A DNA stretch of 64,000 bases, from assembly GCA_951406725.2 (NCBI GenBank), contig OX597818.1, forward strand, positions 40,734,001 to 40,798,000. The letters are read 5' to 3'. The notes under the pieces are model-generated. The model searched no databases and was not told the origin of the DNA. It saw only the letters and a program-made list of their open reading frames with translations. The stretch comes from Octopus vulgaris (taxonomy: Eukaryota). Below are positions 1 through 64,000 of this stretch, in pieces (the stretch's first letter is position 1; every line of letters starts with the position of its first letter). The position numbers and the translations under genes are program-made.

Positions 1-190
1 CATTGAAGTGGGTAACTGCAATACCAGAAGATGCAACACATGAAGAAGGTTAGGTTTTATTTTCTCCCGTTTAAAATTATCACGCGTAAACGCGCACACA
101 CATACACTCTAACTTTTCGAATGCATAAGGAACATACGCACACACACACACAAACTCTGTTTTATATACATAGATATATGTATATATGTG

Positions 191-241
<51 letters not shown>

Positions 242-499
242 TATATATATATATGTACAATTGTGTGCGTGTATGTTTGTGTGTGTGTGTGTGTGCACAT
301 ATTTACACTTCCTCATTGTAAACAAGCACATACATTTATACTTCTGTATAAGCCTCTTAGTCTGTGCATGTATTTATTGTGTACGTATGTACACACACAT
401 AGACACATACCCATGCATACATATATGCGTTGTAAATATACAATTGTATACATTCATACATACATATATGCATGCATATATATATATAGTGAATATATT

Positions 500-564
<65 letters not shown>
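500..564. repeat. (GT)n microsatellite in a TA/CA-rich low-complexity block (about 130-565)
   Basis: Perfect dinucleotide run seen directly. Confidence 0.98.
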
Positions 565-566
<2 letters not shown>

Positions 567-1995
567 ATTACACAGTGTATTTTGCATTACCGCTTCAGTC
601 AAATTTGAAATCGTTATTTAGACTAAAGATTGAAAGTTGGTGGGGACTAAAGTGTTTAGTTACACTGCGTCTTCAATGTACTCAGATTCTAAATTTTAAT
701 GTTAACCATACAGCATTGAACGGTTGATAAAGAATCTAGATAAAACACTGCGAATAACAAATATGTAGCGATGAAACGGTGAAGTGTGTACAATGAAAAG
801 GACAACGGTGTGTATATGAATGCTGCTAAAAAGGAGATGGATGTAGTATGATATAGAAGAAAGTTAAGCGTACGGGAAAGTAGAAAAATAGGCGATGGGT
901 AGCAGAAAGAGAAATGTGTGAATCTGTCGCCGATTACAACATGGGATACAATAAGCTTTATTAGTAAAGGTTGTGTTTATTAGAGTAAAGTTTTTTCATA
1001 TGTACACATGTGAATAAATAGGTAAGCATGGGCAAAGAATGAGATGAATACATTGGCGTTGATTGGTTGTAAAACAAGGAGCAAGAAGATGGTTTTAAGC
1101 ACTAGGAAGAAGAGGTTTAAATATATTTATTAGAGAGGGAGAAATGCAAACGAGAATACTGTAAACCAGGTCTTATCATAAAGTAATTGATAAACTGAGA
1201 CGTAAAGAAAAGGGTAAGGAAAAAGAAAGACAGAAAGAAAGGGAAATTAAAAGAAATAGTGAGAGCGGGGGGGAGAGATATGGAAGGAGAGAGAGGTCGA
1301 GGGAGAGAGGGGGAGAGAGATGGAAGGAGAGAGAGGTCGAGGGAGAGAGGGGGAGACAGAGATGGAGGGAGAGAGAGAGAGAGAGAGTCAGAGTTTAAGG
1401 TAAGTAATCGATACATTCTCTTTCTGTTATTTCAATTCCTAAATATCGACTAAAGTTGCTAGAAACGGTTTTAAGCGCATATGCCAAACCTAACAGTGGG
1501 GATATGAAAGTATGTGGCACCAATCGTGATGGATCTGAAAGACACAACAGAATTTTTTTTACGATCGGTTTAAGGCTACAGCCAGATCGAATCTGTACAT
1601 AGATCAGAAGAATGCAGTAGAAAACTACGAGATTTCTTTGGCTGGTAATGTCGTTTGCTCTTCCTTCCATGTGCTGAAAAATTGAAGTTCGGAGATTGCC
1701 TGGAAAAAGTGAAGAATAATGAACAATGACAATCAAAATAGTGAAGCACTATTCCACTTTAGATTGAATGGTATTCGTTTAACAAAGGTAGCGGAATCTG
1801 GAACAATTGAGATAGCTAAAGTCTTAGCCAACAATTCAATGACAAGTGCCTGGTGCTAACAGCAGATTTTGAAGGGGTTATTCTAGTCTTTGACACCGAC
1901 AAAGCTGTCTTGTTGAAGCAAAAAGCAAAAGAAAATCGTTGGCAAAGTAAACAGAAACACTCTTAAATACAAGATAATAATGGGTATTTGTTAGT

Positions 1996-2313
1996 AACAA
2001 ATGTAACATGTTAGTAACAAATGTAACAAATGTAACATCATTGACCGAGGTTACCGTGGTCTTTTCCGTAGGCTTTTCTTCCCACGGATAAACCTTATCT
2101 GGTTCCCCCTTTACACTTTACACCATGACACTGTGATACATGATCCCTATTGATTGTTTTTTTCCCCTTTTTTCCCCCCATTTTCTTCTTTCGCTTTTAC
2201 GATCCCTTTTGATCGAAAACCTAACCCACTTTTTTTCCCCTCCCCCCAAAAGAAAAGCTCTACTTTGTAATCTGTCCCGTCTGTATGCAGCCCTTTGTGG
2301 CTAATAAAGAAAC
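1996..2313 (+). mobile_element. 5'-truncated non-LTR retrotransposon 3' UTR fragment (L1/Tx1-like) with 20-bp target-site duplication
   Basis: Exact direct repeat AATAATGGGTATTTGTTAGT at 1976-1995 and 2314-2333; pyrimidine-rich body ending GCCCTTTGTGGCTAATAAAGAAAC. Clade assignment is inference. Confidence 0.7.
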
Positions 2314-2874
2314 AATAATGGGTATTTGTTAGTGTTTTGCATAACTATTGCTACGCAAAGGCAATGGCTTACACTTTCATACTGGGCTAGGGCTAATGTA
2401 ATGTCAGTTCATCTCTGTGCATCGAAGTGACTACGAAAAAAATTAGAGAAGGAAGTCCGAACCGAAACTAAATTGTTTTAATTACGCATCACACATACAC
2501 ATATAGATGCGTGTGTGTATGAATTTACATTTACGTTAGCTATCCTTCACTTTCTCTTTTTGTTCTCTACGTTTTTCATTCAATCTCTCACTGTGTGTAC
2601 ACGCTTGTGCGGTTGTGTGTCTGTGGTTTCCCATTACATATACTTACCAGAATACATACCTTTATACACACCTATCAACACACTAAAATATATTCAAACA
2701 ATTTAAATTGCGTATTTTTCCGATAGATTCCTTCATCTCTAAAATTGATTCATACTCAATTAAAATTCCTTGGACAGGGACAAAAAAAGTTAATATATAT
2801 GTGTACGGTTGCATTTATATGTGTCTAAACGAAGACATGTACGTATATATGTATGAATGCAAGTACATATATGA

Positions 2875-2930
<56 letters not shown>

Positions 2931-2992
2931 TATATATATATACATATATACATACATATATATATACATACATATATATATATATACATACA

Positions 2993-3026
<34 letters not shown>

Positions 3027-3059
3027 CATACATATATATATATACATATATATATATAT

Positions 3060-3091
<32 letters not shown>

Positions 3092-3290
3092 AGATAATAT
3101 GTATATATATATGTATGTGTGTGTATACACAAATGCGCAGATATAAAGATATATGTATAAGTACATATATATATATGTGTGTGTACATATGTTTGTGTGC
3201 GTGTGTGGATGTATATGTGTATGTATATGTGTATGTATGTATGTATGTATGTATGTATGTATGTATGTATGTATGTATGTATGTATGTAT
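2875..3290. repeat. Compound (TA)n/(TACA)n/(TAGA)n/(TATG)n microsatellite block
   Basis: Seen directly. Confidence 0.97.
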
Positions 3291-4054
3291 ATGCACACAC
3301 TAAAAAAAGAAAGATGCTATGGAACTAGCTTTCTTTTCTTTTCTATTTTCCTCTCATTTGGTAAATGTATCAATCACATCATTATACTAGACTATTAATC
3401 CTGGGAATGAGTCCAAGAAAATATAAACAAGCAAACAACCAATAAAAAGTTAAATAAAATACGACAAAGACAGCAAATAAATAAACTACAGCAGAAGGAA
3501 ATAATTCTTTCATCACAGCCAAAGAGACGGTACAATTTTTCTTTTATTTTTCAACGATTTTCTTTTGTGTCGCTTTACTTATTGATATAAATTTCTTGGT
3601 TTCCTTTTTGGAAATCTATACACTTTATTGTTTAAATTTGTTTCTCTGCAGTGTAATTATTCTTTTTTTTTAAAAAGGGGATATTTTTTTAAGATTTTCT
3701 TTCTATTTTTTAAAAATATTTTATTCCAAACGTATTTATCGTTTTCCTGAATTTTTTTTTTCTCTCCCTTTCAATTGAAATATAAAGAAGTTTTCATTTG
3801 ATGCCATTGGCATTGTTGAATAGTAGTAAATCCGATCTAATTAGTTAAAACTTCAATGCTCTTCATCCGTTTATAACGGTCCCTGCGATTTGTGCCCGCC
3901 AGAAATGCTTAATTTCTCTTATCGATAAGATTTCCCACCATCCTATTCCTAACGACAATAAACAACCAAGTAAACATGCGTACAAATATCTCTATAATGA
4001 AGCTCGGTTATGTCACAGAAAAGTCTACTTTCTTTCCATTATTATACGATTATT

Positions 4055-4119
<65 letters not shown>

Positions 4120-4121
<2 letters not shown>

Positions 4122-4434
4122 GAGGAGTGGCTGTGTGGTAAGGAGCTTGCTTACCAACCACAAGGTCCCGAGTTCAGTCCCACTGCGTGGCACCTTGGGT
4201 AAGTGTCTTCTACTATAGCCTCGGGTCGACCAAAGCCTTATGAGTGGATTTGGTAGATGGAAACTGAAAGAAGCCCGTCGTAAACATGTAAATATATGTG
4301 TATATGTGTTTGTGTGTCGGTGTTTGTCCCCCCAACATCGTTTGACAACCGATGCTGGTGTGTTTACGTCCCCGTAACTTAGCGGTTTGGCAAAAGAGAC
4401 CATTAGAATAAGTACTGGGCTTACAAAGTAAGTG
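4120..4434 (+). mobile_element. tRNA-derived SINE, family A, 3'-truncated
   Basis: A box TGGCTGTGTGG and B-box-like GAGTTCAGTCCC; body matches copies at 17394, 19774 and 61665. Confidence 0.9.
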
Positions 4435-4559
4435 AAGGCAGTCCCATCTCCTTGCTCGCCTCATCTTCTTTTCTGTCTATCAGTCTGTCTATCTACCTAT
4501 CTGTCTACTGCCTCTCTCTCTCTCTCTCTATCTATCTGTCTATCTATCTCTTTCTCTCG

Positions 4560-4599
<40 letters not shown>

Positions 4600-6513
4600 A
4601 TCTATCTATCTATCTATCTATCTTTCTGTCTATCTATCTATCTATCCATCTAGCCATCTATCTGTCTGTATGTCTGTCTGTTTATTTAGCTATCAATCGA
4701 TCGATCGATCTAATTCTCAGTCTGTTTGCCTGTCTGTCTATATGCATGTCTGACTGTCATGCATTCTTTCAATGAGGTATGTATTTAATCCCAAAGCTAG
4801 TAGTTCTGTTGTGAAAGTATTGTTTCGGTTCACACCATTCCTGGTACCATGACGTCTTCTATCACACTGTTTCTTTTACTGCTGTTGTTGTTTATAATTC
4901 TTGACAGGATACCTTCAGATGCACATAACCGATACCTTCTGTATGGACGTATACCAGTGATTATTGACCAGGCAAGATGAGATAAAACAGAGAAATAACG
5001 TACGCTTCAGAGCGTTCTGGATCTCAGAAGATACATAATTTTCATTGCGCCCTTAAATTTTGTATTTTCTTTTCACTAGAGTTTTCTTGAGTTTTATTTT
5101 TTTTTATTCACGAGTGTCGTCAGTGTCCATGATCTTTTTCAGGGTCTTTCAAACTGCTTGATGGAGTTAGAGGAAGGTATCCTCAAACCGATGACCTAGC
5201 CTGAATCAGCAGCGTAGCTAGCAAGTTGGGCGGTCCAGCTTGGAGGATACTTTTAAGGAGGCATCACACACTCTAGCTACGCTAGAAGCTGACTGCTCCA
5301 CTAAAGGTACACAAGGTGCTAGATGATGGTGTCAAAACTGGACGATTGATTAAATCTATAAACCAAATTGTCCAGAGTGGAATTTGATCTCAGAACGCTA
5401 AGGCATCCAATTTGACATTCGTACAGTCCTGGATTAGTATATTTTTAGTGACCCAAAAGGCGGCAAAAGTTGGTCTTGGCGGGATTTCAAGCCAGAACAA
5501 ATACGGGGAACATTCTTTCTGGCGCACTCTATCGACTATGACAGTTTGTATTCCCTGCCATTGGAACGTTATCCACTTATACTGTTTATCAACTATAACA
5601 GTGAAATGCAACGAGGGATCCTCTAAACAGTCACTCCAATTGCTAAATATAATAACTAATTCTTACTCAAATCACATGCTACTGTCGCTATCAACATAAG
5701 GACACGTTAGACAATGCTGTAACCCTCTTCATAAAATTATAGGATAGCAACAGCCGGGTTGATTTAGCTTATCGGCCTGCTGGATCAAGGACTAGTTGGA
5801 GTTAAATGACAATGGAATACATTGTTTAATATGCTGACCAGTTGACAGAGTTAACGCTATTTGATATTTAGACATATATTTAGACATTTTGCCAATTCTG
5901 ATAAAACTCAACGCCACCATAGACGGCCATCCAATGATTTAACAATTTCATTCAATGATTTAACAATTTCGTCAATTTTGTTGGTAATTCTGTCGGCCTG
6001 CTGCTGCCGTTACTCCTATCCTACTGCTACAACTGCTTCTATGCGTCTGTTATTGCAGGCTATCCTTCTGCTGTTATTGCAGTAATCTTACCACCGCTGC
6101 CGTTGCCGCTTTCTAGCCGATACTGCTGCTATCCTCACGCTCTACTGTTCCTGCTGCTTTCATGCGAATGCTGTTGTTGTTCCCTCTGTCAGTCTGCTGC
6201 TGATATTCTTGAAGTTATACAGCTGTCATTGCAGTTACTCTGTCGTTGTTGATGATATTTCCGATGCCGTTGCTGCTATCCTGCTGCAGTCGTTGCTGTT
6301 ATCCGACTGCTATCCTGCTTCTATTGTGCTCTTACTGACAGTCTTGCTGCTATTAGTGCTGTGGCTCCTTTACCACTGTTCTGGCTACTATTCCTACAAA
6401 GGTTCCTATATTGCCAATACTGCTGCTATCCTACTGCTGGTATACTACTGTTGTTCCCGCCACTGCTGTTTTGATGCTGCTTCTATGGTTTTCTATATTG
6501 CTACAGCCACTGT

Positions 6514-7069
6514 CTTCTTCTTCTTCTTCTTCTTCTTCTTCTTCTTCTTCTTCTTCTTCTTCTTCTTCTTCTTCTTCTTCTTCTTCTTCTTCCAATCAGG
6601 ACTCACGCCATTAGCCACAAAGAATAATCTCTAATTCGAGCCTACTCTAAGCTACTAAGAATGCGTATGGCAACTTGAAGATCCAGCCACCACACGCGAT
6701 AGACTGGCGGTTTCACGGGTGCGAAAGATACGTTGTTATCCACATTCTGTAAACGGTGGCTTTTAACGGGTGGAGAGCTGAACCATCCTGGGGTACAGAG
6801 GATTCGCAATCTAGACTAGGGTCTGAAAGTCCACCACACCATAGTGGGTTACACCATGGTTCCTCTGCTTTGTGACAGAAGTAGGAAGAAAGAGTGAGAG
6901 AAAGTTGTGGTGAAAGAGTACAGCAGGGTTCACCCCCGCCCCCGCCGGAGCCTTATGGAGCTTAGGCGCTTTTGCTCAATAAACACTCACAATGCCCGGT
7001 CTGGGAATCGAAACCACGTTCTTACGACCGCAAGTCTGCTGCCCTAACCACTGGGCCATTGCGCCTCCA
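6514..7069 (-). mobile_element. tRNA-derived SINE, family C, with a unique ~280-bp tail and (GAA)n end
   Basis: Minus-strand head GGAGGCGCAATGGCCCAGTGG...GGTTTCGATTCCC; (CTT)n at 6514-6592; 11/13 target duplication CTACAGCCACTGT (6501) vs CTACAGCTGCTGT (7070). Confidence 0.85.
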
Positions 7070-7133
7070 CTACAGCTGCTGTTGCTGCATTCCTACTGCT
7101 GGCACTGCTGCTATTGCTGCTGCTGATGTTACC

Positions 7134-7358
7134 TATTTCTTTACTACCCACAAGGGGCTAAACACAGAGAGGACAAACAAGGACAGACAAACGGATTAAA
7201 TCGATTATATCGACTCCAGTGCGTAACTGGTACTTAATTTATTGACCCCGAAAGGATGAAAGGCAAAGTCGACCTCGGCGGAATTTGAACTCAGAACGTA
7301 ACAGCAGACGAAATACGGCTACGCATTTCGCCCGGCGTGCTAACGTTTCAGCCAGCTT
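7134..7358 (-). mobile_element. SINE family B monomer with 18-bp TSD
   Basis: Core GAGTTCAAATTCCGCCGAGGTCGACTTTGCCTTTCATCCTTTCGGGGTC; TSD GCTGCTGCTGATGTTACC at 7116-7133 and 7359-7376. Confidence 0.92.
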
Positions 7359-7650
7359 GCTGCTGCTGATGTTACCGCAACTGCTGCGGCATTGTTGTTA
7401 CTGCTACTATACAGCTGTTGCTGCTGTTATTGTTGCTGCGGATGATATATTTGTAATATAACAATACATTGGCCATTTATTTTTTGGTCTCTCAGAAGAA
7501 TTTCTTAAAACCGTGCAGAACTCTGCACTGAAATGGTACAACCATTTTAACATACAACCTAGATCTTCCGGAGATTAGATTTCATCAGATAGACTTTAAC
7601 TGGGATCAGTCCCATCTCAACTTTGATTCAGTCTAAATTATAGACAAAAA

Positions 7651-7815
7651 GGAGCAGGTGTGGCTGTGTGATGAGAAGCTTGCTTCCCAACCACATGGTT
7701 CTAAGTTCAGTCCCACCGCGAGGCACCTTCGCCAAGGGTTCCTTACTATAGCGTCGGGACGACAAAAGCCTTGTGAGTGGACTTGGTAGAAAGAAACTGA
7801 AAGAAGCCCATCACA
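7651..7815 (+). mobile_element. SINE family A, 5' portion, diverged
   Basis: Similarity to the other family A heads in the window. Confidence 0.8.
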
Positions 7816-7842
7816 TACATATATGTGTGTGCGTGTGTATAA

Positions 7843-8140
7843 GCAAAAATGGTATTTCTAAAATCTCTCTAAGAGATCAACGCAGTAGTCGTACTGACAA
7901 GTAATATTCATAACCGCTTTGAAATGGCTGTCCGTTCGAGCGGACCCTACTGCGGTTTTGTAATCCCAAGAGGACATCTCCTCTAGCTGGTTAACGATGC
8001 ACAGCATCATCCGATTAAATTGCGAGCAGGGGGGGGGGCAAACACTTACAATCTCCTAGCGACGGGACCAGTAGAATATTACATGTCAGTACAGCTACTG
8101 CGTAGATCTCTTAGAGAGATTTCAGAACTATCATTTTTGC
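7843..8140. mobile_element. MITE-like element with ~67-bp terminal inverted repeats
   Basis: 7843-7909 (GCAAAAATGGTATTTCTAAAATCTCTCTAAGAGATC...) is the near reverse complement of 8074-8140; no clear TSD. Confidence 0.75.
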
Positions 8141-8288
8141 GTGTTGCAAAATCAGCGACTGCATGTTCGCTTGAAATATACAAAATATATATATATATAT
8201 ATATATAACAAAGTTGAGTTGTGGGGTATCGCACGAGTGGAATTATATACGAAAGAAGGTTTGAAAATGCTATTTAAAAGATGTTTAT

Positions 8289-8333
8289 TTACTTAACCGG
8301 TTTCACTCTTTGGAAAAAGATTGTCAAAAGTAA
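8289..8333 (-). ncRNA. Minimal hammerhead-ribozyme-like motif (U3:A8 variant), left-arm copy
   Basis: Reverse complement of 8722-8766. Confidence 0.5.
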
Positions 8334-8721
8334 CATAGAATATTATAAATTCAAAAAAGTTTTTTACATAATTGCCACATTGAATATTATGAATTCAAAA
8401 AAGTTTTTTTTACATAATTGCCACATTACATGTCCTTTTTACCAAAGACTGTATATATATACATGTAATGTGACAATTTGCAACAACCAATAATTAACGC
8501 AACCAAATTTCCAATAATATATTTGTTTTATTCTTTTCTGCCCATTTTTCCAAATATTCTCATCACACTGTTGAACTTCTTTATGCCCTTAACATATCCC
8601 TGTTACCAAAGACTATATTTATACATGTAATGTGGCAATTATGTAAAAAAACTTTTTTGAATTCATAATATTCAATGTGGCAATTATGTAAAAAACTTTT
8701 TTGAATTCATAATATTCTATG

Positions 8722-8766
8722 TTACTTTTGACAATCTTTTTCCAAAGAGTGAAACCGGTTAAGTAA
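8722..8766 (+). ncRNA. Minimal hammerhead-ribozyme-like motif (U3:A8 variant)
   Basis: TTACTT-TTGACAA-TCTTT.TTCC.AAAGA-GT-GAAA-CCG-GTT-AAGTAA: 6-bp stem I, stem II hairpin, palindromic AACCGGTT stem III. Confidence 0.5.
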
Positions 8767-8804
8767 ATAAACATCTTTTAAATTGCATTTTCAAACCTTC
8801 TTTC

Positions 8805-8855
<51 letters not shown>

Positions 8856-8858
8856 TAT

Positions 8859-9332
8859 TGCGTGCAGAGGTGAGCTGCTATCATCTCTAGCAGACGAGGT
8901 GTCCAGTACTGAGGAGTGGCAGAAATAGCCCCCAATCCAGGACTAGTCTACCGGTCCCATCTCTAGGAGATAGTAGGAGTTCGCTCCCCTGCTCGCTGTT
9001 TTATAGGATGCTACTGTGAATTGTTAACCAGTTGGAGGAGTTGTCCTATTGGGGTTAAAAAATCGCAGTAGAGTCCGCTCGAACGAACAGCCGTGTTAAA
9101 GTGACTACGAATATGACTTATATATGTATACGATTATGAATTTGCGTTAAGCAAAGAAAGAATACAGACGAAGACGGAAAGTGTCGCCGAAGAGGTCACA
9201 GATGTGTGGCGAGAGATTTCCGGACAATGGACATGAGCTAGAATAAGAAGAATAATAGACGAGTGGAGAACGAATATATAGTGCGTGTGTTTATTGGGGA
9301 AATAACAAAAATGGCCACCCCGAAATACAACA
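8859..9332. mobile_element. Candidate solo LTR (TG...CA, 474 bp) inserted in (TA)n
   Basis: Starts TG at 8859, ends CA at 9332, ATAT on both sides; AATAAA and TATATA on the minus strand. No internal domain seen. Confidence 0.45.
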
Positions 9333-9345
9333 ATATATATGTGTT

Positions 9346-10547
9346 TTGGGTTGGCAACTAAGTTACCGCCGTTTTTTTTTAATTTAATTTTTTAAAAAGG
9401 TGTAATTAAAAGTAACAACTAATTAATCAATAATGTATTCACCCTTCGTGTTTACAACTTCTTCCCAACGTTCGACAAGATTTTCAATACCTCGTTGGTA
9501 GAAATCACCTGATTTCGACTCAAAATATTGATCCAACCAAGCTCTCAATTTTGCATCAGTATTGAACAAAACTGCGCATAGCATTTGAAAGAGATCGAAA
9601 GAGGTGGAAATCTGTTGGTGCCAAATCAGGAGAGTGCGGCAGGTGTGGCAGCACTTCCCAGCCATGCGTTTGAATGGCTTCCTTGGTCGTATTGACGATA
9701 CGAAGCCGGGCGTTGTCGTGCAGCAGAAGAACTCCATGCTGCCGATTAGGTCTTTTCTCTTGAATAGCCGTTTTGAGTCGTTCCATCTGTTGACCGTTTG
9801 GTTCCATTCAAGCAATTCGTAATCCCTTCCCTGTCCCACTATATGCACAACATCGTTTTACGCGGATGAAAAATTTGTTTTACGCGGATGAAAAACTTGT
9901 TTCACGCGCGGTGTAGCTTGTTTACCGGGGCTAGATCATTACTTACGCTGCTTCATATTGATGTAAAGGCACCATTTTTCGTCGCCAGTAACGACTCGCT
10001 AAAGAAATCGTTGTTTGTGTCCATGAGTTGAGTGGTGACGAGCAAGCAAACCAGCGGAGATTGTGGCTGTTTGATTTTTGTTGTTGTCACTTAAAGCATG
10101 CGGAACACATGCTCCATGCTTCTTAAACTTTCTCATCGAGTGAAGATGCTCCTCTATAGCAGTGTGGGATCATTCCATTTTCTCTACCAGCTCCTTGTCG
10201 TTTGATAAGAATTTTCGCGCAAAAGTTGGTTGAATCGCTCTTCATCGAACTCAACTGGATGGCCAAAAGGAGGTGCATCTTTGAGGTCAATATTTCCATT
10301 TTTGAACTTGAGTTACCAATCACAAGTAGTTTTATCAGCTATGGCACCCTCTCCATACACAGCACAAATGTCGCGAGCAGCTTTTGCGGCCTAGGAACCT
10401 TGCTTAAAAGTAAAAAGAAGGTGTCGAAAATGCTCGTTTTTCTTAACTTGACATTCCATTTGAATGATCTGAAGATAAACAAAAATTAACTAAAATTAAC
10501 TAGAGAAAAAAAAAAGAAAATAGTTTCAAAAATTAAAAAACCCAATA
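9346..10547 (-). mobile_element. Mariner (DD34D) DNA transposon with degenerate transposase
   Basis: Transposase remnants from the ATG at 10459 (MECQVKKNEHFRH...), VTGDEKW, HDNA...HSPDLAPTDFHLF with D34D spacing, C-terminus YQRGIENLVERWEEVV; stops and frameshifts; TIR TTGGGTTGGCAACTAAGT at 9346 with only a remnant (AACCCAATA) at 10539-10547. Confidence 0.95.
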
Positions 10548-10681
10548 AATTCCAAAATTTAAAAATCTTAGCGCTCCACTAGCACTAATGCCAGACACCA
10601 AATTTGATTTCGATTTCGATTTCACTTGCCTCAATAGGTCTTCGCAAGCAGAGTTTAGTGTCCAAGCAGTGTTTAGTGTCC

Positions 10682-10756
<75 letters not shown>

Positions 10757-11063
10757 GTATATGTGTGTGTATGTGTGTGTGCTTGTGTGTGTGTGCGTGT
10801 GTTTGTGTGCGTGTGTGCGTGCGTGTGTGTGTGTAGCTAATTTGGATCATATTAATACTGGAATGTGTATGGTATGTGAATCACTCAGAAATTACCTGCT
10901 GATATTAATGCACAGAAACAATTGTAGTGATTTGGATTACAGCCTGTTCATTGCAACATGTTGAACATACACACACAAACACACACGCATAAACACTCAC
11001 CCACACACGCATATGTGTGTGTGTGTGTGTGTGTGTGTGTTGAATCTGTTGAGTAGTATTTCC

Positions 11064-11112
<49 letters not shown>

Positions 11113-11583
11113 TGCCTGGTGCATACATGAGCTTACACACGTAGACACATTCACCACACAACTATTCAAATGTGTATATGTGTATATGTGCGTGTCTGTG
11201 CATATATGTGTATGCATGTCTATATGTGGACATGCCTATATCTGCATAAGTATAGTCATTGGATATGAATACAGTCGTAAGTATTCATAAATTTGCTTGC
11301 AGAGCGTGTAGAATGTTTTTTTGTGTTGAAATAAGCGGATAGTTTCTTTCACCAAGTGTCAAATTGAAGGTAATTTTGAGAACTAAACCAGTTGCAAGCT
11401 ACTTGAGACTCTTCATAACACAATGAATGTACGTTGCAACAAATGAATTATTGAATGTGTACTTCGAAATATTTTTAAAATGCTTTTAAAAGAATTGATT
11501 TGCGAATATCTTTTTTGCGGGGAAGGAAATGTTTAAATGTTTCGCTTTGGCCTCCATCAGGAAGGAAAATTTTGGCATTGTTC

Positions 11584-11661
<78 letters not shown>

Positions 11662-11713
11662 ATATATATATATATACATATATACATATATATACATATA
11701 TATATATATATAT

Positions 11714-12871
11714 ATTATATAAAAGGGCTTAGTAAAATAAATTACTTTGCCGCATACTGAACTCATTAGAAATAGCAGCCAAAAAAAAACTTTTTTAAAA
11801 ACTATTTCCAATACTTAAAGAAAACCTCTCTCATATAGTGTTTGCTCAATTCAACTCACAAAAGTATGGGGGTAGAGACATTAAAAAATCAAATGCAAAG
11901 GTTATTTGAGAACGTACGTTTCAAGATTAGTCAAAATCGACACTTCTATCATCAGCTCAGAACTCCCTGGTTTGGATTTGAAAACACTGAAAGTGGGAGC
12001 ATACCCTTTCGGCTTGTTATCACTTCTGAAGATCTGCTCAAAACTAACAGTGCTAGCAAATTCAAATATGCAAGCGAAGAATTTCTGCTCTCCCCTTTCC
12101 ACCAGCGTGGGTTAAAATCAGCAAACACTATGCTTTTTTCGGTAAAATCCGAGGCATTATATAGAGAGAGATGAATTATAATTTCAACAATTGAGGGTAA
12201 AATTAATTAATTAATCAATTTCACCAAGTATTCAGTATACAAAGGGACCATTTAAGGCGAATTCAAATTATTACATTATATAAAAGGGCTTAGTAAAATA
12301 AATTACTTTGCCGCATACTGAACTCATTAGAAATAGCAGCCAAAAAAAACTTTTTTAAAAACTATTTCCAATACTTAAAGAAAACCTCTCTCATATAGTG
12401 TTTGCTCAATTCAACTCACAAAAGTATGGGGGTAGAGACATTAAAAAATCAAATGCAAAGGTTATTTGAGAACGTACGTTTCAAGATTAGTCAAAATCGA
12501 CACTTCTATCATCAGCTCAGAACTCCCTGGTTTGGATTTGAAAACACTGAAAGTGGGAGCATACCCTTTCGGCTTGTTATCACTTGTTATCACTTCGGTA
12601 AAATCCGAGGCATTATATAGAGAGAGATGAATTATAATTTCAACAATTGAGGGTAAAATTAATTAATTAATCAATTTCACCAAGTATTCAGTATACAAAG
12701 GGACCATTTAAGGCGAATTCAAATTATTACATTATATAAAAGGGCTTAGTAAAATAAATTACTTTGCCCATTTTATATAATGTAATAATTTGAATTCGCC
12801 TTAAATGGTCCCTTTGTATACTGAATACTTGGTGAAATTGATTAATTAATTAATTTTACCCTCAATTGTTG

Positions 12872-12879
<8 letters not shown>
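11714..12879. repeat. Young tandem repeat (561-bp unit, 456-bp deleted unit, partial third unit) ending in a 109-bp inverted segment; Penelope-like architecture
   Basis: Units start at 11714, 12275 and 12731; 12771-12879 is the reverse complement of about 12633-12741; flanked by (TA)n. Confidence 0.85.
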
Positions 12880-12915
<36 letters not shown>

Positions 12916-12917
<2 letters not shown>

Positions 12918-13140
12918 TCTTTATTACCCACTAGGGGCTAATCACAGAGGGGACAAACAAGGACAGACAAAGGGATTAAGTCGATTACATCGACCCCAGT
13001 GCGTAACTGGTACTTAATTTATCGACCCTGAAAGGATGAAAGGCAAAGTCAACCTCGGCGGAATTTGAACTCAGAACGTAACGACAGACGAAATACCGCA
13101 AAGCATTTCGCCCGGCGTGCTAACGATTCCGCCAGCTCGC

Positions 13141-13142
<2 letters not shown>
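12916..13142 (-). mobile_element. SINE family B monomer
   Basis: Full head, core and tail match to other copies; embedded in (TA)n. Confidence 0.92.
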
Positions 13143-13200
<58 letters not shown>

Positions 13201-13260
13201 AGGTCTCTTTCTTTCTTTTGTTATCTTACCGTTTTATCAATATATATATATATATATATA

Positions 13261-13329
13261 TAGCACGACCTTGCGTTGTTGTTTTTCCTTGTGTTTGTTC
13301 TTCGTTTTTTTTTGTGATTTACTTTATAT

Positions 13330-13408
<79 letters not shown>

Positions 13409-13476
13409 AAGTAAATCCCCCACAAAAAAAAAACGAAGAACAAACACAAGGAAAACAACAACGCGAGGATGTGCTA
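13261..13476. repeat. ~215-bp palindrome centred on (CA)n(TA)n(TG)n
   Basis: Left arm TAGCACGACCTTGCGTTGTTGTTTTTCCTTGTG... mirrors ...CACAAGGAAAACAACAACGCGAGGATGTGCTA. Confidence 0.9.
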
Positions 13477-13519
13477 TATGCAAATTATCAGCAGACGCTC
13501 AGGGAAGGAAAGAAAGGTG

Positions 13520-13554
13520 GTTTTACGTTTCGAGCAAAGCTCTTCGTCAGAAAC
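13520..13554 (-). ncRNA. Minimal type I hammerhead-ribozyme-like motif with canonical CUGANGA core
   Basis: GTTT-CTGACGA-A-GAGC.TTT.GCTC-GAAA-C-GTA-AAAC: stem I GUUU/AAAC, stem II GAGC/GCUC, loopless palindromic stem III, GUA site. Confidence 0.65.
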
Positions 13555-13708
13555 AGGAGACAGAGGAAAGTCCAAGAGAAAAAGGAAGACGGAGGAATAT
13601 ATATCTTACCACACGCACACACAAGCACACACAAGTACACAAGCACACACACATACATACATACATCCTTTTTTCTCTCCTTTTTTCTCTCCTTGTTTTT
13701 TTGTGTCA

Positions 13709-13831
13709 CTTTCTGTAGAAGAGCGTAGGCTCGAAACGTAAAAGACTTTTTCTATTCCTGAGCGTTATACTAATACATCTGTTTGTTTTGTACACCACCT
13801 GTCTTCGTCTTTTGCTTTTTTCGTAAACTCT

Positions 13832-13836
<5 letters not shown>
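13709..13836 (+). mobile_element. Short dispersed repeat carrying a hammerhead-like motif at 13709-13744 (core CUGUAGA)
   Basis: Near-identical copies at 53771-53900 (+) and 61265-61373 (-); ends in (TA)n. Confidence 0.75.
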
Positions 13837-13885
<49 letters not shown>

Positions 13886-13915
13886 CGAGAGAGAGAGTAA
13901 GAGGGATAGATAGAG

Positions 13916-13982
<67 letters not shown>

Positions 13983-14959
13983 CAGATGCATACATACATA
14001 CATATACATACGCACATGTTGCAAAGCGGTAGCAACAAGGAAGAGTGAGCTCGCAAGTTATTTCATCACTAGTATTTTCCTTACCTTATCATGATTCGCT
14101 GATGCGGACTAGTAATACCGAAACGTGCCTCAAGTCCTCGCTGATGAAGCTCACTCAACACTGTTTCTGTAAATACAATAAAACTTAATTATTTAAACCT
14201 TCGAGTTTGTCCCTCCTGGTCTTTTTTAAAATACAATTAGGCATTGAAATAATGTCTAATCTCATTACTGAGGCCGTCAAAAATGTAAAGATGGGAGTTA
14301 AGTGTCAACAACCGGACGGGTTTCATTTTATACTTCAAAATTTTCGATCGTGGAACTGCTTCCTTAACGTTACCTTACTAACTCATCGGTAAGCCTTTTC
14401 CAGTTGAGTAGACTGGGATACCCTGAGGTACAGCAATTTACCCAAGGACAGACAAAACGAGCCTCCCGGAGAGAATCGAACCTAGAAACTTGATAGACAG
14501 CCCATTTGTTCCACCATAAATCCACAAAACTCCAAAAGTATTTAATTTTAATGAGACAAAATCCCTTGGTCTATTACATCAACTGTGTTAGCACCTTTAG
14601 CCATTTCTCTAAGGCTATTTAACCATAGTTGTGCCTCTAAAAACTTATATATTTGCTATTTAGCAAAGACTTCAGAAAACGATAAAGTGCTGTGCTCAAT
14701 TCCCCGCAGCCGGGCTGATCATTTTCCTTATGCCATGTTTGCGATTGGTTAGTCTTCTTGCTTTAATCCTAGGATGTGTTCGGTGGACATTTCGTAGTAG
14801 ATCCAAAGTCTTCAAGAGACCCGTTTTTTTGTGAAAGGTTCTCAACTGGAAGATAAGAAGAAAGGAAAACAGAACTATCCGTTCGATCTCCGTTGCAACA
14901 CCAACCTCGTTAGGAGGGATTAAGAACATAGCAAGCGGAGTCAGAAATGTAGAGGAAAA

Positions 14960-15275
14960 GGAGGAGGAGAGTGGTGGAGGAGGAGGAGACGGATGGAAGG
15001 GGGAAAGAAGAAGACGAAGAATGAGGAGGAGGAGGAGGAGGAGGAGACAAGAAGAAGAAGACGAAGAATGGGGAGGAGGAGGAGACAAGAAGAAGAAGAA
15101 GACGAAGAATGAGGAGGAGGAGGGGGAGGAGGAGACAAGAAGAAGAAGACGAAGAATGAGGAGACAAGAATAAGAAGAAGACGAAGAATGAGGAGGAGGA
15201 GACAAGAAGAAGAAGAAGAAGAAGAAGAAGAAGAAGAAGAAGAAGAAGAAGAAGAAGAAGAAGAAGAAGAAGAAA
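14960..15275. repeat. GA-rich minisatellite (~30-bp unit GAGGAGACAAGAAGAAGAAGACGAAGAAT) followed by (GAA)n
   Basis: Repeated unit seen directly. Confidence 0.85.
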
Positions 15276-15530
15276 AGAGGGAGGAAGATGGGGAGGAGAG
15301 GATAATGTCGATGGGGCAAAAACAAAGAGTGATTAGGACTGAAGCATGGTGACGGCTATGACGGAATCCCTGTTTTGTTACGAGAACGGAACAGATTGAG
15401 ATAAATAAAACCAAATTAAAATTTTAAAGAAAAAGAAAAAATTCGTAATACTACAACTGATTAGGTTGAACTGTTTTTCAACAATCCTTAGGTTGTTTTT
15501 ACCTTCAGAGAAACTGGACACACGCACGCA

Positions 15531-15587
<57 letters not shown>

Positions 15588-15588
15588 G

Positions 15589-15624
<36 letters not shown>

Positions 15625-15800
15625 CTTATTTTTAAATGGCGGTAGCATAGACCAGATTTATATAAACATATAGATATATATATATATATATATAGTATAT
15701 ATATGTATATATATATATATATATAATGTATGTTTATATAAACATACAGATATATGCAAAAATCTAGATGTATATATATATGTATTTGTATATGTATAAG

Positions 15801-15840
<40 letters not shown>

Positions 15841-16047
15841 CACACACTCATACATACATACATATATGTATATATATACAGCTATATATTTGTTTGTGCT
15901 TATACAATATATATATATTTATATGTGTATGTGTGTGTGTGTATGTATGTATGTATATATGTATGTATGTATGTAGGTAGGTAGGTAGGTAGGTAGGTAG
16001 GTAGGTAGGTAGCGAGGGAGGGAGGTATTATGTATGTATATAGGTAT

Positions 16048-16078
<31 letters not shown>

Positions 16079-16866
16079 TAAATACATGCATATATATATA
16101 TATGTAAATATTTATATATATACATACGTGTGCATACGTACACACACACACAGATACATACACACACAGTTACACACACACACACTCGCACATATAACAG
16201 GAGAGCAATGAACAAATATTATGCAAAAGAGGATAAAACTATACAAAGCAAAATAAGAAAAGAAATATGCAAAAACACAAAGCAAAATAATTAAAAAAAC
16301 ACGGAAGTAGCGTAGAAAGAGAACCAAGACCAAACGAGGATGCTTAATTAGAATGTGTAGCCCAATTGTTATTCATTTATTTTTTTTCAGGGATGGTGAG
16401 GTACATTTTTAAGAAAGGGCGAGTGGTTCTGCCTGTTTTACGAAATAAAAATAAGATTTTTTTTAATTTCTGTGTTTTTTGGGGGGGTTTTTTTGTATTT
16501 TTTGCAGTAATCAAGCAAAGAATTACCTCAATTTAAGAGAACAGCCCTGGGACACGACTTCATTAAGCAACGACAAAATTTCTGCTTGGTTGTAGCCGTA
16601 TATATTTTTCTGACGTCAGCGCAGCCATCCATACTTATGCGTGCAGACGCACATCTTGAGTAATGCTTCCCTCCAAGGATGCATGCGCATACATAGCTGC
16701 TCAGTGATACTCATACAGGTCTTCATGGTTGCATGCATAGTGACACAACACGTACATACAAATGCATATCTATATAAGTATACATACATATAGATAGAAA
16801 TAATACGTATATATACATAGACATGTGTGCGCATATATATATACATACATATATATATATATACAT

Positions 16867-17013
<147 letters not shown>

Positions 17014-17014
17014 C

Positions 17015-17095
17015 TTTGATGCTTTGATACTTTGATAGGTTTCGGCCATTATTGGCCCAGGCCATATCTAACTTAATAGCACCACCTGGTAGTAT
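17015..17095 (-). mobile_element. Very short 3' end of a CR1/L2-group LINE
   Basis: CAGGTGGTGCTATTAAGTTAGATATGGCC... matches the 3' UTR of the element at 45200-45969; (ATCAAAG)n tail. Confidence 0.8.
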
Positions 17096-17169
17096 TTCAA
17101 GTCAGAATTTGGGCACTATATACATACAATATATATATATATATATATATATACATACATATACATATA

Positions 17170-17233
<64 letters not shown>

Positions 17234-17393
17234 TATACATATATATATATATATATATCATATATATATATATATATACATACATATATATATATATATA
17301 TATGATATATACATATAAATGTATATATATATATATATATATATAAATGTATATATATATTATATATATATGAATGTATATGTATTATATATA

Positions 17394-17545
17394 GGCGTAG
17401 GACTGGCTGTGTGGTAAGTAGCTTGCTTACCAGCCACATGGTTCCGGGTTCAGTCCCAGTGCGTGGCAACTTCGGCAAGTGTCTTCTACTATAGCCTCGG
17501 GTCGACCAAAGCGGATTTGGTAGGCTGAAACTGTAAGAAGCCCGT

Positions 17546-17604
<59 letters not shown>

Positions 17605-17820
17605 GGTGTGTCGATGTTTGTGTGTCTGTGTTTGTCCCCCCACAGCGCTTGACAACCGATGCTGGTGTGTTCACGTCCCCGTAACTAAGCGGTTCGGCAA
17701 AAATGACCGATGGAGTAAGTACTAGGCTTACAAAGAATAAGTCCTGGGGTCGATTTACACGACTAAAGGCGGTACTCTAGCTTGGCCACAGTCAAATGAT
17801 TGAAACAAATATAAGAGTAA
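17394..17820 (+). mobile_element. SINE family A, full length, with internal (TA)n
   Basis: A/B boxes, internal microsatellite, tail CAGTCAAATGATTGAAAC. Confidence 0.92.
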
Positions 17821-18021
17821 GGATACAGAGCATCTTTCTAAAAGATATAAATTGAAATGTGTTGGTCAATCAGTCAACTAAAACGCTAATGGCTTTGAGA
17901 TGTAGTTTAGGATATTTAGACTAGCCCATCAGAAGCGCGGTTCTATATGTGGGAGCAGTATTCTCTTTTGAGTATCACCTAATTTTGTAGAGCCTTAATT
18001 TATTTATTTTCGTCAGACTTC

Positions 18022-18554
18022 TCTCTCTATCCGCTCAGTCGAAGTCGACTCTCGGTCACTCGTTGGATCAGTGCCCTCCAGTCAGTTCTATCCTGGGCCG
18101 CTTCGTTCAGATTGGCTATGTCTATTCTGGTATCCCTCTTGATGGTGTCAAGCCAGCGGCTTCTTGGTCGGCCTCTTCCTGTCTTGCCACTGACCATTCC
18201 GAGCATGATGTCCTTCTCCAGGGATTTTCTCCGCATTATATGACCGAAATATGCCAATCTATGCTTGGTGATCCTAGCTTCTAGTGACATTTTCGGCCTT
18301 ATCTGCTTAAGAACTTCTCCGTTGGTGAGCCTCGCTGTCCATTGAATCCGTAAAAGTCTTCTCCAACACCAAAGCTCGAATGCATTAATTCTCTTCTGGT
18401 CAGCTTTCTTTAGTGTCCAGGTCTCGCATCCATATGTTGCTATTGGGAAGACAATTGCATTCATCAATCTGCATTTGGTAGTGAGTATGATGTCTCTACT
18501 CTTCCAGACCCTGCTCATGCTGACCATTGCCCCTCTGCCTAGTACTTCACCCTG
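18022..18554 (-). mobile_element. 5'-truncated RTE-clade (BovB-like) LINE with uninterrupted ORF C-terminus at 18027-18527
   Basis: Motifs TKCRLMNAIVFPIATYGCETWT, FELWCWRRLLRI, YFGHIMRR, GRGRPRSRWLD; TSD CGTCAGACTTC at 18011-18021 and 18555-18565. Confidence 0.95.
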
Positions 18555-19773
18555 CGTCAGACTTCACACAGGATGAATTCAGCTGTTTCCAACTGGTGAA
18601 TCTTACAAATTCTGACACAAATAAATAAATTAATGCCTTACTCTACTAATGCAACTAAAACGCCTTTTCTCAGCAAAGTATAGCCAGCCTTCACTCGCAA
18701 ATCTATTGTTATTAAGTACCTAAGCAGTCTTGAGCAGACATTTATGCTCTTCGGACCCTTTTTCTTCCACCCAACAACACATTCAGCATATGACAATTAG
18801 AAGGAGCCGCAATTGAAAGAGAGCTGCACCATTAGCCGGTTGATAGTCACTTACAGATGAATAGAAAGGAGTAACGTGAAAGATATTTTCTTGCTCAAAG
18901 ACACGACTTGAGACGAGAAATTTATTTACCAAGTTTAAGCGGTACACACTATGTAAAGCACTATATTACCAGTTCTGAATTTTAATATAAGTTGAACTCA
19001 ATGCAATGAAGGCCCAGGCAAATTTTTAACAAACTCGTTTTGTGGCCATGTGGTTTCAGGTTCAGTCCAGCTGTGCAGCACTTTGGGTAAGTTTCTTCTA
19101 CTATAGCCCCGGACCAACCAATGCGTTGTGACTTTCGTAAAGGGAAACTGTGCGGAAACCTGTCATGCATATGTATATGTGTTGCGTGTGTGTATTTGTG
19201 TGGTGCACACATACACACACAAATACATATACACATATGTAATTTCATATAAACATGTGTGTGTGTGCGTGTGTGTGTGTAAATACATTCATATGTGTTC
19301 GTGTAGCGATGAAGACAGATAGATAAATAGTCAGACAGACAGATAGACATAGAGAGAAAGAAAGAATCAGGCAAATGACAAATATAATGTAAGGGAATTA
19401 GAAGTATATCAAAGAATTAAAGAATTTGTAAGATGAAAGTTAAAGACGTTAGACAACTAAAACAGAGATGGTTTGAGATGTGTGCCAGAAGAAAAGAATT
19501 TCTACATACAAGATGCTTTTTGAGAGATTTCCAGATGAAAGGGAATGTCTGAGGACGTCCTTACTGTGCCTACCTTCAATTACGAAGATCTAAAGAAACT
19601 CGTTAAGTTCCCAACAGACAAATGAAAAACAAAAGTAAAATAAAATAAAATAAAACAAAATAAAAGAGTGACTCGGCTGATTCTACAGCCGTTCTTTATT
19701 TAAACTGTCCTATAAAATTCATAAGTCTTGGTGGCGTTGACATTAACGACAACGAAAACAACAATAGCAAATA

Positions 19774-20193
19774 GGCGCAGGAGTGGCTGTGTGGTAAGTA
19801 GCTTGCTAACCAACCACATGGTTCCGGGTTCAGTCCCACTGCGTGGCATCTTGGGCAAGTATCTTCTGCTATAGCCCCGGGCCGACCAATGCCTTGTGAG
19901 TGGATTTGGTAGACGGAAACTGAAAGAAGTCTGTCGTATATATGTATATATATATATATGTATGTCTGTGTGTGTTTGTGTGTCTGTGTTTGTTCCCCTA
20001 GCATTGCTTGACAACCGATGCTGGTGTGTTTACGTCCCCGTTACTTAGCGGTTCGGCAAAAAGAGACCGATAGAATAAGTACTGGGCTTACAAAAAGAAT
20101 AAGTCCCGGGGTCGAGTTGCTCGACTAAAGGCGGTGCTCCAGCATGGCCGCAGTCAAATGACTGAAACAAGTAAAAGTGTAAAAAAGTGTAAA
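19774..20193 (+). mobile_element. SINE family A, full length
   Basis: Complete head, body and tail ending in (GTAAAA)-like repeats. Confidence 0.93.
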
Positions 20194-20329
20194 CAACGAT
20201 AACTAAGAAACTAACAATGGCGAAGAGAACAACAACAACGGCAACAACGAGAACAACAACAACAAACAACAACAACTGCAATAGTCGAGAACCAAGAGTA
20301 GCATCAGACAACATCAAAACAAATTTCTT

Positions 20330-20690
20330 TGGGATAAAAGAAATTTGGGATAATACAATGAGTGAGATTAAATATAGCGAATATTTTGTTTAACAATCAC
20401 ATTAAAACACAACAAGATGACTTTGTACAGTTAGTTACATGGGATATGTAACACACTGCCTAAATACCAATTTTGAGAAATTAGGTTTCTCAAAAACCAG
20501 AAAGGAGAAGGCTATTTCGAAAACTACAGATCCAATCCATCACTGGAACTGTAAAAATCTATAAAAGATTTCCAGAAGTTTATCATTTAAATATATATGG
20601 GCATGTCTAGATATGCAACTACGTGCATGAGACTACATACAGAAAACATACAAATCTGCACATACATTACATACATACGTACATACATAC

Positions 20691-20721
<31 letters not shown>

Positions 20722-20734
20722 CATACATACATAC

Positions 20735-20793
<59 letters not shown>

Positions 20794-20879
20794 CATACAT
20801 ACATACTTACATACATGCATACATACATACATACATACCTACATACATACATACATACATACATACATACATACATACA

Positions 20880-20910
<31 letters not shown>

Positions 20911-21010
20911 TGTATGTTGTTGGTGTTGAAATTCTAATGAAGTAACCGTGTATCTATGTTAGAAACCGGTTCTTTCTCTATTGGCAAGAAATTTTGAGAT
21001 AAACTGAATA
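20330..21010 (+). mobile_element. Degenerate 3' end of an RLE-type non-LTR retrotransposon with (TACA)n in its 3' UTR
   Basis: Frameshifted translation GYVTHCLNTNFEKLGFSK..ERRRLFRKLQIQSITGTVKI resembles RLE-LINE C-termini; clade uncertain. Confidence 0.5.
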
Positions 21011-21247
21011 ATGTCGTACATATTGTTGCAAGCGACGACCTGGATAAGGTGGGATTTTTAGAAATCAACCAGAGAAGATGCACATCACCAAATACCATTT
21101 ATAATCCGACAGTAAAATTATACAAGATGTGAATTTGCATTTGTTATTTACATTCCAACGATTGAGCTTTGTACATCTTCTAGAAACCATCTCCATCTCT
21201 TCGAGAAGGTTACAAATAATTATACAATAAAAGATATGCTTACATTC

Positions 21248-21290
<43 letters not shown>

Positions 21291-21587
21291 CATACATGAG
21301 CGTGTGAGTTTGTGGGAACTGTGGGAACGTACGGAAACCATGACCGGTTATCGGGTGGTTGTGGGGTCAAACACAAGGACACAGAAACGTGGAAACACAC
21401 ACATTCAAATAGCCGATAGATAGTTTCCAGCTACCTAATTCACTCACAAACTATTAATCAGTCTCCGGTATAGAAGGCACTTGCCTCAAGTACCGCATAG
21501 TGAGGCTGAACCAGAAAACATGGCGTTGCAAAGCCATGCCTACACATACACATACACACACACATATACATATACATATACATGTAC

Positions 21588-21740
<153 letters not shown>

Positions 21741-21955
21741 TATACACACACACATATATATGTATATATATATATATATATATATACATATATATCTATA
21801 CGCATATATATACACACACACATATATATGTATATATATAACTCCTATAAAATGTGTAGTATGCCACTTTCATTCGTTTGTCCACCCACTCGTATATAGA
21901 TATATATTTATGTATGTATATATATGTATGTATATATACATATACATACGCAAAA

Positions 21956-21992
<37 letters not shown>

Positions 21993-22406
21993 ACAGTCTC
22001 TTGCATAATGTTCGTTTCCTACTTTGATGTCGACCTCCTTGTCTATGAACTTCATCTTCACTGTTCTATCAATTGGGCGGCAAAAGAAACACTCTTCAAA
22101 TTCCAAGCTTTGAAAAGTAGAGAAGCCGCTTTCATTTATCTTTCACTCATGTCTGATGCTATCTGAAGAACAAGTGACCTGGTCAGCCGGCCGAATTTAT
22201 ATCATATTAAAGTACAGGTCTTTTGAAATTGAAACGACGCTGTTTGTACGCCATTTTGAAATAATTTTCGCGTTCCACTCCCATCCACCACATTTGTTTC
22301 TCCATATCTTTCTTTTATTCCTCTTTTCGTCTTATATTCAATATATAGGTATATATATATAATGCATACACTTAGAAAATAAAACACACACAAACATACA
22401 TATATG

Positions 22407-22440
<34 letters not shown>

Positions 22441-22486
22441 TCACACATATATATGTATCTATATATATATATGTGTGTGTGTGTAT

Positions 22487-22720
22487 GTGGAGACGCGTGG
22501 CTTAATGGTTAGGGTGTCAGCATCATGATCGTAAGATTGTGGTTTCGATTCCTGGATCGGGCGACGCGTTGTGTTCTTGAGCAAAACACTTCATTTCACG
22601 TTGCTTCAGTCCACTCAGCTGGCAAAATTGAGTAATGCTGCGATGGACTGGTGCTCCGTCCAGCTGGGGAACACATGCGCAGTAGAAACCGGCCCATGAG
22701 CCTGGCTAGGCTTTAAAGGG
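22487..22720 (+). mobile_element. tRNA-derived SINE: family C-related head, CORE-like body and tail type c
   Basis: A/B boxes; GTTGTGTTCTTGAGCAAAACACTT body; tail CTGCGATGGACTGG...CCCATGAGCCTGGCTAGGCTTTAAA shared with 49066 and 51272. Confidence 0.85.
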
Positions 22721-22849
22721 GAGAAATATACGTACGTACATACGTACGTATGTACGTATGTAGGTATGTACGTATGTATGTATGTATGTATGTATGTATG
22801 TATGTATGTATGTATGTATGTATGTGTTTGTGTGATATATGTATATATA

Positions 22850-23724
22850 CAGGGTGCGATGGGTAAATTGTTACCATTTTATATTCATAATTTCACGCAT
22901 GTACATTGTCTGTTTCTGATTTTTTGACTACACAGTATAGTAGGGTCAGTTGGGCACGGTCTGTGAGAAAAACAGCACCATCACGCAATTCACTCTACCA
23001 GAAATTTGAAACGACATGCTGCACTGCTTGACAGTAGCGCCAGAAGCTCCAATACGAACATTGCAGAGTGCTTGAGTGTCAATGTGAGGACAGTGCAATC
23101 TGAAGACGTGTACTTAGAGTGGTAAAAATCAAATATCTAGTCAACATCATGCTGTTTGGGGTGATCACTAGTGAAGGCGACATTCCTCTTCCCACATGGC
23201 TTTCAAACTCAGCACAGAAGCCTACATCAAGTGTCTGGAGGAGGTAGTGCTGCCCTGGGTCAAAAGGATGACTGCTGGGAGACCTTATGTCTGGCAACAG
23301 GATTCTGCATCGTGCCACACAAGCAGGAAGACCCAGTCATCGCTGTCAGACAATTTCTGCGACCACATCATCTCTAACATCTGGCAACCTAACTCCCTGG
23401 ACTGCAACCTCCTTGATTATTATGTGTGGGGCGCAGTTGAGTGGGATATCAGCAAAACTCCTTGTAACAGGAAAGATGAACTGAAGGCAAGGATTATGGC
23501 AGCATTGACCAACTTAAACGAGGGGACCATCCAGAGCAGTTGCAGGAGATTCCGAAGTCGTCTGGAGGATGTGGCTGAAGCCAATAGCGATTTTATTGAA
23601 TAAATTTACTCTTTAGTATTTCAAGGTATTTTTATGTAATTTTAGTATATTTATTTGTTAAAATGAGATGTTAGTGTGATTTTCAGTTTTGCATAAATTT
23701 GACGACAATATATTCACCGCACCC

Positions 23725-23726
<2 letters not shown>
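22850..23726 (+). mobile_element. Tc1/mariner maT-type (DD37D) transposon, internally deleted
   Basis: ORF 23196-23603 WQQDSASCH...WQPNSLDCNLLDYYVW with 37 residues between the Asp residues; imperfect TIRs CAGGGTGCGATGGGTAAATTGT / ACAATATATTCACCGCACCCTA; TA flanks. Confidence 0.93.
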
Positions 23727-23796
<70 letters not shown>

Positions 23797-23960
23797 ATGA
23801 GAGAAAGAGGAACAAGCAGACAGACAAACTGACAAACAGACGCAGATTGCTTTGAATGCAGGTGAATAAATATATGTGTGTGTGTGTATATTTCTAAGCA
23901 TATGTATACGTATCTATGTGTACGCGTGTGTTCGCATGTACGTATGCGTGTGTATGTGTT

Positions 23961-24017
<57 letters not shown>

Positions 24018-24867
24018 ATGTATGTGCGCACATGCCTGCATGTGTTCGTGTGTGTGTGTCTGTATTTGTGTGTATCTCGAGTGTTTCATCTGATCCAAAA
24101 TGTCGACGAACGGGTTTGATTGATCGATTGAAGAGCAACGTACAATCTATCTCATTCAACTTCGTGCGTTCCTATATGTGTGTGCATGTATGTATGTATG
24201 TATGTATGTATGTGTGTGTGTATGTATGTAGTATGTATATATGTATGTGTGTATGTATGTATTTATGTGTGTATGTATGTATGTATATGTATGTATGTAT
24301 TATGTATATCTGTTTATATATATATATACACATATACATATGTATATGTATGTAAAAGCTTGTGAATACATTAATATATATATATATGTTCACGCACACA
24401 AACATACACACAGACATACACATATAAACAAGTTAAAAATAATGGTCATTACATATTTTCCTCTACTGGAACAAATTTGGCTTACAGTTGTTTCCAGTAG
24501 TCATTATAGGTACAATTTCTACTGATAGGTTTACTCAATTGATCTATTGAGAAAAATTGGATCACCTAAGAAAATTAATGCTATATTCATCACAACCATT
24601 TCTGGTTATAACAAGCAGAGCACTGAGGGAATGGCTATTGCAAGGTGGGGGAAGGAGAAGAAAATGGAATGATGCAAGTAAAATAGAGGACAGAGGAATG
24701 CAAGTTAAAGAAGGGTAGGGAGAAATAAGGGAATAGTACAAGGTCTCTTAACCGAAGCAGGGCCACTGTATTGCCAAAATTTGAAAGAGGGTCAGTTATA
24801 AAACATTAGTGGTTGTAGTTAGGTCTACACACATTACTATATTAGCATTGTATATAGGTTAGATATG

Positions 24868-25065
24868 TATTTCTTTACTACCCACAAGGGGCTAAACACA
24901 GAGGGTACAAACAAGGGCAGACAAACGGATTAAGTCGATTACATCGACCCAAGTGCGTAACTCGTACTAAATTTATCGACCCCGAAAGGATGAAAGACAA
25001 AGTCGATCTCGGCGGAATTTGAACTCAGAACGTAATAGCAGACGAAATACGGCTATGCATTTCAC
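24868..25065 (-). mobile_element. SINE family B, 5'-truncated
   Basis: Core and tail match other copies. Confidence 0.9.
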
Positions 25066-25794
25066 CCTCTCCAACCGTTGTGTTGAAATTTGAAATGGGC
25101 CTTGTAAACATGGCAGTCTAAGACGGTAATATGTGGATTATTGGTATCGAGCATAGTAGGGTAATTATATTAGAAAATTATGTAATTGTAATTGTTTTTC
25201 GATTAAAATCAAATACAAAAGATTTTGTATGCGTGAAGGTTGAACGAATGGCAAAACGTAGTAGATAACCAGCAACACAGGATGCAAACGGAATGAACGA
25301 TTATGGATAAAATGATCACAGGAGAGAGAAAAAAAAGCAAAAGTCTAAAATTGCAGAAACTAGGTGCATTAAAAAGACATGGATCGAGGTTGAGGAGAGA
25401 GAGAGAGAGAGAGACAGAGAGGAGATACAGTCATGAAACTAGGAAAAAATGGAAACAGCGAAAGAAAACTAAACAGAGAGGGGAGAGCAGGGACTGAGAC
25501 AGAGGCAGAACGACAGAGTAAGGAGAGTGATAGAAATTCAGAGACGGAGAGAGGGGGAGATATGAGAAAGGATCAAGTTTCATAAACGACACGAGAGAGA
25601 AGGAGAAATAGATACAGAGAATGTAGTGAAGGCATGACTGTGTGGTTAAGAACTTTACTTTGCAACTACGGGGTTTGGGGTTCAGTCCCGCTACGCGCCA
25701 TCTTGGGCAAATCTTTTCTTCTACAGACCCGATTCAATCAATGCCTTGTGAACGAATATTATAAACGGACACTGAGTGCAAGCCCGTCTTACAT

Positions 25795-26082
25795 TATATA
25801 TGACATCGCAGAGTATACTCGCAGCAAGTAAAGATGGGCTGGACACGTCGCCCGGCTCACCGATAATCGGCGGACGCACGCAGTCGTCGAGTGGTACCCG
25901 CGTGAGCGGAAAAGACCACCCGGAAGACCTTCACGACGGTGGAGTGACGATTTCAAGAGGACGATTGGGATCACGTGGATGAGAAAGGCGCGATCCAGAG
26001 AGGAGTGGACAGCGTGCTGTGACCAGCGGTGTAAAATGGACGCCTGACGGACTGGTCGGTCAAAGTGATCAAAGTGAAGTGA
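25795..26082 (+). mobile_element. RTE-clade LINE 3' fragment
   Basis: RWAGHVARLTDNRRTHAVVEWYPRERKRPPGRPSRRWSDD; short-repeat tail CAAAGTGATCAAAGTGAAGTGA. Confidence 0.9.
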
Positions 26083-26275
26083 TATATATATATATATATA
26101 AATTTCACACACAACATGAACCCAAAAATTTCTTCTTAAGATAATACGTATTTAAATAAATTTTAACATCATGACTAGCGAAAGCGAAGCAGGTCGACAA
26201 ACACAATACAAGGTATATTAAAAATTATATTAAAACTATGTAAAGTGTGTGCATTTTCCTTCCTTAATTTCTTAT

Positions 26276-26327
<52 letters not shown>

Positions 26328-26528
26328 ACACACACACACACATATATATACATATACATAGACATACACGTGTGTGTGTGTTTGTGACGTGTTTGTCAAC
26401 AACCGCTACCACTTGTCAACCGCTGCGGCTTCGTTTACATCCTCGTAAGCCAGCGGTTAGGTAATAGGGAAGGCTACGTACCAGATCTTTAAAGAAACAT
26501 AAGTAATGGGGGCACCTTTTTCGAGAAG

Positions 26529-26560
<32 letters not shown>

Positions 26561-26757
26561 ATTATTTGGCTCAAAAAGCAAAAAGCAAGGCCATGTAGGG
26601 GGACATGGAGTTATGTACAGGATGGTGTTCATGTAAAGAGTTCAGGCCGCTTGTAGCCAAGGGAGACTTTGAACCGAGCGGTCGTCGGCATCTTTACTAT
26701 CTCGTCCGGCAGCTTATTCCACGGATCCGCAACCCGTACGGAGAAAGCCCCATGCCT
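26529..26757 (-). mobile_element. CR1/L2-group LINE 3' fragment with (TAAC)n tail
   Basis: Minus translation RHGAFSVRVADPWNKLPDEIV...FKVSL; (GTTA)n on the plus strand. Confidence 0.85.
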
Positions 26758-27201
26758 CAGCTGGACCACAGACAGTGAAGGAAACAAATAAAAGAGAATG
26801 AATTAGAAGGAAGAATGAAACTAATGAAACTAATGCAAAATGAAGAAAGATGAAGAAAGAGGTACGAATATAAGAGAATTAATAAGATGGAAGATGGGAC
26901 AAGACAAAGACAATAAAAGAACAGAAATGGCATGGAGTGATATGTATTAAATAGAAGAAAAGATACGGGCAAGGTCAGGCTTTAAATAACTAAAATGATA
27001 GGAGCAGTCGACAGGGCCGATGGAGATCAATCCAGATTGGCCAGTGAGTCAGGGGATGCCCGGAAACTGCCTGATCGTGTTAGGTAGTCTTATGCTGTAA
27101 AAGAGATAGAAAAACATAGATAGAGTATAGAGAAATATGGGTAAAATTTTTCGTCTGTCTGTATGATTCTATACATGTATGTATGCATGTGTGTGTATGT
27201 A

Positions 27202-27503
27202 TAAGCACTGTTGGAAAGGCCTTTGCTCACATTATCCTGTCCAGGCTACAGCTGCTTGCTTCTCGAATTTATCTAGAATCGCAGTGTGGCTTTAGAAGAA
27301 GTAGATCAACTATTGACATGATATTCTCCATACGCCAACTTCAGGAGAAGTCCAGAGAGCAGAAAATGCCGTTATATATGGCCTTCATTGATCGGACAAA
27401 GGCCTATAACTTGGTAAGTGGAAAAGGCTCCCTCTGGGCGCCATTGGGCAGACTGTCCAAGGGCTACGACACCAAAGTCAGCGCTATGGCTTGGCTTGGC
27501 TTG
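27202..27503 (+). pseudogene. RTE reverse-transcriptase fragment, possibly fused to a (GGCTT)n 3' tail
   Basis: STVGKAFAHIILSRL...ESQCGFRRSRSTIDMIFSIRQLQEKSREQ..PLYMAFIDRTKAYNLV. Confidence 0.9.
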
Positions 27504-28041
27504 GGAAGAAAGAAAGAATTTCAGTTATATATAGAGAACTATAGCGCGAAGGCAGCATAAAAAAACAACCCCTCCTCAGTTGTTGGCAGTTTTACTTACT
27601 CCGCATTGCGAGCATTGCCACGAGATACGTCTTCGTCAAAGCAATTGCTCCCCCAAAGCAAATAAAATTTGAGATACGTGAAATGTCAAAGCTGCTAACA
27701 AAAATAGGACAGTAAAAACATTCGGTAAGGGCTGTTTAACCCTAACAAGGTGAAGTGGTGAACGCTGGAGAAAAAAAGCTTTGTCAAGAGACAGACAAGA
27801 ATGCGTCTTATTGTTATAAGCTAAACGAGAAGAAAAAGAATTACATTTAGAAATAGAGATCTAGAATTATTAAGGACAGAATTTCAGTTAGAAATAGAGA
27901 ACTATAAATATTGAATTATGCATAAAGCGGGGGCTTACATTCGGGGCTTCCAATTTCTCTGTAAAATAGAAGATAATATGTAAACATATATATACACATA
28001 TATATATATATATGCATACATATATACATCCATACACCCAT

Positions 28042-28074
<33 letters not shown>

Positions 28075-28075
28075 A

Positions 28076-28375
28076 GTGCAGGTGTGGCTGTGTGGTAACA
28101 CACTTGGTTCCAAAACACATAGTCCTCAGTTCAGTCCCACTGTGTGGTAACTTGGCATGTGTCTTCTGCTATAGCCTGAGACCAACCAAAGTCTGGTCAG
28201 TGGATTTTGTAGACAGAAACTGAAAGAAATCAATTGTATGTATATATGTAAGTCTATGTGTGTGTCTTCGTGTTTTTCTCTCATCACTGCTTCACAACTG
28301 ATGTTCGTTTATTTACATCCCCATAACTTACTGGTTTCACAAGAAGAAACTGATAGAATAAGTACAAGGCTTATC
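28076..28375 (+). mobile_element. SINE family A, diverged
   Basis: Head and body similarity to other copies. Confidence 0.8.
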
Positions 28376-28495
28376 AAAATATCAAAAAGCACTACGAAGT
28401 GTCTCATATTTTTGTTTGCCCACTCAGTTGTATCTATCAATTTATCTTTGTGTGTGTGTGTATGTGTGTGTGCATACATATATGTATGCACACAC

Positions 28496-28545
<50 letters not shown>

Positions 28546-28949
28546 CTTGAACCGGTACTTCAAGTAACGACTAGGGTAGGGTAACTGACTGCTTATTCTG
28601 ATCATTCGTCTTTTGGTTTCCTGTAGCTTTGCTCTCTTTTACAACCCAGTGAACATCTATTTCCTATTTCAAAGAAATTCAAGCAATAGATATAAGACCC
28701 AAGTTAAAAAGATTTTCAACAATTCAACTTCTCTGGTTGGCATTAAGATGCCCACCCCCAATAGGGTCCTTAACTCTCACATTTTAGAGCTCCATGACCT
28801 TCATTTTTTAGGAGCAAAATCTTTTTAACAGGTTCAATAAGACTGTAATTTTGGAATATGCGCATAAAAATCAATAGTATGGGATACATATGCCACGATT
28901 AAAATTTTTTTAGGGTGTATAAAGAGAGAAATAACCTTCATCTGCACTT

Positions 28950-29054
28950 TTAATGAAATTCGAAACAGATATTACAGTTCATTACAGAAAATATAACAGA
29001 AAAGTCTAATTCTTCAAGTGAATGTAACCGGGCAACGCCGGGTATCTCTGCTAG
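28950..29054 (+). mobile_element. Helitron-like 3' terminus (5' extent unknown)
   Basis: Hairpin CCGGGCAACGCCGG about 10 nt before CTAG|T; same motif as 63448-63475. Confidence 0.6.
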
Positions 29055-29111
29055 TATTAAATATATGTATGCATGTTTAAATGTGTAAACATATGCGCGT
29101 GTGTGTGCATG

Positions 29112-29146
<35 letters not shown>

Positions 29147-29147
29147 G

Positions 29148-29182
<35 letters not shown>

Positions 29183-29310
29183 GTGGAGAGAAAGAGACCG
29201 AAAGAGTTGGATAGATACATACATACATATATATTACGTAATATATATACTATACAAATATATATATATATATACACACCTATACGCACACACACGCACA
29301 CACACACATG

Positions 29311-29342
<32 letters not shown>

Positions 29343-29361
29343 TTCATACATATATATGCCG

Positions 29362-29560
29362 TGGCACTCCGTCGGTTACGACGACGAGGGTTCCAGTGGA
29401 TCCGATCAGCGGAACAGCCAGCCTGCTCGTGAAATTAACGTGCAAGGGGTTGAGCACTCTACAGACACGTGTACCCTTAACGTAGTTCTCCGGGAGGTTC
29501 AGCGTGACACAGTGTGTGACAAGGCTGGTCTTTTCAAATACGGGAACAACAAAAGTAGGA
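29362..29560 (-). mobile_element. SINE family C, 3' part with tail type a
   Basis: Matches 41347-41545. Confidence 0.85.
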
Positions 29561-29612
29561 AGAGATTGACAATTCGATGCTAGTCATTACACACACAAAC
29601 ACACACACGCAC

Positions 29613-29704
<92 letters not shown>

Positions 29705-29751
29705 CCTTACAAGGTACTAACACCGTCCTAATCAGAACTGCCACATTAGTT

Positions 29752-30126
29752 TTCTACTCTTGGCACAAGGCCCGAAATTTTGGTGGGGAGGGGGCCAGTC
29801 GATTAGATCGGCTCCAGTGCGCAACTGGTACTTAATTTATCGACCCCGAAATGATAAAAGGCAAAGTCGACCTCGGTGGAATTTGAACTCAGGACGTAAA
29901 GACAAACGAAATACCTATTTCTTTACTACCCACAAGGGGCTAAACACAGAGAATAAACGGATTAAGTCGATTATATCGACCCCAGTGCGTAACTGGTACT
30001 TATTTAATCAACCCCGCAAGGATGAAAGTCGACCTGGGCGGAATTTTAACTCAGAACGTAACGGCTGACGAAATACAGCTTCGCATTTCACCCGGCGTTC
30101 TAAAGTTTCTGCCAGCTCGCCGCCTT
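29752..30126 (-). mobile_element. SINE family B dimer
   Basis: Head, core, tail 1, then core and tail 2. Confidence 0.88.
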
Positions 30127-31111
30127 AAATAATAATAATAACAATAATAATAATGATGATGATGATGATGATGATCATGATGATGATGATGATCATGATC
30201 ATGATGATAGTTTCTGATGTACGCGCAAACACAAAGCTACCAAATTTAAAGGATAAGGAGTATATTGATACCATCGAGATCAGGTCTTGATTGGTACTTT
30301 ATTTCATCGACCCCCAGAAATAACAACAACAGCCTCAAGAGCAACAACAAAAACAACAACAACAACAACAGCAAGAAGAAGAAGAAGAAGAAGAAGAAGA
30401 AGAAGAAGAAGAAGAAGAAGAAGAAGAAGAAGAAGAACGAAAGAGAAGAAAAAAAGAGGAAGAATATTTTTTTTTATAGAAGGAAGTAGAATGCATGTCA
30501 GTGGAGTACCTAACCAATTCGATATAGTTAGTTCCTTTGTAAAGCCAACGGCTGTTTCGTCATCGGGACTTTTAATATAATAGCCGTCTAATTGGGCAGC
30601 AAAGAAACGTGTCGCTTTCCCATGTACTGCTTAACAATAAAGAGGGCTCAGACGTTGCCTTTGGGAAAGAGGAAGAGGAAAGGGCTGTTTCTCTTTCCTC
30701 TGTCCTTTATTGATTTCATGCCGTGTCACAGTGTTTAGCTTCTACTAAAATATTTGTCAGCTTATTTATGCCTTTTGTACAGAATTTTTCTTCCCTTCGC
30801 TGACATTACCGACGCCATCCACCATTAGCATTATCGGCGGCATCGTAGTCGCCATCGCCGTTGTCTTCATATTCTTTATCTATTTCCATTTGTTTCTTCA
30901 TTCTCTTCATCATAGTCGGCTCTTCTTTCAGTTTTTTTTTCTTCTCCTCGTCTCGTCTTCGTTCCTCATTCATACATGTACACAAACGCTTGCGTGCATG
31001 CGTGCATCCATACGTAAACACGTCGACAAAGACACACACACACAAACAAACAAGACTTACACAGACATATATATGTTAAAGTCTGTTTGCCAACATAAAG
31101 TGACAGTCTTA

Positions 31112-32098
31112 AGGCGGCGAGCTGGCAGAAACGTTAGCGCGCCGGGCGAAATGCGTAGCCGTGTTTCGTCTGCAGCTACGTCCTGAGTTCAAATTCCGCC
31201 GAGGTCGACTTTGCCTTTAATCTTTTCGGGGTTGATAAATTAAGTACCAGTTACGCACTGGGGTCGGTGTAATCGACTTAATCCGTTTGTCCTCTTTGTG
31301 TTTAGCCCCTTGTGGGTAGTAAAGAAATAGGTATTTCGTCTGCCGCTACGTTCTGAGTTCAAATTCAGCCGAGGTCGACTTTGCCTTTAATCCTTTCGGG
31401 GACGATTAAATAAGTACCAGTAACACACTGGGGTAGATATAATCGACTTAATCCGTTTGTCTGTCCTTGTCTGTCCTTGCTTGTCCCCTCTGTGAGGAGC
31501 CCCTTGTGGTCAGTAAAGAAATAGGTAATTCGTCTGCCGCAACGTTCTGAGTTCAAATTCCGCCGAGGTCAACTTTGCCTTTCATTCTTTCGGGGTCGAT
31601 TAAATAAGTACTAGTTACGGACTAGGTTCGATATAATCGACTTAATACTTATGTCTGTCCTTGTTTGTCCCCTCTGTGTTTAGCCCCTTGTGGGTAGTAA
31701 AGAAATAAGTATTTCGTCCGTCTTTACATTCTGAGATCAAATTCTGCCGAGTTCGACTTTGCCTTTCATTCTTTCGGGGTCGATTAAATAGAGTACCAGT
31801 TACGCACTGGGGTCGATATAATCGACTTAATCCGTTTGTCTGTCCTTGTTTGTCCCCTCTGTATGTAGCCCCTTGTGGGCAGTAAAAAAATAAGAATCGT
31901 TAGCACACCGGGCGAAATGCGTAGCGGTATTTCGTCTGCCGCTACTTTCTGAGTTCAAATTCCCCCGGGGTCGACTTTGCCTTACATCCTTTCGAGGTCG
32001 ATTAAATAAGTACCAGTTACGCACTGGGGTCGATGTAGTCGACTTAATCCCTTCCCCCAATTTTGAAGCCTTGTGCTTCCATGAGAAAGGATTATTAC
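31112..32098 (+). mobile_element. Head-to-tail pentamer of SINE family B
   Basis: Units begin at about 31112, 31330, 31524, 31708 and 31893. Confidence 0.92.
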
Positions 32099-33005
32099 AG
32101 GGATTGTATCTGTTTTCATGCTCCATATTTCTATTTCCAGATCTTTGAATTTCGGTAGTTTCTTCAGTTATTTTAGAAACGCATTGTCATCTGCCGTGAC
32201 TGATATGTCGACTTTGAAGTTTTAGTTTTCTTTTTTTCTTCGTTGTCCTTGACAACAATATCTCACAAATTAGCCTTGATCTCCCTATCTGTGTATTAGC
32301 ATATTCCAGAGTATGGTTATTTTGTCATTTTCTGAATGCTTTTGTTGGGTATGCCTATACCATCTCTTTTCTGATGTTATTCCATGGAGCTGGCCTTACT
32401 TCCAGTGTATGTAAGTTCTAAATCTGCCACGTCTAGCCGGAATAAATTTTAGTATTTTCCCCCATCATCTAATTCTGCACTTGCTTATTGCACTCTGCTT
32501 CATTATGTTTGTGTGTGTGTGTGTGTGTGGTTTCTGGTAGGAAGGCTTCGATCTTGTCTCGCGGTTAAGAAGCCTTCAGTCTCTTCTCTGAGACCCGCAT
32601 TTCTCAGCCAGTGGTTAGATCTTTATTTTTATTCTGTTCAGCTTAATCCAGTATTTGTTATACTGCGAATTTCCGCACGATCTTTTATTATAGCATTCTC
32701 TACTTGCAGCTTTGGTTGTTTAGCTTTACAGTTATTATATCTTCTACTTTGTATTTTTCAGCTTCGAAGACAAAACTATTATTCGTTTCACTCGTTTTGT
32801 AGTTATTTCTATCTGTTTCTCTTGATTATAAATTAGGCACTTCGTAGTCCTACAGTTGGTATGTTATAGTACTTTTCTAGTTGTATAAAGCCTTTACTGA
32901 CATCAGTTTGTGGAATATAATTTTTCTATTTCAGATTTCTGGTAACGTCTCTAAATACTGTCATAATTTTCCTCGTTTTTCTATCTGGTCTTGCTTGTTC
33001 ATTTA
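32095..33005 (-). pseudogene. Decayed R4/Dong-like RLE non-LTR retrotransposon C-terminal region
   Basis: Fragmented minus translation DRKTRKIMT, KGFIQLE, HWLRNAGL..ETEGFLTARQDRSLPTRN, ENDKITILWNML..DREIKAN..DIVVKD, FKDLEIEIW..KTDTIPVI. Confidence 0.8.
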
Positions 33006-34299
33006 CCATCCAGTGAAAAACAATAATTCTGACTACATAAAATCTGAAATGATACATTCTATATATGGAGCTCAAGATATCCCTAAAAAGACAAGTGGAA
33101 TGCATTTATGTTCATTTGAGATGCTGAAAATAGCAACAAAATATCAAGAAGTCAGATGATACCATCTTAAAAAGGACAGATACCGTGAATAATGTAGAAC
33201 TAGATACAAAATGTCTGCGTAAAGGATGAGTTTGTGGAAAGTCCTTTTGTTTTAGATATGTTTGAACATCTGCAGCCTGGGGTTAAACCACAGCAATAAG
33301 GACGGCATAAATAAAATGATGTAAGGCACATATTAAATCATGCCATAGTCAAAGGTTTCAGTGATGTTATTTCTTGTCAGAACGATTCCGCACAAAATAA
33401 CCTCAGAGAAGATACAATGGAAAGAGGGAAAGGAAAGCGCGGTGATAAATAAGAATGATATACAGCGAAAAAGATAGAAGTCTAAAAAGTCAAGAAGAAA
33501 GTTAGACAGGACAAAGTTACTTTGGAAAGAAAGTAAGAATGGATGAAAAGGTAAAAGGTATCAGAAAAGAAAATTATAAGAAGAAGTCATAAGAAAATTA
33601 CCAAAGAAAAATCGAGAGAATGGGGGGGGGGGGAATGGAGCTGAAAGGAAAACGAAGGAAAAATGAATGAAGAAGGAAAGAAAAAAGAAAGAAAGAGAGA
33701 GTGAGAGAGAGAGAGAGGAAGAAAGAAAGAAAAAGCGAAAGAAAGAAAGAAAAAAGAAAGAAAAACGAAAGGAAGGAAAGGCACAAAGTAAAAACGGAAG
33801 AAATATCAAGAGGAAGAAATTGGAAGAAAATGACGAAAGATGTTAAAAAGAAAGAAAGAAGAAAGACTGTAAGAAAGAACGAAAAACAGGCCGAGAAAGA
33901 AAATGTAAATACTTGACGTGTACAGTTTTAGAATAAAATAAAGTTAAGAAAAGCGAATGATGTGATGAGGGAAAACAAGAGAGAAAGATGGAAATTAGTT
34001 AGTTACAGAAGAAGAGCTAAAGAAAGCATACGAGAGAGAGGTAGAAAGAGAGAGAGGGAGAGAGAAGTATAGAAAAATCGAAAGAAGGAAAAATGTTATG
34101 TAAGAATGCAATGAGAGAGAAAGAGGAAAAATGTAGATGAAAAAGGGATAAAATACGAAAAATTATATAAGCTAAGAAAAAACCGCCATATTTATACAAA
34201 GGGATAAATTTAGAAGAAAAGACTGGAATGGTAAATATGATGAAAGAAGAGGTACTGTTGATGGAGAAGTGTAACTGTAGGAAGAGTAAAAACGATTTT

Positions 34300-34385
<86 letters not shown>

Positions 34386-34457
34386 CAGATAGACAGATAG
34401 ACAGACATACAGACAGACAGATAGCTAGATAGAGAGATAGATAGACAGACAGATAGG

Positions 34458-34529
<72 letters not shown>

Positions 34530-35116
34530 CAAACACCCCAACAAAGACAGGCTGAGAGAGTACATGAAGGGGCGAGGTAGCAGAAAAAGAAATAGAGAGA
34601 GAAAAAGAAAGAGAACATCAATATAACGGATGAGAAACGGAGAGTGAGAGATAGAGACAGAGAGAGAGAGGGAGAGAGAGATAGAAAAAAAAGAGAAAGA
34701 TGTGAGAAAAGCGTGAGTGAGTCGGAAAGAGAAACAGAAAGATAGAAACATCGAAGAGAGGGGGGAAATGGAGAAGCAGGATGAAAAGAAAAGTAAAGCA
34801 TGAGAGAAATGAGAAGAGAGTAAGGAGGGGAAAATGGAGAGGAAGGGAGAATGGAGAGGAGGAGACAGTCCCGCTTAAAACCTGAATAAACATCGTATTT
34901 ATATTTATTTATAAATCCTGTTTTTTATTTTGTCAAAATTTTGTCTTGCAGTCAATTATTTGTTTTATTCTGTTGCACTGGAATCCAGTATGATCTTTAA
35001 TGGATTAAGTTGCTTTAAAGAAGGCTTAAGTTGGTTTTAAACACTTGGAGAATGAAAGAAAGTGAGAACAGAGAAAAAGCTTTCCTTAGATATACAAATA
35101 GGATTTGAGTTAGCCG

Positions 35117-35165
35117 AATAATAATAATAACAACAATGATAATAATAATAATAATAATAATGATG

Positions 35166-35257
<92 letters not shown>

Positions 35258-35264
35258 GATAGTA

Positions 35265-35306
<42 letters not shown>

Positions 35307-35315
35307 GTAGTAATA

Positions 35316-35354
<39 letters not shown>

Positions 35355-35405
35355 GTAATAATAGTAGTAATAATAATAATAATAATGGTAATAATAATAA
35401 TAATA

Positions 35406-35470
<65 letters not shown>
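35117..35470. repeat. (AAT)n trinucleotide array with ATG/AGT variants
   Basis: Seen directly. Confidence 0.98.
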
Positions 35471-36836
35471 TTCTTTAGTTGCCTCAAGGGCGACAGATGA
35501 TTGTACATTACACAAAGAAATTGCAAAAAAATGCTTACGGAGTTGGTTACACAGAATCCAGATATGAAAGCCAGTAAGGTAGAAAAGGAATAACAAGATT
35601 TGTCCTTGCTGCAGGACAGCCATTTACCTGAAGGTAAACAAGGAATAGTGCGGATCCATGTTTACCTTAAGTACTAAGGAGACATGCTCCGATCACTCTC
35701 TGTTCTACGGTTTACAGGTACATGCCGATAACAGATTCGTTAATTTGCGTCATCTTCGCTATACTTACTCACCATTCCCGAAACACCGGCCTCTTCGCCT
35801 TCAGCTTTTTTCTCCAAATGGAACTTGCGGAGACAGGAAAATGTCTTTTATTTTTTTCAGCTTTGTCTACCATACAATCATGTTCACTAAAGTCACCAAA
35901 TAGAAAAAGTGCTTCCTCTTCCCATGCAAAGGAAAACAATGGGAATTTCCGCATGATGGACACGGTACCCGAATCCCTTCCGCGAGGTACGCCATATATG
36001 TTTACCGATTATTCATATTACCATAGAATAAAAAAGATAACAGAAAGAGGCTTTTGCTGACTATAGAAGAGAGAAAGATATGATAAGCGTGATTTGGCCA
36101 CCTCTGCTGGTCTATTGGGGAAAGTGATAGAAATGAGGTGTGTGTAAGAGAGAAGGAGGGGAGGCTAACATGTGTTATGGGAGAAGAGCAACGATCAAAG
36201 CGAAGACAAATATTATTGCTGCGCCATCCATCTTTGAACTTAAGTAAGAATTGAATAAGCCTCTCCTTAATAACACGATGGAGGCTGTACGCTGCTACCT
36301 GATCTGCAAGAAACATCAGGATTTCCTTTGAATTACTGTGTCAGAAAGGAACCGCACATCCATTAGATAAGAGAAAGACAGACAAACAGGCTAGGGATTT
36401 ATAATTTTTAGTCAGAATGAGTACGCTAGAGAATTATGTGCATTTGTTCATCATGATTCTTTGCATAGACCCGACAGGAAGCTCGCTAAATCCTTCTATT
36501 TGGCTATATATAGATACCAGACTAAGTTTGTGGATGTAAGTCCTGATCACACTGGAAATACGATGAGTGTTTTGTTGACTTACAATGCTACGCTAACAAC
36601 TTCGCATCGGTTATTAACCTAGCTTCATGTGTTATTAAACAATACTTGCAGAAATTAGCGATCTGAAGTTTCGCCTCGGATCTATAGAACAAAATGGATC
36701 AACGTATCGAAGAAAATGTGATTAGAATATATAGTTCGTATGTATATGTGTATTTGTGCGAGTATGTGTATAATGTGGATATATACATGTGTGTGTATGT
36801 GTGTGCGTGAGAGAGAGATAGTGTGTGCGTGTTTAT

Positions 36837-36894
<58 letters not shown>

Positions 36895-36904
36895 TCACAT
36901 ACAT

Positions 36905-38862
36905 ATTTTACTTAGATTACTTAGATAAGTTTACGCTGAAGTTGGCCCAAGACATATCTAATTCAATAGCACCACCTACAAGAAATACATAGTCAGCTCT
37001 TGACCACCATAGCCCATTCAAGCTGAGAGTTATTATTTTCAGAGACATATCCGGGTAGCGAATTTTTTTCCCACGAAAGTTCCGGACCCCAATTATGAAC
37101 TCATTTCCATACAGCCAATCGGTGCTCAACTATCAATCTAGCTTCCACCTAGTCACGAAAATACTCTGGTTGAGTTCAGTGGAAAATGTGCGTTATAGCA
37201 AAATCTAACTGTTCTAAACGATTTAACAGGGGTGACAAATTTGAAATTTAGTGTATAAAGTGAATGGAGAGCTGTTCGCAGATATTACCAATTCGCATAA
37301 TTTACTAGAAAATTTAAATGAGTGTAGTTTCCTAATTTTTTGACTGATTTTGTACAGTCCTAATTTAAATGTTGGTGCTGATATGGAAACATCGTAATCA
37401 ATATAGCATTGTGTCGTATTGCGCCCTCATTACATATATCAATGGGTACATGCAGTATTACTAATCTCAGTCTGAGCCTAGGCACCTAATGTTAGCTCCA
37501 TATAGAGATGGTGCTCAAATGATCTATGAGGATGGTGGGGGTGGGGAATGTGGTGCTTATGTGAGATCTGCTATGCTGTACTCACAGAGTGGCATACGCC
37601 ATTCTATGCCTGACTCGCTGTACTGTAGTAGTACACAGTATGTGGATTTTCAAGGTGAGATCTGATTGGCTGTATGCAAATGAGTTCATTACTAGGGTCC
37701 GGAACTCTCGTGGGAAAAAATTTTGCATCTTGGTGTGGGTGGTTTTTCTGGTATTTGTTGGGGGTAATCATCTAGGGACCGTTTGCATGCCGTTAAATCA
37801 CTTTCCTCCTTTATGTGGGCTGGCACGATGTTGAAAAGAGCAGGGCCAGTTGAGGTGAAATAGTTCTGTCGTAGTGTTGTGATACGACACGAACATGATT
37901 TCTGTAGTGGACGGTTGGCACGAGGGCCAAGCCTCGGATGAATTTTAAAGATGATACCTATATCATTTGGGCAATGTTGATGGAATATTTTCCACATCAT
38001 ACAGATGATATAGTGCTCACGGCGTCGTTGGAGGGAGTAAAGCCTGAGCTTTTTGAGTTGATCCCAATAGTCAAGGTTTGTCATGTCATCTATTTTTTTT
38101 TGTGATTGATCTCTGGGGAGATTCAATTTTCATAATATTCTTTATCATGTGGGGGGAACCACAGAGAACAACAGTATCCAAGGTGAGGGCGAGCAAAAGA
38201 AGAGACAAGTAGGATAATGGTAGGGGCGTCTCTAGACCGGAAAGTCCTGAGGATCCAGGAGCACGCCTTGCGAGCCATGTCAACTTTGCTGTTTATGTGA
38301 GCACTCCAGCTTATTTTGTTTATCATCAGTAACATCCAGGTCTCTAGCAGTGCTGGATGCCACGAGAGTTTCGTCCAAGGGAAAAGTGTATGGTTGTTGG
38401 AATGCAGTCTCTTTACCGAAGCGGATTAGGTTGAATTTTTTTCTCGTTTAGCTGTATATTATGTTCCTCCGCTCATTGGATAACACCTTGATCAGATTAA
38501 AAATTTGTCTGGTCTTCAATCTTGTCAAGAACCTTTAGCAACTTAGAGTTATCCGCAAAAATATGCATGCTACTATGTTTGATGACGTTAGTGATGCTAA
38601 TATGAATTATGAAAAGGATCAGGCCCAATACAGTGTCTTGTGGAACTCCACTTATAACTCTGGTTGAGGTCGATCGGATACCATCAATCACCACATGTTG
38701 AGTTCTGTTCATCAGAAAACATTTAATCCAAGCTAACAATTTTCCTCAGACTCCAATGTTGGACAGTTTCTTTAACAGGATGCAGTGATCAACCCTGTCA
38801 AAGGCTTTGCTGAAGTCAAGGTATATGACATCTGCATTGGAAATCTCTCGCAGGGCCTTTAA
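36905..38862 (-). mobile_element. CR1/L2-group LINE (RT to 3' end), degenerate, interrupted by a TIR element
   Basis: YLDFSKAFDRVDH, SGVPQDTVLG, IFADNSK, RPHLGYC, LYSLQRRR; the C-terminus resumes (PGYVSENNNSQLEWAM*) at 37057; (TCTAAG)-type tail. Confidence 0.93.
37058..37726. mobile_element. Non-autonomous DNA transposon with 63-bp TIRs and possible 9-bp TSD (Mutator-like)
   Basis: TIRs at 37058-37120 and 37664-37726; flanks ATCCGGGTA / ATCTTGGTG (6/9); cleanly splits the LINE reading frame. Confidence 0.85.
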
Positions 38863-38863
38863 A

Positions 38864-39077
38864 TGGGATCCTCAGGACTTACCGGTTTAGAGACGCCCCT
38901 ACCATTATCCTACTTTTCTCTACTTTTGACCGCCCTCACCGTGAATACTGTTGTCCGCCGTGGTCCCCCCTCACGATACAGAATATTATGAAAACTGAAG
39001 CTCTCCAGAGATCGATCACAAAAAAATATATGTATTGATTAGCCTTGACTATTGGAATCGACTTAAAAAGCTCAGGC
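38864..39077 (+). mobile_element. Inverted fragment of the same CR1/L2-group LINE
   Basis: WILRTYRFRDAPTIILLFSTFDRPH...LDYWNRLKKLR, mirroring 38042-38257. Confidence 0.85.
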
Positions 39078-39127
39078 ATATATATATGCGGTGTGTGTGT
39101 GTGTGTGCACAAGGCAAAAGTGACTAG

Positions 39128-39665
<538 letters not shown>

Positions 39666-40489
39666 GTGAAAACAACTTTAGTTCCTTCAACAAATTACCT
39701 ATTCATACATACTGAATGTTTATCAAACATTTCTCATGTTCTAAGACCTTAGCTATAATCTATCATAAAACACTGTGGCAAATATGTATATAAAAGCACT
39801 GCTATTTCCAAATTGCTTCATGAATAAGATTGTTTATGTCTTTCATCTCCTTCTAATTTGTTCAGTTTGCAATGCATAATTAAAATGAACCAAAGGACAA
39901 GAACGTTTAAGATTAGACGTCCCATAAAACAGGATTTAAACGCCAGAATTGGCTATTGCTATATTGCGTATCATTTAGTTTTACTTTTTTTTTTTTTTTT
40001 CACAAACTCCTATGGAAATTAGTGCAAGGAACTAATTGTCTTGAACGACCATAGCGAGATTGAGAAATCTAGTTCGGTGACCCCTTCCGATATCTCCTTA
40101 TCGATTTTGCTGACATTGTCGCGCACCTTGGCAAGTATTTTAATTACGTTTTCCGAATCTCATCACTATGGCTACTAAAATTGATTAGCTCGTATTTACT
40201 TGCTTTCGTTTGTTTGATTCTCTGCCTGAGAAATTAATCAGACATAACCGATGAACATTGAACTGCAGTGACTATATATTTGCCCCATACTCTATATTTT
40301 TTAATTCAAAATAATTTAACCAAATATATATATATATGCATGTGTTTGTGCGTCAGTGCGCGTACACGTGTGTATGTATGTGCATGAGTGAGTGTGTATT
40401 CATACACTCATATATATACACATATATGTATATGCATGTATATATAGACACACACATATATATACCAATATATATACCCATATACATGT

Positions 40490-40533
<44 letters not shown>

Positions 40534-40735
40534 CCCATATGCAAATAGGTTATACGTACATATATGCAGAAAATATAAGCGGTGGAAATACGTACACATA
40601 TGCAGAAAATATAAGAAAATCTAGTTATATTTCGAAAGAATCCTATAAACACATTTAACGGTAGTTGCTCAGTTAGAGATTTTTTTTTCCAGTTTCAGAA
40701 CGAATTAGCAGGATCATTAGAGGGATGTGCCTGAA

Positions 40736-41135
40736 GGCGGCGAGCTGGCAGAAACGTTAGTGCGCCGGGCGAAATTCTTTGCGGTATTTTCGTCTGCAGC
40801 TACGTTCTGAGTTCAAATTCTGCCGAAGTCGACTTTGCCTTTCATCCTTTCGGAGTCGATTAAATAAGTACCAGTTACGCACTGGGGTCGATATAATCGA
40901 CTTAATCCGTTTGTCTGTCCTTCTTTGTTTCCTCTGTGTTTAGCCCCTTGCGGGTAGTAAAGAAATAGGTATTTCGCCTGTTTTTACATTCTGAGTTCAA
41001 ATTCCGCCGATGTCGACTTTCCCTTTCATCCTTTCAGGGTCGATAAATTAAGTAGCAGTTGCGTACTAGGGTCGATCTAATCGACTTGGCCCCACCTCCC
41101 TCCAAATTTCAGGCCTTGTGCCTATAATATGAAGG
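40736..41135 (+). mobile_element. SINE family B dimer
   Basis: Head, core, tail 1, core, tail 2. Confidence 0.9.
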
Positions 41136-41333
41136 TTAGAAAGCCTTGTGGTTTTTGTTCCAAATCTCTGCAATCCGTGTTCACATTACGCCGAAAGCAT
41201 CGTTATTTTTCAACCTTTTGAGGGCCAATAAAATAAACGGCTGTTAAACTGGAGGAGCTGTAAGAACGTTGGATCGGATGACTAGTGGTATTCGATCCAG
41301 TTATTTGTATTCTGAGTCTAAATCCCACCATAT

Positions 41334-41722
41334 GGATGGAATGGAAGCACTCCGTCGGTTACGACGACGAGGGTTCCGGTTAATCCGATCAACGGAACAG
41401 CCTGCTCGTGAAATTAACGTGTAAGTGGCTGAGCACTCCACAGACACATGTACCCTTAACGTAGTTCTCGGGGATATTCAGCGTGACACAGGGAGTGACA
41501 AGGCCGGCCCTTTGAAATACAGGTACAACAGAAACAGGAAGTAAGAGTGAGAGAAAGTTATGGTGAAAGAGTACAGCAGGGATTACTACCATCCCTGCCG
41601 GAGCCTCGTGAAGCTTTGGGTGTTTTCGCTCAATAAACACTCACAACGCCCGGTCTGGGAATCGAAACCGCGATCCTACGACCGCGAGTCCGCTGCCCTA
41701 ACCACTGGGCCATTGCGCCTCC
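41334..41722 (-). mobile_element. SINE family C, full length, tail type a, flanked by 217-bp direct repeats
   Basis: A/B boxes; (TTCCA)n end; repeats at 41117-41333 and 41723-41939. Confidence 0.93.
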
Positions 41723-42469
41723 TGTGCCTATAATATGAAGGTTAGAAAGCCTCGTGGTTTTTGTTCCAAATCTCTGCAATCCGTGTTCAAATTACGCCGA
41801 AAGCATTGTTATTTTTCAACCTTTTGTTGGCCAATAAAATAAACGGCTGTTAAACTGGAGGAGCTGTAAGAACGTTGGATCGGATGACTAGTGGTATTCG
41901 ATCCAGTTATTTGTATTCTGAGTCTAAATCCCACCATATACTATTTTGGTGGTAGGCAAATCTGGCAACCTGTTTCATTCTACTTCTTGGCCTTCGAATG
42001 TATTTAGCAATCATTCCAACCAGGTGAAACGCGTTCGAGTCATGTCTCCAGCTGAAACCTTTCCTCCTTCATTTCTCCCTTCCTTTTGTTCATTGTTCCT
42101 TCCTTCCCTTCTTTATTCCTTCCTTTCCTTTCCGTTGATTTTTCCCTCCATCCTTTCCTTCCTTGAATTCTTTTCTTCAGATTAAGCATATGTATGACGA
42201 CCAAAAGGCGTTCCGGCCTTGATCAAGCCGTCTTTTTTCCCCTGGCATAGTATATATAAAACAGCATTACGAAGTGATTACTTTCTTTGACACAAAAATA
42301 AAAATAAATAAAAATAAAGAATACAGAAAAAACAGTAAAGCATGATGTGAGATTAGATTGTTAGAAATTAGTCGTGGTCGGAGGGGGGGCATGACGTAAA
42401 AGACTCCATTTTGGTTCTTTTGCTCAGTTGTTTTTGGTTTGTTGTTGTTGTTTGTTTGTTGAGTTCGCT

Positions 42470-42807
42470 CGTGGGAGAAGTCCGAAACGTGGTCCTTTGC
42501 TATTCGTAAGATCCGCAGAAGAGAAAGCAGGTCAACCCCCGACACCGAAGGCATCGACGGATGGATGAATGCGCATCCAGGCTCAGCGGTTGCGTAGGAA
42601 GTCGGGGGACAAGAAAAAGGAAGAAAGAGTGAGAGAAAGTTGGAGCGAAAGAGTACAATGGGGGTCGCCACCACTCCCTGCCGGAGCCTCGTGGAACTTT
42701 AGGTGTTTTCACTCAATAAACACACACAAGCTCGGTCTGGGAATCGAAACCGCGATCCTCCGACCGCGAGTCCGCTGTCCTAACCACTGGACCATTGCGC
42801 CTCCACT
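42470..42807 (-). mobile_element. SINE family C, tail type b
   Basis: Head shared with other family C copies; tail shared with 43478. Confidence 0.9.
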
Positions 42808-43477
42808 GAGCTGCTGCTATTGTCACTGCTGCTGCTGTTGTTGTTGTTGCTGCTACCACTGCTGCTGCTGCTGTCACTACTGCTGCTGCTGTTGTTGTCA
42901 CTGAGCTGCTGCTACTGTCACTGCTGTTGTTTTTGTTATTGTCTTTGTCGACACCTAAAGTTGTGACATTGCTTAGAGACGAAGCATTTTTCGCTCCGTT
43001 AATGACATTAAGTTTAAACCATTCGATGTTGGTATTCTCATTTCTTTCCTTGTTCTCAAAATTTATTAACAAGGAGCGCGTCGCTTTATCGAACTTTATG
43101 ATGTTTTCTTCATCCGTCATATTTTTTTTAAAAAATTGTAGAAAATTGCGAAATATTTGTCTTTGCCGAAAGCAGTTAAAATTCAAAAATAAATTAGGCG
43201 CACTGCCTGCAAAACATGGGGTGTTTCTATACAAAAATACTATCTGCACAATCCAGACAATCTCCGAAATATAATGGTAACGACAGAAATTGAAAGACGG
43301 GGCCTTAGAATGCCGAAAAGATTACAAACACTTTTTCAATACGGAGCACCAAATTTCCGTGACTTTGCTGTACGACAGCCATGATAGCTGCTGTTGCTGT
43401 AATCGCTGTTGTAACTGTTGTTGGTGTTTCTGTTGCTGTTGCTGTTGAGCGAACGGTCTTCGTCCCAGAGCTCGCAA

Positions 43478-43818
43478 GATGGGAGAAGTCCGAAACGTGG
43501 TCCTTTGCTATTCGTAAGACCCGCAGAAAAGAAAGCAGGTCAACCCCCCGACACCGAGAGCATCGACAGATAGATAAATGCGCATCTAGGCTCAGCGGTT
43601 GCGTAGGAAGTCGGGGACAAGAAGCAGGAAGGAAGAGTGAGAGAAAGTTGGGGCGAAAGAGTACAACAGGGGTCACCACTCCCCACCCCTGCCGGAGCCT
43701 CGTGGAGCTTTAGGTGTTTTCGCTCAATAAACACACACAACGCCCGGTCTGGGAATCGAAACAGCGATCCTCCGACCGCAAGTCCGCTGCCCTAACCATT
43801 GGGCCATTGCGCCTCCAC
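43478..43818 (-). mobile_element. SINE family C, tail type b
   Basis: Highly similar to 42470-42807. Confidence 0.9.
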
Positions 43819-44259
43819 TTTGCTGTATCTGTTGCGGCTGCACCACGAAGGATAGTAAGTCTTCCATGTTAAATATTTTTTCCTTGATTTTGTATTAAAA
43901 GAAAATGTTAAAGTCTGTCGTAAGCTTCGAATAAACTCATCACCATTGTTATAGCTTTCTATGCGTTGGATATACAGATTCCACGAACGGCGACACATGA
44001 CGTACTTCAAATTACTCCACACTAAACAAGATACTTCAATAAATACAAACTCTCAATGATCCCAATGACTTCCCACGACTTCCACGAACTCTCAACGACT
44101 CCTAAGACTTCTCTGTTGTTGCTGTTTTTGGTGTTGTCCAGTTCCAGGCCATCCTTGATTGAACATAACTACAATAAAAGGTGCCTCATCCGGAGCATAT
44201 CTGCATCCTGTTTAAGCACTCAATACAATAGTTTTGTAGTATATATGCATTGATCTAGG

Positions 44260-44650
44260 GGCGGCGAGCTGGTAGAAACGTTAGCACACTGGGCGAAATG
44301 CTTAGCGGTATTTCGTCTGACTTTACATTCTGAGTTCAAATTCCGCCGAAGTCGACTTTGCCTTTCATCCTTTGGGGGTCGATAAATTAAGTACCAGTTA
44401 CGCACTTGTTTGTCCCTTCTATGTTTAGCCCCTCGTGGGCAATAAAGAAATAGGAAACGTTAGCACGCCGCGCGAAATGCTGAGCGATATTTCATCTGTC
44501 TTTACGTTCTGAGTTCAAATTCCGCCGAGGTCGACTTTACCTTTCATCCTTTCGGGGTCGATAAGTTAAGTACCTGATGCGTACTGAAGTTGGTCCAATC
44601 GACTGGCCCCCTCCCTCAAAATTTCGGGCCTTGCGCCTAGAGTAGAAAAG
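44260..44650 (+). mobile_element. SINE family B dimer with TSD
   Basis: ATATATGCAYTGA at 44241-44253 and 44651-44663. Confidence 0.9.
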
Positions 44651-44860
44651 ATATATGCACTGAACCATCCAACATGAAGAGTAGTATTCGCCTTGAGGGT
44701 ACATTGACTAATATCTCTAGCAGTTTAATCGACTAAAGACGATATCTTACACCGACTCGGTTTTAGATCGCTTTCTTCAAAATTATCACCATTTCGTCTT
44801 TCTTGTTTTATCTTCTTTTCTTTTTCTTTCTCTGAAGACATTTCGCTTTATCTCTATCAT

Positions 44861-45969
44861 ATTCTTTTATTCTTTTACTTGTTTCAGTCATTTGACTGCG
44901 GCCATGCTGGAGCACAATCTTTAGTTGAACAAATCAACCCCTTTGTGAAGCCTAGTACTTGTTCTATTGGTCTCCTTTCGCCGAACCGCTAAGTGATGGG
45001 GACGCAAACACACCAACATTTGTTTCAAGCGATGGGAGGGGGACAAACACAGACACAAATAACAAATACATACACACACACATACACAGACATATCAGGC
45101 AAAAAAGAAAATGGAGAGGATATAAAATCGACAAACATCAACCAGTAAACATTCCATTATATCTATTTATTGAATAACTTATAACTCATACAGACATACA
45201 TAAACTTAGATAAACTTAGATATGTTTCGACCAAAGATTGGTCCAGGCCATGTCTAACTTAATAGCACCACCTGATAGGATTATCTGAATCCTGTTTAAG
45301 TCAAGTTTTGTTCATGGTCCATTCAAGTAGAGAATTTTTGTTGGGTGAGTCGTATCCAATTATGGGTGGCTTATCTGGTATTCCTTGAAGGAATCTATCC
45401 AGACTCCGTTTAGAGTTGATGGGATCCTTTTCTTCTTTGATCTCTTTCGGGACAATGTTAAATAGGGCAGGGCCTGTTGAGGAAAAGAAATTATGTTGCA
45501 GTGTACGTGTATGCTGTGATCTTGAATTGGGCAGGGGACGTATGGTCCGTAGTCCCAGTCTTGGATGAACCTTGAAGCTAATGTTCAGGTCGTTTGGGCA
45601 AAGTTGGCGGTATATTCTCCACATCGTACAAATGATGTACCGCTCACGGCGACGCTGGAGAGAGTAGAGTTTCAAGGCTTTAAGGCGATCCCATTAATCG
45701 AGAGCAGCCATGCCTTCAATTCGTTTAGTGAGTGCCCTCTGGGGTGATTCAATCCTCGAGATATTTTGTCTTGTATGGGGAGACCACAGTGGGCAGCAGT
45801 ATTCGAGGTGTGGCCGTATAAAGGAGGAGAAAAGTGGTATGATGACACCTTGTTCTCTGGACCGGAAACTTCTTAAGATCCAGGAACTCATCCTACGAGC
45901 TATATCGACCTTATTGTTGATGTGTCCACTCCAACTGAGATCGTCATCAACAATTACACCCAGGTCTCT

Positions 45970-46033
<64 letters not shown>

Positions 46034-46125
46034 TACATACATAAATACATATATACATATATATATATATTTTTATATATATACAAATATATATATATAT
46101 ACACACATATATATACACACACACA

Positions 46126-46172
<47 letters not shown>

Positions 46173-46332
46173 CGGGTTTCTTTCAGTTTCCGTCAACCAG
46201 ATCCACTCACAAGACTTCGGTCGGCCTGAGGCTATAGTAGAAGACACATGCCCAAGGTGACACGCAGTGGGAGTGAACCCAGAACCATGTGGTTGGAAAG
46301 CAAGCGTCTTGCCACACAGCCACTCCTGCGCC
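44861..46332 (-). mobile_element. SINE family A split by a nested LINE (5' part 46171-46332, 3' part 44861-45062)
   Basis: Both halves are collinear with intact family A copies. Confidence 0.8.
45200..45969 (-). mobile_element. 5'-truncated CR1/L2-group LINE (ORF2 C-terminus and 3' UTR)
   Basis: [17 protein letters not shown]...[13 protein letters not shown]...LYSLQRRRER...NSLLEW; one in-frame stop; 3' stem-loop and (TCTAAGTTTA) tail. Confidence 0.95.
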
Positions 46333-46577
46333 AATATATTCAATGAAATTATTTTCCTTTCGCGTGTTCTATACTTTTACCTTTCTATCAACATGTTTCT
46401 CTTTATTTTCCTTCAACATATCTTCAATCGTTCGCTCTCTCACTTTCCCTTTCCTTTCCTTCCTTCTTTCTGTTTCTCTCACTATCTTTCTCTTTTCTTC
46501 TTTTTCTTCACTTAATCTTTATTTCTCCTTTCTATTTGTTCTTTCTATACTGTTTTTCTAACAAAGATATATGTATA

Positions 46578-46611
<34 letters not shown>

Positions 46612-46720
46612 GAATACATATATAATATATTGTAATATAGTAATATATAATATGTATGATATACATATGCATGTATATATAAATGAATTTATGAATGTAT
46701 GTATGTACATTGTATATGTA

Positions 46721-46797
<77 letters not shown>

Positions 46798-46887
46798 CTA
46801 TTGTATATATTTGTTCCATTTTATATTTATGTATGTATATATATATATATATATGTGTGTATAATATAATATATTATATAATATAAT

Positions 46888-46995
<108 letters not shown>

Positions 46996-47520
46996 CTATA
47001 CTGGCAATCTCAGTCAATTATCTATCTCCTATCCTTCCATCCACTCACCCGATACTCTCTCTCTCTCTCACTCTCCCTCTCGTCTCTCGCTCTCTCTCTC
47101 CCCCTCTCCCTATCACTATATCTCTTTTATCGTATCATAGCTTCGTAGTCTCCATTTTCTCTGTACTTTCTATTCCTGTCTGCCTCTCCTTTACACCTTC
47201 CATCTTTCTTCAATTTGTCAGCCATATCTATAGATCTATTTGACAGATAGTTTGGGTTCTTCTCTGTCCTTTACATCAGGATATGGGGCTCATCGCTGAG
47301 ATATTGAATAGCAGCTTATTCTTCTGAATCGAGAGATGTATATATGCTGGAAATTTGATGATATATTGAAATAATTCGAAATATTTTTCATCTGTTTTAT
47401 ATATATATATATTATTTATATATATATGTATATATATACACACAAATATATATACATATATACATGTATATGTACATACATATATATATATATATATATT
47501 ATAATATATAATATATACAT

Positions 47521-47551
<31 letters not shown>

Positions 47552-47572
47552 CGTAAATATATATATACATAG

Positions 47573-47604
<32 letters not shown>

Positions 47605-47656
47605 CGTAAATATATATATACATATATGCATGTATATGTACATATATATATATATG

Positions 47657-47736
<80 letters not shown>

Positions 47737-49065
47737 CATACATGTATATATACATATGTGTGTGTGTGTATGCATGTACGTATGTATATATATATATGTT
47801 TGATTCACTCTGAAATCCCTTTAACAGTAAACAAGAGATAAATTATTGATAAATATTCCTCACTAAAAAGAAACATTTTAAGATGTCCAATTATTATATA
47901 TTTTTTGTTGTAGTTTCATGAAACCCTTAACAGTTCGGGTGTTCTTGCGTGTGTTGTGTGTGTGCGCGTGTGTGTGTGCATGCGTGCATGTGTGTTTGCG
48001 TATGCATGCAGGAGTATATGATCAATGAAGAATTAGCATATTAGCCAATGAAGTTTCTCGATTTCTATATTGGAATCTCACCAATTTGTCCAATAATCGG
48101 AAAGTTCTGAACAGAAAGCACGATTTCTAAAATTTAAAAAAAGCAAAATTTTCAAAAATAACATAAAGAAAGAAAAAAAAATAGAAAAAGAAAAGGAAAA
48201 AAATAGCAACATAAACGTTAATAATAATATTAACAGAAATGATAACAAAAAAAAAATTCAGAAAATAATGACACAAAATTTAAAAACTAATATACAAATA
48301 GCAACAACGATGAAAAAAAAGAAAGAGACTTTCTTTTTCAATATTTTCTTCCAGAATTTTCTTAATTAAATTCCTTTCGTCTTTTATAAGATTTTCGTTG
48401 ATCTTTAACGAGTAAACTGTAAACTCCGCAGTTATTTCGCCTCAACAAAATAAACAAGAAACCAAAATGAAAAACAAATATATTATGCTATTATTATATC
48501 AAAATGTTATTGGAAGCCTTCTCCTGTCGTATGAGGTTATTTCATTAACCTCAGAATGTAAAAACAAAAACAGAAGAAATAAGAGAAAAGAAAAATAAGG
48601 AAAAGAAAAACAATCAATATCTCATACATTCGCTAATCTTGTTACTGTTGCTGTTGTTGTTATTGTCGATGTTATTAATACTGTGATTGTTGATTTCGAG
48701 AAGGTAGTGGATGACGGAATTGGATGTACGACGGACAAAAATACTGTTACCTCCCTTTACGTTTTCAATTCAAATATCATCAAAATCAATTTTGCTAGTC
48801 ATCCCTCTCGGTCTCAGTAAAACAAACACTAGTCAAATAGTGCCGTTGATTTAATATTTTACCTTGTGTCTATGTTAGACATTATTATTTGTGCTATCAT
48901 TAAGAATAATGGTTTGGCAGAATTGTTAGAGTGTCGGACAAAATTCCTGCCTGTGTTTACAGGCCTTTATGTTCTGAGTTCAAACACTGAGAAAGGTCTA
49001 CTTTCCTTTTTATCAGAGTTGATAAAATAACGTACCAGAAAATACAGACGTTAATAGTCTCAACA

Positions 49066-49372
49066 GTGGAGGCGCAATGGCCCTGTGGTTAGGTCGGAGG
49101 ATCGCGGCTTCGATTTGCAGACCAGGTATTGTGTGTGTTTATTGAGCGAAAACACCTAAAGCTCTACGACGCTCTGGCAGGGAAGGGAGTCGCGACCCCT
49201 GTTCTGCTCTTTCGCCCCAACTTTCTCTCACTCTCTCTTCTTGTTTCTTGAGTAACGCTGCGATGAACTGGCATCCTGTCCAACTGGGGGGAACACATAC
49301 GCCACAGAAACCGGGAAACCGGGCCCATGAGCCTGGCTAAGCTTGAAAAGGTCCCATAAATAAATAAAAATA
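49066..49372 (+). mobile_element. SINE family C, tail type c, with 12-bp TSD
   Basis: AATAGTCTCAAC at 49053-49064 and 49373-49384. Confidence 0.9.
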
Positions 49373-49935
49373 AATAGTCTCAACTAACTGTTCTCTTTAG
49401 AATTGCTGACCGCAATCTCCAATCAAAAACTATTATTCAAGACTGTAGATTGACAGAATCGTTAAAGCATCGGATAAAATGTGATACTGTATTTCCTCTA
49501 CCTCTTTATGTTGTGAATTCGAATCACGCGGAGATCATCATCGCGTTTCGTCCCCCAGGGTCGATAAAATAAGTTACTTATCAAGTGATGAGGTCGATAT
49601 AATTGACATAACACCGCCTCCAAAATTTCTGCTCTCGTGCAAAATTAGAAACGATTATCGGACCGTCGGACGAGTGCGTTTGTGTTGTTACTCCTCATCA
49701 GCTACGAACACTGAATCCGCCGCTTAGAGCCGACTAAAACAGCCGTTGTTCTCATAGTTAACCAGTAAATAATAAAGTTGCTGGTGCGAACAAAGCGTTG
49801 GTAAGCTAGAATTAATTAACTAGAGGCAAACTAAACAGCGTTGATTGAAATATAGGGGAGTTCAATTATATTTTACACGATCGGGTGCACTCAAACCTAG
49901 GAAGTCTTTCGCTGCAGAAATTGTTTCGGAAGGGA

Positions 49936-50437
49936 TACCACATACATCCTCGAGTATAATCCGCATCCCCACCCCCCAAAAAAAAATTAATGGTAAAATT
50001 CCCTAGTGCGTACTATATACTAGGTTAAAAATGAAAAATATGTCCGAGTCTCTATAAGCTGTCCGGCAATGTTTATTCAGACGCATTTTGTGATGTCGGG
50101 CGCGAAAATACCTTAAGCTAAGCCCGAAAGCAATGAAGTCATAAAAGAATCATCCATAACTTACAGTAAGCAACATTTATTAAAATAAAAGTATTCAGAG
50201 CACAGAATAACATATAACAAAAACAATTTGCAAACATATTTATATTCCCATATAACAGTTGAGAACATCACCATTATTGTATTACGCATGCGCGGTAGTA
50301 TTTGTTCGACTATGTGTTGTTGGCTTAATTACGCACGACTCAAGTTAGAGGAGTGCGTATTATACACAAGGTTTAGGTTTTTCAGAGGTACAGCCCCCTA
50401 AAAATCCCCTGCGTATTATACTCAAAGATTTATGGTT
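49936..50437. mobile_element. pogo/Tigger-like MITE with subterminal repeats
   Basis: TIRs ACCACATACATCCTCGAGTATAATCCGCA / TGCGTATTATACTCAAAGATTTATGGT; internal GTGCGTA(C/T)TATA repeats. Confidence 0.75.
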
Positions 50438-51210
50438 CTTCTTATAGGCAATGTGTGTTAGAAACACATCCCTGAGCTATGAATGACGTCACTGAACTTT
50501 GAGACACGTGTTTCTGCGACAACGAATCTGATGAGTAGCAATATTTCTTGTTCCTTTATATCTGAGTTCAAATTCCGCCGAATTTAACTTTTCCTTTCAT
50601 CCCTCTAGAATCAGCAAAATGAACTAGCAGTCAAATACAGAGAAAGTGATATATATATAATTACTGTATACTTATTATCCGAAATCTGAGATCGTCTTCT
50701 CTTATTAGAAATCGATATTGGAGGAAGGCGGAATATCAGGGTTATAACTAGTTTTTTTTTTACTCTTTATAGTCAGGGTTCGAAACCCACTAAGACGAAC
50801 TTTGCTTTTCCTTTCTTGGAACTGATAAAGTAAAGCCAGTGAAGTACTGGGAGTTGACTCAATCGGCTAAGCCTCTTCCTTAATATTTCAAACCTTAGCC
50901 TATGATAGAGACAATTATTATCAATCGAACAGCTGAATCGGCAGAGCACCGGAGAAGGTGCTTTGCGACATTTACTCTAGCTGTTTACTTTCTGAATTGA
51001 AATTCCGTTCAAATCAAAATCGAGTCATCCTTTCAGGATAAAGCTAGAGTACCATTCCTTAATGAAGCAACCATATCAGCATGAATGCTTTGTGGGGGCT
51101 AAACCCTTATTCTGCAGGTACTTGATAACACCACAATGCCACATTTTATTCATATTCAAGAGAAGTCGTTACTAGTAACTTTTCAAGTGTTCTTTTAACA
51201 GTCAGAAATC

Positions 51211-51247
51211 AGCTTACCTGAAAGAAAAGAAAAACAATGTAGTTATG
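51211..51247 (-). promoter_or_regulatory. Juxtaposed 3' and 5' splice sites (recursive-splice-like)
   Basis: CATAAC...TGTTTTTCTTTTCTTTCAG|GTAAGC, junction between 51218 and 51217. Confidence 0.5.
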
Positions 51248-51271
51248 TATAAGAATAAAAACGATAAACGT

Positions 51272-51578
51272 CGCCCTTTTAAAGCCTAGCCAGGCTCATG
51301 GGCTTGGTTTCCCGGTTTCTGAGGCGTATGTGTTCCCCCCAGCTGGACAGGACGCCAGTCCATTGCAGCGTTACTCAAGAAACAAGAAGAGAGAGTGAGA
51401 GTAAGTTGTGGCGAAAGAGTACAACAGGGGTCGTTGCCCCCACACCCCTGCCGGAGCCTCGTGGAGCTTTTAAGTGTTTTCGCTCAATAAACACACACAA
51501 CGCCCCGTCTGGAAATCGAAACCGCGATCCTCCGACCGCGAGTTCGCTTCCCTAACCACTGGGCCATTGCGCCTCCAC
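51272..51578 (-). mobile_element. SINE family C, tail type c
   Basis: Head and tail match other copies; TSD TATAAGAATA at 51248 and 51582. Confidence 0.9.
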
Positions 51579-51911
51579 ATTTATAAGAATAGTTGGAATT
51601 AATGCATGCAAGGTTTCCACAGCACAAGCATCAGTCTTTCATAGTCAGCTTTTTCAGCTTACTGTCTTAAAATAAGTTACCAGTCAACTACTAGTGTCAA
51701 TGGTATTATCTACCTATCCCCCAATTCTATGCATTGTACCTAAAAAAAAACTTATTATTTCCGATTCTTTATGTTTTGAATTCAAATCGCACCGTGGTCA
51801 ACTTTACCATTAATACCCTCACACCCCATATTCACCCTTCCCCTAAGATCAGTACAATATATCACCAGTCAATTACTGGGGATAGTATCGATTAACGCCA
51901 TTTGCCAGCTG

Positions 51912-52330
51912 GAGCTGGCAAAATCGTTAGCGCGCCGAGCAAAATACTTAACGGCATTTCGTCCGTCCTTACGTCCTGAGTTCAAATTCCACCGACGTCG
52001 ACTTTACATTTCATCCTTTCACGGTCGATGAAATAAGCCTCATTATGCACTGGGGTCGTTGTAATCGACATGACCCCTCTAACAATTTCAGGCCTTGTAC
52101 CTATAGTAGAAAGGATTATTATGAAACATTCTAATGCTAGCACAAGGCCTGCAATTTTGAGAGGAGCTGAGTAAATCGATTACGCCGACCTCAGTTCTAG
52201 TCTGGCACTTATTTTATCAATCCCAAAAGGATGTAAGGCAAGGTCGACCTCGGTGTTATTTGACTCGGAATGTAAAAGAGTCGAGAAAAATGACGCTAAG
52301 CATTTTGTTCGACGCTCTAACAATTCTATT
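51912..52330. mobile_element. Two older SINE family B copies in tail-to-tail inverted orientation
   Basis: Plus copy 51912-52120 and minus copy about 52135-52330, both with tail 2. Confidence 0.75.
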
Positions 52331-52799
52331 TGTTGATAGATTTTGTTTTTGCAATTAATATTTCCATGGTTGAATGCCTTAATTCTAACATCATTTCTTC
52401 TGATTTTCTTTATTCTCTCTTCCCATGTCTCTCCTTTTTTTTTTTATATCTGTATTAGAGCAGTGAGATTTAGTTATATTTAAAGAATAACGTTAGTGCT
52501 TCCTTACATCTTCACTCTTTTCCTGCATTATTTCTGTTCCATTTTTGTATTTAGAAACATGACAGGGCTGGCTAACACTTCCACAAAATAACTATTGGCA
52601 CCGTAAAAGTGGCTTTCAAAACAGAATTCTGCATCAAGAAATATTTATCTTCCCAAAGAACGATGTCAAATTTAATCCTGTTTCTGGCACATATCTTTTT
52701 TGCCATAATATTTGTTCTTTATTATATACTTCTTGCTTTTTGTTATTCTTCCTTTCAGAATTCTTCCATGTCTATAGATACATACAGAAAAATATGTCA

Positions 52800-52812
52800 A
52801 TATTATTATTAC

Positions 52813-52845
<33 letters not shown>

Positions 52846-52856
52846 TATTATTATTA

Positions 52857-52932
<76 letters not shown>

Positions 52933-52979
52933 TAGTATTATTATTATTATTATCATTATTATTATTATCATTATTATTA

Positions 52980-53075
<96 letters not shown>
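52800..53075. repeat. (ATT)n/(ATC)n array
   Basis: Seen directly. Confidence 0.98.
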
Positions 53076-53076
<1 letters not shown>

Positions 53077-53412
53077 TGTTGTATCATTATTCTTTTTTAT
53101 TTCATTTTCCATTCTTTCTCCTATCGCTTCACTTCTTTGCTTTTATAAGTCACTTCGCATACTCTCAAACACACAAACACCCACTCACTTACTCACTCGC
53201 TCACCCACTCATTCACTCTCTCACTCTCAATCACTTTGTCTGTTTTCTTTTTTTTTTCCCCGTACTGTGATGTATGAATACACGTTCTCCATCTTATCTC
53301 TATATATATTTCTGTCTCCTTGTCGGCCTGACTCCCTCTCTCTCACTCTCTTTCTCTTTCTCTCTCTCTGTAAGTTCATGCATACACACATTATACATAT
53401 ATATATATATCC

Positions 53413-53444
<32 letters not shown>

Positions 53445-53534
53445 AATTAAAAATGAGGGTGTCTAAAAGACACCAACATGCCGAAATAGCAGATAATTTC
53501 GACACTTAAATATCGATATTATCCTCATATATAA

Positions 53535-53568
<34 letters not shown>

Positions 53569-53588
53569 GCATTTATATATATATACGC

Positions 53589-53653
<65 letters not shown>

Positions 53654-53770
53654 TAAATTTCCTTATAAATTATATCTTTAAGTATACTTCACAATATATG
53701 GACTGTATATATATATATAAACATATACACACTTGTTTCTCTGCTTGTTTGTTGTTGTTTTTCTGTATCT

Positions 53771-53896
53771 CTTTCTGTAGAAGAGCGTAGGCTCGAAACG
53801 TAAAATACTTTTTCCATTCCTGAGTGCTATACTAATACATCTGTTTGTTTTGTACACCACCTGTATTCGTCTTTTGTTTTGTTTTTTGTGAACTCT

Positions 53897-53900
<4 letters not shown>
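53771..53900 (+). mobile_element. Short hammerhead-like repeat, same family as 13709
   Basis: CTTT-CTGTAGA-A-GAGCGTAGGCTC-GAAACGTA-AAAT at 53771-53806. Confidence 0.75.
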
Positions 53901-53943
<43 letters not shown>

Positions 53944-54420
53944 CGCGTCTTCATGTTTAACATATGTATGTGCTATATGAGATAGAGAGAGAGGGGGAGG
54001 GAGAGGGAGAATGAGAGAGACCAGGAGAGAGAAAAAGGGAGCATTGTGAAATGTATTTTTCTGAAGATCTCTGAGTTCTCCGATACATGTTCCAAGTGAA
54101 TAAATGTATCTATGGTGATCGTCTTGAAAACGTTGTCTTAACATGTATTTTCGGATATACTAATGTGAATGATATTTACTGTTTCTAAATATGTTGATAA
54201 AACAGAAACGATCATCGGAATTGTATGGTGAATTCAAGAATTAAGAGTTAATTTTCTGTATCCGTATTTTTGTTGTATTTACGTGTATATACGTAAAGTG
54301 TATATATATTATTGTTGCTATCTAGCACTAAGTTAGACCTGATAGAGCAGATCTATGATCAAAAGCATTTAGTCCTGACAGTCAAGTTTTTATTCTATTT
54401 GCGAGGAACTCAGACACACA

Positions 54421-54620
54421 TCTATTATATAAAATCCGTTCTGTCTGTGTGTGTGTCTTCTAGGATCTAGTGCATCCTCCATCCGATTGCGCTCAAATTT
54501 GATTTGTAGATACCGACGGTATCAGGGTGTGTATAAGTTTTGACAAAATTACAAAAATCGATTCCATGTGAGAATGCGATCGATAAAGCCGCGGGAAACG
54601 TGCATTTGTAAAATCATTTT
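54421..54620 (+). mobile_element. Non-autonomous Helitron-like 5' end
   Basis: A|TCTATTATATAAAA start, CTGT/GTGT repeat and CCGATTGCGCTCAAATTT motif, similar to the start of the 62650 element. Confidence 0.6.
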
Positions 54621-55337
54621 TCTTGGAATAGAAAAAAGTCTCTTTATTTCTTCTTTTGCTGTTGTCTCAAATTTAGATTAAATCAGTGTTTCTCAAAGGG
54701 GAGGACTATGGGACGGTCGGACAAGTTGTTTTGAGAAAATTTTGTTTAAATGTTTAACAACTCAGCACCTTCCATTGGACAGGGGGCGTTTTGCTCGTTA
54801 TCCAATATAACGTTTTCTAGGACAGTGGAATGTGATTTGTGAGATATTTGACTGCTATTTCGAGCAGGCAAGGTCGCACGACAACGAAGAGACATACCGA
54901 TTGGCTTTTACAGCCTATTTGAAGAGACCTTATTTACTCATATAAGTTTATATCTAAACGCGAAATTATGTAAGTCTGATCCAGTGTGATATAGAAGAAA
55001 ATAAGATTGTGTTTAAAGGTGATGGATGTGAAATTTGGACAAGATCAAGAATTGTTGTTGCCTAGGCTCAAGTCGGCATTGATCTGCCAAACCTGAGAAT
55101 CAAAAGCATTCCAACCGTGACTATTCCTTCTCCATTGTATAACATTGCCAAATAGAATTTTCATTATTGGTAAATCTAAAAATCATGGTTCGTATGATAC
55201 AACTTCCAGGAACATATGCACCTGAAACACGTCATCAATATTTCAAGACAATCAATAATTTAAAGGAATATTTAAGGTCAAAGTGTTGTTTCATTAATAC
55301 AGAAAAGCTAAACTATATTCCCTTATTTACCAAAAAA

Positions 55338-55568
55338 GGCGGCGAGCTGGCAGAAACGTTAGCGCGCCGGGCGAAATGCTTAGCGGTATTTCGTCTGTCG
55401 TTACGTTCTGAGTTCAAATTCCGCCGAGGTCGACTTTGCCTTTCATCCTTTTGGGGTCGATAAATAAAGTACCAGTTTCGCACTGGGGGCGATGCAATCG
55501 ACTTAATTCCTTTGTCTGTCCTTGTTTGTCCTCTCTATGTTTAGCCCCTTGTGGGCAGTAAAGAAATA
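55338..55568 (+). mobile_element. SINE family B monomer with 16-bp TSD
   Basis: TATATTCCCTTATTTA at 55314-55329 and 55569-55584. Confidence 0.93.
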
Positions 55569-56068
55569 TATATTCCCTTATTTATTAAAGAAAAACGTAT
55601 ATACGCATATCTACACATACAGGGATACTCAGTAGGTTTAAATGATTTTAGCTGAAATTACATTGATTATAAATTTCAAGATTTATCGATTTTCAAGCAA
55701 TGAATATGAAGAATGGGACAATTTTGCAATTAATTACAGAATAAATAAAAGCAACATTGAAGAAACACATTAGCAATACAAAACATTTTGATATGGCTGG
55801 AACACTATTTTACCAGGCTATTTAGTAGTCTCTAGTCTGATTTTAAGGAAATAATAAACGGATGTGTAGTTTTTTTTTTTACTAATCATGTTATAGTTGA
55901 AACTGAATAGAGCATTATTAATATCCACTGACTTGGTACCCTATACTTTCCGTTCCTGCCTGAGTACCCTATAGCGCCTATTTGCCTATTAACATCTCAC
56001 CCCGAATGATTGGCCGTCTGCACGGCCATTCTTGTGTTAATTATTCAAGCTTTATTCTAACTTTCATA

Positions 56069-56495
56069 TTGTTTCCCTTATTCATATTTCAATATTATTC
56101 ATTTCATTCCTTACTCAGTACATGTATATGTACTGAATAAGGTGTCCACTCTTATCAAGGATCGCTTTGCTCCCACACTTAGCAACATCCACTCTTAAGC
56201 AGAGCGCACATTTCATTCCTCTTTAATCTTTCCAAACCATGCATCATCATCCGCATGCAGTGAAGACACCAGGTGCATTGTGGTGTCTTTATTGCATTGA
56301 TACAATGTCAAATTGATACAACCGACATTGGAAAGGTTAAAGAGGAATGAAATTTGCGCTCTGCTTAAGGGTGGACGTTGCTAAGTGTGGAGGCAAAGAG
56401 ATCCTTGATAAGAGTGGACACCTTATTCAGTACACATACGTGTACTGAATAAGGAATGAAATGAATAATACTGAAATATGAATAATGAGAAACAA
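56069..56495. mobile_element. Foldback/MITE with ~165-bp inverted arms
   Basis: 56069-56236 is the near reverse complement of 56328-56495. Confidence 0.9.
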
Positions 56496-57565
56496 CTGAA
56501 CTGTTACGCACTTTCAGTTCTTAATACCATTAGGTGTAAATCGTGGCAGACTTGGTTGCAATTGCTAATAGGCAAAGCAACAAAACATGGCAGCAGTTTG
56601 CCTCCTTTCTGATCATCACAGTTTCCAGCCTAAATGAAACACAAGATTAGATTGTGTTGCCCTTTCCTTTTTTAAGATCATTGAGTGCAGATCGTAGAAT
56701 ATTTGGCTCCATTTTATAACATGTTGAGTAAGAATGTAGAGTTATATTCGTTGGTTTGATTTAAACCTTTGTGAAAACGTGCATGATAGAGAAATAAAAT
56801 CAAATGAAGAAAAAAAATAATAAACGTTAAGAAATAAAGCTAAAACCTAAAATATAATTTAGAACACAAATGTTAAAAGATTTAAATGACAGTCTACAAT
56901 AAAAAAGCACAAGAAAACAAAACGAAAATATGACCTGGAGATAATACGTGGGAAACTGTATCAGTCACAAAGCTTGAAAATTTATGATTCTCTCCTAGAT
57001 TTGGAATATTAATCAGAACAATTACAACGTAAGTTATTTGCAAAATTCGATACAAATAAAAATATAAAGAAAGAACGAAACTCTGCAATGGCGGATGGTA
57101 TTGTTGTAGTGTTTCTTGCTCCAAAGTCAGTTTGCTTCAAACAACGGCTATATTCAATAAAATTTCCTACTTCGATGAAAAAAAATGGAAGAGAAAAGAA
57201 AAAAATTGGACGAGACAGAAACAACAACGCTCTCTCCATCACATCTATACCAACATACCGCACCTTCTCATCGGAAAAGATCGACATTTTTTTTTTATTT
57301 GATTTGATTTGATTTTTGTTTTGCTTTTAAGCAGACTTCCATTTACCACAAAGTAAAGCAGGACGGATTTGCAGACAGGCCAGCTCGTTTTGTTGGTTGG
57401 TTGGTTGGTTGGTTGGTTGGCTGGTTTGGTTGGTTAGCTTAAAATAAGTCTCTCCTTGGAAACGAAACGGCTATTTGTGTTTACGTCATTGATATAGTTT
57501 AGAATACAATTTTTCTTTATTGTGTCAAACGACAACAACAACAACAACACACACACACACACTCA

Positions 57566-57659
<94 letters not shown>

Positions 57660-57975
57660 ACAAGGCTGCTGTGAGTAGATTTTTTCCTTCTATTCTCACT
57701 CGCTGACACAACTTTCACACATCACACACTGAGACGCATCGCTTACAAATCTTAGTTTCTTTCTTTCTTTCTTTCCTTCTTTCTTTCTCCCTCCTTTTTT
57801 TCTGTTTCTTCTTCTTCTCCATTCCTTCTTTTTCTTTCTTTTTCCCCTCTTTCTTAACTGTCTTTCTTTGTTTTTGTTCCTTTTTATTAACCCGTTTGCT
57901 TTTTATTTATTTATTCATTTAAATTCTAAGTAATTTTTTTTTTCATCTAACCTTTCTTTATCATCATTTATCAAC

Positions 57976-58006
57976 TTGATCATCATTATCATCATCATCA
58001 TCATCG

Positions 58007-58048
<42 letters not shown>

Positions 58049-58086
58049 CCATCATCATCATCACCATCATCACCATCATCATCACC

Positions 58087-58175
<89 letters not shown>

Positions 58176-58403
58176 TACCATCATCAATTCCGCCGCAGTC
58201 GTCATCGCAACGTACTCATCGTCATCGTCGTTATCATCGTCGAAGTTTTCGTTGTCTTCGTATTCATCATCATCATCATCATCATCATCCTCATCATCAT
58301 CATCATCACAACCACCATCATCATCATCACTACCATCATCATCACCACCACCATCATCATCATCATCACTACCATCATCATCATCGTCATCACTATCATC
58401 ACC

Positions 58404-58435
<32 letters not shown>

Positions 58436-58565
58436 TCTCATCCTCATCATCATCATCATCACCACCACCATCATCATCATCACTACCATCATCATCACCA
58501 CCACCATCATCATCATCACTACCATCATCATCATCATCATCATCATCACTATCATCACCACCACC

Positions 58566-58599
<34 letters not shown>

Positions 58600-58640
58600 T
58601 CATCATCATTATCATCATCATCATTCAACAACAACAACAT
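57976..58640. repeat. (ATC)n/(ACC)n compound low-complexity array with internal duplications
   Basis: Seen directly. Confidence 0.95.
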
Positions 58641-59174
58641 TCTGGTTCTTGCTTCTCCTTTTGAGACGTTTACTTATTTTTTTCTCTTTATTTTTCCCAT
58701 ATATTTTTCTAATTCCTGTTTCAACCATGTGACTCCCCCCTCTCGTCGTTGCTATTTCTTTCATCCAACCCATCACCGCCTTTATATCCCTTCATCTCCT
58801 CCTCTCCTTCCGCTTCCCACTCCGCGTAGAACTTCTTCACTTTTCCTTCGTCTTTTTCTACACAGACGGATTAGTCTCTTCGAAGAACGTGCATTGCTGC
58901 TTTAGCTCTTACAGCTATTGCAATAATATTGGTTTCAAAATATAGCACAATGCCAGCCATTTCAGGGAAGTCGGTAAGTCGATTACATGGCGCCCAACGG
59001 TCAACTGGTACCTATTTTATCAATCCCGAAAGGATGAGAGGCAAAATTGAACTCGGTGCAATTTGAATTCAAAATGTAAAAGCATACGACATGCTGCTAA
59101 GCATTTTGGCCGGTGATCTAACCATTCTACCAACTCGCTGCCCAAGATATTACTGTAATATTGCGTATAACTAA

Positions 59175-59550
59175 GCAGCGAGCTGGCAGAAATGTTAACA
59201 TGCCGAGAGAAATGCTTAGCGGTATTTCGTCTGAGTTACGTTCTTGAGTTCCAATTCCGCCGAGGTCGACTTTGCCTTTCATCCTTTCGGGATCGATTAA
59301 ATATGTACCAGTTACGCACTGGGGTAGATATAATCGACTTAATCCCTTTGTCTGTCCTTGTTTGTCCTCTCTGTGTTTAGCTCCTTGTGAATAGTAAAGA
59401 AATACGTTCTGAGTTCAAATTCCGCCGAGGTCGACTTTGCTTTCATCCTTTTGAGGTCGATAAATTAAGTACCAGTTGTGTACTGGGGTCGATCTAATCG
59501 ACTGGCCCCCTTCCACGAAAAGTTTGGGCCTTGTGCCTAGAGTAGAAAAG
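59175..59550 (+). mobile_element. SINE family B dimer with 17-bp TSD; an older minus copy lies at about 58935-59142
   Basis: AATATTGCGWATAACTA at 59157-59173 and 59551-59567. Confidence 0.9.
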
Positions 59551-60819
59551 AATATTGCGAATAACTACTTTGTTGTTTAGCCCATCGTCAGGTTGATGGA
59601 ACAGATATATGGTGAACTGTGTTCAAAACTTAATCTGACCATCTCATTTGCTTAGGGTCTCGGGAACTTCATTGTCTTATAAATCCCCTTTATTTATTTA
59701 TTTATTCATTTATTTATTTATCTATATATTTAAGCCTATAGAGAATACGCTCGTCTGCATCATTTATTAGGATCAGGTACCTTCGTATTTTTTTCTGCTC
59801 ACTAGTCTCATGTTGATTGATACGAATTCGTATAAAAATACGCAACCTTGCAGCCCGATCATGTAAACTCAAGCGATAGTCACTGCATTCTGATTATCAG
59901 AGTGAACACTGGGGCGCATTTTGCAGTGCAAACAGAATCATCGGCTGATCGCCGACCAGTGTTATTACAGATCAATCCGTGATAAGCGCAACATAATTCA
60001 GAATTGGACGTGGATCTGTAATCCCAGTTCCACGATGAACAAATCAATGATAAATGAGGCTATATGTACAGCGTGTGCTCAGTTCACACATTACTACTTA
60101 TTGTGCATTAACTGTTCTAGTTAAAAATTGAAGAAGTGAAGTGAGATTACAGAACTTATTGTGTTGGTAACTATTATCTAATAGGCATTAAGCACGGAAA
60201 TGTTGATATAACAATATTATAGCCATGGAATTATGGTAATTTGCTAGTTAAATTATCTTAAATACTATTTGTTTATTGGTGGTTGATTCCTCTTGCAAGG
60301 AACAGGATCGATTTTCCAACAATCGATATTATTTTTTGTTTCATTCGCGAATCAAATTTTAGTTGGATAGCATGAAGTTTATCATATAATCTTCAAGCAT
60401 TTATTTGAATTCTACTTTCATTTAATTTTCGTTATAACAATCAAATCCTTAATATTCGTATATAACTTCCACTTCGATATGGTTGAATCACGTCAGTACC
60501 AAGTAACTAAGGGTTTATTTATTATTACAATATAATTTCACTACAGATAAAGTGAAAGGAGACTCATTTTAGCAGAGACTGGTCTCGAAAATATAAATAA
60601 ACTGGGACTTTATAATTCATTTATTTAAATTTTGTCACTAATTATGTAGAAAGGAGATGAGGGGAGGGGAGACAATGAAACTGAAGTACACGTTTGCGCA
60701 CAGACTGATAAATTGATCCAAATTATTTTCATATTCCTTGTAAAATAACCATCACAACTCCAGATGCAAATACAGCTGGATTTATTCCAGAGAGAGCTTT
60801 TTATATGGAGATTTTTACC

Positions 60820-61262
60820 TCTATCTAACACATCTCACACAAGCCCAAGTGCGCTCGACAACAATGCTGAAGCCGTCAATAAAAAAATATGGAAGACCTA
60901 ACTGTGGTATATGCGTCAACCTAATTGAGGGATCGGAGTTCTCTTTCAAACAGGGCCAACGTTTTACAGTGAAAAACAATTTCACATGTGCTTCGGAGAA
61001 ACTAATATATGTATTAACTTGCTCTGGGTGTCGAGAGCAATACATAGGCCAAACTAAAAACAGTCTGCCTCAAAGGATGGATCTACATCGATCCCAGATC
61101 AAAATTCGGGAATACAGAAAAATGGCATTCAACGAACACATCGACATTTGCACCAATAACAAATAACCAAGCTTCAGAATTTTTCCCCTTTATAAATTCA
61201 GGGACGATGCAACCTGTAGTCAGCGTATTAGCAAAGAGTCATATTTAATCACAAAATATAAA
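60820..61262 (+). pseudogene. Penelope-like element fragment: CxxC motif and GIY-YIG endonuclease
   Basis: RPNCGICVNL...FTCASEKLIYVLTCSGCREQYIGQTKNSLPQRMDLHRSQI...EHIDIC, a stop, then FRIFPLYK...QRISKESYLITKYK. Confidence 0.92.
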
Positions 61263-61264
61263 CA

Positions 61265-61400
61265 AAAAAAAAGACGAAGACAGGTGGTGTAGACAACAAA
61301 CAGATGTATTAGTATAACGCTCGGGAAGTGAAAATGTCTTTAACGTTTCGAGCCTACGCTCTTCCACAGAAAGGAACACAGTTAGAAACAAGGAGAGAAA
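61265..61400 (-). mobile_element. Short hammerhead-like repeat (motif at 61338-61373, core CUGUGGA) abutting the Penelope fragment
   Basis: CTTT-CTGTGGA-A-GAGCGTAGGCTC-GAAACGTT-AAAG. Confidence 0.75.
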
Positions 61401-61476
61401 ATAAAGAATGTGTCGTGGCTAACGATCTATTATAGTGAATGTGTGCGTGTATATGTATATATATATATATATATAT

Positions 61477-61588
61477 CCGGGCTCATTAGCCACCAACGGA
61501 GCAGCAAATGCAAAATATAAGATAGTCTTAGAGCGTAAAATGTTCCTGAAGATCAGCAATGGTCTTCCTCGGTCACGAGTGGACGGCT

Positions 61589-61592
<4 letters not shown>
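61477..61592 (+). mobile_element. RTE-clade LINE extreme 3' end inside (TA)n
   Basis: GLISHQRS..* resembles the terminal zinc-finger end of RTE ORFs, followed by a short 3' UTR. Confidence 0.6.
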
Positions 61593-61652
<60 letters not shown>

Positions 61653-61664
61653 TATAGAGATATA

Positions 61665-62060
61665 GGCGCAGGAGTGGTTGTGTGGTAAGTAGCATGTTTA
61701 CCAACCACATGGTACCGGGTTCAGTCCCGCTGCGTGGCACCTTGAGCAAGTGTCTTCTGCTATAGCCTCGGGCTGACCAAAGCCTTGTGAGTGGATTTGG
61801 TAGACGGAAACTGAAAAGAAGCCCGTCGTATATATGTATATGTGTGTGCGCGTGTATGTTTGTGTTTGTCCCCCTAGCATTGCTTGACAACAGATGCTGG
61901 TGTGTTTATGTCCCCGTCACTTAGCGGTTCGGCAAAAGAGACCGATAGAATAAGTACTGGGCTTACAAAGAATAAGTCCCGGGTCGAGTTGCTCAATTAA
62001 AGGCGGTGCTCCCGCATGGCCGCAGTCAAATGACTGAAACAAGTAAAAGAGTAAAAGAGT
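61665..62060 (+). mobile_element. SINE family A, full length
   Basis: Complete match to the copy at 19774. Confidence 0.93.
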
Positions 62061-62089
62061 ATATATATATAAATACCTTTTATATATAT

Positions 62090-62193
<104 letters not shown>

Positions 62194-62235
62194 ATCATAG
62201 GTATTATATATATATATATATATATATACATATAG

Positions 62236-62296
<61 letters not shown>

Positions 62297-62649
62297 CAAA
62301 AAATGTGAGCAAAGGAATGTGTGAGGGAGTAACTGAATTACTGGGTGACCGAAATAATCTACAATAGAAACAGAACACAAAGGGAAGAAGTACATTGGGT
62401 TGTTTCGTTACATAAAATCCAGATGTTTTAACTCTCACTTCTAGATTGTCGACCTAAACATGTAAGTACGCTTGTACCTATGCATATATGTATGAACGTA
62501 TACATATATTTATGTACGATCGATTGTACGTACTTATAAACAAATGTGTGGGGGGAAATACGTGTTAATACATATGTGTATTTGGTTATGTGGATCTCTA
62601 TATATCTATGAATTGATATACGTATATATATACATACATGCATTATATA

Positions 62650-63475
62650 TATATATATATAAACGGCAGTTTGTCTGTCTGTGTGTCTGTCAGGTTGTAC
62701 CCTCACCCTGACCACGGCTTTCAACCGATTCTCATGAAACTTGACACACACATAGCCCAATGTCATAATTCAAAACTAACGCAGCGAAAATTTTGAAAAG
62801 TTCCCCCAGTTCAGAAAAAAATTGATAAATTCGACATGAGGTCGAGAATCTAAGCTTCTTATATGCAACACATTTTCTGTTGTAGTTTTCGCAACTTGCA
62901 ATCGATTTTCACCAAACTCATGGTGAAGCTTAATGTTACCCTAAGAAACTTAATTCTGACGTTAGTTTTCCATGCAATACCTTACCATCAGAAAAAATCG
63001 ATAAAATCATGCCATTTTGGGAAATCACGTTCAAATTCAAGATAACATATTTTCGACAATATCTTTCACAAATTGGCAGGATCTTTTTTAATTCACAGCG
63101 AGCATCATGTCTGCTCCAAGGAGCTATATGGCCCTTTTTATTCCAATAGGATACTTTATTACTGGAAAAAATCGGTTAATTAAATCATACGTGGCACACA
63201 TAGCAAACCGATTTGTGTATTAAACACAAACCACAGACTGTATAGGGGACGCAACTCGACCTTTTTAACTCTCTTGGGAGGCGCAATGATGTTTTCATGT
63301 TTTCGCCCAAAGGGACAGCTAGGAACATCGTATACACAGAAGTATTCGAGTGAAGAGAAGACATTGCAACCTACACATGCTCCTTCGTTCCCTAGGGGGA
63401 AAGGACTAGATTAGGATTAGTCGTTGCCTACTAGGGGCTCTTACATACCCGGGCAACGCCGGGCTATGCTGCTAG
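62650..63475 (+). mobile_element. Non-autonomous Helitron-like element
   Basis: 5' TATATAAA followed by (CTGT)n and CCGATTCTCATGAAACTT; 3' hairpin CCCGGGCAACGCCGGG (63448-63463) and CTAG|T end. Confidence 0.8.
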
Positions 63476-63715
63476 TATATATATATGAATAATTGTATTC
63501 AAAGCAATGATTAGTAACTTACGAAACCGGTATGCTTGAATCTCTTTAATAATTTCAAAATAATGACTTTTATTACTTTTATATATCTTTTGTTACTTTG
63601 CATAAAAAGCCATTATTTTTTTTTTATTTACAATGTGCATTTTCGTCTATTTTCCTTAATTTCCCCTTACACTACCATGTGTAGATTCTATTTTCTTTTT
63701 GTAACATATTTCTAT

Positions 63716-63781
<66 letters not shown>

Positions 63782-63783
<2 letters not shown>

Positions 63784-63891
63784 CCTGCTCGCTTAGCCAG
63801 TGGGGTGGCGTCATTCGAAGGCTAAAACAATGCAAACGCATTGTGACCAGTGATCTGTAACAACATCTGATGGTCTGGTCGGTCACGTGAT

Positions 63892-63898
<7 letters not shown>
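63782..63898 (+). mobile_element. RTE-type 3' tail fragment inside (TA)n
   Basis: TGTGACCAG...CTGA.GG.CTGGTCGGTCA..GTGATCA matches 26017-26075. Confidence 0.7.
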
Positions 63899-63966
<68 letters not shown>

Positions 63967-64000
63967 TATGCAGAAAATAAATCATCGATGGCGGAATAGC

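What the first reader, a model, noticed from the sequence alone, without database searches (positions are those of the whole stretch)
8244..8811. Foldback element carrying mirror-image hammerhead-like ribozymes with a compensatory U3:A8 core
Seen: each 190-bp arm contains UUACUU-UUGACAA-[UCUUU UUCC AAAGA]-GU-GAAA-CCG-GUU-AAGUAA, with a perfect 6-bp stem I, a stem II hairpin, the palindrome AACCGGUU at stem III and AATAAA just downstream. Known: the hammerhead core CUGANGA has a C3:G8 tertiary pair, so UUGANAA is exactly the pair-preserving double change; minimal hammerheads with palindromic stem III occur in Penelope-like pLTRs and act as dimers. Inference: a variant ribozyme that CUGANGA-based searches would miss, arranged so a transcript from either strand carries one copy. 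Caveat: two extra bases (GU) separate stem II from GAAA.
Basis: partly seen in the sequence, partly recalled or inferred. Interest (0 to 1): 0.72.

Follow-up and report, generated by a model that had tools for sequence, protein, structure and literature searches.

The report
Penelope stub carrying U3:A8 hammerheads
This 600-base mirror-image stretch is a cut-short insertion of a Penelope-type jumping gene whose end carries a conserved hammerhead-shaped RNA with a published core variant; the RNA likely cuts itself only as a pair in full-length elements and is predicted to be trapped and idle in this copy.

Summary
In detail: two 190-bp arms, 98.4% complementary, each with the motif. It is not a DNA foldback element. 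It is a 5'-truncated insertion of an endonuclease-positive Penelope-like retrotransposon (Neptune/Nematis type) into (TA)n: a direct pLTR end plus an inverted copy bearing the 37-nt tail. Full copies encode RT and a GIY-YIG-type nuclease. The hammerhead is real by comparison. PLE families 50-60% identical in protein keep the core at the same place, stem I covaries, and N7 and H17 vary. Stem II should be re-read as U10.1·U11.1 then C-G (97% paired, 2 double changes, versus 65%, 0), which removes the 'extra GU' caveat. U3:A8 is published for PLE hammerheads (PMC4209133), and U·U for natural ones (PMC3088659). Among CCGG-loop motifs here U3:A8 outnumbers C3:G8 by 11,451 to 399. The mirror layout is an insertion by-product: on either strand the motif is predicted to sit in a 190-bp duplex. 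Truncations do not pile up at the predicted cut (9 versus a control mean of 5.6). Cleavage is untested. The scan noted such stubs in other genomes before.

The parts
8428..8811 (+). Direct, 5'-truncated 3' end of the PLE (last 384 nt of the pLTR/3' UTR), ending in TATATA at the (TA)n target
   Evidence: 96% to both pLTRs of full-length copy L033; 95-99% to the best dispersed copies
8207..8433 (-). Inverted, more truncated copy of the same 3' end, including the tail
   Evidence: 95.8% to the upstream pLTR plus tail of L033
8207..8243 (-). 37-nt PLE 'tail'; in full elements it lies between the upstream pLTR and the ORF1 start
   Evidence: present at one end only in 9 of 9 scorable units
8428..8433 (.). 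6-bp palindrome ACATGT shared by the direct and inverted pieces (inversion joint)
8722..8766 (+). Type I minimal hammerhead: stem I 8722-8727/8761-8766; core U3..A9 8728-8734; U10.1 8735 opposite U11.1 8750; stem II 8736-8740/8745-8749; GAAA 8751-8754; 2-bp stem III with CG loop; predicted cut after GUU, between 8760 and 8761
   Evidence: cleavage not tested
8289..8333 (-). Identical hammerhead motif in the inverted arm
8766..8771 (+). AATAAA just 3' of stem I; kept in this lineage, not at this place in other U3:A8 families
   Evidence: function not tested
8629..8722 (+). Two 44-nt tandem units of the pLTR, mirrored at 8333-8427
   Evidence: number and sequence differ between subfamilies
8185..8207 (.). 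Left (TA)n target run
8806..8858 (.). Right (TA)n target run; a target duplication cannot be told inside it

Best explanation
The stretch is a 5'-truncated, part-inverted insertion of an endonuclease-positive Penelope-like retrotransposon whose pLTR carries a conserved minimal hammerhead fold (U3:A8 core, U·U at the base of stem II) that likely cuts only as a dimer in full-length RNA and is predicted to be locked in a long hairpin in this copy. Shown: identity with both pLTRs of full elements that encode RT, a CX4CxxC linker and a GIY-YIG-type nuclease; (TA)n targets; tail at one end; covarying stems. Inferred: the nuclease nicks (TA)n. RT primes at one of two TA runs inside the element RNA (pLTR end or tail end), and both 3' ends of the copies map to these runs. 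The two partial copies join head to head, here at the palindrome ACATGT. In full elements two direct copies of the motif lie 5.5-5.8 kb apart and could pair through ACCGGU to build stem III and cut after GUU (my odds about 0.5 that this variant cuts measurably as a dimer in vitro). Cutting is probably slow or dispensable for insertion.
For: Parent elements with pLTR-ORF1-ORF2-long 3' UTR-pLTR: L033, L074, L077. RT Pfam RVT_1 E 2.2e-7; C646-x4-C-x2-C and LYVIRCEGCHEDYIG. 150 scored of 20,995 candidates in a protein search, many in 776-aa open frames. Copy ends: (TA)n or tail then (TA)n. Motif: other PLE families, 50-62% identical in RT/EN, carry UUGANAA...GAAACCGGUH downstream of their ORF with unrelated stems (L148, L153, L170, L185, L189, L200, L202, L203). 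In 29 of 30 loci (one duplicate site dropped; 4 families) the first 3 stem I pairs form in 92% of cells, versus 36% across families and 47% when slid by one. In 8 hand-picked sequences of this lineage, all 6 stem I pairs and 2 of 4 stem II pairs show double changes; 0/500 shuffles reach it, and slid controls give at most 55% paired versus 94%. N7 is C, A, G or U and position 17 is U, A or C among subfamilies. Core counts among CCGG-loop motifs: U3:A8 11,451; C3:G8 399; C3:A8 333; U3:G8 398. Hairpin: -291.5 and -311 kcal/mol for the two strands; stem pair probabilities 0.
Against: No cleavage data. The monomer fold is marginal (-1.9 kcal/mol), and a modelled dimer (-10.7) is less stable than an alternative dimer (-20.7). 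With U17 the palindrome can extend to 8 bp and pair A14 with U17. No excess of 5' ends at the predicted cut: 9 junctions versus a mean of 5.6 at six control positions, Poisson P 0.11; 1,258 of 1,274 arms keep U16.1. Several upstream pLTRs extend 5' of the cut site. Mismatched cores occur in amplified subfamilies: U3·G8 with the first stem I pair lost (about 56 of the first 100 rows by my count; long RT-EN match in L188), and C3·A8 in small families. The subfamily with most intact ORFs keeps only 4 contiguous stem I pairs. Pfam did not call GIY-YIG in this family's ORF2 at E 0.1, only in two relatives. Related sequences can beat column shuffles without structure, and the 8 rows were chosen by me.
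Confidence: 0.85

Rival explanations
1. The fold is a catalytically dead or nearly dead hammerhead relic that is kept as an RNA structure (for example a protein-binding or 3'-end signal), not for cutting.
For: No pile-up of ends at the cut. A U3·G8 subfamily with a broken first stem I pair has still spread. In an anole Poseidon element, catalytic mutants did not change insertion in vitro and no RNA ends were found at the cut (PMC11167929, passages). Minimal PLE hammerheads cut poorly even as dimers (PMC4209133).
Against: G5, A6, A9, G12, A13, A14, A15.1, U16.1 and an NUH triplet are kept across families 50-60% identical in protein (they were partly fixed by my patterns, but reversed controls gave under 1%). 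Pair-preserving cores are 94% of the four counts (11,850 of 12,581). U3:A8 and U10.1·U11.1 are each reported as compatible with activity (PMC3088659).
Confidence: 0.35
2. The mirror arrangement is itself functional: a self-propagating palindromic mini-element that gives one active ribozyme to transcripts of either strand.
For: Both arms hold an intact, identical motif; inverted pairs are common in the family.
Against: No two scored units share length or joint (560-5,736 nt). The arms are simply young (98.4%). On both strands the complement is transcribed first and the stems have predicted probability 0. Inverted 5' copies are the known PLE insertion form (PMC8557442 section 6 passage; PMC3846280 passages).
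Confidence: 0.04
3. A non-autonomous DNA transposon (MITE/foldback) with 190-bp terminal inverted repeats and a TA target, the hammerhead likeness being chance.
For: Long near-perfect inverted arms with internal 44-nt repeats and TA flanks; poor predicted fold; no Rfam hit.
Against: All 40 scored relatives match as one 3' end with different 5' lengths, none as the whole 568-nt unit except this copy. The arm is the pLTR of an RT-EN element. Stems covary across families.
Confidence: 0.02

Closest known systems
Minimal type I hammerheads of metazoan PLE pLTRs, including the U3-A8 variant of S. mansoni (Cervera & de la Pena 2014, PMC4209133; read parts 1-2 of 4 and supplement passages)
   Same: Type I topology, in both pLTRs, palindromic 15.2-16.2/loop 3, dimer model, U3-A8 core, dual copies 100-700 bp apart on opposite strands, most copies solitary and truncated.
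   Different: No G10.1-C11.1 pair: U·U then C-G. Stem II is short and A/U-rich, stem III has 2 bp plus a CG loop. U3:A8 is the majority among CCGG-loop motifs in this genome (11,451 vs 399), whereas S. mansoni had about 1,300 vs about 2,000. No octopus entry in the supplement files searched (one file not searchable).
EN+ PLE insertion units of the Neptune/Nematis type (Craig et al. 2021, PMC8557442, section 3 and passages; Arkhipova et al. 2013, PMC3846280, passages)
   Same: C-terminal GIY-YIG-type nuclease behind RT, CX2-5CxxC linker, 5' truncation, inverted 5' copy, 30-40-bp tail at one end, palindrome at the inversion joint, (TA)n target, hammerhead near the 3' end.
   Different: 3' UTR of about 1.8 kb made largely of microsatellite-like sequence; ORF1 overlaps ORF2 in the -1 frame. 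Neptune versus Nematis was not decided.
Natural hammerhead core variants (Perreault et al. 2011, PMC3088659, section 8 read whole)
   Same: U3:A8 covariation and a U10.1-U11.1 start of stem II are each described in nature and called compatible with cleavage.
   Different: Here both occur together, with GUU and a minimal stem III, in a retrotransposon; I found no test of this combination.
Poseidon PAc of Anolis (PMC11167929, passages)
   Same: Two RT start sites that define the tail; hammerhead in the pLTR; no sign of ends at the cut.
   Different: PAc starts RT at sites not homologous to the cut DNA; here both 3' ends abut TA runs that match the (TA)n target. ORF1 starts about 120 nt 3' of the motif rather than inside it.

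Membership tests
EN+ Penelope-like element | RT with PLE motifs followed by a C-terminal GIY-YIG nuclease with CxxC inside | tested here: met
   RVT_1 hit; DKG, GTAMG, RYLDD, LYVIRCEGCHEDYIG. Pfam GIY-YIG hit only in two related families.
EN+ Penelope-like element | Direct pLTRs round the ORF, optional inverted 5' copy | tested here: met
   L033/L032, L074/L075, L077
EN+ Penelope-like element | 30-40-bp tail at one end of the unit | tested here: met
   37 nt; 9 of 9 scorable distinct units; L024 cut off by the locus edge and apparently tailed at both ends; L039 repeats L030
EN+ Penelope-like element | Target site duplication | tested here: inconclusive
   Both ends lie in (TA)n
Neptune/Nematis clades | CX2-5CxxC linker between RT and nuclease | tested here: met
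   C646-x4-C-x2-C; definition from PMC8557442
Neptune clade proper | Placement in an RT tree with reference PLEs | not tested
   No reference sequences were fetched
Hammerhead ribozyme (type I, minimal) | Core Y3 U4 G5 A6 N7 R8 A9, G12 A13 A14, A15.1-U16.1, H17 with a 3:8 pair | tested here: met
   U3:A8; N7 and H17 vary among subfamilies
Hammerhead ribozyme (type I, minimal) | Stems I and II supported by covariation | tested here: met
   8 hand-picked rows and 4 families
Hammerhead ribozyme (type I, minimal) | G10.1-C11.1 pair of the min-HHR consensus | tested here: not met
   U·U then C-G in all 8 rows. A tolerated natural exception per PMC3088659, so a preference rather than a strict rule.
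Hammerhead ribozyme (type I, minimal) | Match to an Rfam hammerhead model | tested here: not met
   No hit at E<=10; minimal variants lie outside those models (inference)
Hammerhead ribozyme (type I, minimal) | Site-specific self-cleavage | not testable with these tools
   Genomic proxy negative: 9 vs 5.6 junctions, P 0.11
Foldback/MITE DNA transposon | Copies share both ends and an internal length; transposase partner | tested here: not met
   Variable 5' truncation and joints; the partner is RT-EN
Non-LTR retrozyme | Head-to-tail tandem units each with a hammerhead, no ORF | tested here: not met
   Head-to-head pair from an ORF-bearing element; definition from 10.64898/2026.07.22.740005 part 1

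The most novel reading that the evidence does not exclude
A whole radiation of Neptune/Nematis-type elements in this genome runs on a U3:A8 hammerhead, and this lineage adds a U·U at the base of stem II and GUU. Together with sister subfamilies (U3·G8 with an unpaired U2.1, C3·A8, C3:G8; A-U, G-C or U·U at 10.1:11.1; H17 = U, A or C) it is a natural mutational series of over 11,000 copies. If some successful subfamilies cut and others do not, it would show directly whether PLE transposition needs ribozyme cleavage.
Probability: 0.35. Interest if true: 0.5.

Novelty: new member of a known kind. Interest (0 to 1): 0.3.

Why it matters
For this locus, little: it is one of more than a thousand stubs of a young retrotransposon family. 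The family matters modestly. Whether PLE hammerheads cut in vivo and are needed is open (PMC4209133; PMC8557442; PMC11167929). This genome offers recently amplified subfamilies with paired, wobble and mismatched 3:8 cores that can be assayed side by side. It also shows that CUGANGA-only surveys would miss about 97% of the CCGG-loop motifs here (399 of 12,581 pattern matches are canonical).

Tried and rejected
MITE/foldback reading: rejected. In-frame stop read-through between ORF1 and ORF2, suggested by copy L033: rejected, since most copies have ORF2 overlapping ORF1 in the -1 frame. Excess of truncation at the predicted cut: looked promising at 9 junction arms among 16 exceptions, but six same-design controls gave 4, 7, 3 (narrower pattern, scaled to 4.5), 6, 7 and 5, P 0.11. 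L235, a 3-nt deletion, was not counted as a junction; with it, 10 and P 0.06. Control denominators were not measured separately. C3:G8 to U3:A8 switching within the 359-bp tandem family (L119 vs L175, L176, L183): seen, but CpG decay could give the same letters, so not used as proof. (128 hits) holds duplicates from overlapping loci and was used only to list subfamilies. Rfam: no hammerhead hit. PDB sequence search with ORF2: 0 hits. Expression: no RNA holder listed; four guessed-RNA runs held as contigs were laid on a full element and cover 24-30 of 30 bins, but contigs cannot show ends or strand, so no conclusion. Host gene: none evident among 86 frames of 110 aa or more, judged by eye. Lunse et al. 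(PMC5785218) is not held; seen only as cited in PMC6765202 passages, and its variants may include this one. Literature searches: searches found no description of octopus PLE hammerheads. Supplements of PMC8557442 and PMC3088659 were not opened, nor file 1 of PMC4209133; they may bear on novelty.

Full report
Observation. The two arms are real: 8244-8433 and 8623-8811 pair at 98.4%, and each holds the same 45-nt motif. On its own the motif is weak evidence. It does not fold as a hammerhead at minimum energy, Rfam has no hammerhead hit at E up to 10, and my relaxed descriptor also gave chance-looking hits. The window is a microsatellite-rich repeat landscape in a 2.8-Gb genome. I take it for an octopus from recalled repeat content; earlier notes say the same.

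What the element is. A DNA search found 130 matches from 40 scored of 1,795 candidates. The best relatives match one 3' end at 95-99% and differ in how far they reach 5'. Longer copies lead through a 3' UTR of about 1.8 kb into a 755-776-aa frame with RT motifs, a CX4CxxC linker and a GIY-YIG-type nuclease. An ORF1 of about 445 aa lies in front. Full units have the repeat at both ends, with the motifs 5,459, 5,826 and 5,813 nt apart (L033, L074, L077). The protein search scored 150 of 20,995 candidates, many in intact frames, so the family is young. The window copy is the last 384 nt of the element (8428-8811) joined, at the palindrome ACATGT, to an inverted 227-nt copy that carries a 37-nt tail. 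Both ends sit in (TA)n. Nine of nine scorable inverted units have the tail at one end only and span 560-5,736 nt. This is the insertion form described for EN+ Penelope-like elements (PMC8557442; PMC3846280), not a DNA foldback transposon.

Is the hammerhead real? By comparison, yes. Within the lineage the core and GAAACCGGU stay while N7 (C, A, G, U), position 17 (U, A, C) and loop II change. The exact lineage pattern has 2,237 matches and its sister pattern 431, with 0 in reversed controls. Other PLE families, 50-62% identical in RT/EN, have the same core just downstream of their ORF with different stems. In 29 loci from four families the first three stem I pairs form in 92% of cells, against 36% across families. 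On 8 hand-picked sequences stem I shows double changes at all six pairs. Shifting it to U10.1·U11.1 followed by C-G gives 96.9% and two double changes (U-A to A-U to G-C). So there are no extra bases before GAAA.

The 3:8 pair. Among motifs with the CCGG loop the counts are U3:A8 11,451, C3:G8 399, C3:A8 333 and U3:G8 398, with reversed controls 94, 43, 60 and 50. These are copy counts, dominated by a few families, and motifs with other loops are not counted. The mixed classes are not only decayed copies: one U3·G8 subfamily that has also lost the first stem I pair has spread and keeps long RT-EN frames, and small C3·A8 families exist. Selection on the pair is thus strong but not absolute.

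How it most likely works. Shown: structure, target and tail. Inferred: the nuclease nicks (TA)n, RT starts at either of two TA runs in the element RNA, and two partial cDNAs are joined head to head. Two internal start sites that define the tail were shown in vitro for an anole element (PMC11167929). In full-length RNA the two direct motifs could pair through ACCGGU (-8.3 kcal/mol) and cut after GUU at 8760/8761, the dimer model of PMC4209133. I put the odds of measurable dimer cleavage near one half. In this copy the ribozyme is predicted to be idle: either strand makes the complement first, the hairpin is worth about -290 to -310 kcal/mol, and the stem pairs have probability 0, against 0.3-0.6 for stem I in the bare 60-nt motif. 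A genomic test for cleavage in vivo was negative: 9 junction arms start at the cut versus a mean of 5.6 at six control positions, P 0.11. Of 1,274 arms, 1,258 keep U16.1.

Comparison with the known. U3-A8 in minimal hammerheads was reported through a Schistosoma PLE, about 1,300 hits, as were opposite-strand pairs 100-700 bp apart (PMC4209133; a PLE-marked U3-A8 row in its supplement). U3:A8 and a U10.1-U11.1 start of stem II are each known natural variants (PMC3088659). I found no paper on octopus PLE hammerheads or on this combination, but Lunse et al. could not be read. Earlier notes of this scan describe the same kind of stub in other genomes; I had reached that reading before opening them.

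Verdict. Real feature, correctly spotted as a hammerhead variant of a Penelope-like pLTR, but an ordinary truncated insertion with a published core variant. New member of a known kind; interest 0.3. The residual value lies in the family-wide series of core and stem variants.

Noticed in passing
L074 (- strand, about 5913-5856), also L072, L075, L079, L084, L192: ORF1 and the RT-EN frame overlap in the -1 frame across a T TTT TTA heptamer, with an ATG overlapping the ORF1 stop 45 nt later: a possible programmed frameshift or re-initiation. The downstream fold is weak (-8.7 kcal/mol). PMC8557442 Fig. 1 legend mentions a frameshifted ORF1 in some PLE types.
   Followed up: partly
L186, L187, L188, L193: Recently spread PLE subfamily with U3·G8 and the base 3' of the cut lost, so U2.1 is unpaired; about 56 of the first 100 rows. 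A natural test of whether cleavage is needed.
   Followed up: partly
window 7843-8184 and 8859-9119: The finding is nested in an older repeat that is itself inverted (7899-8078 vs 8944-9119, 79%). It has a decayed CTGAGGA half-core at 8909 and is 69-74% like L115, which holds a whole C3:G8/CCGG hammerhead.
   Followed up: partly
window 13550, - strand: Textbook minimal hammerhead with canonical core, an unpaired A before a G-C-closed stem II and no stem III, in a common repeat.
   Followed up: no
window 12515 and 11955, - strand: Two identical canonical-core motifs with a CGTACG palindrome, 560 nt apart in a partial tandem with an inverted flank and (TA)n: another PLE-type insertion.
   Followed up: no
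L119-L125, L131, L132, L139-L141, L183: 359-360-bp tandem arrays with one hammerhead per unit, often head to head and ending in (TA)n: retrozyme-like. Some arrays have C3·A8 in every unit; related single copies have U3:A8. CpG decay at N7-G8 followed by C3U is a possible route to U3:A8 (inference).
   Followed up: partly
L230 and L231: Both arms of one inverted insertion start at the predicted cut behind the same foreign sequence, as if a cut RNA had been joined to another RNA before copying; a single case.
   Followed up: no
L033 1960-2010 and family ends: Both 3' ends of the copies (pLTR end and tail end) coincide with TA runs inside the element, which could pair with the (TA)n target during priming.
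   Followed up: partly
window 60744-61166, + strand: Fragment of another PLE nuclease frame with the CX4CxxC linker.
   Followed up: no
L200, L204, L212 and others: Sister PLE family whose stem II is a 4-bp helix capped by GUAA, a GNRA-type loop (label recalled), the cleanest member for an assay.
   Followed up: partly

What the first reader, a model, noticed from the sequence alone, without database searches (positions are those of the whole stretch)
13520..13744. Family of short repeats with covarying minimal hammerhead motifs (four copies in the window)
Seen: 13520-13554(-) GUUU-CUGACGA-A-GAGC.UUU.GCUC-GAAAC-GUA-AAAC; 13709-13744(+) CUUU-CUGUAGA-A-GAGC.GUAG.GCUC-GAAAC-GUA-AAAG; 53771-53806(+) the same with AAAU; 61338-61373(-) CUUU-CUGUGGA-A-...-GAAAC-GUU-AAAG. 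Stem I covaries (G-C vs C-G), loop II and N7 vary freely, the cleavage triplet stays NUH, and all share a downstream CC(T/C)GAGCGT-like motif. Known: an extra A between A9 and G10.1 is tolerated in a viroid hammerhead, and loopless palindromic stem III implies dimeric folding as in Penelope-like elements. Unusual: three copies share U at the normally invariant A6, so this is either a new core variant or an amplified inactive lineage. Inference: a retrozyme-like non-autonomous system targeting microsatellites.
Basis: partly seen in the sequence, partly recalled or inferred. Interest (0 to 1): 0.75.

Follow-up and report, generated by a model that had tools for sequence, protein, structure and literature searches.

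The report
Active Penelope retrotransposon, A6U hammerhead core
The four motifs are tail ends of two abundant Penelope-type jumping genes; in the youngest intact family one normally fixed letter of the hammerhead (self-cutting RNA) core is changed while the rest of the motif has stayed constant, so it is likely a slowed but still maintained ribozyme, though cutting is untested.

Summary
The four motifs are real (4 matches, 0.01 expected). They are not a retrozyme family. They are 5'-truncated 3' ends (pseudo-LTRs) of two sister Neptune-type Penelope-like retrotransposons that insert into (TA)n, carrying the minimal dimer-type hammerhead described by Cervera and de la Peña (2014). The U6 core is lineage-wide: of 16,332 genomic matches to this lineage's motif only 180 have A6, and 96 of the first 100 listed have U6. 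It sits in both repeats of young, intact autonomous copies (0.67% divergence), so the lineage is not dead. Across six subfamilies, N7, N17 and a stem I bulge changed repeatedly, while 33 core and stem sites changed once. The sister lineage, which holds the canonical copy at 13520, independently fixed U4C in its younger subfamilies. Copy 5' ends pile up about 108 nt upstream and never at the cut site, in U6 and canonical subfamilies alike, so short templates were uncut. Best reading: a selected hammerhead fold with weak cutting (0.5); rival: a non-catalytic fold (0.3). This scan noted the same A6U core in another genome. Verdict: new variant of a known kind.

The parts
13403..13604 (-). c1: 5'-truncated 3' end (pseudo-LTR) of Neptune-type lineage B, older canonical-core subfamily (CUGA[A/C]GA, loop UUU)
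   Evidence: 89% identity over 205 nt to L369; clusters with 30 relatives
13520..13554 (-). c1 minimal hammerhead motif, canonical core CUGACGA, predicted cut after 13524
13258..13330 (+). Inverted second copy of the c1 3' tail, without the hammerhead (end approximate)
   Evidence: 89% match to the c1 tail
13658..13834 (+). c2: 5'-truncated 3' end of lineage A, subfamily s7, followed by (TA)n
13709..13744 (+). c2 hammerhead motif, core CUGUAGA (U6 at 13716), predicted cut after 13740; stem I can extend to 6 bp across a 2-nt bulge
53724..53899 (+). c3: lineage A subfamily s7 3' end followed by (TA)n; hammerhead motif 53771-53806 (U6 at 53778), outer stem I pair broken
61249..61446 (-). c4: lineage A subfamily s11 3' end; hammerhead motif 61338-61373 (CUGUGGA, GUU); begins near the 5'-end hotspot and lacks its (TA)n tail
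60744..61250 (+). GIY-YIG endonuclease fragment of a third Penelope-like family, fused tail to tail with c4 (limits approximate)
   Evidence: tblastn 32% identity, E 5e-8, at 60891-61106

Best explanation
The motifs are the 3' pseudo-LTR ends of two Neptune-type Penelope-like retrotransposons that insert into (TA)n, and the U6 lineage keeps a hammerhead fold that is likely under selection and likely cuts only slowly, as a dimer. Shown: the link to intact RT-endonuclease elements, the (TA)n junctions, fixation of U6, and the position-specific conservation. Inferred: transcription starts about 108 nt upstream of the cut site inside the pseudo-LTR; the element's enzyme primes at a UA run about 100 nt downstream of the cut site; most templates are uncut, which gives the many short solo copies with a whole hammerhead; the two hammerheads of a 4.5-kb transcript occasionally pair through their ACGU palindromes and cut, and a religated circle could give the seamless partial tandems. 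Weak cutting is tolerated, or favoured, because a linear template cut at its 3' hammerhead loses its priming end.
For: Autonomous partner: 22 of 22 hammerheads in 12 long-frame loci read CUGUUGA; RT hit PF00078 E 1.4e-7 over cut-off and weak GIY-YIG hit E 0.006; 14 of 16 frames intact, mean pairwise divergence 0.67%. Fixation: 16,332 matches, A6 in 180. Conservation over six subfamily consensuses: 1 change in 33 core and stem sites, against 4 at N7, 2 at N17, 3 at two bulge sites, 49 in 62 upstream sites and 40 in 87 downstream sites; Poisson P 4e-6 at the downstream rate. N17 stays A or U in lineage A consensuses and A, U or C in lineage B. Control without ascertainment on the hammerhead: 109 copies found by the downstream flank alone give the same consensus in five U6 subfamilies, with U6 in 99 and A6 in 2. 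The same motif in metagenome contigs has A6 in 79 of 81 matches and covarying stem I pairs, so the fold is real and U6 is a departure. Natural A6C keeps low but detectable activity, and U4C lowers activity in vitro yet supports viroid infectivity (PMC3088659). Minimal Penelope hammerheads cut weakly and only as dimers or trimers (PMC4209133).
Against: No cleavage data. All single and double mutants of the CUGA turn except the C3-G8 swap had low activity, with no rescue (PMC9901934, passages). No insertion starts at the cut site: 0 of 37 short U6 copies and 0 of 70 copies of the canonical c1 subfamily, so nothing in the DNA shows cutting in either. There is no compensatory stem change within lineage A, and loop II is as invariant as the core, which a protein-binding site would also give. 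Other invariant runs exist in the flanks, up to 15 nt. The hammerhead dimer is far from the minimum-energy fold (-8 to -9 against -22 to -28 kcal/mol for U6 subfamilies) and monomer z-scores are unremarkable. The youngest lineage B subfamily adds a U-U mismatch in stem I to U4C, which looks like decay. Seamless tandems can also arise by strand transfer without any cutting (inference).
Confidence: 0.5

Rival explanations
1. Same element, but the U6 (and C4) hammerhead no longer cuts; its shape or sequence is kept as a binding or folding signal for the element's own protein or a host factor.
For: Two sister lineages went on amplifying after fixing different core changes that lower activity in vitro (PMC3088659, PMC9901934). 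No cut-site footprint. Loop II invariant. Naiad elements thrive without a canonical hammerhead, and its function in these elements is called unclear (PMC8557442). Scan note e1-8672774 reads a similar case this way (unchecked).
Against: The variable sites are those that hammerhead chemistry leaves free, and no subfamily consensus has G at N17. G8 and G12 are untouched.
Confidence: 0.3
2. The motif is a relic; its constancy reflects a DNA-level constraint (internal promoter or factor site) or too few substitutions to erode it.
For: Penelope has an internal promoter in its 5' transcribed region (PMC2377424). Other short invariant blocks exist in the flanks. The subfamily ladder has only six steps, and the consensuses come from clustering.
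Against: Flanks differ by up to 39% between consensuses while the motif does not. Both arms of stem I, 28 nt apart, are kept while the bulge between paired bases varies, which a linear DNA site does not predict. The motif lies about 80-115 nt from the inferred start, beyond the 47-nt promoter mapped in Drosophila Penelope.
Confidence: 0.14
3. A retrozyme-like non-autonomous family of small circular RNAs.
For: Many copies are about 210 nt with a shared 5' hotspot (11 of 37 short copies within 4 nt). A few short tandems and internally deleted units exist (L009, L049, L050).
Against: Both lineages are contiguous with RT-endonuclease frames. Copies are solo and variably 5'-truncated; 37 of 74 youngest copies run more than 335 nt upstream. 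A fixed 5' end upstream of an intact hammerhead points to a linear uncut RNA, not a circle.
Confidence: 0.05

Closest known systems
Minimal hammerheads (min-HHR) in pseudo-LTRs of metazoan Penelope-like elements (Cervera and de la Pena 2014, PMC4209133; main text parts 1-2 of 4 and supplement file 2 parts 1-2 of 3 read)
   Same: Type I order, extra base between 9 and 10.1, G10.1-C11.1, palindromic 15.2-16.2 with no loop 3, mostly solo copies. The Acropora digitifera Neptune row of Fig. S3 has nearly the c1 layout.
   Different: All rows of the 56-motif alignment that I read have U4 and A6 (their descriptor required it); the only core change is U3. Here U6 is fixed in lineage A and C4 in younger lineage B. 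No cephalopod is in that alignment.
Neptune clade Penelope-like elements (Craig et al. 2021, PMC8557442; passages and supplement rows read)
   Same: One frame with RT, a CX2-5CxxC linker and C-terminal GIY-YIG; partial tandems; inverted truncated copies; microsatellite bias. By eye the protein closely follows Neptune1_Ap in the supplement alignment.
   Different: Non-canonical hammerhead core; long CA-rich 3' region. No tree was built.
Natural hammerhead core variants A6C (phage Bcep176) and U4C (viroid) (Perreault et al. 2011, PMC3088659; section 8 and passages read)
   Same: Changes at the same two positions of the CUGA turn, with low but non-zero activity.
   Different: Those are single isolates. 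A6U does not occur in the main text; here it is fixed in about 16,000 copies. Figures S6 and S7 gave no searchable text.
Animal non-LTR retrozymes (PMC7229834, passages; bioRxiv 10.64898/2026.07.22.740005, part 1 of 5 and passages)
   Same: Type I hammerhead, link to Penelope pseudo-LTRs.
   Different: Retrozymes are non-coding tandem repeats, largely with canonical efficient hammerheads and circular RNAs; these are ends of coding elements.

Membership tests
Penelope min-HHR | Canonical core CUGANGA ... GAAA ... NUH | tested here: not met
   Met by c1 only; c2-c4 and about 96% of lineage A have U at position 6. A register shift cannot supply A6, because position 7 is C, G or U in four of the five U6 subfamilies.
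Penelope min-HHR | Extra base between A9 and G10.1; G10.1-C11.1 pair | tested here: met
   A9.1 and stem II invariant in all subfamily consensuses
Penelope min-HHR | No stem III loop; palindromic 15.2-16.2 | tested here: met
   ACGU in all four copies and all consensuses
Penelope min-HHR | Located in both pseudo-LTRs of a Penelope-like element | tested here: met
   10 of 12 young loci have the motif on both sides of the frame, about 4.5 kb apart; lineage B shown on the 3' side only
Penelope min-HHR | Self-cleavage as a dimer | not testable with these tools
   Needs a bench assay; only contigs were available for RNA runs
Neptune-type Penelope-like element | RT with DKG motif and C-terminal GIY-YIG in one frame | tested here: met
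   lineage B C-terminal part 58-73% identical to lineage A
Neptune-type Penelope-like element | CX2-5CxxC linker and CCHH motif | tested here: met
   CX4CxxC at residue 836; CxxC inside the GIY-YIG core and two downstream histidines, read from the sequence
Neptune-type Penelope-like element | Partial tandem structure and microsatellite target | tested here: met
   14 of 18 long loci are seamless partial tandems; 71 of 74 ends at TA-type junctions
Neptune-type Penelope-like element | Phylogenetic placement in the Neptune clade | not tested
   Only a by-eye comparison with Neptune1_Ap rows in a supplement; the linker motif is shared with Nematis
Non-LTR retrozyme | Non-coding family in head-to-tail tandem repeats | tested here: not met
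   Contiguous with coding frames; mostly solo truncated ends
Non-LTR retrozyme | Small circular RNA produced by self-cleavage | not testable with these tools
   No raw RNA reads were offered

The most novel reading that the evidence does not exclude
An active animal retrotransposon carries a working hammerhead with uridine at the near-universal A6, partly rescued by a bulged 6-bp stem I and an invariant GUAG loop II; with the parallel U4C change in the sister lineage, this shows Penelope elements being selected to slow their ribozyme rather than lose it.
Probability: 0.33. Interest if true: 0.7.

Novelty: new variant of a known kind. Interest (0 to 1): 0.5.

Why it matters
What the hammerhead does in Penelope-like elements is stated to be unclear (PMC8557442). 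This genome holds a graded natural series (A6, then five U6 subfamilies; U4, then three C4 subfamilies) that ends in near-identical intact elements, so wild-type, A6, G12A and compensatory constructs can be compared directly for cutting and for transposition. If U6 cuts, the accepted core is wider than thought and standard descriptors miss some 16,000 motifs in this genome alone. If it does not, the motif is kept for something other than catalysis. The element type and the motif layout are already known, and this scan has noted family-wide core changes in several other genomes, which limits the surprise.

Tried and rejected
Rfam scan: microsatellite noise, no hammerhead among the 150 rows shown of 381. 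RVT_1 family search of the genome: top hits scored in the range of LINE-type RTs and were not followed up. Sequencing runs: no RNA holder listed; only contigs. Laying four runs showed no other letter at position 6, but none at the variable position 7 either, so it is uninformative; contigs show no RNA ends. A second laying on c2 gave no result. Cut-site footprint in 5' ends: none in U6 or canonical subfamilies (one search was spoiled by a TA-laden reference and redone). Register shift to rescue A6: rejected (N7 is often not A). U6 as a 3' splice acceptor (polypyrimidine-UAG in s7): rejected as general, since only s7 has A7. CpG decay as the source of U4 copies in lineage B: insufficient, since 24 of the first 100 have U4 against under 10 for neighbouring CpG sites, and U4 tracks older flanks. 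Sporadic A6 copies with N7 = A or G have the flanks of U6 subfamilies and read as post-insertion changes. No intact full-length lineage B copy was found (10 loci extended, 2 with RT-endonuclease remnants). Lunse et al. 2017 and Arkhipova et al. 2017 were not held; either may describe position-6 variants. Literature searches for A6U: (hammerhead, core variants, A6U: no hammerhead A6U paper).

Full report
Observation. The four motifs stand as written. A stem II plus GAAAC pattern matches 4 times against 0.01 expected, and a looser descriptor finds only these four. Copies c2 (13709), c3 (53771) and c4 (61338) share 140-190 nt at 84-89% identity; c1 (13520) shares only the motif and a short downstream block. 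So there are two lineages, here A and B.

Genome context. The genome is 2.8 Gb in 227 contigs; I take it as octopus-like from its repeats (recalled) and from earlier scan notes. The 27-letter lineage A motif with positions 6 and 7 left open has 16,332 exact matches; of the first 100 listed, 96 have U6, 2 A6, 1 C6 and 1 G6, and position 7 takes all four bases. A6 accounts for 180 matches. The lineage B pattern has 12,216 matches; by my count of the first 100, 74 have C4, 24 U4 and 2 A4. Close relatives of c2 have a fixed 3' end running into (TA)n and variable 5' ends.

The autonomous element. Walking out of tandem copies reached a reading frame with Penelope RT motifs. A protein search gave 150 scored matches, many with identical scores and open frames of about 1,000-1,200 residues. 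I fetched 20, 12 of them chosen for the longest frames. Those 12 hold 22 hammerheads, all CUGUUGA, flanking an RT, a CX4CxxC linker and a GIY-YIG domain. Fourteen of 16 long copies have an unbroken 955-960 codon frame, and mean pairwise divergence is 0.67%. Fourteen of 18 long loci are seamless partial tandems with 327-1,570 nt of upstream repeat on a 4,482-nt unit. Lineage B leads, through a CA-rich region, to a related RT-endonuclease end in 2 of 10 extended loci, 58-73% identical to lineage A; no intact B copy was found. The linker motif and a by-eye match to Neptune1_Ap point to the Neptune clade; no tree was built.

History of the core. Clustering 249 of 270 lineage A copies on flanks alone gave seven subfamilies of five or more copies. 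c2 and c3 fall in s7, c4 in s11. Over six consensuses (s12, five gappy copies, dropped) the 13 fixed core sites and 20 stem sites change once; position 6 changes once, position 7 four times, position 17 twice and the two stem I bulge sites three times; flanks change 49 times in 62 sites and 40 times in 87. Many older copies were collected by patterns on the hammerhead itself, which would force this result, so I repeated it with copies found by the downstream flank alone: of 129 hits, 109 had upstream homology, and they give the same consensus in five U6 subfamilies, with U6 in 99 and A6 in 2 (a few of these copies were also pattern targets by another route). The same control shows that the oldest cluster is mixed (1 A6, 3 U6); its A6 consensus was inflated by my A6-targeted sampling. 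The direction A6 to U6 therefore rests on a set of old A6 copies with distinct flanks, on lineage B (A6 in 121 of 122) and on outside motifs. A metagenome scan found 108 stretches; 80 were returned, with A6 in 79 of 81 matches and stem I pairs that covary between families (stem II was fixed by my pattern). In lineage B, c1 belongs to an older canonical subfamily; three younger subfamilies have C4, and one adds a stem I mismatch.

Is there a trace of cutting? In the youngest U6 subfamily, 74 copies were taken by a downstream anchor; 37 end within 335 nt, 11 of them at -110 to -107 and none at -3 to +4 of the cut site. In the canonical c1 subfamily, 32 of 70 end at -119 to -105 and none at the cut site (several ends are blurred by divergence). 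I read the hotspot as a transcription start inside the pseudo-LTR, as in Drosophila Penelope (PMC2377424); this is inferred, and AT microhomology may add to it. Short copies thus come from uncut RNA whether the core is canonical or not. This neither shows nor excludes rare cutting, since a religated circle leaves no end. Folding gives no support: monomer z-scores lie between -0.6 and 0.9 and the hammerhead dimer is well above the minimum, as expected for such short stems. RNA runs were available only as contigs.

Mechanism. Most likely the motif is a hammerhead fold still under selection that cuts slowly as a dimer (0.5). For: the free sites are the ones the chemistry leaves free, G8 and G12 are untouched, and natural A6C and U4C keep low activity (PMC3088659). 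Against: CUGA-turn mutants are poor and not rescued by second changes (PMC9901934), there is no compensatory change within a lineage, loop II is equally frozen, and lineage B looks partly decayed. The main rival is a non-catalytic fold (0.3), then a relic or DNA-level constraint (0.14), then a retrozyme (0.05).

Comparison and novelty. Layout, location and the preponderance of solo copies match the min-HHRs of PMC4209133. The A6 feature is not met, so c2-c4 are variants, not canonical members. I found no A6U hammerhead in print, but two key papers were not held and figure supplements could not be read. This scan noted the same CUGUAGA core in another genome and other family-wide core changes elsewhere; these notes are unchecked and came after my reading was set. 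What this window adds is the link to a young intact autonomous element, the subfamily ladder with an ascertainment control, the parallel U4C lineage and the missing cut footprint. Verdict: new variant of a known kind, interest 0.5.

Noticed in passing
window 60744-61250 (+): Endonuclease fragment of a third Penelope-like family (32% identity to lineage A), fused tail to tail with c4 at an A/T run.
   Followed up: partly
lineage A subfamily consensuses, position N7: N7 changes at 4 of 5 subfamily steps (Poisson P about 0.003 at the flank rate); it may tune cutting or escape a host factor. Unexplained.
   Followed up: partly
window 13757-13764 (+) and equivalents: The CC(U/C)GAGCG motif, shared by both lineages, is predicted to pair with the 3' strand of stem II (probability 0.12-0.97 by subfamily): a possible anti-ribozyme fold.
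   Followed up: partly
lineage B, e.g. L192, L335, L361: Younger subfamilies fixed U4C (74 of the first 100 of 12,216 matches by my count of the listing); one also has a U-U mismatch in stem I. The 3' region is about 3 kb and CA-rich.
   Followed up: yes
L049 1500-2250; L050: Internally deleted tandem units of lineage A (pseudo-LTR, about 330 nt of 5' internal sequence, pseudo-LTR) with two U6 motifs about 530 nt apart.
   Followed up: partly
window 31164-31894 and 39170-39537: Short tandem arrays of a 184-194 bp dispersed repeat; recalled as a cephalopod SINE, not checked.
   Followed up: no
window 12695-12817: Long perfect inverted repeat, probably a MITE; a similar sequence lies in the flank of L175.
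   Followed up: no
L009, L012, L121: Further, more distant hammerhead-bearing repeat ends with other loops, two of them with C4.
   Followed up: no
L149: Chimera with lineage B sequence upstream and lineage A hammerhead and tail downstream, giving an A6 core; suggests template switching at the shared motif.
   Followed up: no
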